DNA of 64,000 nt from Octopus vulgaris. Taxonomy: Eukaryota. The notes below the pieces were generated by a model. It was not told where the DNA came from. It saw nothing but the letters and a program-made list of their open reading frames with translations, and did no database searches. The stretch is from assembly GCA_951406725.2 (NCBI GenBank), contig OX597838.1, positions 44,454,001 through 44,518,000 on the forward strand, read 5' to 3'. Positions 1 through 64,000 of the stretch are shown one piece after another (within the stretch, counting starts at the first letter, position 1; the number at the start of each line of letters is the position of its first letter). The position numbers were made by a program, and so were the translations under genes.

Positions 1-66
1 TGTATGTATGTATGTATGTATGTATGTATCTATGTATGTATGTATGTATGTATGTATGTTTGTATG

Positions 67-97
<31 letters not shown>

Positions 98-98
98 G
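1..98. repeat. (TATG)n / (TA)n microsatellite
   Basis: Directly visible tandem repeats. Confidence 0.95.
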
Positions 99-217
99 AG
101 GGCATTATTACACATACATGCCACACGCTAAGAGGGACATTAGTCATTTCTACCAAAAAATTTTACTAATCCTACCCAATGCAATTTTTCAAAGCAAGAC
201 ATTTAAAAAATGAATTT

Positions 218-279
218 AGTCTTGTATCACTTGTGATTTCGTACTTACTGCAGTAGCGACCGTACTCATCAGCAAGACT
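218..279 (-). ncRNA. Type I hammerhead ribozyme, canonical core
   Basis: Minus strand reads AGUCUUG-CUGAUGA-GUAC(17 nt)GUAC-GAAA-UCAC-AA-GUGA-UA-CAAGACU. 7-bp helix I, all conserved core bases present, predicted cleavage after AUA (between 225 and 224). Confidence 0.9.
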
Positions 280-388
280 GATTCTGAACATATCATAAAT
301 AAACGACCTCGCACCGTCAAAGCCGAACAGCTATCTGCTCGATTCCAACGAAGCACATGGGGAAGTTTACATATAATACATCCGGTAA

Positions 389-1078
389 ATGGCAGGCTTC
401 TTCGAATTGCATTCGGCTTTCAATTTGGCCGTAAAGACTAATATAGGTAAGGAATTTTTGAGATTAGTCTCTAAGCATTTTAAGCAGGGTCATAAATTCT
501 ACAGAATATTTAATAGAAGAACCCTGAAGGTTAGCTATTCTTGTTGCAGAAATTTCGCCTCTTACATTAGCCAACATAATAAGAAGCTAATTGAGATTAG
601 ACATGGTGCCGAGCCCATTAAGAAATGTAATTTCAAAAACGAAAGCTCCTGTCCGTTAGAAGGGAAATGTCTAGTGAAAGGAGTAGTTTATAGAGCCAAG
701 GTGCAAGTGGAAGGCTCATCGGAATACAAGACATACACAGGGGCTTCAGAAAATTCATTTAAAACAAGATTTTATTCTCATAAAAATTCATTTAAATACC
801 CAGAGAATAGGAAGAAAACCAGCCTAGCAAAATATGTCTGGGAACTAAAAGAAAAGGAAGCCCCACCTTTCAGCGTGACATGGAGCATTCTGGACAGGGC
901 GGCACCATACAGGCATGGAGCTTACAAAAATAATTTCAAGTGCAGGCTTTGTCTATTAGAGAAAATGTACATCTTATTCAAAGACAATAATTCTTTGAAT
1001 CAAAGAAGTGAGTTAATGAACTTATGTAGGCACGCGGCTAAATTTAAAATGTCGAATATAAATATACCATATGGATAG
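389..1078 (+). CDS. C-terminal GIY-YIG endonuclease region of a Penelope-like element (Naiad-like); RT domain missing
   Basis: VKTNIGKEFL..KHF, KIFNR-like, CxFx5Cx5C (degenerate CxCx5Cx5C), VVY..TYTG (GIY-YIG), RFYSHKNSF, CRLCLLEK, NQRSE..CRH. Family homology starts near 415, so the listed Met is probably not a real start. Confidence 0.85.
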   Translation: MAGFFELHSAFNLAVKTNIGKEFLRLVSKHFKQGHKFYRIFNRRTLKVSYSCCRNFASYISQHNKKLIEIRHGAEPIKKCNFKNESSCPLEGKCLVKGVVYRAKVQVEGSSEYKTYTGASENSFKTRFYSHKNSFKYPENRKKTSLAKYVWELKEKEAPPFSVTWSILDRAAPYRHGAYKNNFKCRLCLLEKMYILFKDNNSLNQRSELMNLCRHAAKFKMSNINIPYG

Positions 1079-2157
1079 AGTATATATTTTGTATTTTTGA
1101 TTTTTGATTTTGATTTTGACTCTTGAGCGCTACGATGGATTTTGATTTTGATTTTGTTTTTGTTTTTGTTTTGTTTCCAAACTATGCGGATCTTAATCCG
1201 TATAGCAAAGTCTTATGTTTCTACATATATATTAGGAAAAACCTACAAACTTTGTTTTCATGTTATTGTATTGCATAGGATTACCTTGATTATTTATATT
1301 ACCTTGATTATTTATAAATGACCCAAAATAGGATGTTATATTTTATTTTATATGTCTTTCGTATATATTTTTTATTAATGCACCCATTTTTTAAAAGCAA
1401 TGTTTTTTAAAAAAAGCAATGTTGTCAAAATTATAATGTTTATATAAGTATGTGTATAGCAAAGCATATGTATTTGTAAGCTGCGTATCTGTGTATGTGT
1501 AAGTGAAAGTATGTTTGTGCTTAAGCACACATATACACGACGGTATGTATATGTATCCATCCAAACTTGTGTATGTATACTGGTCTCTATAGATGCCAAT
1601 AACATTGTTACACTGCTTATTTCGTTTTTTTCCCCACCCCTCCTTCATTCCTTTTTCTCTCTCTCCCTTTCTTTCGTTCCCCCTCCTTGCCCAGTATATG
1701 AGAATTGCTACATAGATGAATTTTAGCTTGCGTGCGAGACGGTTTGCGTGAATATATGTACACATGCTTTTATGTGTATATTTAAATTTATATTCATACG
1801 TCTGTATATGTATGTATGGCGTTTACGCGCATCCTTTTGTGTATGTTGATATATATATGTAGATTTTAATATAAATATGTATTGCAGTATTTATAACAGG
1901 TTTAATTTCTATGCATTAATTTGCACTGTCTTCATTAACGTCAATGGTTTTTTCCTCGGATTTTATAATTTTTATAAGTTTTTTATATATAATTTTTATA
2001 AGTTTTTATATATATATACATATATCTTTGGCCTTTTTGTTTATCGCTCGAAGATTGACCGTTTTTTCTAAAGGGCCAATCAAACAAGTCCATTTCTTTT
2101 TAAAGGTGTAGCGTTTGTAAGAGTATAGATTGAATTAATATATAAGTTCCTTTCTAG

Positions 2158-2207
2158 CAAAAACTGTCTGATGAACGGCAACGAGAAACTCAGAGTAACA
2201 GATTTTG
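2158..2207 (+). ncRNA. Minimal type I hammerhead ribozyme near the 3' end of the Penelope-like element
   Basis: CAAAAACUGU-CUGAUGA-A-CG-GCAA-CG-A-GAAA-CUC-A-GAG-UA-ACAGAUUUUG. 9 of 10 pairs in helix I, GUA cleavage triplet, very short helix II. Confidence 0.75.
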
Positions 2208-2337
2208 TTGAATTTTCTGCTGCTTAAAATAAAGTATATATATATATATATATATATATACATAAATATATATATATACATGATAGATCGGTAACCACTA
2301 CGCACATTTTTTTCTCTCCTTGTTTTTTTCTCTGTCC

Positions 2338-2373
2338 CTTTCTGTAGAAGAGCGTAGGCTCGAAACGTAAGAG
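2338..2373 (+). ncRNA. Degenerate minimal hammerhead-like motif
   Basis: CUUU-CUGUAGA-A-GAGC-GUAG-GCUC-GAAAC-GUA-AGAG; A6 is replaced by U. Confidence 0.45.
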
Positions 2374-3171
2374 ACCTTTTCAATTCCTGAGCGTTATACT
2401 AATACATCTGTTTGTTTTCTACACCGCCTGTCTTCGTTTTTTGTTCTGTGAGATTACCGTGGTTTTCTCGTCCATAAACCGCTTACTTTTACGGAGTTTC
2501 TTATGACCCTAATGGCCGGTGACCTGTAACCTTCCTTCAAAGTGAAGGAAGAAAAGACCTAGTAGTTAATTGCTAAACACAGGGACATACGAATTTTGCG
2601 TTGGTCAATACTTGTTAAATATACACTGGAAAATACGCTAACATCCATCTTTTACTCAATACTAACGGTAAATGTAGGATATTCAACTTTTAATTAGATG
2701 TAGGATGTCAGTTATCGATTTCTGTTAAATGTAATGTATAAATCTTACACTTACTTTTCCCTAAAATAGAAAGGTACTTGACTCATATTTAGGAACTTGT
2801 ATTTTTTATGACAAATATCGTTATTCAAATCCACACATTAAACGCATTGTCTAAACTTCAACGAAAACCCAACATTTTCTGATTCAGAAAACTTTGACAG
2901 CTTTCTTGAAATAGATGATTATATTTCGGAGTCAAGATTGGTCCCATCTGCTGGAATTATTGACACTTGGGGCGTATACGAATATGATAATATTGGATCT
3001 TTCTATTATACGCACAAAGCCTGCAATTTAGTGGGAGGTTGGTTAGTCGATTATATTCGTCCCTAGTTGTGAACGGGCAATGATTTTGTGGATCCGGAAA
3101 AGATGGAAGGACAATTTGACCATGGTGGGATTTGAAACCTGGAACATAGAACAAAGTTGACAAAAATTTCA

Positions 3172-3665
3172 AAGTAGCTTGCTTACCAACCACATGGTTC
3201 CGGGTTAAGTCCCACTGCGTGTCACCTTCGGCAAGTGTCTTCTACTATAGCCTCGGGTCGACCAAAGCCTTGTGAGTGGATTTGACAGACGGAAACTGAA
3301 AGAAGGTTGTCGTATGTATGTATGTATGTATGTATGTATGTATGTATGTATGTATGTATGTATGTATGTATGTATGTATGTGTGCATGTATGTATGTATG
3401 TGTGTATGTATGTATATATGTATGTGTGTATGTATGTAAGCATGTATTTGGGTATCTGTGTTTGTCCCCCACCATCACTTGCTGTGAACACACCAATCGA
3501 TGTTGGTGTGTTTACATTCCCGTAACTTAGTGGTTCGGTAAAAGAGAACCGATAGAATAAGTAGTAGGCTTACAAAGCATAAGTCCTGGGGTCGATGTGT
3601 TCGACTAAAGGCGGTGCTCCAGTATGGTCACAAATGATTGAATCAAGTATAAGAATACAAGAATG
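3172..3665 (+). mobile_element. tRNA-derived SINE family A with internal microsatellite
   Basis: Head ...CATGGTTCCGGGTTAAGTCCC (B-box-like), (TATG)n centre, tail GGGGTCGA..GACTAAAGGCGGTGCTCCAG; the same sequence recurs at 24915, 32518, 35290 and 62848. Confidence 0.85.
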
Positions 3666-3759
3666 TAAGCCAAGGCGGGGTTGAAATGTCATTTATTACG
3701 TCACGATAACCCTCATGATACGCATTCATCAAATTAAAACACTGATCACAATTCTATAA

Positions 3760-3774
3760 GTACACAACACACAC

Positions 3775-3816
<42 letters not shown>

Positions 3817-3980
3817 ACACGCATGGACACACACTCACACGCACACACGCACACACGCACACACGCACACACACATGCACACACACACACACGCACACAC
3901 ACTCGCACACACAGACACACACGCACACGTACACACACGCACACACACACACGCGCGCGCACGCACACACACACACACAC
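3760..3980. repeat. (CA)n/(CACG)n microsatellite
   Basis: Directly visible. Confidence 0.95.
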
Positions 3981-4044
3981 TGAACACTATCCTGAGAATC
4001 AACTATTTATGAAAGTTTTAATCAGAAAATAAGCTTTCCAATAA

Positions 4045-5562
4045 CACTGGTTTACCAATTTCTGTTTTACTCTGAAGCAAAGATGTGAATAGGTGTTTTT
4101 TTTTCTAATTTTGATGTGGTGAATTCGATTTTTTAAACAGATTTGCTCTATCACCTATAGTCTTTTTCTTCTTTTCACATATCCCACTTTAATTATATTG
4201 CATATAAATTCAAAACGTGTTTATTTCATCTGTTACAATGGTATATTACAGAAAAAAGAAGCAGCATGGATACAGAACATCGATAGAACTAAATTACCTG
4301 AATAATAACAATACACAAATCATAGTAGAGCAGACAGTTATAAGCGAGTCTTTTTGGACGACCTTGTGTACTTTGCCGCCAGGATGTCACGCAAGAGCAT
4401 CCAGCAAAAGTCCCTCATCATGCTGGGGTTCCACTTGTCTTGGTAGTTACTCCCTATCTTAGTAATATCTTGGCTGAACCTTTCTCCATGCTCATCCCTC
4501 ACTGCTCCGAGCTTCAGAGGGAAGAACTTGAGGTGGAAGTGGAGAAAGTGAATTTTGATTCGGCATCCTATATCCTCATATAACTGTAACAAGGATAATC
4601 TAATACACGTGTGTTATCAAGGAAGCCATGGCAGACTGACTTAAATGCTTCTCATTCTCTCAGTTCCTTTAAGGTATGGAGCTCCTCAAAGTCCTTATCC
4701 TTCAGCACCTCTTGGATTTGAGGTCCGACGAAGCTGCTCTCTTTGAGCTTAGCAGAACTCAGAGCTGGGAACAGAGTGCACAAAGGTTGGAAGGCAGTGC
4801 CATTTTTGTCCATGGCCTTCACGAAATTCTTCATTAAACCAAGTTTGATATGAAGAGAAGGAAGAAGCACCTTGTTCATGCCCAACGGAGAATTTTCTTG
4901 GACACTATGTTCACCAGGGGGGGAAGATCATTATTTGATGGGTGTGTGTAAAGATAGAGACATCATCTGAGTGAAAAACAGGTCTCAAAGCTGAGAAAGG
5001 TTGGGATATTTGATCTTTGTTATAGAATGCATAGAAACCTGTTATATTCGTTAGACAAAAATAACAATCATCTGCATGGTTCCGTGGCTATCTCCAGATT
5101 ATCGAGACAGCAAATTTGAAGCCAAGCTAAAACCATGTTAAAACCTGCAAAGTTAAACCATGCAATTAGTCCATTGTAGCAGGGTTAACAACAAATGTGT
5201 GGGGCCCAACGTTTCTCCTGATCTCCAATTTTACAGCCAAAATTATGAAAGTAAGTAGTTCTCTGGATGGACGTAATTATTCGGCGCGGTGCAACTGTCG
5301 CGAAATCTCCCCCCCCCCCACCACACACAGACGTAGCAGAATGAATTTGCCTCGTTGATGCATCGTCGGTGTTTTGAAGAGCCTGAAGCCATTGTAGAGA
5401 TATGTATCATATGTATCACAATAAATTTGGTAAACAAAATAAAAACTGATCATAAAACTAGAGGCGATGAGTGAAAACTGGTTTTGTATCTGAAATCTGC
5501 ACCCCAAAATTAGGCAAGAACAACTATTTTTCAGTTCGCCTCAATTTGTCTGTAAACCAGTC
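4045..5562 (-). mobile_element. Internally deleted Chapaev3-like (CMC) DNA transposon with transposase pseudogene
   Basis: Termini CACTGGTTTAC / GTAAACCAGTC flanked by TAA on both sides. Minus-strand peptides RRCINEANSFCYVC, LHIKLGLMKNFVKA..FVGPQI and KIHFLH..DEHGERFSQDI..DFCW lie in different frames. The superfamily name is from recognition of these motifs. Confidence 0.8.
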
Positions 5563-6312
5563 TAATCTGAATCCGTAAGAATTCAAATCTTTATGCATCA
5601 AAGCGTCCCTTTTGCCTGTTCGTCTCTTTTCTTTCCATTCGTACCGTATGTAACCATAAAACACTGTATTTAGTAAGACGAATGAGGTATACAATCATTG
5701 GGTTCGTTCTATTCTTTGCCACAATATATGGCAACTGTCGTCACGTAAGATGTGAGACTCCTGGTTATTTTATTAAACAAAGATTAATATATAGGGAAAT
5801 CGGTGAAGCAATGAATATGACGCTTGAGATAAAAATTTGGAGTAAAAATGATTTCGTCTAAAAGTACAATAGAACAATAAAGTATGCATTTAAAACAACG
5901 AAAATATAAATACTGAAACAAAACTGTAACGCCAAAGACAGGGTGAGCTAAAAAGAATGTTGAACACTATGATATAAAGATAACAGACAACTGCCATTAG
6001 AACGATCTAGCAATTAAATAAAAAATATCTAAAGAAACAAAGTTACGACAGAGAATTTAATAATTGTAAAAGTAAAATGCCTGGGAATAGGAGAGAGAAA
6101 TATGAGGAATAATACTACTGGAACGGATATTGATATTATTACAATATTACATGGGGACTAATATAACAGCATGAACTATAGAGTCGAAAATTCTTCTTAA
6201 AAGTAATAACGTATAAATTGATGACGCCGAAATCATATCAAATTACGAAAAGGTTTAAAGTTATAATACCAGACTCATATATTATATCGAATAAGGATAC
6301 AGAACACCTGTA

Positions 6313-6318
6313 ATATAC

Positions 6319-6385
<67 letters not shown>

Positions 6386-6515
6386 TATATATACATACAT
6401 ATATCTACATATATATACATATATATATACACATATATATTACATTATATATTATATATATAATACATATAATACATATATATTACATTATATATATAAT
6501 ATATATATATATATC
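6313..6515. repeat. (TA)n-rich low-complexity tract
   Basis: Directly visible. Confidence 0.9.
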
Positions 6516-8580
6516 CATTTATAACATCTAACAACATATATATACGTTGTAAATTTAATACAACTTACGTTAAATATATGAAGACTCGACTGGTCACATA
6601 CACCTAGGTGTAGGTAGATATTTAACAACCGTGTGCTGTCAAATATAACTATAGCTAAATTTATAAAATTTAACTCATTATGTACAATATGTATAATTCA
6701 CCTGCTCCTGTAGCAAAGAGAATATTCTAGGCTATTGTATGGTCGCTAATAGTTCAATTGAACCCCTTGATTTCTTCTCACTCCTGCTGAGAAAACGTCA
6801 ATATTAAACGTTAATATTCTTCGAAAGAAATGAATATTAATGTCAACCACACCTTTTTATATATTAATGAATAAGTGTGTTCACGACATGGAGTAGCTGT
6901 CAGAGCTGAACAAAACATTCTCATGGGACTGAAGAAAATTAGATTAGGATTAATGTTCAGCCTTAGTTGTCAACCGAAGAAAGAGTATTGACCAGATAAG
7001 GAATATGGATTTCAATAACCTGTCTATATCCGCATGTTCGTCACCCACATTACGTAAATATTAAATATCACTTGAAAATTCCAGATCAATACTGACACTG
7101 ATATTATCTCTGATCGTTGAAGAGATGCATGCAGAGATATTCGACCAGTTCAAATAGAATTTTATTGCTGTATCATTTCACTTAGACAAAACCCACCGAA
7201 CAATGTAGACAACGTGAACAGAAGAGTGAAAATAATAACAATTTGAGAGTTTGTGAAGAACTCTTGACGATGTATTCAGTTGAAATATAAGAACGAATCA
7301 AGACCAGTTGTATTTAAAACGAAACAATGCATTCTAGAACAAACAGTGTCGTATAACATGAATTCTTCATTCAAAATTTCGTAGTAAGATGTATTTAAAT
7401 GAAAAATCGATTAAAGTATTTCAAGACTCACGTGTTTTAAAAGATAAAGATACACCTGTAAATATTTACTTTGTAATTACTTTCTGCCAGAGTATAGCGC
7501 CAACATTTTAGTTCTGCTTTACATTTTGAAGCCCATTTCGCTTCTACTTTATGTTTTCCGTTTAATAATTTTCTCAAATTTCTTTGTGTTTACTTTTCTT
7601 TCCATTCTGCCTCTTGAGTTCTTCCCAGCCATCAAAACCGTCGTTTTTACTTCTTCTTATACGCAAAAGCTGTATTATCAACCCTCCTACTATTGTGTAA
7701 TGTTTCAAGCTTTCAATAAACTGTAATCAATCAATCAATGAGTCTGTCTATCTACCCCTTCATCTATTAATAGATTGATATTTAGACTGATGCAGCCTTT
7801 CCAGGTAGGTAGATAGGTAGGTGAGCTTGTATTTTATAACTCTGATCATAAGTTGTTCTACCAGGATAGAGACTGACTTCGGGGGCTAATCAAAATCAAC
7901 AATCAAGTGGTAGAACCTACTAATTAGCAGACTCTTTACTTTTCTTCATTCTTACCGAATTAAAACGTTATGCATAAATTACAACTTCCAGATAGACATG
8001 TTGCGTAATTCTGTTAAGATATACATGGACAATTGGAAGTCGATACTAGCCATTTAGTAGTGCAAGGTAAGTCAATTATGTTTGTTCTATTTACTCTCCT
8101 TTTCACTGCGTTTGCCTTCAGGTACGTAGCGGAATGGAATCAAAGCGCTATTTTAGGGCAGTCATGCATGAATGTTAAGTAGAAATATATCACACATTAA
8201 CTCGCCATTATGCACCCTTCAGTAAAAGACAAGAACTGCATTCCATATACCGACATAGATTTATTACCTTATGAAATGCTCCATCGAACCAGAAAAAGCA
8301 AAATTTAAAAATTACGCGGAGTGATACACATGCAACACGCACACACGCACGCACGCACACACGCACACATACATACGCATTATCACATTGCATTCCTGTG
8401 TAAAACATGTGATACACAGAATGTATTCCCTGGCGCACATTTTTTTAACCACCGGAGTAACTTGGAACGTCTGAAAAGAAAGCATAAGATTACTAAGAAT
8501 GTATGCAACAACGGCTTACTAAAAGGCAGAAAACGAGCATGAACGGTTAGCAGAAACATAAAAATGTTTTAGAGACGCAC

Positions 8581-8951
<371 letters not shown>

Positions 8952-9391
8952 CGAAACTTGTTGCAACAAATTCAAAAACTTATTAACCAGTAATTTTTTT
9001 CAACCGCTGTATACAACGTTTATTCATAATCAACGTGACCAATTAGTCGACATCCTAAAAGCTATACAACCGAAAATTCCATTGAGGATTCGAAAACAGG
9101 ATATGAATAACAAATACAAATAAGAAAGATCCATCCGCTGATTGACTTTGGTCAGATTGATACTTAGGTAACGAAGCCGTGAAATTTAAACCTTTTAACA
9201 TACGAATAAATACTGTGGATACAAGAGAATGCATTACACTGGCGGTAAATTGTTTCGTAACATGCTTTGGAGAAACAAATGCTTACAAACACATAAATAT
9301 ATAGATATAAATATATCTACAAATATACACACACATACGCATAAATATATATACATAATACATACATAGATACATACATACATGTTTACAC

Positions 9392-9444
<53 letters not shown>

Positions 9445-9644
9445 GTTTTATGCACAGCCATATATATATATAGATATAGGTATATAAAATATACGCGCAT
9501 ATAAATTAATATTCAACTACACACGCGCATACATACCATTTATACATGCGTGTGTGTGTCTGTGCGTATGTATGTATGTGTGTGAGGCAATAAAGAGATA
9601 ATCTGATTTCACATATTTTTAGCTCCTAGTATTTACCCATGTAT

Positions 9645-9845
9645 AAGGCGGAGAGCTGGCACAATCATTACTGTACCGGACAATATGCTTAGCGACATCT
9701 TTTCCGACTTTACGTTCTGCGTTCGAATGCCGCCAGGATCGACTTTGCCTTTCATCCATTCAAGTCCCATTTTAGCATCGGGGTCGATGTAATCGACTTG
9801 CTCTTCCCGCGTAAATACTGGCTTTGTGCCAAAAACTTTGAAACT
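9645..9845 (+). mobile_element. tRNA-derived SINE family B, decayed copy
   Basis: AAGGCGGAGAGCTGGCA head, GTTCGAAT B box, GACTTTGCCTTTCATCC core. Confidence 0.75.
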
Positions 9846-10050
9846 AATATATACTCATGTCTCATATACGTATGTTCTACATACAGACACTCTTTTCCTT
9901 TCAGACATCTCACTCACAAATCGTTACTAACGGCACATGATCAATATACATTTCTCCTCACCAGCAGGAGTTCGATTATTATCAGCCCTATATCAATCCT
10001 TGTTCAACATGTCCACTGCAGGATCAAAAACATGCTTATCACCTCTTCTG

Positions 10051-10396
10051 TTATTGCCTCCGCCTTCGCTAAGGCGGAGGTATTGTTTTCAGTCCTGCTT
10101 GTTCGTTTGTTTGTCCCTGGACAAAAAATCTCAAGAACCATAAGATGGATTCGGATGAAACTTTCAGAGATGTTTGGCCTCGTGACTGGCACGAACTGAT
10201 AAGATTTTGGATTCGATCCGGTATCGGACAAGGACTCTGGATTATTTTTCCTTCTTTTTTTTTTGTTGCTTAATTTTTGAGAGTGGTCGGGTTCAGTGAA
10301 GCAGTGAAGCTTATTTCAGATATTCTCATTTTAAAAATTATCTCCGTCCAATCGTTGAGAGGACATTGGTGTTGCGCTCTCCAAGTACTCTTGTTT
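10051..10396 (+). mobile_element. Helentron-associated (HINE/DINE-like) non-autonomous element
   Basis: Starts TTATTGCCTCCGCC..GGCGGAGG (subterminal hairpin), has (GTTT)/(GTCT)-like repeats and GGATTCGGATGAAACTT, ends GCGCTCTCCAAGTACTCTTGTT. Confidence 0.65.
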
Positions 10397-10992
10397 CTTC
10401 TTAGTTTACATTTTTTATGTGTTTTCTTTATTTGACTGAGACTATACTGGTTGACACAACCTTGTTTTTTTAGTTGCTACAATTTGGTTGCAGTATATCT
10501 GTAAAATCTGGAACTTATGAACATCTCCTTTCGGCGAACGACTTAGTCACGTGGTGTAAAACATTCTAACAGCGCTTGTCAAACAGTGAGGGACAATTAA
10601 CGGCAAAAAGATAACCCCCACACACACACACACAGACACACAGACACAGGCGTGTGCAAATTCACACACATACATACACACAGAGACACACATATACACA
10701 CAAAAATATGCCTCTATGCATATATACATGTTTGTGAGTGTGTATCCATGGATATTCATAAGTATACACACACGCACATCGACACAAGCACATCACAAAC
10801 GCACGCGCACACACATATTTATACGCATATCTATAAAGTTAAACCATTTTAAACTTTTACTGACAGGAGGGAAATAAAAGTACAAAGAAATATTTGCACT
10901 AAAATTATTATGAACAGAATATAGGAAGATAATTATTTCATAAGCCCTCTGCTCCCAGCAGCAGCAATAGCAGTAGTAGTATTGATTATATG

Positions 10993-11091
10993 TGGTGGTG
11001 GTGGTGGTGGTAGTGGTGGTGGTGGTGGTAGTGGTGGTGGTGGTGGTGGTGGTGGTGGTGGTGGTGGTGGTAGTGGTAGTGGTGGTAGTGG

Positions 11092-11122
<31 letters not shown>

Positions 11123-11135
11123 GGTAGTGCTGGTG
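10993..11135. repeat. (GGT)n/(AGT) trinucleotide repeat
   Basis: Directly visible; explains the poly-Gly and poly-His ORFs. Confidence 0.95.
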
Positions 11136-12236
11136 CATGTAGGATATTAATTGCTCCTTGTTTTTGCTACCATCGTTACAGGTATAGTACATGTGACTTT
11201 TGTAGGAAAAGTTAATCAACTTTATATCTCGTATTTTGTCATAGCTTGTAATATTTAAGTTCCACTACAGCGAAGGTAAAATTAACGGTTCGACAAAGAG
11301 TAGTATATATTCAATAAACTAATACAATATACTAATTATCTCCCCTCGTTAAGTTGCCTACGAGCCAACAGAAAACGTACCACCAGCTTCGCTTGCTATT
11401 TTTCTCACGTTGTTTTATCATTTCAAACAAACACTTGAAGGAAATAATTATTCTGCTTGTATGCTATTTTTATTTTTTGTTTCTGCTTGGTTTTCTTCTT
11501 ATTTTTTTTTTATTCTTCTGCTATAATATTGAGATCAATCGAAAAATAGCATATTATTTGTGTGAGATATTTCGCATCTCAACGTTTTGCCAAATAAACT
11601 TTGGAAGTAAGTCTCTTTGTTTCTCAGCATAGTTAATGATAACGATACAAAAATATATAAATATAAAGAAAAATATGGGAATTGGTGTTAGAAAATATAA
11701 AACCAAAAAATTAAAGCAAAAACTAGTAAAATATAAAATCAAACAATTCAATCGAAAATAATAAAATATTGTAAACTACTTTATGAAATGAAACTTAAAA
11801 AATGAAAATTATGGAAAGATTTGTCTTTATATTTTGAGAGCGATCAATATGAATAAGTTAAGGCCTCACATCAAAAGCAAGGATATTGCTGTTTGCCGTC
11901 CGTTATATTTCAAAAGAAAGCAAAGTTAATTTAGATATTTTTAATGTAGGTATTTGCTATTAGTCTTTTTGCGCGGATAAAGATTTTATATTAATATATG
12001 TACATCCACATACTGAGAGTTATTCATGGCTACACTATCAAATAAGCCGCAATTATGTATGCAATACATAAAAGCTGCTGCTATGAGCAGGTATAAATAT
12101 CGCAAGCCCTCAGAAAAGAGGAGCCGAAAGAAAGACTATACGATTATACATAATTGCTGAAAAATACTAAAAAGTGATCTGATGCAAAAAATACGAAAAA
12201 CACATGAGTGTTTACTTGTATTTCTTTCAGTTGATA

Positions 12237-12330
12237 TACGATGGGGGTGCCGAAAAGTTCTTGGCTATAGGTAAAAGAAAATACAATAGGATCAGTTAAT
12301 TATGATTTTATTAAACATATTCCCCTCATA
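12237..12330. mobile_element. Possible Tc1/mariner terminal fragment
   Basis: TA-CGATGGGGGTGCCGAAAAGTT.. resembles a mariner TIR; no partner end found. Confidence 0.35.
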
Positions 12331-14220
12331 TATACACATATATACACAGATACATAAGTATATATATGTATACACTTATATCGTCGCAAAATATATTTCA
12401 CGTTAATATAGATAACTGGTCAGAACATTACCATCAGTTTCGCGCTGTGTACTACCAACTGAGAATATTGACATTTCATACGTGCTATCCGTAAGCTTAT
12501 AGTCTCGTCATCACTAAAACTATATCGCCTCAAGTCTGATTCAGGTTTAACGAAAGAGTTGAACAAAATTTTGGTGGCGATGTTGAAGAACGAATGTAAT
12601 GTCAGAAGGAAGAAAGAGAAAAGGTACAGTTAATCCCAATGGATTAGCATTAACTTTAGGTGAAGTTTGAAAGCTGTGTGAGTAACCTTATTAAATTCGA
12701 AAAGCGACATTACCATGACACCAAAACAAATTTACGCTTATGAAAGCATTATGCGAAAGTCTCGCTTTTCGAGTTCAGAAAAGCACCCGGACCTTGTGAA
12801 ATCCTTCCTGCCAAGGAGACTCTATCATTTCCTACTTCCATTAAGATGTCGTCTAACTCTTTCAAGCAATCTCTAATCAATTTTATTTGAGCTTGCCTCC
12901 TCTTCTTATCACTATATATAACTGGTTAGATTTTCAACATAACGTTTTCCCTGAAATTTTAAATAAGATGCGTAATTATTCAACCTGGCCTTCAAGTGGT
13001 CCTCTGTTAATGCGACGCATTTTAATGAAAATGTGTCGTACAGTTGGTATTCGTCGATGCTCCCTCAACTTCGTCGACCATGGCCGTTGTAGTGAACTCT
13101 TTTTCTACATGCCAAAATCATTGCCGATATTTTACGCAATCTCCATTTTGTTCATATTTCAATAACGATGTCCACTGAAGCATAAGCAAGACTGTTGCTT
13201 TCATTTTCCATGTTGACAAAAATCCATTTACCTTTTAAATAAATAAATTAATATGTTTTAGTGAAATTGATTCTTCATTTCACGACCTTAACTCCACTTT
13301 GGTAGTTAGAAAGTCGCTAACGTTTTCTTTCTCTAACTAAATGAAAAATATCAATTAACTGAGAATTTATCGCATTCCGTTAACTACATCTCACTTTATC
13401 AAATATGTATATGTTATAGTAATTTTTACAGTCATGTAAAGCAATATATCACGATAGCAGCTTTTATAGTCACTCAGTATGATATTTAAAATCATGATTT
13501 TAATTAACCCATCAAGTGATATAATTGTTTATAACCTATATTGGCAGAGGATATGGCCAACCAGCTCAACACATTTATGGTATCATAGGAAATTACATAG
13601 TCATATCAGATAATATCCACTAAATCCACTTAATATTGAACATAATTATAAATTACATACAGAGTGGATAACTTTATATAAGTTATCCACTTATATATCT
13701 ACTTAGCATAAGTCAAAACAAATATGTGACGTAGAGGATCTTTTGTGAATTTATCATGGAATTTCTGTTCATACAGCATAGCCAGAAAGCTGTTATAGAA
13801 ACAGACAGCTCGTTGACCCGCAGAGCGATGTACTCCATAGGTTCGGTCAAGGTTTGTAAACTTAGCCGATGCTTTAGAGATATTGAAACAAGACTCTATA
13901 GTAGTCACAATACAATGAAGGCCGCTGGTTTTCAATTAACTCACTACAAATATTCCCCTTGTAGCAAATATTTAATGAAGATTTTTACAATACATTGATA
14001 TAATGATAATTGACTTTCATAAACAAGATATGATTAACAGTTCCTGTTGCGGTTGTTTTAGATATTACTAGTTGTTGATTCTCGATTTAGAAAAAAAGAG
14101 AAAATATTTGCATTTTCGACGGAAAATTTCCTTTGAATGGCTTCGCTAGAAACTTAGGGAAATATGAGATTACAGTGATAGTGATAATGACAATGACGAC
14201 GACGACGATGATGATGATAA

Positions 14221-15140
14221 TGAATTCTTTTATTAACCATAAGAGCATCAATGAGGGGCACATCATAAGAATAGTCAACTATTTGTGCGTGGATTTGCAT
14301 AAAGAATGAGAAGGAAAACTGGAAAAGACGGCGAAATGCGATAACAACGTATATGGCATGTATGTGATAAAATGAACGATGCATCCCTCAAATACAGGAG
14401 CAATCCAGTGAGGGTCATTAAAGGAATCTCCCAGATCCAGTATTGTTCTAGCCAACAAAGGTTTCCGAATCTTCAAGTGCATTCACTTTAACCATTTTTG
14501 CCACGTTCACACATTTTTCACTAATTCACTGGGTGGTGACACTGCACTCTCCACCCTCACTTTCCTTCCTAAGTGGAACTTGGAAAAGTCGATGAGGGAT
14601 TGAACTAAAAGGAGGGTGTCTTAAATAATTAGTTCAGCCTTGTCAATCACATAACCTCTTACACCATAACCACAAGATAGTGGACACACCACCCACTCTG
14701 CCTTGTTGGCGATCTTCATCATGGACTCGACCGATAATCGGATTCGTCCCAAACGCGTGAACAGCTATTCGACATAGCTCCACAAGAGAGCAATACTCGG
14801 ACACTGCAGAACGGTTTCGTCGCTCTGTGCGCATCATGGACTGTCCTGTCTGACAGCGTTTCCGTGTCTCTAGCTCGCAGTGCTCCTCAGCAGTACTTCC
14901 AAGCCAGGGATTTCTGGAAGTTATCTATGCATATACTTGGCCCGAAAGTCCTCGGAAACAAACCAGCTAGTTCGTACCCATCGGCACCTAAAGTCTCTCC
15001 CAGGAAGTCATTGCTCTTACCCACCACTAGGTTTCTATGTATATTGCTACCTTAGAACTTCCACTGGCCATATTGCCAGACTGGTTGAGGGTAGTAATGA
15101 AATTCCAGATGTCAGGCACCTAATCTTCGTTATTTTCTGA
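14221..15140 (-). mobile_element. 3' end of a Tx1/L1-clade LINE (ORF2 C-terminal zinc-finger region plus 3' UTR), pseudogenised
   Basis: Minus-strand translation gives DNFQKSLAWKYC*GAL..HGNAV..CAQSDETVLQCPSIALLWSYVE and FHLGRKVRVE; ends in AATAAAAGAATTCA followed by (TCA)/(TTA) repeats. Confidence 0.7.
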
Positions 15141-15544
15141 CCCAGGATTGCGGCTCCATTAAAGTGATGAGCGGCGGAGAACACACTGGATCATTAATAA
15201 AAAACCTTTTTACTATCGACAGATAGTCAAATCTTAAGAGACCCCTAGAACATGTAACATATAAACTAGGTTCTAAACTTAATTTATCACAGTTGTTGCC
15301 GAACCAGTGATGGCAACACTTACACTAAAGCACTAAAGTTAGATATGAAACTTACAAGACTCTGAAGGTTGAACAATATAATTAGATTATAGAATTTAAA
15401 TTGCATTAGCGGTAATCATTCTTTAGGGGACCCCACTGTTTATCTGGTACTTATCTTATCGATCCGGAAGTTTTAAGTTCGACCTCGGTGGAATTTGAAC
15501 TGAGAACGTGAAGACGGACAGAATGCTGTTTTGCCCGGCGCACT

Positions 15545-15593
15545 AACAGCAGCAGCAGCAACTACTACTATTACAACCACAACAACAACAACA

Positions 15594-15631
<38 letters not shown>

Positions 15632-15806
15632 CACTGTAGCTACAACTATTGCTACCACCACAAGTACCCCCACCACTACTACGTCTACTACTAATGCTTA
15701 CTGTTACTGTTCCACCTACTACTATTACTACTACTTGTAGTACTATTGATAGTGGTAGTAGTAGTATTAGTATTAGTAGTATTAGTAGTAGTAGTAGTAG
15801 TAGTAG
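15545..15806. repeat. Compound (ACT)n/(ACA)n then (AGT)n trinucleotide tract
   Basis: Directly visible. Confidence 0.9.
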
Positions 15807-15919
15807 TGCTTGATCAGCCATTATATCTAAATATTTTCCTTTATTTACACAACTAGTTAATTTTCTATGTATTTACTGTTGAAATTTTCCGTTTTTTTAC
15901 TGTCGAAATTTACTGTTGT

Positions 15920-16110
15920 GTCTTTGCGGTATTTCCTCTGCTGTTACGTTCTGAGTTCAAATTCCGCCGAGGTCGACTTTGCCTTTCATCTTTTCGGGGT
16001 CGATTAAATAAGTATCAGTAAATCACTAGGGTCGATGTAATCGACTTAATCCCCTTGTCTGTCCTTGTTTGTCCCCTCTATGTTTAGCCCCCTGTGGGCA
16101 ATATAGAAAT
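15920..16110 (+). mobile_element. SINE family B copy
   Basis: GTTCTGAGTTCAAATTCCGCCGAGGTCGACTTTGCCTTTCATC core and GTTTAGCCCC..GAAATA tail. Confidence 0.85.
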
Positions 16111-16589
16111 AACTACCTTTCCAAAGCGCCTACTCTAGATTCCTAGCCTATTTTTTCTGTCGCTAAGTTCTTACTATACCTTATTGATTCTACTTTAATC
16201 GGCCTTTTAAGAGCGTAAAATCATTTGTAGGATTTACACGTCAATGCACTGGTAGATAGCCCAGTTTTTCTAATCAAAGGCGTCGAGAGCAATGCTTTCC
16301 TCCTTCAGTAACTGTGTCCTTGTCTACGGAGCCTAACGAGATTGGCCATGCAGATCTCAAACTTGTGGCCTGTGTAGTCGAGAATTTCGAATTGTAGGCT
16401 ATCGTAGACTACTGTAATCCATTGTCACGTACGAAATATCGTGTAAGTACTCGTCAGATATTTCGAAATTACTGAGCAGGTTGGTGAGTTGTTTGAAACC
16501 ATTTCGAGACCCACACAATCCAAGCTTGCATCCTAGATACCATTTCAAACTTCCACTACCTATAAGGAGTGGATGTTCTAAGGAAATAC

Positions 16590-17140
16590 TCAAATGTCTA
16601 AAGAAACCTGTCTTGGGACGTACACAGCTATGAGTCTGAAGAAAGGTCTTTGTTGTTCACGTCAAAAGTACTACAAACTTACGCTCTGAGTCAAAGAAGA
16701 TGGTTCGTATTGTAAGATTCAGCCGGTCGAAACAGTACAGTGTCTTCGCCTTCCAATCCCGGGGGGCCTAGAGATAAATAAATATCGTTTCCACCAAATA
16801 TGGCTACGAGGGATCGAGGGAAGGAATTTCTAGTCTTGCTCATGTCCACCGTATCTAAATATATATAGTGACCTCTAGTCGTTGTGCAGATGGTACTTTT
16901 TCAAAGGTAAACCAAGGCCCACTGACATTTATTCTGCCTATTCTGAGTGAAGTCATCTCCAACTGATATTAAAGGAAACGGAGAGCTAATTACAGGAAGG
17001 ATAGATAGATGCTCTCTCACATTCTTTATTATAGTTCCTTATCAAATATTTTTTGATATACCTTCTGAAGTCCATCGGCGTAGATGACAACTGTTCCTGG
17101 GGTTGTTGGTGAAGATGGCATATCATCTGAACTGTTACCT
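16590..17140 (+). pseudogene. Highly decayed Tx1-like ORF1 remnant
   Basis: SRQKYYKLTL*VKED..QPVETVQCLRLP aligns loosely with the other ORF1 copies; a frameshifted C..C..GED.GH..C knuckle lies near 17090-17135. Confidence 0.35.
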
Positions 17141-18514
17141 AATCCGAAGAATGGCAAGCATTGTTGACCTACAGAGAAACGATATCTTCTTATATTCTAA
17201 AAAAGATTTTTATGATTCGAGGAGACTTGCTGTCACCAAAACTCAAGACAGCATCTAATATACCATTTAATAGTTATTATAACAAGAATTACGACGACGC
17301 CAATAAAAACAACAACAACAACAACAGCGACGAAGACGGCGACGACAAGAGCAACAACGACAATAATAATAATGATAACAATCGACATCATGGTTTCAAT
17401 TTAAATATAAAACAGATTAATTCTTGTAATGTTTGTAATATAAGAGATACCCTAAAGAAAGCGTTGGAAAACCAGGCAAATAAATAACCCATTTTTCCTT
17501 TCACACTAATATGGAATTATTTCGTGTTTGTTCTCTTTTCTTGTGTTTTCCTTTTATCGTTTGTGTAAATTTTGTTTTGTATTGTACGTTGTTTTCAGCC
17601 ATTCATTTTGTTTTTAATTGTCTTTTTGTATTTATTTAAAAACTTTTTTTGGTTCCTTTTCTCTTATATTGATAACTACCTTGGCAATAAATTCAATTTC
17701 ATATCAAATTCTTTCCCCTCCACCGCCAATTCCTATTGCAGCTAGACTCATTTCCTTGCATTCCCATTAATAATATTAACTCCCTGTACTTGCCGTATTA
17801 TGCCTTATATTTTCTTTTAAAACTGTTGTTTTTTGTAACACACACATACTCACATATACACAGACAAATACAAAAACGTGCATATACGCGATCTCACCTG
17901 ATTTTAATCTACCTTCACGGAAAGAAATGCGATAATATTTATGTCTAATTCTGCTTTATATTACTCGTCTATTGTTAAACTCCAATTGCCGTCAAAACAG
18001 GTCCTACTTTCCGATGTTGTTATTTCCCTCTAGGTCAACTATGATTGTACAGAAATCTCAGAGAAGTTAACGCAGGCATCATTTTAGTGAAATCTAGAAC
18101 TGAATTCCTACCTTCCAAACGATAGGTTAAAATACCATTATGAAAGTTAGTCTCGTAGCTTTAGTCGCATGAACGATCGACAACGTAGACTCCATTAGTT
18201 GTCTCGTCTTCATATTCTAGTGTAGACCCAGGACGATTCGGAATGAATTCTAAGGTAGATTGATATTCTACCTGACAGTAAGCTTAAACCGTATTTGTTT
18301 TGCCAGTTATATTTTGTCCCCGGGCAGATTAAAATTATGCTCTCACAAACTGCTAAGTTGTGATGTAGTCGTATGATGAGCTGTGTGAGTGTCGAAACGT
18401 AGTTTACTTTATCTACTTGAGACAGGTTCAACATTGATTTCCGGGAAACTCCAAAGACATTTCGAATCACTGCTTTTTCCGAACCATGGTGGTCGCACTC
18501 TAAATTAAACAAAT

Positions 18515-19185
18515 ATTGGTTTCAAATGTTGGGTGGGGGCGGGGGTTATGTTGATTACATCAACCTCAGCGTTCGACTGGCACTTATTTTATCTACTCCG
18601 AATTGATGAAAGATACAGTCGGCTTCGGTGGAATTTGAACTCAGAGCGTAAGACGGACGAAGTGCTGCGAAGAATTATTTTTCCCACCATGCTACTGACT
18701 CTGCCAGAAAGCCGCTTTAAATTAAACAAGCATTAAATTTCCTTAATTAAATGAAATACAGGTACGACTACATTAGTTTAACTAATCCTTTCTACTACAG
18801 GCACAAAATCTGAAATTTTGGGTGGGGAAATAAGTCGATTATATCGATCCCTTTGCTCAACTGGTACTTATTTTATCGACCTCTAAAGGATGAAAGACAA
18901 AGTCGACCTCAGCGGAACTTGAAATCAGAGCATAAATACAGTCGAAATGCCTATTTCTTTACTACCCACAAGGGGCTAAACACAGAGAGGACAAACGAGG
19001 ACAGACAAACGGTTTAAGTCGATTATATCGACCCCAGTGCGTAACTAGTACTTAATTTATCGACCCCGAAAGGATGAAAGGCAAAGTCGACCTCGGCGGA
19101 ATTTGAACGCAGAACGTAACGGCAGACGAAATGCCGCTAAGCATTTCACCCGGCGCGCTAACGTTTCTGCCAGCTCGCCGCCTTA
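18515..19185 (-). mobile_element. Cluster of three SINE family B copies (one decayed, then a dimer)
   Basis: Repeated GAAAGGATGAAAGGCAAAGTCGACCTCGGCGGAATTTGAAC core; head CCAGCTCGCCGCCTT at 19170-19184. Confidence 0.85.
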
Positions 19186-20417
19186 TACATTAGTATAAAT
19201 AATACAAAGTTTTTAATACTTTGCTGCACAAAGAATTAGCCCGTGCAAGGAACCAGTAAACTAGTTTTGTGGCTGCCGGAATATGAAGTTCTTGCTTGTA
19301 AATTAACGCAGATTCTAAAAAGTTTCAGAGTATTGTCTGGAAATCCGGTTTTGTCCCTGTTCTGTGGTTCCGTTAGTACATTGTGTGTAGCTGTCGGGAA
19401 GTGACGAAGATGACCTCCTCAGGAGGATTACATCTAAACAATGTTTTTGGAAGGTAACGGGCCGATAATAACTGGCCGAAATTGCCAGTTATTCCCTTTC
19501 TAGCCATTCTGACATCCTAAAACCCATACAGTCACATTACATATTCACTGGATTAAAACAGCCCTGGCTTTTGGCGCAGTTATCTTCCATACTGACATAA
19601 ATTAACACATGGATATAACACACACATTTTGTTAATAAGAACACGCAACACAATCACAGGACTTTGGTAAAAAAATGAAATTATTATTACCCCAGATATT
19701 TATTGATATAAATAAGTGTCATTTAGGTTTTAAGAAGTCAATTGGATTTTTTATCTTTTTTATCGAGCCGTTAAAGTGAGTTGAAAAGATGGTTTTAGCT
19801 CCTTTTCCCATTCCCTAATATAATCGTAGCCTATTCTGTTGGCTACACGCAGCGAATGACTGGTACTTTGAGTTTCGTACTGTCACGGGGCTGAATTTCC
19901 TAAAGGAGAAACAATAGTTTTGTTCTTTCTGTTTCTCTAATGACACTGCATCACGGCTCTCTGCTGAAACATATGTTTCGGTAAATTATAAGAGTAATTA
20001 TAAGCACATATCAGAATAGGGTTTGGTGGTTATTGATTGGTGGGATTATTGATAGTACTCTTTCGTAGTCCGAGAAAAGGGGTTCTGCAATTTCTTGCTG
20101 AAAACCCTCGCGAATGGTTGGTTTATAGTGATCGAATGTATGGTGAGTACTTTAGTTCTCTGCCTCCATCAAATCGACGTTGCCTGAACAGGTTCATGGT
20201 GTACCACATATAATGTGTCGAAGTGATCGAAGAAGTGAGAGTGTTTTTCTCAAGAACAACATTTATCACCCTGTCCAAAAATTTTAAATCAGGATCTTGT
20301 GATAGTGAGTATAGCACACTAATCACTAGGCCATGCGCTGTCACACGACTGGTATCGATAGACGGCTACAAACGAAAAACGTATACAAAGGAATGTATAA
20401 TTTATTTATAAAATCTT

Positions 20418-20693
20418 GCGTAGTTAAAAGCGCGGGCTACTAACCCCAACATTCCGAGTTCGATTCCAAGCAGTGACCTGAATAATAATAAAAATAAAAA
20501 TAAATAATAATGATAATAACATCGAAAAATACCTTAGGAATGAGAACCCAGGTTCGAAAATTTCCCAAGACACCTGAAGAAGGCTGGAGAGTATATTAGC
20601 CAAAACGTTGTGTTAACAACAAACAAGATGAGGACAAATATCCGTCAAATGTAAATAATGTACATAATTCCTCATCTCTTAAATATAGAAATG
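20418..20693 (+). mobile_element. Short element: tRNA-like head + (AAT)n spacer + hammerhead-bearing pLTR-like body
   Basis: GCGTAGTTAAAAGCGCGGG (A-box-like), GAGTTCGATTCC (B box) at 20456-20467, then the hammerhead motif at 20570-20613. Confidence 0.55.
20570..20613 (+). ncRNA. Minimal type I hammerhead motif with G12->A change (this copy probably inactive)
   Basis: ACAC-CUGAAGA-A-GGCUG-(10 nt)-UAGCC-AAAAC-GUU-GUGU; palindromic AACGUU in place of helix III. Confidence 0.6.
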
Positions 20694-20744
20694 TATCTTT
20701 AATATTGTTAACATTATCATGTTGTTTGTGTTGTTGTTTGTTCC

Positions 20745-21031
20745 TTCTCAAGCCATGCCTAGCTCATAAGGGCCGGTTTCCCGGTTTCATTGGCATATAG
20801 GTTCCCCTCCTCGACGGGATGCCGGTCCGTCGCAGGTGAGCTGTAAGATGCAGGAGGAAAGAGTGAGATAAAGTTGTGGCGAAAGAGTCAGCAGAAGTTT
20901 GCCATTACCTTCTGCCGGAGCTGCGTTGAGTTTAGGTGTGTCGCTCATAAACACACACCCGGTCTGAGATTCGAACCCACGATCCCTCGACCGCGAATCC
21001 ACTGCTCTAACCACTAGGTGATGTGAATCCA
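20745..21031 (-). mobile_element. tRNA-derived SINE family C
   Basis: Minus-strand head CCTAGTGGTTAGAGCAGTGGATTCGCGGTCGAGGGATCGTGGGTTCGAATCTC (A and B boxes). The tail GAAACCGGGAAACCGGCCC is also seen near 39930 and 41910. Confidence 0.8.
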
Positions 21032-22179
21032 CTAACATTATCATATGATATTAAAAAGGGCGGGTGTAAGCAGACTTGTTAGTAGCAGTAATAATATCAT
21101 AGCGCCAGCTACCGGAGTTCCCCGGTGTATAAGTGACCGAGATCACAATCACGGAAAGTTGCTCATTTACTACTGAGAGGACGGGAGGCATTTGAAGTGA
21201 AGTGATTCGCTCGAACACACAATGCACCACCTGGTCCAAGAAAGTACGACATTACAATCGTCAGTACAAAATTTCCATCACTTGACTATGTGCCTTCCCG
21301 AAAACTTACTGCGTCGCAAAAGCGCTTTGCGATATTTCTCACTAAGGTTCTGAGCTGGGAAAAGGGCTAGCGTACCGGACAAAATGCTAAGTGACATTTC
21401 GTGCGTCTTTACGTACTGAGTTCAGATTCTGCCGAGGTCGAATTTGTCTTTCATCTCTTCAGGGTCGATAAATTAAGTACCAGTTCAGTGGTGGGGGTTG
21501 ACGTAATCGACTTATGTCCTTCCCCAAAATTTTTGGCCTTGTACCAAAAATTTCGGGGAAGGACATTGATATTTCTTCTCACTCTTCTGACGCTTTGTAT
21601 TCTGAGTTCAAATCCCACTGAGCTTAACTTTACTTTTCATCCTCTCGGAGTCGATATCATAAGGCAGCAGTCACGCTGAGGTCGATGACAATCTGTCATT
21701 TGCAGGTCTTTTGTTTTAATCGGAAACGAATACGTAAAACGTGCTTTAATGCTGCTTATTACTGCTGGTATCTACAGTTCAACTTCAGACATTTGTATTT
21801 TCAGGTAAGTTTCGATAGTGGTGAATTCATTTCCGTATTATCGATGAAATCATCTCAATCACTTCTTTCATATTATCCGCAGGTGGGGCGCAAGAAACAG
21901 CTTGCCATACTCCGTTGAGATCATTGCCCTGAAATATCGAACCTTGTCTATTCTGAAGAGTTAGTACAAATGATTGTATTATTACACAGCCTATTACACA
22001 GCAGAAATATTCTACTTTAAGTTATAGAATTATATCAAAGTTATATCACATTACAAGATATTCTTCTCTTTTACTTAGCAAGGCATTCGGTGAAATACAT
22101 AGTAGCATTGCCGCAAGTTAACCAAGGTTTGCAGATTGAATCTGGTATACAAAAGTCTGATATATACATATAAATGAAC

Positions 22180-22223
22180 GTCTATGTGTGTGTATGTGTT
22201 TGTATATGTATATATGTATATAT

Positions 22224-22270
<47 letters not shown>

Positions 22271-22357
22271 TACATATATACATATATACATATATATATA
22301 CATATATGTATATACATATATATATATACATATATATATATACACACATATGCATAC

Positions 22358-22430
<73 letters not shown>
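22180..22430. repeat. (TA)n/(CATA)n compound microsatellite
   Basis: Directly visible. Confidence 0.9.
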
Positions 22431-22431
<1 letters not shown>

Positions 22432-22841
22432 TTATATTTCGGAATGGTCATTTTGCCAGTTTAGCCAAAAAAAAACACATGCACTATATATTTGGTGTTA
22501 TTTTGCTTCAGTGTTATTTATTTTTTACATTATTCTTAATCTTATTTCGGCCAGAGTTCTTTCGTCACACTCCTGTGACCGCATCAGTGGTCCTTTGTTT
22601 TCTTCTTTCGTATTTGTGTCTCTCCTTACTAACCATCAGCCATTTTGTATTTCTATTGTATGTCTTCATTTGCGCATGCTTATATCTCTATGTGCGTCTA
22701 TGTTTATTTAATGTGTGTATGTGGGGGGATGCCTATAATATTTGTATTTTCTGTTTATATATGTTCATGTAATTTGTATTTTGTTTTTGCTGTTTTTGTT
22801 TATTCTTATTTTGTTCATGTGTATGAAAATATGCCTACCAG

Positions 22842-22908
<67 letters not shown>

Positions 22909-23289
22909 CTCTATCTCTCTATCTATCTATCTATAGTGTAGGATTGAGTGCGTGTTTCTGTTGGTTTGTAAGTTATGTATGTTTGTACACATACGTGTGT
23001 GTGCGTGTGTGTGTGTATATGAGTGTGAGAGTGTGTGTGCGCGCGTGTGTGTTTGCATCAGAGAGCAAGCTTTAAATTGCTACGTTCAAACAAAACCACT
23101 TGCGTAGTATATATTTCGCATAAATTTCACAAACACTCACTCATAAATGCTTTGGAAATTAAAATATAAAGAAACTTGGAATTGACTAGTTCGATGAGCC
23201 ATGACTAATGACACTGACAGTAATGAAATGAATAATGTATATAACAATGCCAACAATAAGAATAATTCATTCTAATATAGGAAGAAGGC

Positions 23290-24085
23290 AAGGAGCTGCC
23301 AGTGTCGTTAGCAAACCGAGTCAAATATTTAGCGACATTTCGCCCGTCTTTACGGTCTGAGTTCAAATGCTGCCGGAATCGACTTTTGCCTTTCAGAATC
23401 GTTAAATTAAGTATCGGTTGAACGTTGAAGCCAATGTTCCCGACTTAATCTTTTCTTAATCTTGTGCCAAAAGTTGAAACCAATACAAGAACTAGTCATA
23501 AAATTTTGGAGGGGAAATTAGTCGATTACATCGAACCAAATGCTCGATTGGTATTTTTTGATGGACTCCGACAGGGATGAAAAGCAAATTCAACCTCGGT
23601 GGAATTAGAATTTGGGACGAAAAACCAGGAGAAATTCCGCGAAGCATTTTTTCCAGTGTGCATTTGATTCCGTTTGCTCACCATCTACATCATAATAATG
23701 GTTCTCGACTATAGACCTAAGGCCTGAAATTTTGTGGCTAGCTTACCCGCTTACGAACAAAAACACCACAACTAACAACAATGATAATAACAGTCTCAAA
23801 TTCTGGCACAAGGCCAGCAAGATAGGGGGAGGGTTGATGTCAATTTCATCGACATCAGCGTTTAAATGGCACTTTTTTTATCGACCTTGAAAGGATGAGA
23901 GTCAGAATCGACCTCGGTGGAATTTAAACTCAGAACATAAAGACGGACGAAACGTCGCAAAGCATTTTGACCGGTGTGCTAACTATGCCAACTGGCCGCC
24001 TTTATCAATAATAATGCTTTCAAATTTTTCCACAAGGGCAGCAATTTTGGGGGAGGGGATGAGTCGATTACATTGACCCCAGTGG
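23290..24085. mobile_element. Cluster of decayed SINE family B copies in both orientations
   Basis: Recognisable cores near 23360 (+), 23590 (-) and 23900 (-), and a tail at 24020-24085. Confidence 0.7.
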
Positions 24086-24089
24086 ATGA

Positions 24090-24720
24090 GATCAGGTATT
24101 GTTTCGATCGTTTGTTGGTCCGCTTGACTTAACAGCTCTAGTCCTTGATTCTAGCAATTTTGTTGGTGTTACTTGTGTATTTGGAGAATTTCAACTTTAT
24201 CTTCAGAGTCAAGTAGGATGGCCGCCACTAACCAAATATGTCAAATTCTGGGGGTACTTCACCAATTTTTATTTTGGAAACTCGCCGACCGAGGTAAGTC
24301 GGTAAGAGCACTAGTTCCTCTGTCTTTAGGAATACTGTGGAGTCCTACCTTGCTTCGTCTTCCGTCGTGAACCTCACTTCCACAGTGTTATATTTTCTCC
24401 TCCTTGCCACGTATGTCATCTTATTCCAGATTGGTAGCAAGCATTTTCAAATTGTTCTTTTGTAGTTTATTAATTTTTTCTTTTTCTTTTCCTTCGTTAG
24501 AGTTTTGTAGACAACAGTTCTGAGGATTGTGTTTTGTATAATTTGTGGGGTTCAATAAGACATTTCTACCGTTTCTTTGTACTGATCCTGTATAATTCTT
24601 TAATCTGTCAATATATATATATTGTCTCTTGATTGACTCTCACGGCAGCAGCGAAACCGCGACTGCCGCATTTATCTTTCGCATCTTCCCCGTTGGTTTC
24701 AATTGTGTTCGCGGTTGTGG
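24090..24720 (-). pseudogene. Tx1-like ORF1 remnant (mostly missed by the ORF track)
   Basis: Minus strand gives MTYVARRRKYNTVEVRFTTEDEAR*DSTVFLKTEELVLLPTYLGRRVSKIKIGEVP..WLVAAILL, matching the ORF at 61982. Confidence 0.7.
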
Positions 24721-24914
24721 CGGTGGTGGGAAACAGTTTCTTCTTGCTCATAACAAGGAAGAGAGGGAAACATTCTTTCGTATTGTCTAATTTTTTTTGG
24801 GGGGGGTGGTGTTGGTTTCTCAAAAGCTGGAAGTTATGTTTATGCTCAGAATAATAATTGAGTATTATAAAGTCAAAGCGATACACAATTAAATTCAAGA
24901 TTGAAATTCTTCCC

Positions 24915-24994
24915 CGAGCCTTGTGAGTGGATTTGGTAGGCGGAAATTGAAAGTTCCCGTCGTATATACGTGTATATATATGTGTGTGTGTATG

Positions 24995-25043
<49 letters not shown>

Positions 25044-25290
25044 ATGTGTGTGTGGATTTATGTGTATCTATGTCTTTGTGTCTGTTTGTTCCCCTACCTT
25101 GCTTGACAACGCATGTTGGTGTCTTTATGTCCATGTAACTTAGCAGTTCAGCAAAGGACACCGATATTAGACTTATAAAGAATAAGTCCCGGGGTCGATT
25201 TCTTCGACTAAAACCAAACCCCTTTAAAGCGGTGCTTCAACATGGCCGGACTCAAAAGACTGAAACAAGTAATAGAATAGCAGGAGAATA
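24915..25290 (+). mobile_element. SINE family A copy lacking its head
   Basis: GCCTTGTGAGTGGATTTGGTAG, internal microsatellite, tail GGGGTCGATTT..GCGGTGCTTC. Confidence 0.8.
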
Positions 25291-25408
25291 TATACATACA
25301 CACATTCCCCAATTTCCACTCACAATCGGCACCGAGATGAGATTGTCGATACGCATCCTATACTATTTGTGGGAAAAATTCCAAATGTTAAATGCTAGTT
25401 TATTTTGA

Positions 25409-25489
25409 TTCACCTGAAGAAAACGGTTTTTTACATTACGTAATTGATTTGTTCAGAAATAAAAACACGTGCGAAACAGCTGTAGTGAA
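25409..25489 (+). ncRNA. Type I hammerhead ribozyme with long helix II
   Basis: UUCAC-CUGAAGA-(imperfect 52-nt stem containing GUUUUU/AAAAAC)-GAAAC-AGCU-GUA-GUGAA; palindromic ACAGCUGU helix III. Confidence 0.7.
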
Positions 25490-25963
25490 CATCAGCCCAT
25501 TTGTGTTATTATTTATACTACACTACAGTCAGAACGTTCCCTATAATGAATCTTGAGTCTACGGTGGACCGTACTCTGCATGCCGGATTATACACGTGTA
25601 ATTTTATATGTACGTTGGGTGTATTTGTTTTACGTGTGGATGTGTGGGTAACTGGATAGGCAATCCGTATATGTATTAGTAAATACTTGAGTAGCCGTAC
25701 ACACTGTCGATACAAGGGTATGCTATGCTGAACCCTACCTCGGTGTCTTTGTTATTAAAATACCTCGATTCTATTATGAAAATTATCATTATATATATGT
25801 GTGTGTATGTGTGTGTGTGTGTGAGTGTGTGCACTTTTGATGTAATATCTATTATACACCTAACAACAAGATTGTGAAACAGCTGTAACGAATGGAACAA
25901 AGATCTAACTCTCTCGCTTCACTTCTCGCATCTGCTCTACTTTTATGTGTTTGTGTGCCTGCA

Positions 25964-25995
<32 letters not shown>

Positions 25996-26419
25996 CGCGC
26001 CCGTATGTGTGTATATGTGTGCGTTTGTGTGAGTGTGTGTATGTTTAAAATACTGTGACTGATCGTTATATGCATTTTTGCGATACACCAAAGTAAGAAA
26101 TTGAATTTAGCGATCTCTTCACAAAATTTACCGTCTATCTTACTTAACAGGAACCAATATGGAAATTGTGACATTGTCATATTTGAAATTTCAACTCTTA
26201 GACATCGGAATGGAATTCAGATGACGGAATCACTCGATATATCTTTTGGAAATGTCACACATGATGTGGATAATATAGCAATTATAATCCGTGATCATCC
26301 CATCATTGAATAATCTACTGCAGTGCTTGAGTGTGTAATACACCTCGTGCTTACACATAATGCCATTCTGATCTGCTTTATTTCCACGAATATTCTAATC
26401 TGCTAAATGGCATTATCGT

Positions 26420-27275
26420 TATTGCCCCGGGCAAAATTCTTAGCGGCATTTCGTCTGTCTTTACGTCCTGGGTTCAAAATCCGCCGAGGTCAACTTTGCA
26501 TTTCATCCTTTCGGGATGATGAAATAACTACAAATTGCATAAAGCGGTCGATGTAATTGAATTACCTCCACCCCAGAATTTGCTGGCGTTGTGCCTAAAT
26601 TTGAAAGCAGATATTCTAATAAGCTATGAGGCGGAAAACAGACAGAATTGTTGGCAAGTTGAGCAAAATGCTTAGCAGCATTTGCTCACTCTATACGCGC
26701 TCAGTTCAATATCCACCCAGGTAGACTTTGATTCTTTTCATGTCGGGGTCGGTAAAATAAGTAAAAGCTGGGCACTGGGGTCGAGGAGATGAACTTATCC
26801 TCACTCGCGAACGGTTTTGTGCCAAAATTTGAAAGCAATATTCTGTTCAGCTATAGTTTGGTAATATTCTTTTCTACTCTAGGCACAAGGCCTGAAATTT
26901 TGGGGGAGGGAGGCCAGTAGATTAGATCGACTCCAGTGCGCAACTTGTACTTAATTTATCGATACCGAGAGGATGTAAGGCAAAGTCGGCCTCGGCGGAA
27001 TTTGAACTCAGAACGTAGCGGCAGACGAAATACCTATTTCTTTATTACCCACAAGGAGCTAAACATAGAGTGGACAAACAAGGACAGACAAACGGATTAA
27101 GTCGATTATTTCCACCCCAGTGCGTAACTGGTACTTATTTAATCGACCCCGGAAGGATGAAAGGCAAAGTCGACCTCGGCGGGAATTTGAACTCAGAACG
27201 TGACGGCAGACGAAATACCGCTAAGCATTTCGCCCGGCGTGCTAACGTTTCTGCCAGGTTGCTACCTTTTTGAAA
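26420..27275. mobile_element. SINE family B cluster: two + copies followed by a - strand dimer
   Basis: Cores near 26470, 26700, 26980 and 27160. Confidence 0.8.
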
Positions 27276-28282
27276 TCGATATTGTTATATGATTATTAAT
27301 TTTTCTTTATTTTCATTATCTTCCAGGAGACGAAACACTTTTCTGAAAATGCTGTGTATCCAAGTTATATTTTCTTAACATATATAGTTCTTTTGGCACA
27401 GCTAACTCACATTAGATAAGTAGCATATTTAAAAATTACTTTTCCCTGGAGATAGTAGAACATCTACTGTGTAATTAGCATGTACTTCCTTTAATTTGTC
27501 ACGTTCCGTTCGACATCTATCAAGCACTTGATGTCTTAACTTTTTCTTATTCAGTCCACAGATTGATCTCATTTTTCTTCTTCTAAAAAAAAAAAAAGAA
27601 GTTCAGAATACTTTTTACATAAATATATTGCTTTCCATATTAGATTTCTATGGAAGTTCATGCCGTTGCTAGAAAAAATAACGCTAAGCTGAAACAATTA
27701 TTTTTTTCTCCCTCTGTACTATCTGACATTGAGATAACTAACAGCGTCCATGATACTACAAAAATCAACATCAAATATTTATTCAACATTTTGAAAATTG
27801 AATAGCAATAGAAGTTATTTTCTGTAATATACAATGTATACCGAATACTTATATTTTTATCTTTAGATATCTCAAAACTGGTAGGTTGATAGAATCTTCA
27901 GAACACCTGGAAAAATTCGTTGCCCAATTTACCTGACCTTTCTGATACCAATCCTGTGACCTCAGCAAGTTCTGTAGCACATACTTTCTGTTTTAAAGTA
28001 ATCCGAATTAAAACCTTCTCTCAAACTTCCATGTCAGGTAGTAATCCAAATATCAGTTTTATAGTAGCAATGTATTATGCTGGATTTCTTATTTCCAAAA
28101 TTAAATGAAACATTGTCAATATATTTTAAAGTGATTTGTTGTATAAAGCCGGAACAACGCGAGAAGGTACAAAGTAAACTTCTGAAAAAGGGGTCAAAAC
28201 CCCGAAACATACAGAAGAAATCTCTTTAAAGTTATACCACAAAATGCTTCACAAAAACTACTCTGTCTCAAGGGCAATATAT

Positions 28283-28585
28283 ATTGTGTCCTCCCATAAA
28301 TAATGCAGTTTTCTCAACTGCAAGAGCTAAAGGTCGGGGTGGGGCCGGGTTAAACTACCTGCACCAACCTGCTATGAAAGCAAGTAGTAATTTTACCTTG
28401 TATTTATTCTTAGTTCAAGTTTTCAAGAGTGGAGTTCGATTTTAACAGTTATTTTTTAAAGCTGTAATGGAAGTGTAGAAGGAGCGTAATCGGCATATTT
28501 TGCTTTGAGTTCAAAAAAGACAACAACGCAACGGAAATGTGAGTAATATTAATGCAGTATATAGGGATCGGACAATGAGTGTAAT
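28283..28585 (+). mobile_element. Mariner 5' fragment (same family as 44341-45222)
   Basis: TIR-like TTGTGTCCTCCCATAAATAATGC and a decayed ATGGAAGTG..AATATTAATGCAGTATATAGGGAT (MEV..NINAVY) start. Confidence 0.7.
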
Positions 28586-30023
28586 TCGATCTCACTTCCC
28601 TGTTCCCATGTAGCAACGTTCTCAAGCAACATGTACGGCGAAGCAGCTTCCAGACCAGGAAATGGAATCTCGCGAACCTTTCAAAGCGTTCATTGTCTAA
28701 ACTAGATGAAGGACCTGGATGGACAATGGAAGTTGGAATCTCGTAGCCGAAGTTGACAGAGGGTGAAGTGATGCCTGGATCTTCTGGAAGAAGAACTTGA
28801 AGATGAAACTTGCGATTCAGACTCTGACCCTGAGAGTGAAAGTGATTTCCTTGACGGAGTAGGATCGGAACAGTGATACTGAAATCGATGGTGATGATTA
28901 ATAATCGGACACTTGAAATGAGTCAGGAATGTAATAGATCTTTCACAAATAATGTTGTCGTTTTTGACAATTATGTGGCGAATGTGGATGGGACGAAGTT
29001 AATGAAACTAAAAACAGGCGAAAATAAGATGCAACAAAGTAAGAATTAGGATTTGTGCTTTTACTGGAAATGTGTTAATTCAAATTTCAATGATCCGAAG
29101 GATGCTCAGCTGAGATTTCTAACTCAACTTTAAAACCAACTCGTACATTTATTGTTTTAATTCTGTGTATATACTTACCAAGAAGGAAAGTAACTGCAGC
29201 AACACTTGAAATGGATCTTGTTTAAACATGAGAGATAGAATGTATTATACAAGCCAGCATTTGTTTCAATATGAAAATTATATGCCACATTTCATAACGA
29301 TCATGTATAACAAAGTGCTATGGTGTAGGTAGGGTTAACTTTCGTTTACTTTTGATTTCAAAAACCTCTTTGATGGAAATATTTGCATATTTTGATGTTT
29401 CATTTGATAAATCAACTCAAATATCATCATCTGAAGTCATTTGCAATGATTCAAGGAGAGATTCCTAAGTACCACTTGCTAAATTTTTTTACTTCCATTC
29501 GACACATTGAGCAATACTTATAAAGTAGTATTTAAAAGTGCAGAAATATCTCACGTTCCATGGGAGTAAACACTACTTCTTCTCAATTTTGTTTTAGTTC
29601 TGGTATTAAAAAACACACGTACACCTTCCGTTTGATCAATTTTCAATAAGAAAAAAACGTCATATGCTCTTGTTGATAAATAAAACCTGTGAATGCGAGA
29701 ATAAATTTGCTTAGCATTTACATGAATTTGTAGATCTTGACCAGGCAATAATCTTAAGCGGTCATTTCAAATATTTTGACGAAAAGTTGCAAAGTTAGAG
29801 CTGTCTGAATTTTCCATATTTTCCTAATTTTCCGCCTCCAGCTGTAAAAGTGGGCGTGGTCAAAAAGTCCATGGCTGGTATCTTCCATCCCAGTTTTTCT
29901 CTTTTTTGCTGGCAACATCAATTTTCTAACTTGATGGACCTAGGGCTACATGAAAATACCCATTAAAGTAAATTACAAGGTGGTGGGAGTGTACCATGAC
30001 CCCCAGTAGCCCATAGCCTAGAG

Positions 30024-30698
30024 CACTGGTCGCCAAAGGGGACCACAGAGACCCCATAGGGGTCGGCAAAGATTTACAGGGATCAATGATAGTCAAGGGG
30101 TCGAATGGGGATCAGCGTGCGAAAGACCAGCTCACCCAGATGGACTGCTTGAAATATTTAGTCAGCACATGCTCATCCCTCACCCTGATGTTGTCAATTT
30201 CAATGAAAGATATTCCATATTGCGTCTGTCTCTACGCTCTGAGTTCAAATTCCGCCGAGGTCGATTTTGTCTTTCATCCTTTCGTGGTCGATAAATTAAG
30301 TACCAGTTGAGTTGAATACTGGGGTCGACTTATCGACTGGCCCCCTCCCATAAAATTCCGGGTCTTCTGCCTAAAGTAGAAAAGAATAACAGATATTCCA
30401 GCAATATAATGCACTTTTCACATTTTCTAACCATGAAAACAATTTTATAAAAATTGAAAGTTTAATACGGTATACTCGACCACATAGTTTTAAAAGAGTG
30501 TCATCTCCTATACAATTTCTTAATTTGTCATACATGTATATTTTAGCTAACATTTTAATTGCCAGCATGAGTACCTGGTATGCATTTAACATATGGTACT
30601 GTAGGGTAAGTTATTAAGATATTTTAAATGAAGAGGGTGGTTGATGCGGAAGAAGTGGGCAAAGGGGGCCGATGGTCGAAAAAGTTCGGCGACCCCTG
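30024..30698. mobile_element. hAT (Charlie-like) MITE with a nested SINE B
   Basis: Ends CACTGGTCGCCAAA / TTCGGCGACCCCTG; 8-bp TSD GCCTAGAG / GCCTACAG; SINE at about 30220-30390. Confidence 0.75.
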
Positions 30699-30879
30699 GC
30701 CTACAGTGTTGCCAGGCAGGGGATGTGAATTAGTGTTGCAAAAACTGAAACATGGCCCTCGCAAGAAAGTCTTCTCAGTGCACACTGCATGCTATTTAAT
30801 GGAAAATTACAAAGACTATTGGGGAAGTTTAATTATCACGGGGCCCAGTATTCGACCCTCAGAAGGGGAGAGATTAGTA

Positions 30880-31360
30880 AAAACAAACTTCCTATCTTCC
30901 ATTTGCTTTCGGTACCTATCCACAGCTACGGTCATGAATAATGGGTAATGATCGAAATTATGTTATCACGAATGCAATTGGTCGAAATGAAGTTCTTTCG
31001 AAGGAACTCTAGAGTAATGTTACTTGTCAGGGTGTCTAACTCGGAGCTCTTCAGTTCGAACTGCTATTTCTCCGCATTGACAGGTCACAGGTCCGATAGT
31101 ATGGATAAGTGGTTAGAATGTCGCAGAAAATATCGGAGAATAGATTCTACAAGCCGAGCTAATCGGCAGGTAAGATAGTGATAGACCAAGGATGAGATGG
31201 TTGGATAATAGCCAGAGATTCAGTTGGTTTAGCTTGAGTGTTGGGGTTCAAGCCAGGAAATGTAATGACGGTTGCTACTGATAAGACAATATGGCGTAGG
31301 CGTTTGAGGAGTCTACCCGCCACCCCACCACGATCCTCCCAGGAGGAGTGGGTTGAGAAC
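30880..31360 (+). mobile_element. Decayed RTE-clade LINE 3' end
   Basis: MQLVEMKFFRR..RVSNSEL; DRPRMRWLDN-like and TDKTIWRRRL motifs in shifting frames. Confidence 0.6.
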
Positions 31361-32517
31361 ATGAGTAGACATCAAGTTCGATTTCATTGCAGCTGCTTTA
31401 GATCTGTCTTCTTAGAATCAAACATGATGAAGTAGAGCTACAATGAAAATTGCGCTCCACCCATGACTGTTCCCTCTTATTTATCAGGCATTGTATTTTA
31501 ATTGTAGAGTGTGTGTATAGATAACCGTACATTATTTAAAATATCGCTCCTCCTTTATTTTATTTTTTGCTCTTTAAAAGCAATGTTTTATAATTTAAAC
31601 ATGATTTGGACGATATTTCATGCAGGCCAATGGACATTCGAGTTTGTTCCCATGCAAGAAAGCTTAGATCTATGCGAAAACCAAATTTACTTCATTTACA
31701 AAAAGAAAAGAAAAAAAATCAAGCGAAACATAATAAAAATATACCAAATATCTTTTCCTCTTAATTTAGAAGTTCATGTGAAGAATCGATAATGGTTAAG
31801 AAGTATGTCTTTCTCTTATAATCTTGACTGGAAGTACCGAACTGCAGATCATCATATCTCCTTTACTGGAAGAAAAAATGTCCACTAAGCATTTTACAAT
31901 AGTCATTTGTAGTAATTTGATTTTTCTTGCATTTCTTTTTACTAATTTATATCATGTGTCACGGGAAAAGAAGTGCTAAAGGTGGTCAGCATATCGGTTT
32001 TTTTTTAAGATGATGAAAAATATAGATTCTCTTGGCAATAAAGAGATGTTACGCAAACCAAAATGCCACTCATACGAACTATAATCCCCAAAGTTTGACA
32101 GCATCGTACTTAGACAAAATCATAATTTTTAGTCCAGAGTCTTATTGAGTTTTTCTTATATTTCGCTTGTTGCTTTTTCCCACTCTAAGTATGAATTCTC
32201 CAAACAGCAACGTAAACGTCACTGCGAATACCAATACATGAAAAGAAGTTGAAACAAGATCAAACATGATCAGCAACAACAACAATAAAACTGCCGTTAA
32301 ACCTTACTGGATATGACAGGTCTGAAGAGAAATGCAACAGGTGTACACTACAAACTACTAAAGATGTAATGTTTCAGTCACTTTCTCTTTGGAAGATTTT
32401 CAAATATACGAGTTTGTAATAATGTTATTGCGGAAAAAAAGTTTTTGTTAAGAGAGTGACAGTCGGTTTCATCCGTCCGAACAGAAGTCACCATTATTAA
32501 ACGAATATATACAATAC

Positions 32518-32680
32518 AGGCGTGGCTGTGTGGTAAGAAGCTTGCTTCCCAAGCAGATAGTTCCGGCTTCACTCCTACTGCATGGCACCTTGGGTAAGTG
32601 TCTACTATTATAACCTCGAACCTACCAAAGCCTCGAGACTGGATTTGGTACATGGAAATTGATAAAAGCCCGTCGCATAT
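32518..32680 (+). mobile_element. SINE family A 5' half
   Basis: GGCGTGGCTGTGTGGTAAGAAGCTTGCTTCCC head. Confidence 0.8.
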
Positions 32681-33103
32681 ATACGACAAACGTGCTCTCG
32701 CAGTAAACACCATGGCTCTATCAACCGCTACTAAAATCAAACCCCGATGAACAGAGTAGATAGACTTGAAGTTGACGATGTGAAACTAATGGAAACAGCA
32801 CACGGATATCGCCTGGGAAAACACAACTAGATCTCGTTATGCAAACAATCAGGTGCATAATCAGATTCCTATATTCTTGGAGAACTATGTTGCATCGAAA
32901 CGTTTGTAGCGAATAATAAATAAATGTCCAACCGTCCTCCGTCTTCTTGACTCCAATTTCTTAAATTTTACAATCACACACGACGAACGCGCAAACTTAA
33001 ACGTGGAAGTATATAATAATACTACTGATAGTACTGAATAATTGCGAAGGTGGACGATCTTTATGCTGTACTCTTCCACGATCCTGACGGAATATAACAT
33101 AAC

Positions 33104-33106
<3 letters not shown>

Positions 33107-33185
<79 letters not shown>

Positions 33186-33258
33186 TATATACATACATAC
33201 ATACATACATACATACATACATACATACATACATACATACATACATACATACATACAT
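33107..33258. repeat. (TA)n + (CATA)n microsatellite
   Basis: Directly visible. Confidence 0.95.
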
Positions 33259-33500
33259 AAATTTATAAATAAGGACATTCTCGATATTTAAATATCGATA
33301 TTATCAAGTGGCCAGCATGGGAAAAAATACCATACAAAGGTGATAATTTTTTACAACTAAAAATAAGGGTGTCTGAGAGACACCACCATGCCGAGATAGC
33401 AGTCAAATTCCCGACTCTGAAAACCACCTTAAATGCTCATATCGCACTATGAGATAAGACAGAGGGACAAAATAGACGAGCAAAAAGATATTACTGAATA

Positions 33501-33559
33501 ATTCAAGATCCAGGATTTCTAGCTTTGCTTCAAATAAGCTCTGTCTTCATCAATTGAAT
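33501..33559 (-). ncRNA. Type I hammerhead motif (U3 variant)
   Basis: Minus strand AUUCAA-UUGAUGA-AGACAG-AGCU..AGCU-A-GAAA-UCC-U-GGA-UC-UUGAAU; the inverted partial copy at 33779-33831 has canonical CUGAUGA. Confidence 0.65.
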
Positions 33560-33831
33560 ATATCAGATAGGCACATAAATACAAATATATATATACAGAA
33601 CAAACGTTATACTTACATATACGAACGTCCATGCATGCATATATTTGCATGTATGTACAAGGCCAGTTCAAATTTCCCGCCAAACACCTCATAAGCACGA
33701 TATGGTCAAAATAAACAACGCAGTGAATATAGAGACGAATTATATAAATTTATAAATTATATAAATTATATAAATTAAATTTATGTGCCCATCTGATATA
33801 TTCAACTGATGAAGGCAGAGCTTATTTGAAG
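33528..33831. repeat. 53-bp inverted repeat pair (33528-33580 / 33779-33831)
   Basis: Arms differ at about 3 positions and include the 5' half of the hammerhead. Confidence 0.85.
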
Positions 33832-34200
33832 GTAATGTCTTTCGCCGTCATCATCTCTTGGCTGGCTGTCCGCATCGACTCGCCGCCTCTCCCAACTGAA
33901 CCCTTTTCCGGCCCTTCGCTGTCTGCCCCGCTACCACCAGTCCATCACATTTTAAAGGGTGGCATTTTTATTTTTTTATAACCTTTCTCTGACCGTGTAA
34001 GGATCAGAGGTTACTTCCGAAATCATTAATTTTTACCGTTGCCGTTGGCAGGACAAAAGATTATTTTCGTCGTCCCGAACAACTGGAGCGCTGGTTCAAC
34101 TCCAACCAACGGAACTAGGGCACAATGTTCCCCTGTTTATTCACCTCCGTAACAATATATATAAATATACATATACATATATATATTTACATATACACAT

Positions 34201-34272
<72 letters not shown>

Positions 34273-34339
34273 AGATAGATACATAAACATATATATATGT
34301 ATATATATCTATATCTATATCTATCTATCTATCTATCTA

Positions 34340-34398
<59 letters not shown>

Positions 34399-34588
34399 TC
34401 GCTTGACAACTGATGTTAGTGTGTTTACGTCCCCGTAGCATAGCGGTTCGGCAAAATACACCGATAGTATAAGTACTATGCTTACAAAGATTGAGTCCTG
34501 GAGTCGATTTGTTCGTTTAAAGGCGGTACTCCAGCATGGCCGCAGTCAAATAACTGAAACAAGTAAAAAAGTAAATAACAATATGTTA

Positions 34589-34617
<29 letters not shown>

Positions 34618-34619
<2 letters not shown>

Positions 34620-34691
34620 ACTTAGAATAACTTAGAAAGGTTTTGGCCAGTATTGGCCCAGGCCATGTCTAACTTAATAGCACCACCTGGC
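34618..34691 (-). mobile_element. 74-bp 3' tail of the same LINE family as 52182-53838, inserted in (TA)n
   Basis: Near-identical TAACTTAGAATAACTTAGAAAGG..GCACCACCTGGC, with (TA)n on both sides. Confidence 0.9.
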
Positions 34692-34692
34692 A

Positions 34693-34743
<51 letters not shown>

Positions 34744-34744
34744 G

Positions 34745-35175
34745 TTTATCTCTTACTAGTTTCAGTCATTTGACTGCGGCCATGCTGGGGCACCAGCTTG
34801 AATTGCTTGTAGAATGAATAGAATACAGAAATACTTGTTAAAGCCTGGCTAGGGTTACGGAGTTGTAAACACATTAGCACCTGTTGCCAAGAGGTGCTGG
34901 TGGGACAAAGCCGGACAGAAAGACGCACACTCACATAAATTGATTTATACACGTGCACATATACACACACTCACGCATGCACACACACACACACACACAC
35001 ACACACTTACACATACGACGGTCTTCTTTCACTTTCTCTTTAGCAAATCTGCTCAGAAAGGTTTTGGTCAGCGCGAGCCTGTTTGTAAAAATCCCTTCTC
35101 CACGGTGCCATGTATTGGGACTGGGCCCAGAACCATGGGGTGAGGAAGCAAAACTCTTACCACACAGCCAATATA
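34745..35175 (-). mobile_element. SINE family A, decayed
   Basis: Reverse-complement tail GTTTCAGTCATTTGACTGCGGCCATGCTGG and head CTTACCACACAGCCA. Confidence 0.75.
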
Positions 35176-35289
35176 TCTTTAAGTCTGCTGCACGTATGTA
35201 CGTATGTATGCACGTATGCATGCATGTATGTATGTGTATGTATGTATGTATGCATGTATGTATGTATGTATGTATGCATGTATGTATAT

Positions 35290-35467
35290 GCGTAGGAGTG
35301 TCTGTGTGGTAAGTAGTTTGCTTACCAACTACATGGTTCCGGGTTCAGTCCCACTGCATGGCACCTTGGGCAAGTGTCTTCTACTATAGCCTCGGGCCGA
35401 TCAAAGCCTTTTGAGTGGGTTTGGTAGACGGAAACTGAAAGAAGCCAGTCGTATATATGTATATATA

Positions 35468-35506
<39 letters not shown>

Positions 35507-35707
35507 TTTTGTGTGTGTGTTTGTCCCCCCAACATCGTTTGACAACCGATGCTGGTGTGTTTACGTCCCCGTAACTTAGCGGTTCGGCAAGAGAGACCAA
35601 TAGAATAAGTACTTGGCTTACAAAGAATAAATCGTGGTATCGATTTGATCGACTATAGGCGGTGCTCCAGCATGACTACAGTTAAATGACCAAAAGAGTA
35701 AAAGAGT
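35290..35707 (+). mobile_element. SINE family A, full length
   Basis: Complete head, (GT)n centre and AAAGAGTA tail. Confidence 0.9.
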
Positions 35708-36584
35708 ATATATGGGGAAAGTTCCTTGTATTGCATGTCCTGTACTCTATTTTTTCGTTGTTTAAGAAAAATGTCCATTTCCTTGGTTTTGTGTTTATAT
35801 TTTCGTTTCTCATTGTGTTCGACGTTTTTTTGGTGTTTTGTACCCATATATGCATGTATATATACATATAGGTGTAGGTACGTACATATGTGTATGTATA
35901 TATGCATATGTTTTATTTATTAATTTGTTATTATATATATATATATATGTGCGTGTGTGTGTGTGTGTATGTGTGTGTGTGTAAATGAGTAACAGAAAGG
36001 TACAGGTGTCAATCCATTACGGCCATTTCCAACGACACCTTTAATTGATTAATGAAAGCATTACATCTTTGTGAAGAAATCTTCTTTCGTCGGATGAAGT
36101 CCAAATACTTCAAAATAAAGGATATTCAGAATGATTTAACAGAGTTTCAAATCCACGGAGCAAAAACATTTGCATTAATTCTGCTACTGTTTTTCAGTTG
36201 GCAGAATGGATTTACCAGAATAGTGTATATTTAATTAGAACAGAGAAATTTTGGGGTTAGTAGAGTTTATAGGAGGGGAAAGGATAAGGCACGGCTCCAG
36301 GGACCCAGTTATCTATACTTCTAAGAAAACAGGAAGGCACGGCTCCATTAGTCTACATTTATTTATTAAGGAGTTGTTTAATGTTCACAGGTCAGTGGTA
36401 AGAAAATTAATTGCAGTCAGGTCAACCTACTAAATTATCATGGTCGTACGCGATGGAATTAATACTCAGGCTTTATGTCCGCAAATGGTCAAGGCAGAGG
36501 GCAGTAGTAAGGAAATGAGGGATGACGAACGGGTGGTAAGGAAAAAGAAGAAAGAACGAAAGCTGACCCAACCGTTATTAATTA

Positions 36585-36815
36585 CCTATTTCTTTATTGC
36601 CCACAAGGAGCTAAACATAGAAGGGACAAACAAGGACAGCAAATGGTTTAAGTCGATTACATCTACCCCAGTATGTAACCGGTACTTAATTTATCGACCC
36701 CGAAAGGATGAAAGGCAAAGTCGACCTCGGCGGAATTTGAACTCAGAACGTAGCGGCGGACGAACTACCGCAAAGCATTTCGGCCGGCGTGCTAACCACT
36801 CTGCCAGCTCGTCTT
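36585..36815 (-). mobile_element. SINE family B, full length
   Basis: Complete core, tail and head. Confidence 0.85.
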
Positions 36816-36856
36816 AAGTAAAGGAAGAGTTTGAAAGATAATGGAATAAGGTTTAT

Positions 36857-37378
36857 GTGAGCAAGCCCTAAATTAAGAGTAGGAATCATTGCTTGGGAAT
36901 AAAAGGGACTCTTACAATTTAGCATAGTGACAATATAATAGCAATAAGATGAATTAGAAATTGAATATGGGTAAAAGAATTAGATTCTACTTAAAATTGT
37001 AAGAAAAAGACATGCATTAAGATATAAGAAATGGTTTTCCTTAGATTTTAATACCGAATTTTCAATATGTCTTATCGTTCGCCTCCCATATTTGAGGCAT
37101 ATTTAACTTCTTACTTTTGGCATCCTTTTTATAAGTTTTATATCTCTTCATTTTTACCCTAATATCATTTATATACTCAACATTTCTTTAAATTTTAATT
37201 CTTTTATTATTCTTATATCTTAATGCATCTCTCTTCTTTTTTTTACAATTTTAAGTACAATCTAATTCTTTTACCCATATTTAACCTCTAATTTCCCTTA
37301 TTGCTATTATATTGTCACAATGCTAAATTGTAGGAGACACAAGCAATGATCCCTACTCCTAATTTATGGCTTGCACAC
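36857..37378. repeat. Foldback/MITE-like element with ~175-bp imperfect inverted arms
   Basis: 36857-37030 is the reverse complement of about 37210-37378 (e.g. GTGACAATATAATAGCAATAAG / CTTATTGCTATTATATTGTCAC). Confidence 0.8.
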
Positions 37379-37886
37379 ACACGCCGCACTTGGAACTAAC
37401 ATTATGTCGGATCAACGATTTATTTTGGAGTTGGTACCTATGTGTATATGGTTATGTGCATGTATATGCATATATGAGTGTGTATGTGTTTTTGTATGTG
37501 TATGTGAGTGTGCCTCTGTGTTTATGCTTGTATAATGAGTGCGTTTATATACATACACAATAATGCTGACAGCTAAATGTTATTTACCTTAGTCCGCGCT
37601 CAATACTAAGTACCTAGGGTTAGGGTTAGGTGTCTTACTTCTTGATATGCCTAGATTCTAATGACACCAGTAACTAATACACTATATCTCCATACACACG
37701 GACGAAATGCCGCTAATAATTTCGTGCGATGTAATGACGATTTTGCCTGTAATAGAATAGCGCAACTGAGGCTTGCATGCGGATTACTGTGGAAAATATA
37801 ATAACCAATCAAAACACTGTAAGTGTCCAACGAATCTCTTCATTGTGGCATTTCTAAACATACAGTAAAACTTACACACACGCACA

Positions 37887-37923
<37 letters not shown>

Positions 37924-40507
37924 GCGCGCGAACACACACATACATATATTTGCATACGTTTGTAAGCACGCATTCATAAGGACACATAGAGACGTTGAGA
38001 GGCACTCACATACCACAAACTGCAGCCTCTTGAATCGTTAGAAGCGGTAGCGTGTCTGCTTCCTTAATGGATGACTGTTGTAATCTCACACAAGTCTTGT
38101 TGCGTTTCAATCCAATCAAGACCGTCTGTGTAATATCTGCGTAACACTAACTCCAAAATTAAAAAAAAAAGGAGGAAAATTCTCTCTCCTTATGATATAC
38201 AAGTAGTTATATTTATAGGCAAGGTCTTTTCATTTATTTTCCCATTGAATTCAATGGATATGTCCATTCCTATTCCCTTCGGTGGTATGACTATCATAAA
38301 AAGATAATTAAACAAGTGTTTTTGGAGATAAAACTGAATTTCCAATCGTGTTCTGCTCATACGTTTATACATACAGAGATTTGGTCACGATATATTATGG
38401 ACTGATTTGGAGCAAGTTTACAAAGCTCTGTAATTAATACTTGATTGGTTCGTGTTGTAGGGATTATACGGGTCAATTTCATACTAAGAAATTAGGTTGT
38501 TGATCTGTCGCACTCTCATGCAATTTGCTAGTTTTGTAGAATTCCTATCGCATTGCAGTATGATACCTTTTTGTAAATTAACGGTAACCAAAATGAGTAG
38601 ATCAGATTTTCGTAGAGAAACTGCTTGTGCCTGAGTAGTCAATCGCTGTTTGGTCTATCTTTTCTTTTACCGCTTTCAATCATTGGACTGCAGCCATGCT
38701 GCGCTAGTGTTTCGAAGGGTTTTTAGTCGAACAAATTGACCTTAGAACTTATGTTTTAAAGCTTAATACTTATTCTATTGGTCTGTTCTGCTGGAACTTT
38801 AAGTTAAGAAGTAGACAAACCAGCACTGATTATCAATCAGGGGTGAGGAACAAACACACACACAAATATACCAGCACACATAGATACGTGCATGTGTGTG
38901 TGTGTGTCTATACCCTTCGTGTATATATATGTAAATATATCTATATATACATATATATAGGGCGGGTTACCTTTAGTTTCCGTGAACCAAATCCACTCAG
39001 CTCACGAGGTTTATTTGGCTCGGAGCTGTAGTAGAAGACGCTTGTCCAAAGTGCCACTCAGTGAGAATGTCTCTGGAAATATCCTGTTGGGAGGCAACGA
39101 GTGCTGAGACCCCCTTCGGTCACGACCGACCATGGGACTGCACCCAGAAAGTTACCCTCCCAGGCACAATTCCGGGCAAGGTTGTTCATGGAAGACCAGC
39201 AGTCGCCCATGCATACCGGCCTCTCCTCTCCGCGCCACCAGTGTTATCCAAGGGAAAGGCGTAAAGGTTTCGGTACTATCTTCTTGTTCCATGGCTTAGT
39301 ACAGAAAGGAAAAAACGGCGAAACAATGCATGTATAGGGGCTACGAAAATGGTGCCAGAAAAAGGGGAACAAAAGAAAAATGGATTTCCTGAGTTTGATG
39401 GAAGCTGCAGGTAAAACTTTCGAATTAGTCACAAATGGAATCCACATTTCGAATGTTTGAAGTAAGGTGCTTTCCGCTGAACGTTCCTGAAATGACGATG
39501 TTAAGGAAACCGAGTGATTGGTGAAGTTTAATCCTTACAGAACACGGACAGTAATCTAGCGAAAGGGATCACGCAGGCAATTTTTGTGGCGAATTTTGTG
39601 AGAGAAAAACTAATTTCTCATGAACACTAGGATTGACTTTAAGCCTGTCTCAAATCGGTTATGATTACATTCATAAACCTCTCCCATGGGCATGAAATAT
39701 ATCTAGAAAATAAATATTCTACTGTTGTCCTGATGTTTGTGAAGGCTCACGGCATACTAGTTAAGGTATTACGCTCATGATCACAAAATCGTAGTCTGGA
39801 TTCCTTGACCAGGCGGTGAACTTTTTTCTCAACTATAACACTTCGTTTCAACTTCCATTCAGCTGTAAATGAGGAACTCTGCAATGGACAGGCGTTCCGT
39901 CCGGCCGATGCTGTTGTGATCACGTAATGGAAACCGGAAAACCGGCCCTACATAACATTAACACGACGTTTACTCTATTTATCTTTTACTTGTCTTGGTC
40001 ATTAGATTGCGGCCATGTTGGGGCAACACCATTATTTTTTTAGTCGAATAAATCGACCCCAATATCAATTTTTTTAGCGTGATACTTATTCTATTGGTCT
40101 ATTTTACCGAACTGCTATGTTACGGGATGCTAACATATTAACACCGGTTGGAAAGCAATGTGTGTCTGGGAAACAGATAGAAACGCACACACATGCATAC
40201 ATACATATATATATCTAATAATAATAAAAGGCTAAATTAATTAATTAATTAATTAATTAATTATTAATTAATAATTTTACCAAGTAGTTCAGTACGTTAA
40301 AATAACCCTTTATGGTATCATTATACAAATATTCTATAATTATCAACATAATTATAATCAGGGGTCAGCTAATTGCTTCACCACGCACCGAATTTAGAAA
40401 CAGCAGTTAGAATACTTTTTCCACCACCATAACTATCTCCCAGACCGTAACACACTTTTTTACGCAGGCAAAGAGAAAAAAATAACGAATCCACACGACT
40501 TAGATTA

Positions 40508-40575
40508 GCCACGTACGCGTCTCGGGATTAAAGTAAAGTTTTATTTACTTACTGATGTCACCTCATCAGTGTAGC
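40508..40575 (-). ncRNA. Degenerate type I hammerhead motif
   Basis: Minus strand GCUACA-CUGAUGA-GG..CCC-GAGAC-GC-GUA-CGUGGC; A14->G, palindromic ACGCGU helix III. Confidence 0.5.
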
Positions 40576-41218
40576 ATTTCAAATATAAATTTGAGGGGAT
40601 TAGAATTAAATATGTACGCGTCATCTTATAACTGATATTTCACCAGCTCTTCCCAAAATATACAACAAATATAAAATGTACGTCTACCAAATCCATTCAC
40701 AAGGCTATAGTAGAAAATACTTCAAGATGGTGTCACGCAACTGGCTTGAACTCAGAACAATGTTGTTAGAAAGCAACCTTAATACTACACAGCCACAACT
40801 GCGGCTTTGTATAATTAGCATTCAACGTTCTGTTGTTGGTCACTGAGTACACATATTATATATTATGATGGTTTTATAGCAAACACAAGTATCTATAAAA
40901 GAAGAGAAATTATAAGTTAAACAGTGGATAGTTTCTTATTCTCTCAAGTTTGTATTTAGTAAATCTGTATTTAAATACCATCAAGATTAAATCATGATTC
41001 CTCTACTTTCATGGGTTAATGAAATAAGTGTCATGCCTATACTACCGTGCTAGATTCGATCAATAATCTCAAGTCACAGAACGTAAGAGACATCTAAGAC
41101 AACCGATCAATCGTCGCACTGACAATTTTTTGCAGGCAACAGATCAATAAAATAAATAAGGAAAATTCTTTCATTGAAACAAGTTATGGAAAATTACATG
41201 TAATTCCCAACGTGTGAG

Positions 41219-41265
<47 letters not shown>

Positions 41266-41422
41266 ATATATATATATATAAATACACACACACACTGTAT
41301 TTACTTATGTATATATACGAAGGAGAGTCAAAAATTATACGCACTCTACTTTTTCAATGTATCCTCCCTTTTCAATTATATAAACACACACAAACACAAC
41401 CACATACATACATACATACATA

Positions 41423-41556
<134 letters not shown>

Positions 41557-41571
41557 CACACACACACACAA

Positions 41572-41733
41572 ACTCACCGGTAAAATTTCCACTTATTTCT
41601 TATTTCTATTTTCTAAAATTTTCGTTGCGTCTTGCAACCTTATCAATAGTCTTGGCTATTGAAAAGGTTGCAAGACGCAACGAAAATTTTAGAAAATAAA
41701 AATAAAAAACAAGTGGAAATTTAACCGGTGAGT
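41572..41733. repeat. ~160-bp near-perfect palindrome carrying two head-to-head hammerhead-like motifs
   Basis: Arms of about 80 bp pair around a loop near 41652; each strand reads CUA-UUGANAA-G-GUUGC-AAGAC-GCAAC-GAAA-AUUU-UAG. Confidence 0.85.
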
Positions 41734-42351
41734 GTGTTGAATAATAAGGCACTAAAAGAGAATGACTCTCCCCAGACACAACACAATATGCTTCAACACA
41801 CGAACTCATATAAAGAATGTTGCAAACAAATCCAAAAACGAAATATATATATATATATATATGAAAAAAAATAATAAATGCGCCCTTTTTTAAAGCCTAG
41901 CCAGGCTCATGGGTTCGGTTTCCCGGTTTCTATGGCGCATTTGTTTACTTAGAATGATATATACTCTTCTAGTTCTAATCATATGAATACTTTCTGTAAA
42001 GAAAGAGCTGGTTTCTGACAAAAATAAAAAACAAACTCTGACGTTGGAATGTAGATAGAAGAAAAAAAAAAAACACCAGGTGTTGAAAGTGAAAAAAATA
42101 CTTTGTAGATATTTACTGCTCCGCTTACAGAATGAATTTGTAATGTGCATGTTAGCGAGTTCATTTCTTTTTCTGCAAATCCTAACTTTTCTAGATTTTC
42201 AAAAAGATATCTAGTCACAAAACACAGCACCCACTTCAATTCGAACTTGTATCTTGGTCGAACCAGCCGAAAGTTTCGAACCAGTTATTCGTACTATCCG
42301 CTTTCTTTCATATTTTCGAAGACATATTCATATCTGCAGATGAAAGCACGA

Positions 42352-42580
42352 ATGTATGTATGTATGTATGTATGTATGTATGTATGTATGTATGTATGTA
42401 TGTATGTATGTATGTATGTATGTATGTATGTATGTATGTACGTACGTATGTAAGTATGTATGTATGTATGTACGTACGTACGTACGTACGTATGTACGTA
42501 CGTATGTATGTATGTATGTATGTATGTATGTATGTATGTGTGTGTGTGTATGTATGTATATTTGTATGCATGTATGTGTA
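42352..42580. repeat. (TATG)n/(TACG)n microsatellite
   Basis: Directly visible. Confidence 0.95.
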
Positions 42581-42624
42581 TTGTGTATTCTATAGAGATA
42601 TTCACTGAGAATCAGTTACGGATT

Positions 42625-42905
42625 TTCAATTCTGGTGTAACTATATATATCACCTTGGTCACTTTGACCGACCAGTCCGTCGGGTGTCCATTTGACACTG
42701 GTCACAGCACGCTGCCCCCACCTCTCTGGATGGCGGCTTCCTCATCCACGTGGTCTCAATCGCCCTCCTAAAATCGTAACTCTACCGTCGTGGAGGCATT
42801 CCGAGTGGTCGTTTCCGCTCGCGCGGGTACCACTCGACAACTGCGCGGGGCCACCGATTATCGGAGAGCCGGGCGACGTGTCCAGCCCATCTAAACTTGC
42901 TGCGT
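42625..42905 (-). mobile_element. RTE-clade LINE 3' end
   Basis: SKFRWAGHVARLSDNRWPRAVVEWYPRERKRPLGMPPRR. Confidence 0.85.
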
Positions 42906-42914
42906 GTATATTCT

Positions 42915-43850
42915 AAAAACATAGAAAACGAACTTTGTTTCGAACGACGACAAAAACAGAAACGAGGCATTCAACATAAAGAATATTTTTATGCCCTGTC
43001 CCCATATATGCATGTATATATACATATATATGTAGTTATGTACATAAATATATGTATATATGCATATATTTATATATTCTTTATATCATTATATGATCGA
43101 ACGCCACGCATCCTTTTCCAAGTAAGTTTTATCTTAAGAATTATGATGCGCACTCTTCTATCTCTGCTACCTCTTCTCTGTCTATCTCTCTTCCTCTTTT
43201 GTTCTTCATCCTTTCTGGGTTTTCTCTCCCACCCTTCCCCTATTCTTCTCCTCCTCACCGTTACCTCTCTCCCACTCTTCCCTCTTGACTCTTTCGTCGC
43301 TAACACGTGACGAAAGGGAATCTATTTTTCTGTCCATTTCCTTCCTAAAGACAAGATGTGCTTATACCTGTCTTTTCTCATAGCTCGTCCTCCTAGCGTT
43401 CATTATAATTTTTCTATCGTTTTGGCTTAACAGCCTTCACCATTGTTTTTACTGTCTTGTTCTCCACTTTTACCCTCCGCAAAAATCTCAAATTTTATTT
43501 AATTCGTTTTGCAGGAAGGATTGTTTCAACGAAGTCGTGTATCGTCCTTTCCTTCGAAACGCGGAGTAGATGAAACAGAGACAACTGATGAAGCGGAATA
43601 TTCTTTATGTTGCATGTCTTGTTTCTCTGTTTGTTGTTTTCGTTGTTCGAAAAAAGTTCGTTTTCTATGTTTTTGTTTTTATGTTTTCGTTTCTCATTGT
43701 GTTCACCGTTTTTTAGCCTTGTACCCTTATATGCATGTATATATACACATATATATAGGTATGTACATATATGTATGTATGTATATATGCATATATCTAT
43801 ATATTATTTATATTATTATATGATCGAACGCCACGCATCCTTTTCCAAGT
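42915..43850. mobile_element. Non-coding element with partial tandem repeat plus inverted terminal piece (Penelope pLTR-like architecture)
   Basis: 42995-43122 is directly repeated at 43718-43850; 42915-42985 is the inverse of about 43598-43675; related fragments at 35715-35930 and 63140-63330. Confidence 0.6.
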
Positions 43851-44224
43851 GTGTATATATATATGTGTGTATGTGTGTGTGTGTGTGTATTAGCAATAAT
43901 TATAATGATATAGAGTACGGAGACCTGCTCATTCTCAAAATTTATTTTCTCTTTTACAATTTTATACACCCTGTTCCTATGCTCATTCTTTCCTACACGC
44001 GTTTCCACTGCACAGATTATAAGATAAGAGAAATGAATGCTACATATCCTTATTATTATTGCAAATATATACCCCAAACAATTTTACCGTCCAGTGAAAC
44101 GAACACAGAATTTCCCATCGAAAGGATGCCTAGAGTGACTGACAACTAATACTTGTCACAGTCGTAACCTTGGACTTGGCTGAGAGCCACCACGGTATCC
44201 ACCCAGGCAATGTATCCCTCCAAA

Positions 44225-44287
<63 letters not shown>

Positions 44288-44340
44288 AAACACACACAAA
44301 CACACAAAAACATACACACATATATATATACACACATATA

Positions 44341-45222
44341 CTGGTTCATTCCGTAAATAATGTAGTTAGTTTTATACTTTTATTTTTCAAAAGTAAGATA
44401 AAGTTATTTTTTAATCTAAAATATACTCTCCTTCATTTTCTACAATGCTCTTCAATCTCTCTGGTAGACTTGAAAGGCCTCTCCTCCAAAATTTACTTGT
44501 CCCAGACAAAAAAATACTCCTCCAATACTGTTCTGACATTGTCTACAGAATTCATATTCTTTCCGTCCAAATGCTCTTGAAGACTGCAGAATAAATGATA
44601 ATCAGATGGGGCAATGTCCGATGAATATGGTGGGTGGAGCATTTCTCCCCGTCCGCCAGCCTTTGGTTGTCATCCTCGCTGAATGTGGTCGAGCACTATC
44701 CTCATAGAACACCTTTCGTCTTGAAATCAAAGATGGTCGATTTTCTTCTAGCGTTTGTGTCGATGAATGGTTGAATGACCAAATCCAAGCTACTCTGCTA
44801 GTTTCTCAAAAGTTACGATGGAATTTTGTTCCACCAGGGTGTGACGGACGTCCTCATTGAGTTCTATAGAGGTTCGCCTTCTAGGCTATAGTTTCCGGCT
44901 CGGAATTTCGGAACCACCGTTGACACTGGCTTACGCTTATTGTCCAATCCCCATACACTGCATTGATATTCCTCGCACTTTCCGTTGCCTTGTTGTCTTT
45001 ATTGAACTCATAATGCAAAATATGCTGAATATGCTCCTTTGTCACTTCCATTATAGCTTTGAAAAAATAACTGTCAAAATCGAACTGCACTCTTCAAACA
45101 TTGGACTAAGAATAAGTACAAGGTAAAATTACTACCGACCTTTGTAGCAAGTTGATGCAAGTAGTTTATTCTGTCTCCAGTTCATGCAACTAAAAAACCG
45201 CATGATTTATGGGATGACCCAA
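44341..45222 (-). mobile_element. Internally deleted mariner transposon
   Basis: TA-flanked TIRs CTGGTTCATTCCGTAAATAATG / CATGATTTATGGGATGACCCAA; peptides MEVTKEHIQHILHYEF..SQCQRWFR and SDIAPSDYHLF. Confidence 0.85.
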
Positions 45223-46804
45223 TATATATATTAACATACATATAAGTATATGTACACACACACGCACACACACATCACATGCACACACATCACACACACA
45301 TATATATTATATATACAGACACACACACACATATATTTGTGAACATTTGTGTGCATATATGTACGTAGCTATTCGACATGTTTCTGCTAGGTTCTCATCT
45401 ACTCACAAGGTTATTTGTTGGGCTGGGTATATAGGACACACTTGGACACTTGCCTAAGTTGATGCAGTGTGGGACAGAAGCAGATAACGTCTGGCTGCGA
45501 TGCGTAATTCTTAATTTAAAAGCCTTGCCTTTTCATCTCTCAGAGCAGTCAACTTTGCATTTTTTTCTATTCTGCTGCATTTCTGTTTAATGAAACTCCT
45601 GCACTAAGCACTCAGCACCACTAACATTCTGTGAACATATAGCAATCTTTAATGTCATAGCACCTTTATACATACATACATGCATATATACATATATACA
45701 TACACACATATATACGTATGTAAGTACGTATGTATTTAAATATGTATGTATTTATGTATTATTTGAGGCATATATTTCATTAAAAATTCCCTTTACGCTT
45801 CCCAACATTAAAATATAATAAAGAAAGTTTATCGATATCAAACTGAATCTGAAATCAAGTGTGGTTGTTGACAAGTTTCACAAATGGAAACTCTGTCACG
45901 AATTTCAATTGATTGATTGATGTAATTTAAAGAGCTGTGTAATTAATAACACAATGATTTATGATATAGAATTTACGCAGGTCATTATTTTTTCTCTACT
46001 TTGAAATTAGGTTGGCAACTGACTTTAAATCTCACGCGATTTCATGAATTTATAATTTACGTTGCTTTCAGGAGCTTCAACTTGCATGAACTTTATTGTC
46101 AGGTTGAAATTAAAATGACTGCTTGAAACAGAATTTTACGAAGAGTCTACATACAAATGTTTGCTTTTACACGTCAAACGCAAACTGGTGAATCACGTGT
46201 TCTGTCTGTATAGAGAGTTATGTCTCAACATGGACGATAGCGACCTTTTGAACAGTATCGTGAGCTGACATCATCATCAACCCATGGACACTACTGTCTT
46301 GGGCCCTAGGACTAACTGGACCGTTTACCTGGTTTTCATGGTGTACGAGTGACAGATCAGGAAACGGTTGCTCAACCAGTCTTTCGCAGGTTTACTTATT
46401 TGCACTTGAGTGAACGAGAGCAATGTGAAATAAATTACTTTACTCAGTTGGGAATTGAACCAATGATCTTGCGATTGTGACTGAAAAACTAACCTCTGGG
46501 CCACATGTCTTCACTGCGTGCTGGACTTGGGTATCAAATATCAAAGAAACACTATGGTTGTTGTAGTGGGTGGGGTTACAAGGGTCGTTAGATTTTTGTT
46601 AGAAATAAAATAGTTAAACTTAGTACAATACTTAGATTTCAAAGCTTTGGAACGAACATTGTGTTATCAGTGAATATATATAATAGCAGCAATACTTTTT
46701 TTTTCCATTCTGGACCAGAACATTTCAGCATAGTTAAGTTAACATCTTTGGACTCCGTAACCGAAGCACTTTTGTTTTAATAACTTTATCTTTCCGCTCG
46801 GAAA

Positions 46805-47165
46805 GATACTGGTACTTAATTTATCGATCCCGAAAGGATGAAAGGCAAAGTCGAGCTCGGCGGAATTTGAACTCAAAACGTAAAGACAGGCGAAACACCG
46901 CTAAGCATTTTTCCCGGCGTGCAAACGTTTCTTATTTCTTTATTGCCCACAAGGGGCTAAACACAGAGGTGACAAACAAGGACAGTCAAAGGGATTAAGT
47001 CGATTACATCGACCAGTGCGTAACTGGTACCTAATTTATCGACCTCGAAAGGATGAAAGGCAAAGTCGACCTCGGCGAAAATTGAACTCGGAACGCAGCG
47101 GCGGACGAAATACCACAAAGCATTTCGCCCGGCGTGCTAACGTTTCTGCCAGCACGCCGCCTTAC
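46805..47165 (-). mobile_element. SINE family B dimer
   Basis: Two cores near 46830 and 47050. Confidence 0.85.
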
Positions 47166-47379
47166 TTCATAATCATGTTGGTACCAGTAAAAATATTCGT
47201 TTTCCAATAATATCTCAAAAATGCATTGTTATGGTGACAACACATTGTTCCAATATGACAATTTATTACCAGTGACTGAGTGCATGTATTACATAAGAGC
47301 ATGGCGGAAAGTAACAGCTCTGTGTATCATTTCTTTATTGTTTTCATACACACACCACCACATCAACACCCCACAAACA

Positions 47380-47402
47380 CATATACATATATATATACAT
47401 AC

Positions 47403-47441
<39 letters not shown>

Positions 47442-47708
47442 CAACATACATACATACATATATATACATATACATACATATATATATATATTCATACATA
47501 TATATACATATACATACATATATATATATATATACATATATATACATACATACATATATATATAATATATATATATATATACACTATATGTATATTTATA
47601 TATATAAGTATATATACACATGTACGTATGTATGTATGTATATATATATGTATGTGTGTATATTAATATATATATATAAATATAAATTGTTACCTTGAAG
47701 ATTTGACT

Positions 47709-47764
<56 letters not shown>

Positions 47765-47830
47765 GTATATATGTACATATGTGTATATATGTATATATAT
47801 ATATATGTACATATGCATATATATAATACA
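47380..47830. repeat. (TA)/(CATA) compound microsatellite
   Basis: Directly visible. Confidence 0.9.
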
Positions 47831-48119
47831 TGCATGTGTGTCTAATAACATAACAAAAAAAGTAGAAGAGGAAGTTCTCACTTAATCAGTGAACAATTTA
47901 TCTCTCTTATAAACGCTGTGTTTCTAACATCTGCGCTTAACTACCACCGGGACTCAATGTCTTTTCATTTCCTTCGCATATTAATAAAATAAGAGACAAA
48001 TATATATTGTACTTCGTGTAATCAATTTTTCTCTACACGTCTCACACAAAAACATTCTCTCTAGAGACAAAAAATCGATTATAATATTGATTTAACTCTT
48101 CATCAATAAGTACAATAAT

Positions 48120-48580
48120 TATGCTTTTAATTTTTGGCATAAGACCAACAATTTTGAGGATAGGAGTAAATCAATTACATTGACCTGAGTGTTTAAGTGA
48201 TATTGTATGTTATCTATTCCGAAGTGATAAAAGGCAAAAAGTGACCTGAGTAGAATTTGAACTCAGATCGTAAAGCTTCAGAAAAAAGATTGCCGCTATG
48301 TATTTGGTCCGACATGATAACGATTCTGCCAACTGACCGCCTTAAGCGTAATAATAATTCTTTCTACGATCGGTACAAGAGTAGAAAGTTCAAGATGGTT
48401 GCTTCTAGGTCGATTCCAAGGACCCCACTGTATTCTGCTTTCATCCACACTGAAAGGATGGAAATATAAAGTCGACCTCAGTGGAATTTGAACTCAGAAC
48501 GTAATGTCGGTAGACATGCTGCTAATTATTCAGTCCGGCGTGTTACGATACTGCCAGCTCAACGCCTAGAAGCAGGATAA

Positions 48581-48623
<43 letters not shown>

Positions 48624-48786
48624 GTGACGATGATGATGATGGTGATGATGATGGTGACGATGATGATGATGATGACGATGATGATGATGATGTTGATGAT
48701 GATGATGGTGATGATGATGATGATGATGGTGATGTCGATGATGATGATGATGGTGATGATGATGCTGGTGATGATGATGGTGACGA

Positions 48787-48865
<79 letters not shown>

Positions 48866-51070
48866 TGGTGATGGTGATGATGATGATGATGCTGATGATG
48901 GTGATGATGATGATGATGATGATGATGACAGCAACAACAACAACAACAATAATAATAATAATAATAACAACAACAATAATGATTTTAAATTTTGGCGCAA
49001 GGCCAGCAATTTCGGAGGAAGGGACAAGTTGATTACATTTACACCAGTGTTCAATTGGTGCTTATTTCATCGACTCTGAAGGATGAAAGGCAAAGTCGAT
49101 CTCGGTGGAATTTGAACTCAGAACGTAAATGCCGCTAAGCATTTTTCTCGGGGTGCTAACGATTCTGCTAGCTGGCCGCTTTAATAAGTATAATTATTTA
49201 TTTCTTTATTCCCACAAGGGAATAAACATAGAAGGGACAAACAAGGACAAATGGATTAAGTCGATTGCATCGACCCCAGTGCATAACTGGTACTTAATTT
49301 ATCGACCCCGAAAGGATGAAAGGTAAAGTCGACCTTGGCGGAATTTGAACTCAGAACGTAAATGCCGCTAAGCATTTTTCTCGACGTACTAACGATTCTT
49401 ATTTCTTTACTGCCCACAAGGGGCTACACGCAGAGGGGACAAACAAGGACAGATTTTCTTTAGTCCTTGTAAAAAGGATAGACAGAGGGGACAAACAAGG
49501 ACAGACAAACGGATTAAGTCGATTACATCGACCCCAGTGCGTAACTGGTACTTATTTAATCGACCCCGAAAGGATCAAAGCAAAGTCGACCTCGGCGGAA
49601 TTTGAACTCAGAACGTAGTGACAAACGAAATACCGCTGAGCATTTCGCCGGCGTGCTACTGTGTCTGCAAGCTTGCCGCCTTAACGAGTATAATAATCAT
49701 GGTTTCAAATTTTGGCACAAAGCCAGCAATTTCGGAGTCGACGTAATCCGAAAGGATGAAAAGCAAAGTCAAACTCGGCCGAATTTGAACTCTGAATGTG
49801 CAAATGGACGAAATGCCACTAAGTATTTTTCCCGGTGTGCTAATGGTTCTGCCAGCTGGCCGCCTGAATAAGTATAATAATAATCCTTTCAACTACAGAG
49901 ACAAGGCCTGAAGTTTTGGGGGAGGGGGATAGTCGATTACATCGACCCCAGTATGCAACTGGTACTTAATTTATCAACCCTAAAAAGATGAAAGACCAAG
50001 TCGACCTCAACGGAATTTGCACTCAGAACATAGCGGCAGAACAAAAACCTGTTTTTTTACTACCCATAAGGGGCTAAACACAGAGAGGACAGACAAGCGG
50101 ATTAAGTCGAGTACATCGATCCTAGTGCGTAACTGGTACTTATTTAATCGACCCCCAAAGGATGAAAGGCAAAGTCGACCTCGGCGAAATTTGAACTCAG
50201 AACGTAGCGGCAGACGAAATACGGCTACGCATTTCGTCCAGCGTGCTGACGTTTCTGCCAATTCACCGCCTTAATAAGTATAATAATAATGGCTTCTCAT
50301 TCATGGTGAATGTTAGCAATTTTAAATGAAGAGAGAAGACGATGCCATCACTGCTAGCTCTTGAGTAGCTGAAGTCCAGCAACGAGGATAAGCTCTCTAA
50401 TGGATATGATCGATTCCAGTTTTGGACTAATACTTTACGTTATCGACTTGGGACAGTTGACATGCGGTAGATTTTGAACTCAGAATTTAAACAGCCGGAA
50501 AACATAACATTTGCCAATTAATCCGACGCTCTGACGATCCTTTCGCTCTATTTAAGTAACAATAGTTTCTCAATAATTATAGTAGCGATGGCTAAGACAG
50601 CTGACGGTATCGTTAGCACGCCGGAGAAGAGAATGCTTAGCGATATTTCTGAGTTCAAATTCCTTTGGGGAAAAATGCTTTGCGGCAACTGTCCTAACTC
50701 TTTATCTTCTTATTTCAGACTACGCCGAAAGCAACAGAACCTTTCATGCTTTGGATATACTGAAATACCAGTCTAGTATTAGGATTCATCTGATCGACTA
50801 ACATCCTCCCCTATTTTAGAAACCATTATTATCAAGGGGTGCCTAATTTAGGCACCCTTATTACTGGTTTCAAATTCTGACACAAGGCCAACAATTTTGG
50901 TGGGAGAGGTAGGTCTATTACATCGACACCAATGCTCACTGGCACTTAATTTATTGACACCGAAGGGTAAAGTCGACCTACGCCAAATTGGAACTCAGAG
51001 CATAAAGACGGATGAAATGGTGGTAAGTATTTTGACCGGCCTGCTAACGTTTCCGCCAGTTCGCTGCTTA
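48120..51070 (-). mobile_element. Head-to-tail array of about ten SINE family B units
   Basis: Core near 48230, 48460, 49080, 49310, 49570, 49750, 49985, 50160, 50460 (decayed) and 50965; one opposite-strand remnant near 50640. Confidence 0.85.
48581..48980. repeat. (GAT)n then (AAC)/(AAT)n trinucleotide tract
   Basis: Directly visible; source of the poly-Met and poly-Ile ORFs. Confidence 0.95.
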
Positions 51071-52122
51071 ATTTGCAGCCAAATATTGATGCAATAACTA
51101 TTACTCACCAAACACGTATTTCACATTAAATATTCTTTATGACTGGAATGACTGGATCTTTCATGATTGATTTCTTATAAAATTCGTTAAATATTTTCAT
51201 TAAATATTTTTGAAATATTTCTTATTAAAAACTGTAATGACTAAAGAAACATAGCAATAATTGTTTTTAAAGCAAGATATATTTCACTAATTGCGCATTT
51301 TAATTTTATTTTAGAAGTTTACATGATAGAGTCAATAAATCAGCAGCGATTCCACCCAGGTCCAATGATATGAGAATGTTGATGACCCTAGGTTTAAACG
51401 CAACTTGAAAGGCATCGATATCATCGGTTTGTGTTAAGCCCATTTGTAATCCCTTCCAGAAGACCCTAATTAGAAAAGTAAAAAAAAATACAGCCGAGGT
51501 AGTACCACTGCCACAGAGGGAAAAAATATAAATTAGATATGGACAAAAATATTTGAAACTTTTAGGTGTAAATTGACATCAAGGGAATCTGCAACAAGTT
51601 TAGCTCATGTTTTATGTTAGTTTGTGGGGTTTGTGTTTAAGTTGAATGTTTATGCTAATATAGTAGGATATATCATATAGAGGTTTATGGTTATTTGAGA
51701 GGTAAAATATCTACAGTAATTGGAAACAGGTGAAATACACATATTAAAGTTTTAGAAAGCATATTATATTACAAAAGTCAAGCCAGTGTAAATGTAATTG
51801 GTAAATGAGAAGCAGATGCAACGAAATCCTATGAGTAAGCATTTGGATCGGGTTGAAGATACCCATTGTCAAATCCACAAACAGACATATATATACACAT
51901 ATGTGCTGACACATATACGCACGCATGCATACATGTACACATGTCAACTCACAAGGATGCGCATGCGCGTAAGAACATCTATTCGAGTTGGAAATTGGCA
52001 ATTGACTATATATCTTCCTGATTCACAGGACTGCAATTGAACATTCTGGAGATAGGAATTATATATATATATACACACACACATATATATATATGCATAT
52101 ATGTATGTATATATATACACAC

Positions 52123-52173
<51 letters not shown>

Positions 52174-52181
52174 GATACATA

Positions 52182-53838
52182 TAACTTAGAATAACTTAGA
52201 AAGGTTTTTGGCAGTATTGGCCCAGGCCATGTCTAACTTAATAGCACCACCTGGCGAAGTCTTTCAGTTCAGGATTTGGGCACCAAGGCCCATTCGAGCA
52301 GAGAGTTATTGTTTGCGGAGACATATCCGGGTGTGGATGGTTTGTCCGGTACTGTTTGAAGGAATTTGTCCAAAGACTTCTTGAATTTTGTGTGGTCAGT
52401 TTCTTTTTTGACGTGTCCTGGTGTAATGTTGAAGAGAGCGGGTCCAATTGAGGTGAAATAGTTGTGCCGTATTGTCGTTATGTGATGCGATTTAGATTTT
52501 TGTTGTGGACGGATGGCACGTGGTCCAAGCCTTGGATGCATTTTGAAGGTGATGCCAACATCATTCGGACAGTGCTGATGGAATATTTTCCACATCATAC
52601 AGATAATGTAGCGTTCACGGCGTCGTTGGAGTGAATACAATTTCAGCTTCTCTAGTCTACCCCAGTAGTCAAGGTCTGACATGCCATCTATCTTTTTTGT
52701 GATTGACCTTTGGGGAGCTTCAATTCTCATAATATTTTGTTTTGTGTAGGGAGACCACAGTGGACAGCAGTATTCAAGGTGGGGTCGGGCAAAAGTGGAG
52801 AAGAGAAGGATAATAGCGTGGGAATCTCTCGACTGGAAGGTTCTGAGAATCCAGGAACACATTCTGCGGGCCATGTCAACTTTGCTGCTTATATGTGTAG
52901 CCCAGCTTATGTTGTTGTCCACTGTTACTCCCAGGTCTCTGATGTTGTTGGATGCCATGAGAATTTCTCCAGAAGGAAGAGAGTATGGGAGTTTCAGAGC
53001 GTCCTCCCTTCCAAAGTGGATCAGTTCGAATTTATCTTCATTTAGCAACATGTTATTCTTTTCCGCCCATTGGACAACAGCTAGTAGGTCTGACTGAAGG
53101 TTTATTCGGTCATCCACGCCATTGATGACCTTCTGGAGCTTGGAATCATCAGCGAAGGTTCTGATGTTGCTGTGTTTGATGGTGTCAGTAATATCATTTA
53201 TGTAGATGATGAAGAGAAGTGGGCCCAACACAGTGCCTTGTGGGACACCACTGCTGACTTTGGCTGGGCTGGATTTGACTCCTTCGACTACAACATGTTG
53301 GGTTCTGTTAGAGAGGAAGCACTTGATCCATTGCAGCAGCTTTCCAGTGACACCAATATTGGACAGCTTTCTCAGAAGGATCTTATGATCAACCCTGTCA
53401 AAGGCCTTGCTGAAATCAAGGTAGATGACATCAGTGTTGGAACCCTCTCCCAAGGCTCTCAAAATGTCATCAAAATGATGCAGTAGCTGCGTCAGGCAAT
53501 CTCTCCCATTACGGAATCCATGCTGGTTGGGGTTCAGCATATTATGACTCTCAAGGAAGTGAGTCATACGCGATCTCAGCACCCTCTCAAATACCTTGAT
53601 GATATGAGAGGTGAGTGAGATTGGACGGTAATTCACGGCAAGCGATTTGTTTCCTTTTTTGAAAACTGGGACAACAGACTGGGATAGAAGGTCTTCTGGT
53701 ATATATCCAGCATCCAATGAGTTCCGCCACAGATTGGCTAGAGGGGGTGCAAGTTGGTTTTGACACATCTTCAAGACACAAGCAGGGAACCTATCGGGAC
53801 CTACTGCTGAATTATGCTTCATTTCCTTTATTGCTGCT
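52182..53838 (-). mobile_element. 5'-truncated CR1/L2-group LINE inserted in (TA)n
   Basis: Open RT ORF, short 3' UTR ending TAAGTTATTCTAAGTTA, (TA)n on both flanks. Confidence 0.9.
52269..53822 (-). CDS. Non-LTR retrotransposon reverse transcriptase (ORF2 fragment, endonuclease domain absent)
   Basis: [65 protein letters not shown]; 517 codons without a stop. Confidence 0.95.
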
Positions 53839-53865
53839 ATATATGCATATATATATGCATATCCC

Positions 53866-53965
<100 letters not shown>

Positions 53966-54532
53966 TAGAGAGAGAGAGAGAGAGAGATAGAAACGTTCAC
54001 ATAGTTTAGTGGTTTTCAGTAATTGCGTTATAGATGTAACATATGAGAAATGTTAAAACGAAATGGCGCTGTCTGATTAAACACAAAATGGAGGACATCT
54101 CACTTCGTAGAATTTATTCTAAGGAAAACTTCTTTCCCCGGAAGCTCAGAATTGCCAAAGTGTTCAATTTCATTAGAATGCTTCACCAATCTTCGCACCA
54201 ATCTAAAACCAATAATACAATAGTTTCGCAACTTAATTTCGTATATGTCGATGGTGAAGAATTATACACTCTGTTGGCTAACAAATTCACTTCTTATCAA
54301 ATGTCTCTTGCTCTCCCTCAGAACAATGAGCGGAAATGTGAAGATTCCATTTTATGTTTTTCCCTACCATCGTATACAATTTTTACATATTACTTCAATT
54401 TTTTTAGACCTTTAACTCACTTCCGTTTATAAGTGGGCAAAACATCAGTGTTGCATAAACACATTGTAGTGTGTCATTTGGCCAAATTGTCAAGATAAGG
54501 TGAAATGTTATTATCCTACTCATCTTCAGCGC

Positions 54533-54569
<37 letters not shown>

Positions 54570-55024
54570 GAGTGAGAGAGCAGTTCATGCCATCAAAGTG
54601 ACACTGGGGTAAAATATACGAAGCCCAATATACCCATCATGACTACCCGTCTGATAAAGGTACACCAGGCACATGCATCACAACCAAATGTGCGCGACAT
54701 GGTGATCTCATATCAAGATAAACAGCGCATGACCTTGCAGGTGGGGCCCAGTTAGAATTTTCTTCAGGTTGAGTAGCCCATCCCGCTCAAACGGTCCCTG
54801 AATAAGGGTTGTTTAAGGATGTTGAAAGAACCACCCATGTTTCCAGAGGTGAACTATTCAAACCCCAAAGAATCCCCCTCAACACATGGCTATGATGCTC
54901 CCCCACTACTCATGATCAGAGATGCACATATCGTCAGCCACTAAGGGACATGCTCAACTGGTTAAGGTCAAACAACTGACAAGCAAATCTGTGGTATTGA
55001 GCAGAATATTTGCTGTAGCCCATC

Positions 55025-55029
<5 letters not shown>
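54570..55029 (-). mobile_element. Non-coding retroposon-like unit ending CTCTCTCACTC-(AAT)n, embedded in (ATT)n
   Basis: (ATT)n on both sides; second, shorter copy in the opposite orientation at 57694-57987. Confidence 0.75.
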
Positions 55030-55085
<56 letters not shown>

Positions 55086-55509
55086 ACAGTTAGCACGGCG
55101 GGCAAAATAAATGCTTAACGGCATTTTGTACGTTTTTACGTTCTGAATTCAAGTTCGGCTGAGGTCGGTTTCGCCTTCCATACTTTCAGGATAGATAAGA
55201 CATTCACCAGGCGAACGTTGTTGTAATCCACTAATCCATTCCCAACAAATTTCAGGCCTTGTGCCTCCAACAGGAAAGATTATTAGTGTGACAGTTAATT
55301 GGTAGAACTGTTATCGCGCTGGGGAAATTACTTGGCGTCACTTCGACCTGGTGTTTACGTTCTGAAATCAAATTCCACCGAGTTCCACTTCGCCTTTCAA
55401 CCTTTTGCGGCCGAAAAGTTAAGTACTGAGAACGATGTAATCGAGTAATCTCTCGCCGCAAAATTCAAAACGTCTGCCCATTGTAGAAAAACATTATTAT
55501 CATGTTTTT

Positions 55510-56560
55510 CACAACTTTCCAAGATAGTGCTGTTCTTCACTCTATCATCCCACTCAGCCTCACCATGAAAGCTGTTCAGCAGACTGATGTGCCCACGGTA
55601 AGGTGTCCAAGTCCTTGTTATATACGAAAGAGTTCTCAGGGCAACTTATATATATATACGTCTTGTTTTCTATTTACCTGTCTGAGATATCGTGCGCATT
55701 CCAAAGTCAATCATAAAACTTCCCAAAAGCTGCACTGGTCTTTCCAATATAGGTTTACACCTCTCTATCGAGTTTAGCATCGATTGTTACTGTAGAACCC
55801 GAATATATGAGAGCATCAGCGGTTTTCAGAACTTTGCTTACACGCTGGGCAAGATTCCTAGATTGTTACCAGGATGTGGCTGATACAAAAGTTCAGTCTA
55901 TTTTTATATGTGATAGTTAAGACAAAAGATCTGGCTGCTGCTGCTGCAAATCTAACAATATGCTGGATGTTTTCGAGTGTATCACCAACGAGGGCACGAT
56001 CACCTGCAAAACAACAACTCTCTTATCGCTTGAGATGCAACTTTCGCTTTGAAATGCTGTCGGCTGAAGATGCATCCCATTGTCTTATAATCAAGAAACA
56101 CTCCATCTTCTACGTCAGAAAATGTATAATCCCGCATTACTGCGAGCAATAACGCAATAAAAATGGTGCTAAATCGCAACCTTCTTTTCTACCATTTACG
56201 AATTTTATCTAGAAAATTTATTGGTTCACCTAAAGCTGTTGTAAAACATACTGAAGCAAAAGAGTTTTTATTAAGAACATTATGTTTACAAGATGTTTAT
56301 TATTGTAAGAACAATGGTTTCTTCTCCATTAAGCTTTGGACTTTCTATTTCTCCATTAAGGTTTCTTACAGAACCACACACCTGTTGATATCTTCTCCGA
56401 TAGAAATGAAGCTCAACAAAAACAATGTACTTCACATACTACCAAAACGAATAAAGCCCTCCTTCCAATGGAATCCCATCTATAACAAATGATTCTAGCG
56501 ATTCTCGAAAATTTTAGTGAGCTCCTGAATTATATACGTCTTCTTCACACAAAATTGAAA
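55510..56560 (-). mobile_element. Old RTE/BovB-like LINE RT remnant
   Basis: GCDLAP, FAGDRAL..NIQHIVRFAAAAARSFVLTI, YSGSTVTIDAKLDREV..IGKTSAAFGKF, WTPYRGHI across frameshifts. Confidence 0.7.
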
Positions 56561-56631
56561 GACATTCATTGTTCCTTCTCTAACTATCATTGTGGTACAA
56601 GTGCCTAAAATCCTATTATTTTAAAAGCTCA

Positions 56632-56678
<47 letters not shown>

Positions 56679-56687
56679 TAATAATAA

Positions 56688-57693
56688 TGTATTCTTCATT
56701 AGATACAATGGCTTCAGTTGAAGAGATAAAGGTAAATACAAAAAAGGGAGCTTACGGGGAAAATCACCCTTGCTTGATTACGCACCCTAGAAGCCACCAC
56801 ATGTCAAATCCTGGTGGAATCCTGGAAATACGGACCTGCGTTATTCTTTTTCCCATATGCGATGGTTACATAATGCTCTTGCTGATTTTGCAAGGGGTCA
56901 ATGAGTGCTTCACAGCGAGGGCTTCTGACTTGAAATCCACTGAAATGGTGTCGTATTGTCTCCCCCTCGGTATGTACTCCATATCATCCCTGATACATCT
57001 CAGCGCAGCTTCAATATCTGCTCGTGCTATTATTGCTGGTTTCTTTGTCTCTGCTGAGATGCATCTGAAATGAACTTTTTTTTCCTCCACTGCTTCAATT
57101 GCCTCTTTTGGTATGATTAAGTTGACCCAGGTTTGTTCATGTTTGATGAGCATCCAGGCCTGCGCTAACTTCTGCTCTTTGCCTGTGAGGTCTGTACTAT
57201 AACGAGGTCTCGTTTTGCTTGCTGCTTCAACCAACCTGTTATTGTTGGTAACGTTGGTATTGTTGTTCTCATTGGTGCTGGTTTTATTGTTACTGCCGTT
57301 ATTGTTATCCTTTTTGTTATTGCCACCACCTTTCGTAGCGTTGCAGATTTTGCTGTCTCCACCATCGTTACTCTTTCCACCACATCCACTGCCGACACTC
57401 TTTTCACTGTTACTGCTTTTGTTGTCATTCAGTTCATCAGCTTCGCCAGCTTTCACATTGCTTAGCCTGCCACTGTTGTTGTTGTCGCTGTGAGTAAGTG
57501 ATATGAGAGGGGAGTCTTCTTCTGTGGGAGGATTAGTAGGAGAGATAGCTTTCCCCCTCAGCGCTTCTATGGTTGCTGATGTCGATGATGATAGTGATGA
57601 TGACGACGCCATCTTGTATGTTTGTGCTTCTTTTAATGCAATGGATAATTAAATGAATAAATAAATACTACCCCAACTGTCCCTTACGGGGCA
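56688..57693 (-). mobile_element. Internally deleted Tx1-like element carrying an ORF1 N-terminal part (ORF 56866-57612)
   Basis: PRGRQYDTISVDFKSEALA..SIM*PSHMGKRITQVRISRIPPGFDMWWLLG (homology continues past the stop); 3' end TAATGAAGAATACA-(TTA)n resembles the end at 14221. Confidence 0.65.
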
Positions 57694-57987
57694 GAAATAA
57701 TCACCTCTGGAAACATGGGTGTTTCGTTCAACATTCTAAAACAACCCTTATTCAGGGACCTTTTGAGCGGGATGGGCTACTGGACCAGAAGAAAATTCTA
57801 ACTGGGCCCCACCTGCAAGGTCATGTGCCGTTTTTCTTGATATGAGATCGCCATGTCGCACACATTTGGTTGTGATGTATGTGCCTAGTGTACCCTTATC
57901 AGACGGGTAGTCATGATGGGTATACTGGGCTTTGTATATTTTACCCCAGTGTCACTTTGATGGCATGCACTGCTCTCTCACTCACTC
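57694..57987 (+). mobile_element. Second copy of the (AAT)n-tailed retroposon unit
   Basis: Reverse complement of about 54570-54860, followed by (AAT)n. Confidence 0.8.
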
Positions 57988-58035
<48 letters not shown>

Positions 58036-58139
58036 TCTTTTATTCTTTTATTTGACTGTGGCCATGCTGGAGCACCGCCTTTATAATAAAAATAATAATA
58101 ATAATGATAATAATGATAATAATAATAATAATAATAATA

Positions 58140-58566
58140 ATCCTTTCTACTGGAAGCACAAGGCCTGAAATTTGAAGAAGGGAATAATTGGGGAAGGGAA
58201 TAAGTCGTTTACATCGACTCCAGTGCGTAACTGGTACTAATTTTATCGACTCTGAAAGGATAAAATGCAAAGTCGATCTCGGCGGAATTTCAACTCAGAA
58301 TACAGCGGCAGACGGAATACCTATTTCTTTACTACCCACAAGGGACTAAATACAGAGAGGACAAAGAAGGACAGACAAACCGATTAAGTCGATTGTATCG
58401 ACCCCAGTGTGTAACTGGTACTTATTTAATCGACCCCGAAAGGTTGAAAGGCAAAGTCGATCTCGGCGGAATTTGAACTTAGAACGTAACGGCCGACGAA
58501 ATACTGCTAAGCATTTCGCCCAGCGTGCTAACATTTCTGCCAGCTCGCCGCCTCAATAATAATAAT

Positions 58567-58622
<56 letters not shown>

Positions 58623-58870
58623 TGATGATGATGATGATGATGAAAATAATATTGGTTTCATAATTTGTAACAAGGCCAGCCAGTTAGGGGGAAGGGGTTA
58701 AGTTGATTATATCGATCCTAGTATTCAGCTGGTACTTATTTTTATCGACTCCGAAAAGATGAGAGGCAAAGTCGGCCTCGGCGGAATTTGAACTCAGAAC
58801 ATGAAGACAGATAAAATGCGACTAAGTATTTTGCTCTGGCGGCCTGCTAACGATTCTGCCTGCACAATGC
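58140..58870 (-). mobile_element. SINE family B dimer plus a further copy, separated by (AAT)n/(GAT)n
   Basis: Cores near 58260, 58440 and 58760. Confidence 0.85.
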
Positions 58871-58891
58871 CTGATATAGATTTATAAATAA

Positions 58892-60179
58892 CTAGCAGAG
58901 ATACCCGGCGTTGCCCGTGTTACATACAATTGAAGAATTAGACTTTTCTGTTATATTTTATCTAATGAACTGGAATATCTATGTTTCGAATTTCATAAAA
59001 TTGCAGATGAGGGTTATTTCCCTCTTTACATCCCCCAAAACAATTGTAATCGTGCCACATATATCCCATACTAATGATTTTTATGCGCATATTCCAAAAT
59101 TCCAGTCTTATTGAACCTGTTAAAAAGATTTTGCTCCTGAAAAATGAAGGTTATGGAGCTCTAAATTGTTAGAGTTAAGGCCCCTGATGGGGGTGGGCAT
59201 CTTAATGTCAACCACAGAAGTTGAATTGTTGAGAATCTTTTTAACTTGTATCTATTGTTTGAATTTCTTTGAAATAGGAAATATATGTTCACTGGGTTTG
59301 TAAAATAGCGCAAAGCTACAGGAAACCAAAAGACGAGTGATCACAATAAACAGTCAGCTATAGTACCCTAGTCGTTACCACTCCGAATGTAGGATTCCTC
59401 ACCATCCAGGTGACAGGCACAGCCGTAAGATGCATTACGAATCTATAGCAATTGAAAGGGCGTGACCCAACTGAAATAAACATTAACAACTGTGTGACAT
59501 GGGGGCTAAGAAGAAATGAAAGTTGGGGTTTGCAAATGACCACTATACTGATATGTAACTGGACAGAATAAATTTACAATCTATAAATGTCTTTGAATAA
59601 CCAGTTACTCATCTGGGGACTATGTGTGACCGAGTGATAATAAAAAGACTGAAAGGAGGTCTGCAATCAAATAACTTTACTCAACACTTTGCAACTGAAT
59701 CATTGGAAGCAAAGATGCCTCTCATTTACTTGACAATTTATGCACCACATTGCTGAAATCACAATGTAAGTGTATGTCAAAGCAAACTGTTACACTGTTG
59801 TACCATTGAATTACAAATAATGCTCAACTTTTATGCTCGGGTAACCCTACATCTTCTAAGAGCACAACTGTATTCGTTTTTGCTTAGATAAAATGACAAA
59901 ATTGTGGGTGTTAAGACCCCATGCAGGAGTCTTTATAACTTGTAAGAAGATGAAATGTTATAAATATTACTTCATTTGTGTCTAATATCTATAGTTAAAA
60001 TTTCCTCAACAGCAATAATATACGAATTGTCATGGGGGTTATGGCCCTTATGCATAGAATATAATTTCCAAATTTCATAAAGATCTATTCAATACTTTTG
60101 ACCTAGTCTTGGATCATAAAAGGAATGACTAAAATTTAGGAGTTAAGGCTCCCATTAGGGTGTTTTATATATATATAGA
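58892..60179 (-). mobile_element. Non-autonomous Helitron
   Basis: Minus-strand 5' TCTATATATATATAAAAC and 3' CGGGCAACGCCGGG hairpin followed by CTAG|T; that both ends belong to one element is inferred. Confidence 0.6.
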
Positions 60180-60196
60180 GAGAGAGACAGACAGAC

Positions 60197-60269
<73 letters not shown>

Positions 60270-60275
60270 GATAGG

Positions 60276-60329
<54 letters not shown>

Positions 60330-60350
60330 TACACACACACACACACATAC
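60180..60350. repeat. (GATA)n microsatellite with (GA)/(CA) flanks
   Basis: Directly visible. Confidence 0.95.
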
Positions 60351-60689
60351 AAAGATAAATTGATAGATACAAACAAAAATATGAGACGCAGCCTAGTGAT
60401 TTTTTTATGTTGATAAGCCTGGTACTTATTCTATTAGTTTGTTCTTGCGAAACCCGTAAGTTAAGTGGATGTAAATAAATGAACAGCAGTTGTGAAGCAG
60501 TGATGAGGGCGAAACACAGAGACAAAGACACACACTTACACTTACATATATACATACATATATATACGATTGATTTGTTTCAGTTCCTGTCTACGAAATC
60601 CATATATATTGTTGTTGGCATCCTTTTCATCTCGGGAGACAATGGAGTTGCGCATGAAATAATCTAGTCCGGCTTTTACTTTTCATGTC

Positions 60690-61180
60690 CTAATACATCT
60701 CCTGCTGTGGCTGTGTAGTCATATCCTGGACAAACACTCCCAATGGCTGGTGCCGCAAATGTAGCGAAGACTTTGCCTGGCTGGTCGTAATGCCATAGTT
60801 TCTTGTTGACGTCTTTTCTTGTCTTTCCATTTCTCCTCTCTCTCTCTCTCTGTCACTCCTTTGTGTTCCCTCTTTTACGGTACGTCGCCAATCTCCACGG
60901 TTACTGGCAGCTGCTTCCCAGTTGGTAATATTGATGTTGCAGGCATTCATGTCCCTTTTGCAAATCTTAAGAACGGTCTTCCCACAGACCTAGTGCCCAT
61001 AGCAAACTTCCGTAGAGTATGTCCTTGGGGATTCTGCCAATCTTCCATACGGCTAACATGTCCAAGCCATCTCATACTTCTTTGTGTGAGGAGTGCAAAC
61101 ATGCTTGGTATTCCTGCTTGCTTGAGGACATCTTTGTTGGGGACATAATTCTGCCATTTGATGCGATGTTGGAGCCAAGT
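60690..61180 (-). mobile_element. RTE/BovB-like LINE 3' end
   Basis: IKWQNYVPNKDVLKQAGIPSMFALL..RWLGHVSRMED..GRPFLRF; NWEAAASNRGDWR. Confidence 0.85.
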
Positions 61181-61239
61181 TGCCAAGCTATCAGGCGTTC
61201 GTAAAAAAGGTCGGCGATGAAGTGGAGTTGTCACTGCCA

Positions 61240-61660
61240 CAAAAGAGAAGAGAATGGTACGAACGTAGGACCATCACGTACCGAGTTTATGTTAATGAAA
61301 ATAGAAGTCGTCGGAATGGAGGTAATCGAAGAAGCGCTGGAAAGGACTGAAGAAGAGATTTTATTCCTGGCAAGAGGTGTAAATTTCGGTACCATGGTGG
61401 TCCAGTTTGAGAACGAAAGTGTAGCGAGAAGAATGGCGGTGAGGACTGTGAGGACGGGAAAGGTGTTCCTTCTGCCCTTGTATCTGAGTAGAAGGACAAC
61501 CCGGATCAGGGTGGAGGGGATATGGGTTGCATGGGTGGAGGGGATACCTCCCAATGTCGATGGCGAGTGGATCGTGGCAGCCATCATCAGTGGATGCGAG
61601 GAGGAAGTAGGTATTCTCCACGTCACGGGGAAGGATGAAGGAGGCTGGAAGGGTGCATGT
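61240..61660 (+). pseudogene. Tx1-like ORF1 fragment (RRM-like region)
   Basis: FLARGVNFGTMVVQFENESVARR..LLPLYLSRRTTRIRVEG..IPPNVDGEWIVAAI. Confidence 0.7.
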
Positions 61661-61981
61661 TCGTCGATATCGTTGTTAATAGTGTTTAATTTTTGTGTCG
61701 TTAAATTTTCCCATTGAGGGAAATAGAAAAAGGGCCAGCAGGCGGCCACAGCTATGCAACCGCAACTGGAAGAGGAGCAGAGAAAAGAACACTAGAAACC
61801 TTTGAAATAAAAGCCGAAGCCAAGAGAATGAAAGCTTGCGAGAAGCTGATAAAGAAGGAGAGTGAAACGATAAAGCTAACGCCACCCAAAGAGCTGACGA
61901 ACAGCGGAATAAAGAAAACGGTGACCTACAAGACCGTGAAGGTCGCCAATAGAAATAGCAGCAGGAGAGGAAATTGGAAAA

Positions 61982-62734
61982 GTGCTGGAAGGCATTAAAA
62001 AGGTGATAACCTTCAGAACGAGAGGCAGAAGGTGTGCCACTGTGGATGTGCGATTTATATCGGAGGAGGAAGTAATAAGACATGCAACGGAGGCAATTCG
62101 TTCGGGAGAATGGATTCTCTTGCAATCGTATTGCGGAAAACGTGTGGCGAGAGTTCGGGTGGGCCAAGTGCCCCCTGAGCTGGAGGAGGCATGGCTAATG
62201 ACAGCCATTATGTATAACATGAAGGACGGGGCCAGAATATTGAAGGCCACCAGAACAAATAAGCTGGACTACTGGGGCTATGGATCGGAATTAACAATCC
62301 AGGCAACAGTAGAAGACCTCAATAGAATAACCGAGGAGATAGTGTTGCCTGACGGTTTCTCACTAAGAATGAAGGTGGAGGGCAGACCGCCGGTGTGTTT
62401 TGAATGTGGCGAAAAGGGACACATGAAGGCGAGATGTCCACAGAAACAACAGAGAGAAATTCAAGAAAATGTCGAACAGGCAGTGCTGGTCGAGAGTAGT
62501 GAAAAAACAGTGGAAGAAGGTTCCACGATAGTGGAAAGAAAAAGGAGGAGGAGCGGTAGGGTAAGCCCGCCACCGACTAACCAGAGAAAGAAGAAAGAAG
62601 AGGTGGAAAGGGAAGATGTAACGAGGAAGATGAGAAAAGTAAGGCGGAGAAGGGAAGTGAAAAAATATATATGTATATATACATTCATATATACAAGTTC
62701 CATTCTAGTAGGTTTCAAGAATATAACACCTTAA
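61982..62734 (+). CDS. Retrotransposon ORF1/gag-like protein fragment with CCHC zinc knuckle
   Basis: RGRRCATVDVRFISEEE..YCGKRVARVRVGQVPP..WLMTAI; VEGRPPVCFECGEKGHMKARCP (CX2CX4HX4C); basic C-terminal tail. Confidence 0.8.
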   Translation: MLEGIKKVITFRTRGRRCATVDVRFISEEEVIRHATEAIRSGEWILLQSYCGKRVARVRVGQVPPELEEAWLMTAIMYNMKDGARILKATRTNKLDYWGYGSELTIQATVEDLNRITEEIVLPDGFSLRMKVEGRPPVCFECGEKGHMKARCPQKQQREIQENVEQAVLVESSEKTVEEGSTIVERKRRRSGRVSPPPTNQRKKKEEVEREDVTRKMRKVRRRREVKKYICIYTFIYTSSILVGFKNITP

Positions 62735-62847
62735 TATCTCATCTTTTCTCATATTTTATGCCTAAGACGTATTTTCTATTCAGGCTTTTATATACCTCTT
62801 TCTATTAATACTTTATATTTATGTCTATATATATATATATATATATA

Positions 62848-63140
62848 TAAGTAGCTTCATTACGAACCACATGGTTCCGGGTTCAGTCCCACTGCGTGGC
62901 ACCTTGGGCTAGTGTCTTCTACTATAGCTTCGGGCCGACCAAAGCCTTGTGAATGGATTTGGTAGACGGATACTGAAAGAAGCTGGTCGTATGTATATAT
63001 ATATATATATCTGTGTGTGTGTGTGTGTGCGGTTCGGCAAAAGAGACGGATAGAATAAGTACTAGGCTTACATAGAATAAGTCCTGGGGTCGATTTGCTC
63101 GACTAAAGGCGTTGCTCCAGCATGAGTGAAAGAAGTAAAA
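62848..63140 (+). mobile_element. SINE family A with internal deletion
   Basis: Head, short microsatellite and tail. Confidence 0.85.
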
Positions 63141-63559
63141 CAAAAATCTCTAATTTATTTTAACCGAAACGGGAGCAACAGTTTGAGACGAAGACGCATT
63201 TTGTCGAAATGCGGAGTGGATAAAACAGCCGATAACTAGAAAGCTGTTCTTATGTTGCCTGTCTTGTTTCTTTCGTTGTTCGCAAAACAAGTTCGTGTTC
63301 GATGTTTTCGTATTTCATGTTTTCGTTGCCTAAAACGCTGGTGCATATGTGCGATCCGGTCCGATCCGATCCGATCCGTAGCGTTGACTGTGCTGTCGTA
63401 GCCGTGGACATTCACCCCCAATGGCGCTCAGAGCAAGCTCTGATCGCCGTAGCGCTGACTGTGCTGTCGTAGCGGTGGGCAGTTATACTGTACATATTAC
63501 ATGTACATCTATGTATACATGTATATACAATAGAGAGATGTTTTTATTTCACCTCTTAA

Positions 63560-63754
63560 CACGTAATACTGAAATAGTGGAGAAGATATGATATTGCTGT
63601 GGGGTCGCCCTAGGCAAGATGTTAAACATTGTTTTTGCCCATGACACTACAAGCATGTGTAAAAGTGGAATGAAATTGGTTGTGTAGTTCTCAAGTTTTA
63701 GGGATTCACACAGACAGACAGACAGACACCCATTCTCAGTTTTATATATATAGA
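63560..63754 (-). mobile_element. Helitron-type 5' terminus
   Basis: Minus strand TCTATATATATAAAACTGAGAATGGGTGTCTGTCTGTCTG; 3' end not identified, left coordinate arbitrary. Confidence 0.5.
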
Positions 63755-64000
63755 TAGCCTGTAAAATATTGGGTAAACAAAATCCCTTGGATGGAAATTA
63801 TCGAGGCTAGCCTATGTGATTTGATCTCACATCTGTAAACAGCAGATTTCTATTTTTCTGCCTCCATTTTAGACACGCTCTTCTTGCCATCGAGAATTGT
63901 TTGATATAGATTTTATCTACTTCGAGTAGAAACGTTAGAAAAATGAAAAAATCCATATTTCTAGAAGTTTCTAAATTCCTATGTCACAAAACAATAAACA

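Follow-up and report, generated by a model that had tools for sequence, protein, structure and literature searches.

Hydra-clade Penelope-like elements, the hammerhead ribozymes that they carry, inverted copies at their 5′ ends and pairs of hammerheads on opposite strands are already known. In the Hydra table of PMC8557442 each family has one hammerhead sequence of its own, and all entries are in sense orientation save the second row of Penelope-13_HM, an identical inverted copy lying antisense at nt 102; the dimer-type design of helix III described in PMC4209133 is also seen in that table. In File S2 of the former paper Penelope-18_HMa is listed, at nt 49, with a hammerhead identical to that of Penelope-1_HM, which may mean that the consensus is a composite of same-strand parts. 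As the case of Penelope-13_HM shows, a truncated ORF preceded by an antisense hammerhead is a known geometry, and the origin of the head-to-head structures formed by Penelope-like elements is called unresolved where PMC3846280 and PMC8557442 deal with it.

The octopus locus described here was found in the window, i.e., the whole stretch of 64,000 nucleotides that was analysed, and is a variant of this known architecture, represented by a single case. With the inverted pLTRs of Penelope-13_HM and Pen2a_Av it shares the head-to-head arrangement, an antisense hammerhead about 100–120 nt inside the left end, the location of both outer ends in the target and a junction at an inverted repeat; unlike in those described cases, which are self-copies forming inverted repeats, the inverted and sense arms do not resemble each other. 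The inverted arm is no reverse-complement copy of the 3′ end of the element that follows it (element A), as an inverted pLTR of the same element would be. The opposite-strand pairs of Schistosoma (PMC4209133) resemble the locus in having two type I motifs, a near-palindromic helix III and an expected low, dimer-dependent activity, but their members lie 100–700 bp apart and are not stated in the sections on these pairs to belong to different families, whereas here the two motifs are 1.9 kb apart and unrelated. The inverted arm (block B) also recalls the animal non-LTR retrozymes, thought to depend on Penelope-like elements and to derive from them according to the relevant parts of PMC7229834 and bioRxiv 10.64898/2026.07.22.740005, since this repeat is non-coding, structured and low in GC (39%), measures about 300 nt and contains a type I hammerhead. 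Retrozymes are, however, defined as tandem monomers of 170–400 nt, each with a hammerhead and expressed as linear and circular RNA, and block B is single here; other copies of it extend 5′ beyond the block, and its 3′ end is defined and lies in (TA)n, as in truncated Penelope-like elements.

An inverted arm originating from a different family was found nowhere in the literature covered, which largely excluded subscription papers and repeat databases. In L1 twin priming, two primings on opposite target strands generate a 5′ inversion joined by microhomology; there one RNA is primed twice and the inverted part is internal, whereas at this locus both arms are 3′ ends and come from different families.

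Anatomy of the locus and identity of element A

The locus very probably reads, from left to right, as (TA)n, the 3′ end of family B on the minus strand, a 5′-truncated Hydra-clade Penelope-like element A on the plus strand, and (TA)n again; in all likelihood the composite consists of two truncated repeats of different families, placed head-to-head in one (TA)n tract and each bearing its own hammerhead on its coding strand. The left target flank (68–97), beside a (TGTA)n array at 1–69, abuts the 3′ end of block B (98–413, minus strand), a 5′-truncated 3′ terminus from a separate repeat family, which runs into (TA)n and is covered by all four runs examined. Within the block are a small terminal hairpin predicted at 98–122, the type I hammerhead of family B at 218–279, whose core starts 175 nt from the (TA)n tract, and, just 5′ of this ribozyme, a predicted rod-like hairpin at 286–383, all on the minus strand. 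The head-to-head junction lies at 413/414 (410–418), where loose ends and piece ends fall at 413, 414 and 416. It is followed on the plus strand by the 5′-truncated, open frame of element A (414–1078), encoding a linker between reverse transcriptase and endonuclease and a GIY-YIG-type endonuclease, by a 3′ UTR (1079–2233) containing a minimal type I hammerhead at 2164–2201 with a predicted cut at 2197/2198, and by the right (TA)n flank (2234–2278), which abuts the 3′ end of the element. (TA)n is present at both outer ends of the composite and absent between its halves, and the antisense placement of ribozyme B relative to the ORF of element A would be incidental. On the plus strand the last nucleotides of block B (389–413) supply an in-frame ATG at 389, giving an open endonuclease-only frame of 229 codons, probably by chance.

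The ORF product of element A is 57% identical to P0001, a protein of 713 aa, from residue 494 of the latter onwards, and other full-length relatives have about 700 aa; P0001 carries RWR and DKT motifs, those of the clade being RWK and DKT, and the reverse transcriptase part of element A is absent from the window. The endonuclease is C-terminal, lacks CCHH and has CxxC and CxH, while at the CxCX5C position of the linker this copy reads C-N-F-x5-C, other copies having a cysteine codon at 632–634 and the relatives C-N-C. A Pfam search returned nothing for the ORF and only sub-threshold matches for three full-length relatives, and relatives of the ORF were not found in viral contigs.

By the definitions given in PMC8557442 element A is, as judged from its sequence, a Hydra-clade Penelope-like element: like the members of this clade it has the CxCX5C position, no CCHH, CxxC and CxH, (TA)n as its target and, close to the 3′ end, a sense hammerhead, whose helix III is identical to that of Penelope-3_HM. 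It departs from the clade in its long 3′ UTR (1,155 nt), and from the Hydra-1_Obim entry of the same source in both linker sequence and hammerhead; neither its ribozyme nor that of family B was found in the accessible supplement of that paper. The label Neptune was considered for element A and rejected, since the CX2-5CxxC linker and the CCHH motif are lacking.

Contigs of the four runs (X1, X3, X4, which may derive from RNA, and X12; 24 listed) were aligned to 98–2233, the lists comprising 32 of 10,426 pieces, 24 of 720 loose ends and 40 of 198 difference rows. The 3′ UTR of element A is covered in all four runs apart from low-complexity bins (1610–1681 in X4 and X12, 1682–1753 in X12), and two X1 contigs run from 2233 into TA-rich sequence, as in the window; in placing TA-rich contig ends, TA runs were read as matches near 2005–2025.

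Forty-three related metagenome loci, several of them near-duplicates and many short, offer a term of comparison. A descriptor search found a hammerhead in 13 of the 43, in sense orientation in 12 and antisense in one (L006), where it lies downstream, in a neighbouring element separated by a (TA)n tract; a complete antisense hammerhead upstream of the ORF occurs in none of the 43. At L006 (742–970) a Hydra-type element and an element with a canonical hammerhead are arranged tail-to-tail across a single (TA)n tract. Self-inversions on the 5′ side are present in L034, L036 and L038, and in the last of these (57–300) an inverted self-copy, with its breakpoint inside the hammerhead, precedes a sense hammerhead and a decayed ORF.

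Block B, very probably a separate family with its own hammerhead

The preliminary description had noticed a block at 99–410; the block exists, its bounds being 98 and 413. It had also held that the minus-strand ribozyme is not a simple inverted copy of the plus-strand one, and this is borne out by the whole block, which is unrelated to the 3′ UTR of element A (local alignment gave a score of 53, and 63 of 200 shuffles scored at least as high). Block B has no BLAST match elsewhere within the 64 kb window and no protein homology was found for it; a coding function of its minus strand was considered and rejected, such homology being lacking.

In the runs the block behaves as an independent repeat. 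Its depth is highest at 98–241 in X1, X3 and X4, as expected of 5′-truncated copies with a 3′ end at 98 on the minus strand, and is flat in X12; one X1 contig runs from TA-rich sequence into 98 and another from about 208 into TA-rich sequence. In X12 block B has a depth of 165–256 and 19 other letters in 275 (about 7% divergence), and most of element A a depth of 9–58 and 20 other letters in 1,381 over six pieces (0–4%), this contrast in depth being supporting evidence only, as contig depth is not copy number; a seventh, diverged piece of element A has 23 other letters in 154. The closeness of element A in X12, a run labelled as another species (0–4%, vs about 7% for block B), may mean recent shared ancestry or transfer. 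Other copies of block B carry the terminal hairpin (98–122) as a tandem pair, to judge from the loose ends before 107 (five contigs of X1, one of X4), and no ORF was seen for family B, of whose 5′ continuation 30 letters are listed. Among the 15 joints listed of 19 none leads from the end of block B back to its start, and the block is single-copy at the locus.

Probably block B is a further Hydra-type Penelope-like element, or else it derives from one and is non-autonomous. The signs of membership are a sense hammerhead with near-palindromic helix III, situated near a 3′ end in (TA)n, in a style that matches the published Hydra table; the distance from core to (TA)n is 175 nt in block B vs 66–146 nt in element A and five related loci.

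On the minus strand, 279–218 contain every part of a type I hammerhead: three helices, of which helix I is open, and an intact catalytic core (CUGANGA, GAAA, UH). Helix I (279–273/224–218) has seven Watson–Crick pairs; the core segments are CUGAUGA (272–266) and GAAA (240–237); helix II (265–262/244–241) has four pairs and is closed by G10.1–C11.1; helix III (237–234/229–226) may gain a fifth pair; and the triplet is AUA, with the cut predicted between 225 and 224. Descriptor and fold thereby confirm what the preliminary description had reported of this ribozyme, namely the intact core, the 7-bp helix I, the G10.1–C11.1 pair, the AUA triplet and the predicted cut site. On both strands of the 64 kb window the descriptor found two motifs, this one and the plus-strand hammerhead of element A (core at 2168), whereas in 300 shuffles it gave 0.08 loose matches per window and none as strong as ribozyme B. 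Rfam listed no hammerhead family among the best 150 of 168 rows for the window, nor in the single row of a second search, and the plus-strand hammerhead is likewise absent from the rows listed; patterns of ribozyme B gave no matches in metagenome and viral contigs.

Copies in other contigs suggest that this structure is maintained. A contig of X12, to which the differences were assigned by their shared depth of 167.4, departs from the window at six listed positions within 218–279, none of them damaging: a two-sided change (278/219) converts G–C to A–U in helix I, the only core change is at the free position N7 (268), two changes fall in loops (253, 231) and the one at 249 adds a pair extending helix II. 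Six random substitutions would leave the ribozyme undamaged with P = 0.019, and undamaged with a two-sided change with P = 0.004, values that refer to one contig with gaps uncounted. At the level of sequence, ribozyme B looks conserved across copies. A loose end in X4 displays a second B variant, in which helix III has a one-base centre; the depth of X4 dips over the ribozyme, a dip that is not interpretable.

At position 249 a letter other than that of the window accounts for 390 of 451 of the depth in X1, 1,778 of 1,778 in X3 and 167 of 167 in X12, and this common letter restores the pair extending helix II, with predicted pair probabilities of 0.33 to 0.97. The loop II palindrome pointed out in the preliminary description, TACTGCAGTA, is indeed present at 255–246 of the window but is no family trait, as it depends on an allele that is in the minority in other copies. 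A functional role of the palindrome as a family feature was consequently rejected, its perfect form needing the minority letter at 249; the palindromic loop II duplex partly survives through wobble pairs (−13.7 vs −12.3 kcal/mol), and X12 disrupts it further at 253.

Folding predictions assign to the active structure only 0.6% of the ribozyme B monomer (0.9% with the common alleles), and to the near-palindromic helix III an intermolecular self-duplex of −9.3 and −11.2 kcal/mol. Since helix III is weak in the monomer yet able to self-pair between molecules, the model suggests dimer-dependent cleavage; ribozyme B would then process the transcript of its own family, with low efficiency as a monomer and more efficiently when dimerised through helix III. 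The hairpin 5′ of the ribozyme is specific for the minus strand in its predicted stability (383–286, z = −3.5, with 0 of 200 shuffles as good, vs z = 0.1 on the plus strand); in a conservation test of 286–383, 4 pairs were broken vs 6.8 expected (P = 0.11).

The junction and its possible origins

Both halves of the composite have other natural continuations across 413/414. Upstream of 414, other copies of element A read codons of the reverse transcriptase linker, W-F-N-P (one contig of X3, two of X4), and record 10 of X12 extends about 1,180 nt beyond 414 in this direction; past 413, other copies of block B continue as TCGG(A/G)AAAG..., a non-coding sequence not contained in the window (two contigs each of X4 and X12). 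Among the 32 pieces listed, four extend as far as the junction, and every one of them stops at 413 or starts at 414–416; a replicated junction, if rare, may still occur among the unlisted pieces. The trinucleotide CGG is common to both natural continuations and one T is missing in the window, which amounts to a microhomology of about 3 nt; an inverted repeat of about 8 bp is present in the X4 consensus, and the break in block B falls at its base. A protein search with the chimeric N-terminus returned 15 matches, all at 51% identity or less, and is silent on whether the junction replicates.

These data uphold the suggestion, made in the preliminary description, of a chimera of two ribozyme-bearing families. 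The template switch proposed there as its mechanism is not the best explanation and is disfavoured, because a jump between two sense RNAs would be expected to yield a same-strand fusion and cannot yield arms on opposite strands. The other suggestion made there, an element that processes both its sense and antisense RNAs, is unsupported, in that block B is not a fixed part of element A and the published Hydra hammerheads are sense save for an inverted self-copy.

The origin that we tentatively favour, at somewhat less than an even chance, is a single insertion: reverse transcription would have started from each of the two nicked target strands, with a different RNA as template for each. A Hydra-clade protein, a dimer as predicted by analogy, would nick both strands of (TA)n; one 3′-OH would be extended along the RNA of element A, starting at the 3′ end of this RNA and reaching 414, the other would be extended along the RNA of family B, again from the 3′ end, as far as 413, where it would stall at a hairpin, and the two cDNA ends would join through the microhomology of about 3 nt. 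This reading is favoured by the lack of any target remnant between the two halves, whereas L006 (the neighbouring hammerhead element) and L017 (a 5′-truncated relative) are each bounded by (TA)n, by a geometry which matches the inverted 5′ copies of the clade (Penelope-13_HM; L034, L036, L038), and by the report, in PMC11167929, that a Poseidon protein, itself a predicted dimer, cleaves and extends both target strands in vitro. Against a single event count the fact that only one locus is concerned, the weakness of a 3-nt microhomology with one missing base, which fits a later deletion equally well, and the common preference of the two families for (TA)n, which, with another repeat starting right after the right tract of element A, makes chance neighbours common. 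It is weakened further by the account of Penelope copies in the pertinent sections of PMC3846280, where microhomology-mediated deletions are frequent, there is reliance on family-specific termini and self-priming is favoured for the inversions. The mechanism odds, here and below, are a matter of judgement and not of computation.

Alternatively, one (TA)n tract may have received two independent insertions in head-to-head arrangement, which a deletion mediated by microhomology then fused, either as the second of them took place or subsequently; this is a substantial possibility, if a lesser one, and nearly as likely as the single event, and ribozyme B would still be that of family B. Copies of either family are numerous and terminate in (TA)n, hammerhead elements are stacked in one tract at L006, the CGG overlap fits, and deletions of this kind in Penelope copies are those described in PMC3846280; yet this sequence of events needs an extra deletion which erased all intervening target and ended inside both elements, and its product would happen to have exactly the usual inverted-5′-arm geometry of the clade. 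It is rather unlikely that block B belongs to the unit of element A, contributing a second hammerhead to it in a leader or an alternative terminal repeat, or that it is the 3′ end of a close subfamily sharing the ORF of element A, which would make the structure an ordinary inverted pLTR. Inverted 5′ copies are routine for Penelope-like elements, ORF copies 13–15% diverged from element A are present in the same runs (X4 records 26 and 28, X12 record 13) and a full-length unit of element A was not seen among the listed contigs; on the other hand, block B has no similarity to 1079–2233, in other copies element A ends at 2233 and block B at 98, each running into TA-rich sequence, the two differ between runs in depth ratio and divergence, and a second hammerhead would be at variance with the single sequence per family of the Hydra table in PMC8557442.

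An antisense hammerhead fixed upstream of the endonuclease region, so that sense and antisense RNAs are both processed, is largely refuted and to be regarded as very improbable. Only the adjacency at this locus and the antisense Penelope templates hypothesised in a passage of PMC3846280 speak for it, and it is contradicted by the coding sequence which is the natural upstream neighbour of 414, by the prevalence of sense orientation in the hammerhead-bearing related loci, with no antisense case upstream of an ORF, and by the orientation of the entries tabulated in PMC8557442. An assembly artefact joining two repeats appears more improbable still: no listed contig bridges 413/414, the join resting on the window's own assembly, but an overlap of about 3 nt is far too short to cause a misjoin, and the best run shares just 63% of sampled words with the window, which indicates that the source individual is probably not among the four runs.

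If the single insertion on two RNAs is the correct reading, the inverted 5′ arm of Penelope-like insertions might more generally be copied from a second RNA, which can belong to another family, a generalisation that we put forward as a conjecture somewhat weaker than the reading of the locus itself. In self-inversions the one-RNA and two-RNA origins look alike, and arms from two families distinguish them; the locus would then be a natural two-family marker of priming at both ends by a dimeric enzyme, and would speak against self-priming with an antisense RNA as template; it would also imply that a single insertion can be put together from two distinct RNAs and that hammerhead-bearing RNAs are used across families. 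Should joins between A and B prove common, counting them genome-wide would put the two-RNA model to the test and reveal mobilisation across families; if instead a deletion joined two neighbours, what is left is a pair of uncatalogued ribozyme-bearing repeats from a clade already known.

Other repeats in the window

Immediately after the right (TA)n tract of element A, a third repeat-like segment (2282–2620, plus strand) contains a degenerate hammerhead-like stem with GAAAC near 2345–2367, and we take it to resemble another Penelope-type terminus. It is followed at 3130–3660 (plus strand) by a presumed SINE-like repeat that a (TGTA)n array interrupts, and at 4344–5400 by open frames which, judged by eye, resemble a decayed DNA-transposon ORF. 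Further along, weak tblastn matches (best E 0.005) to the C-terminus of Hydra-type proteins at 12700–13060 on the minus strand possibly mark a decayed remnant, and at 21510–21608 (plus strand) a U5 snRNA-like match falls just below the Rfam threshold (37.9 of 40 bits, E 0.019).
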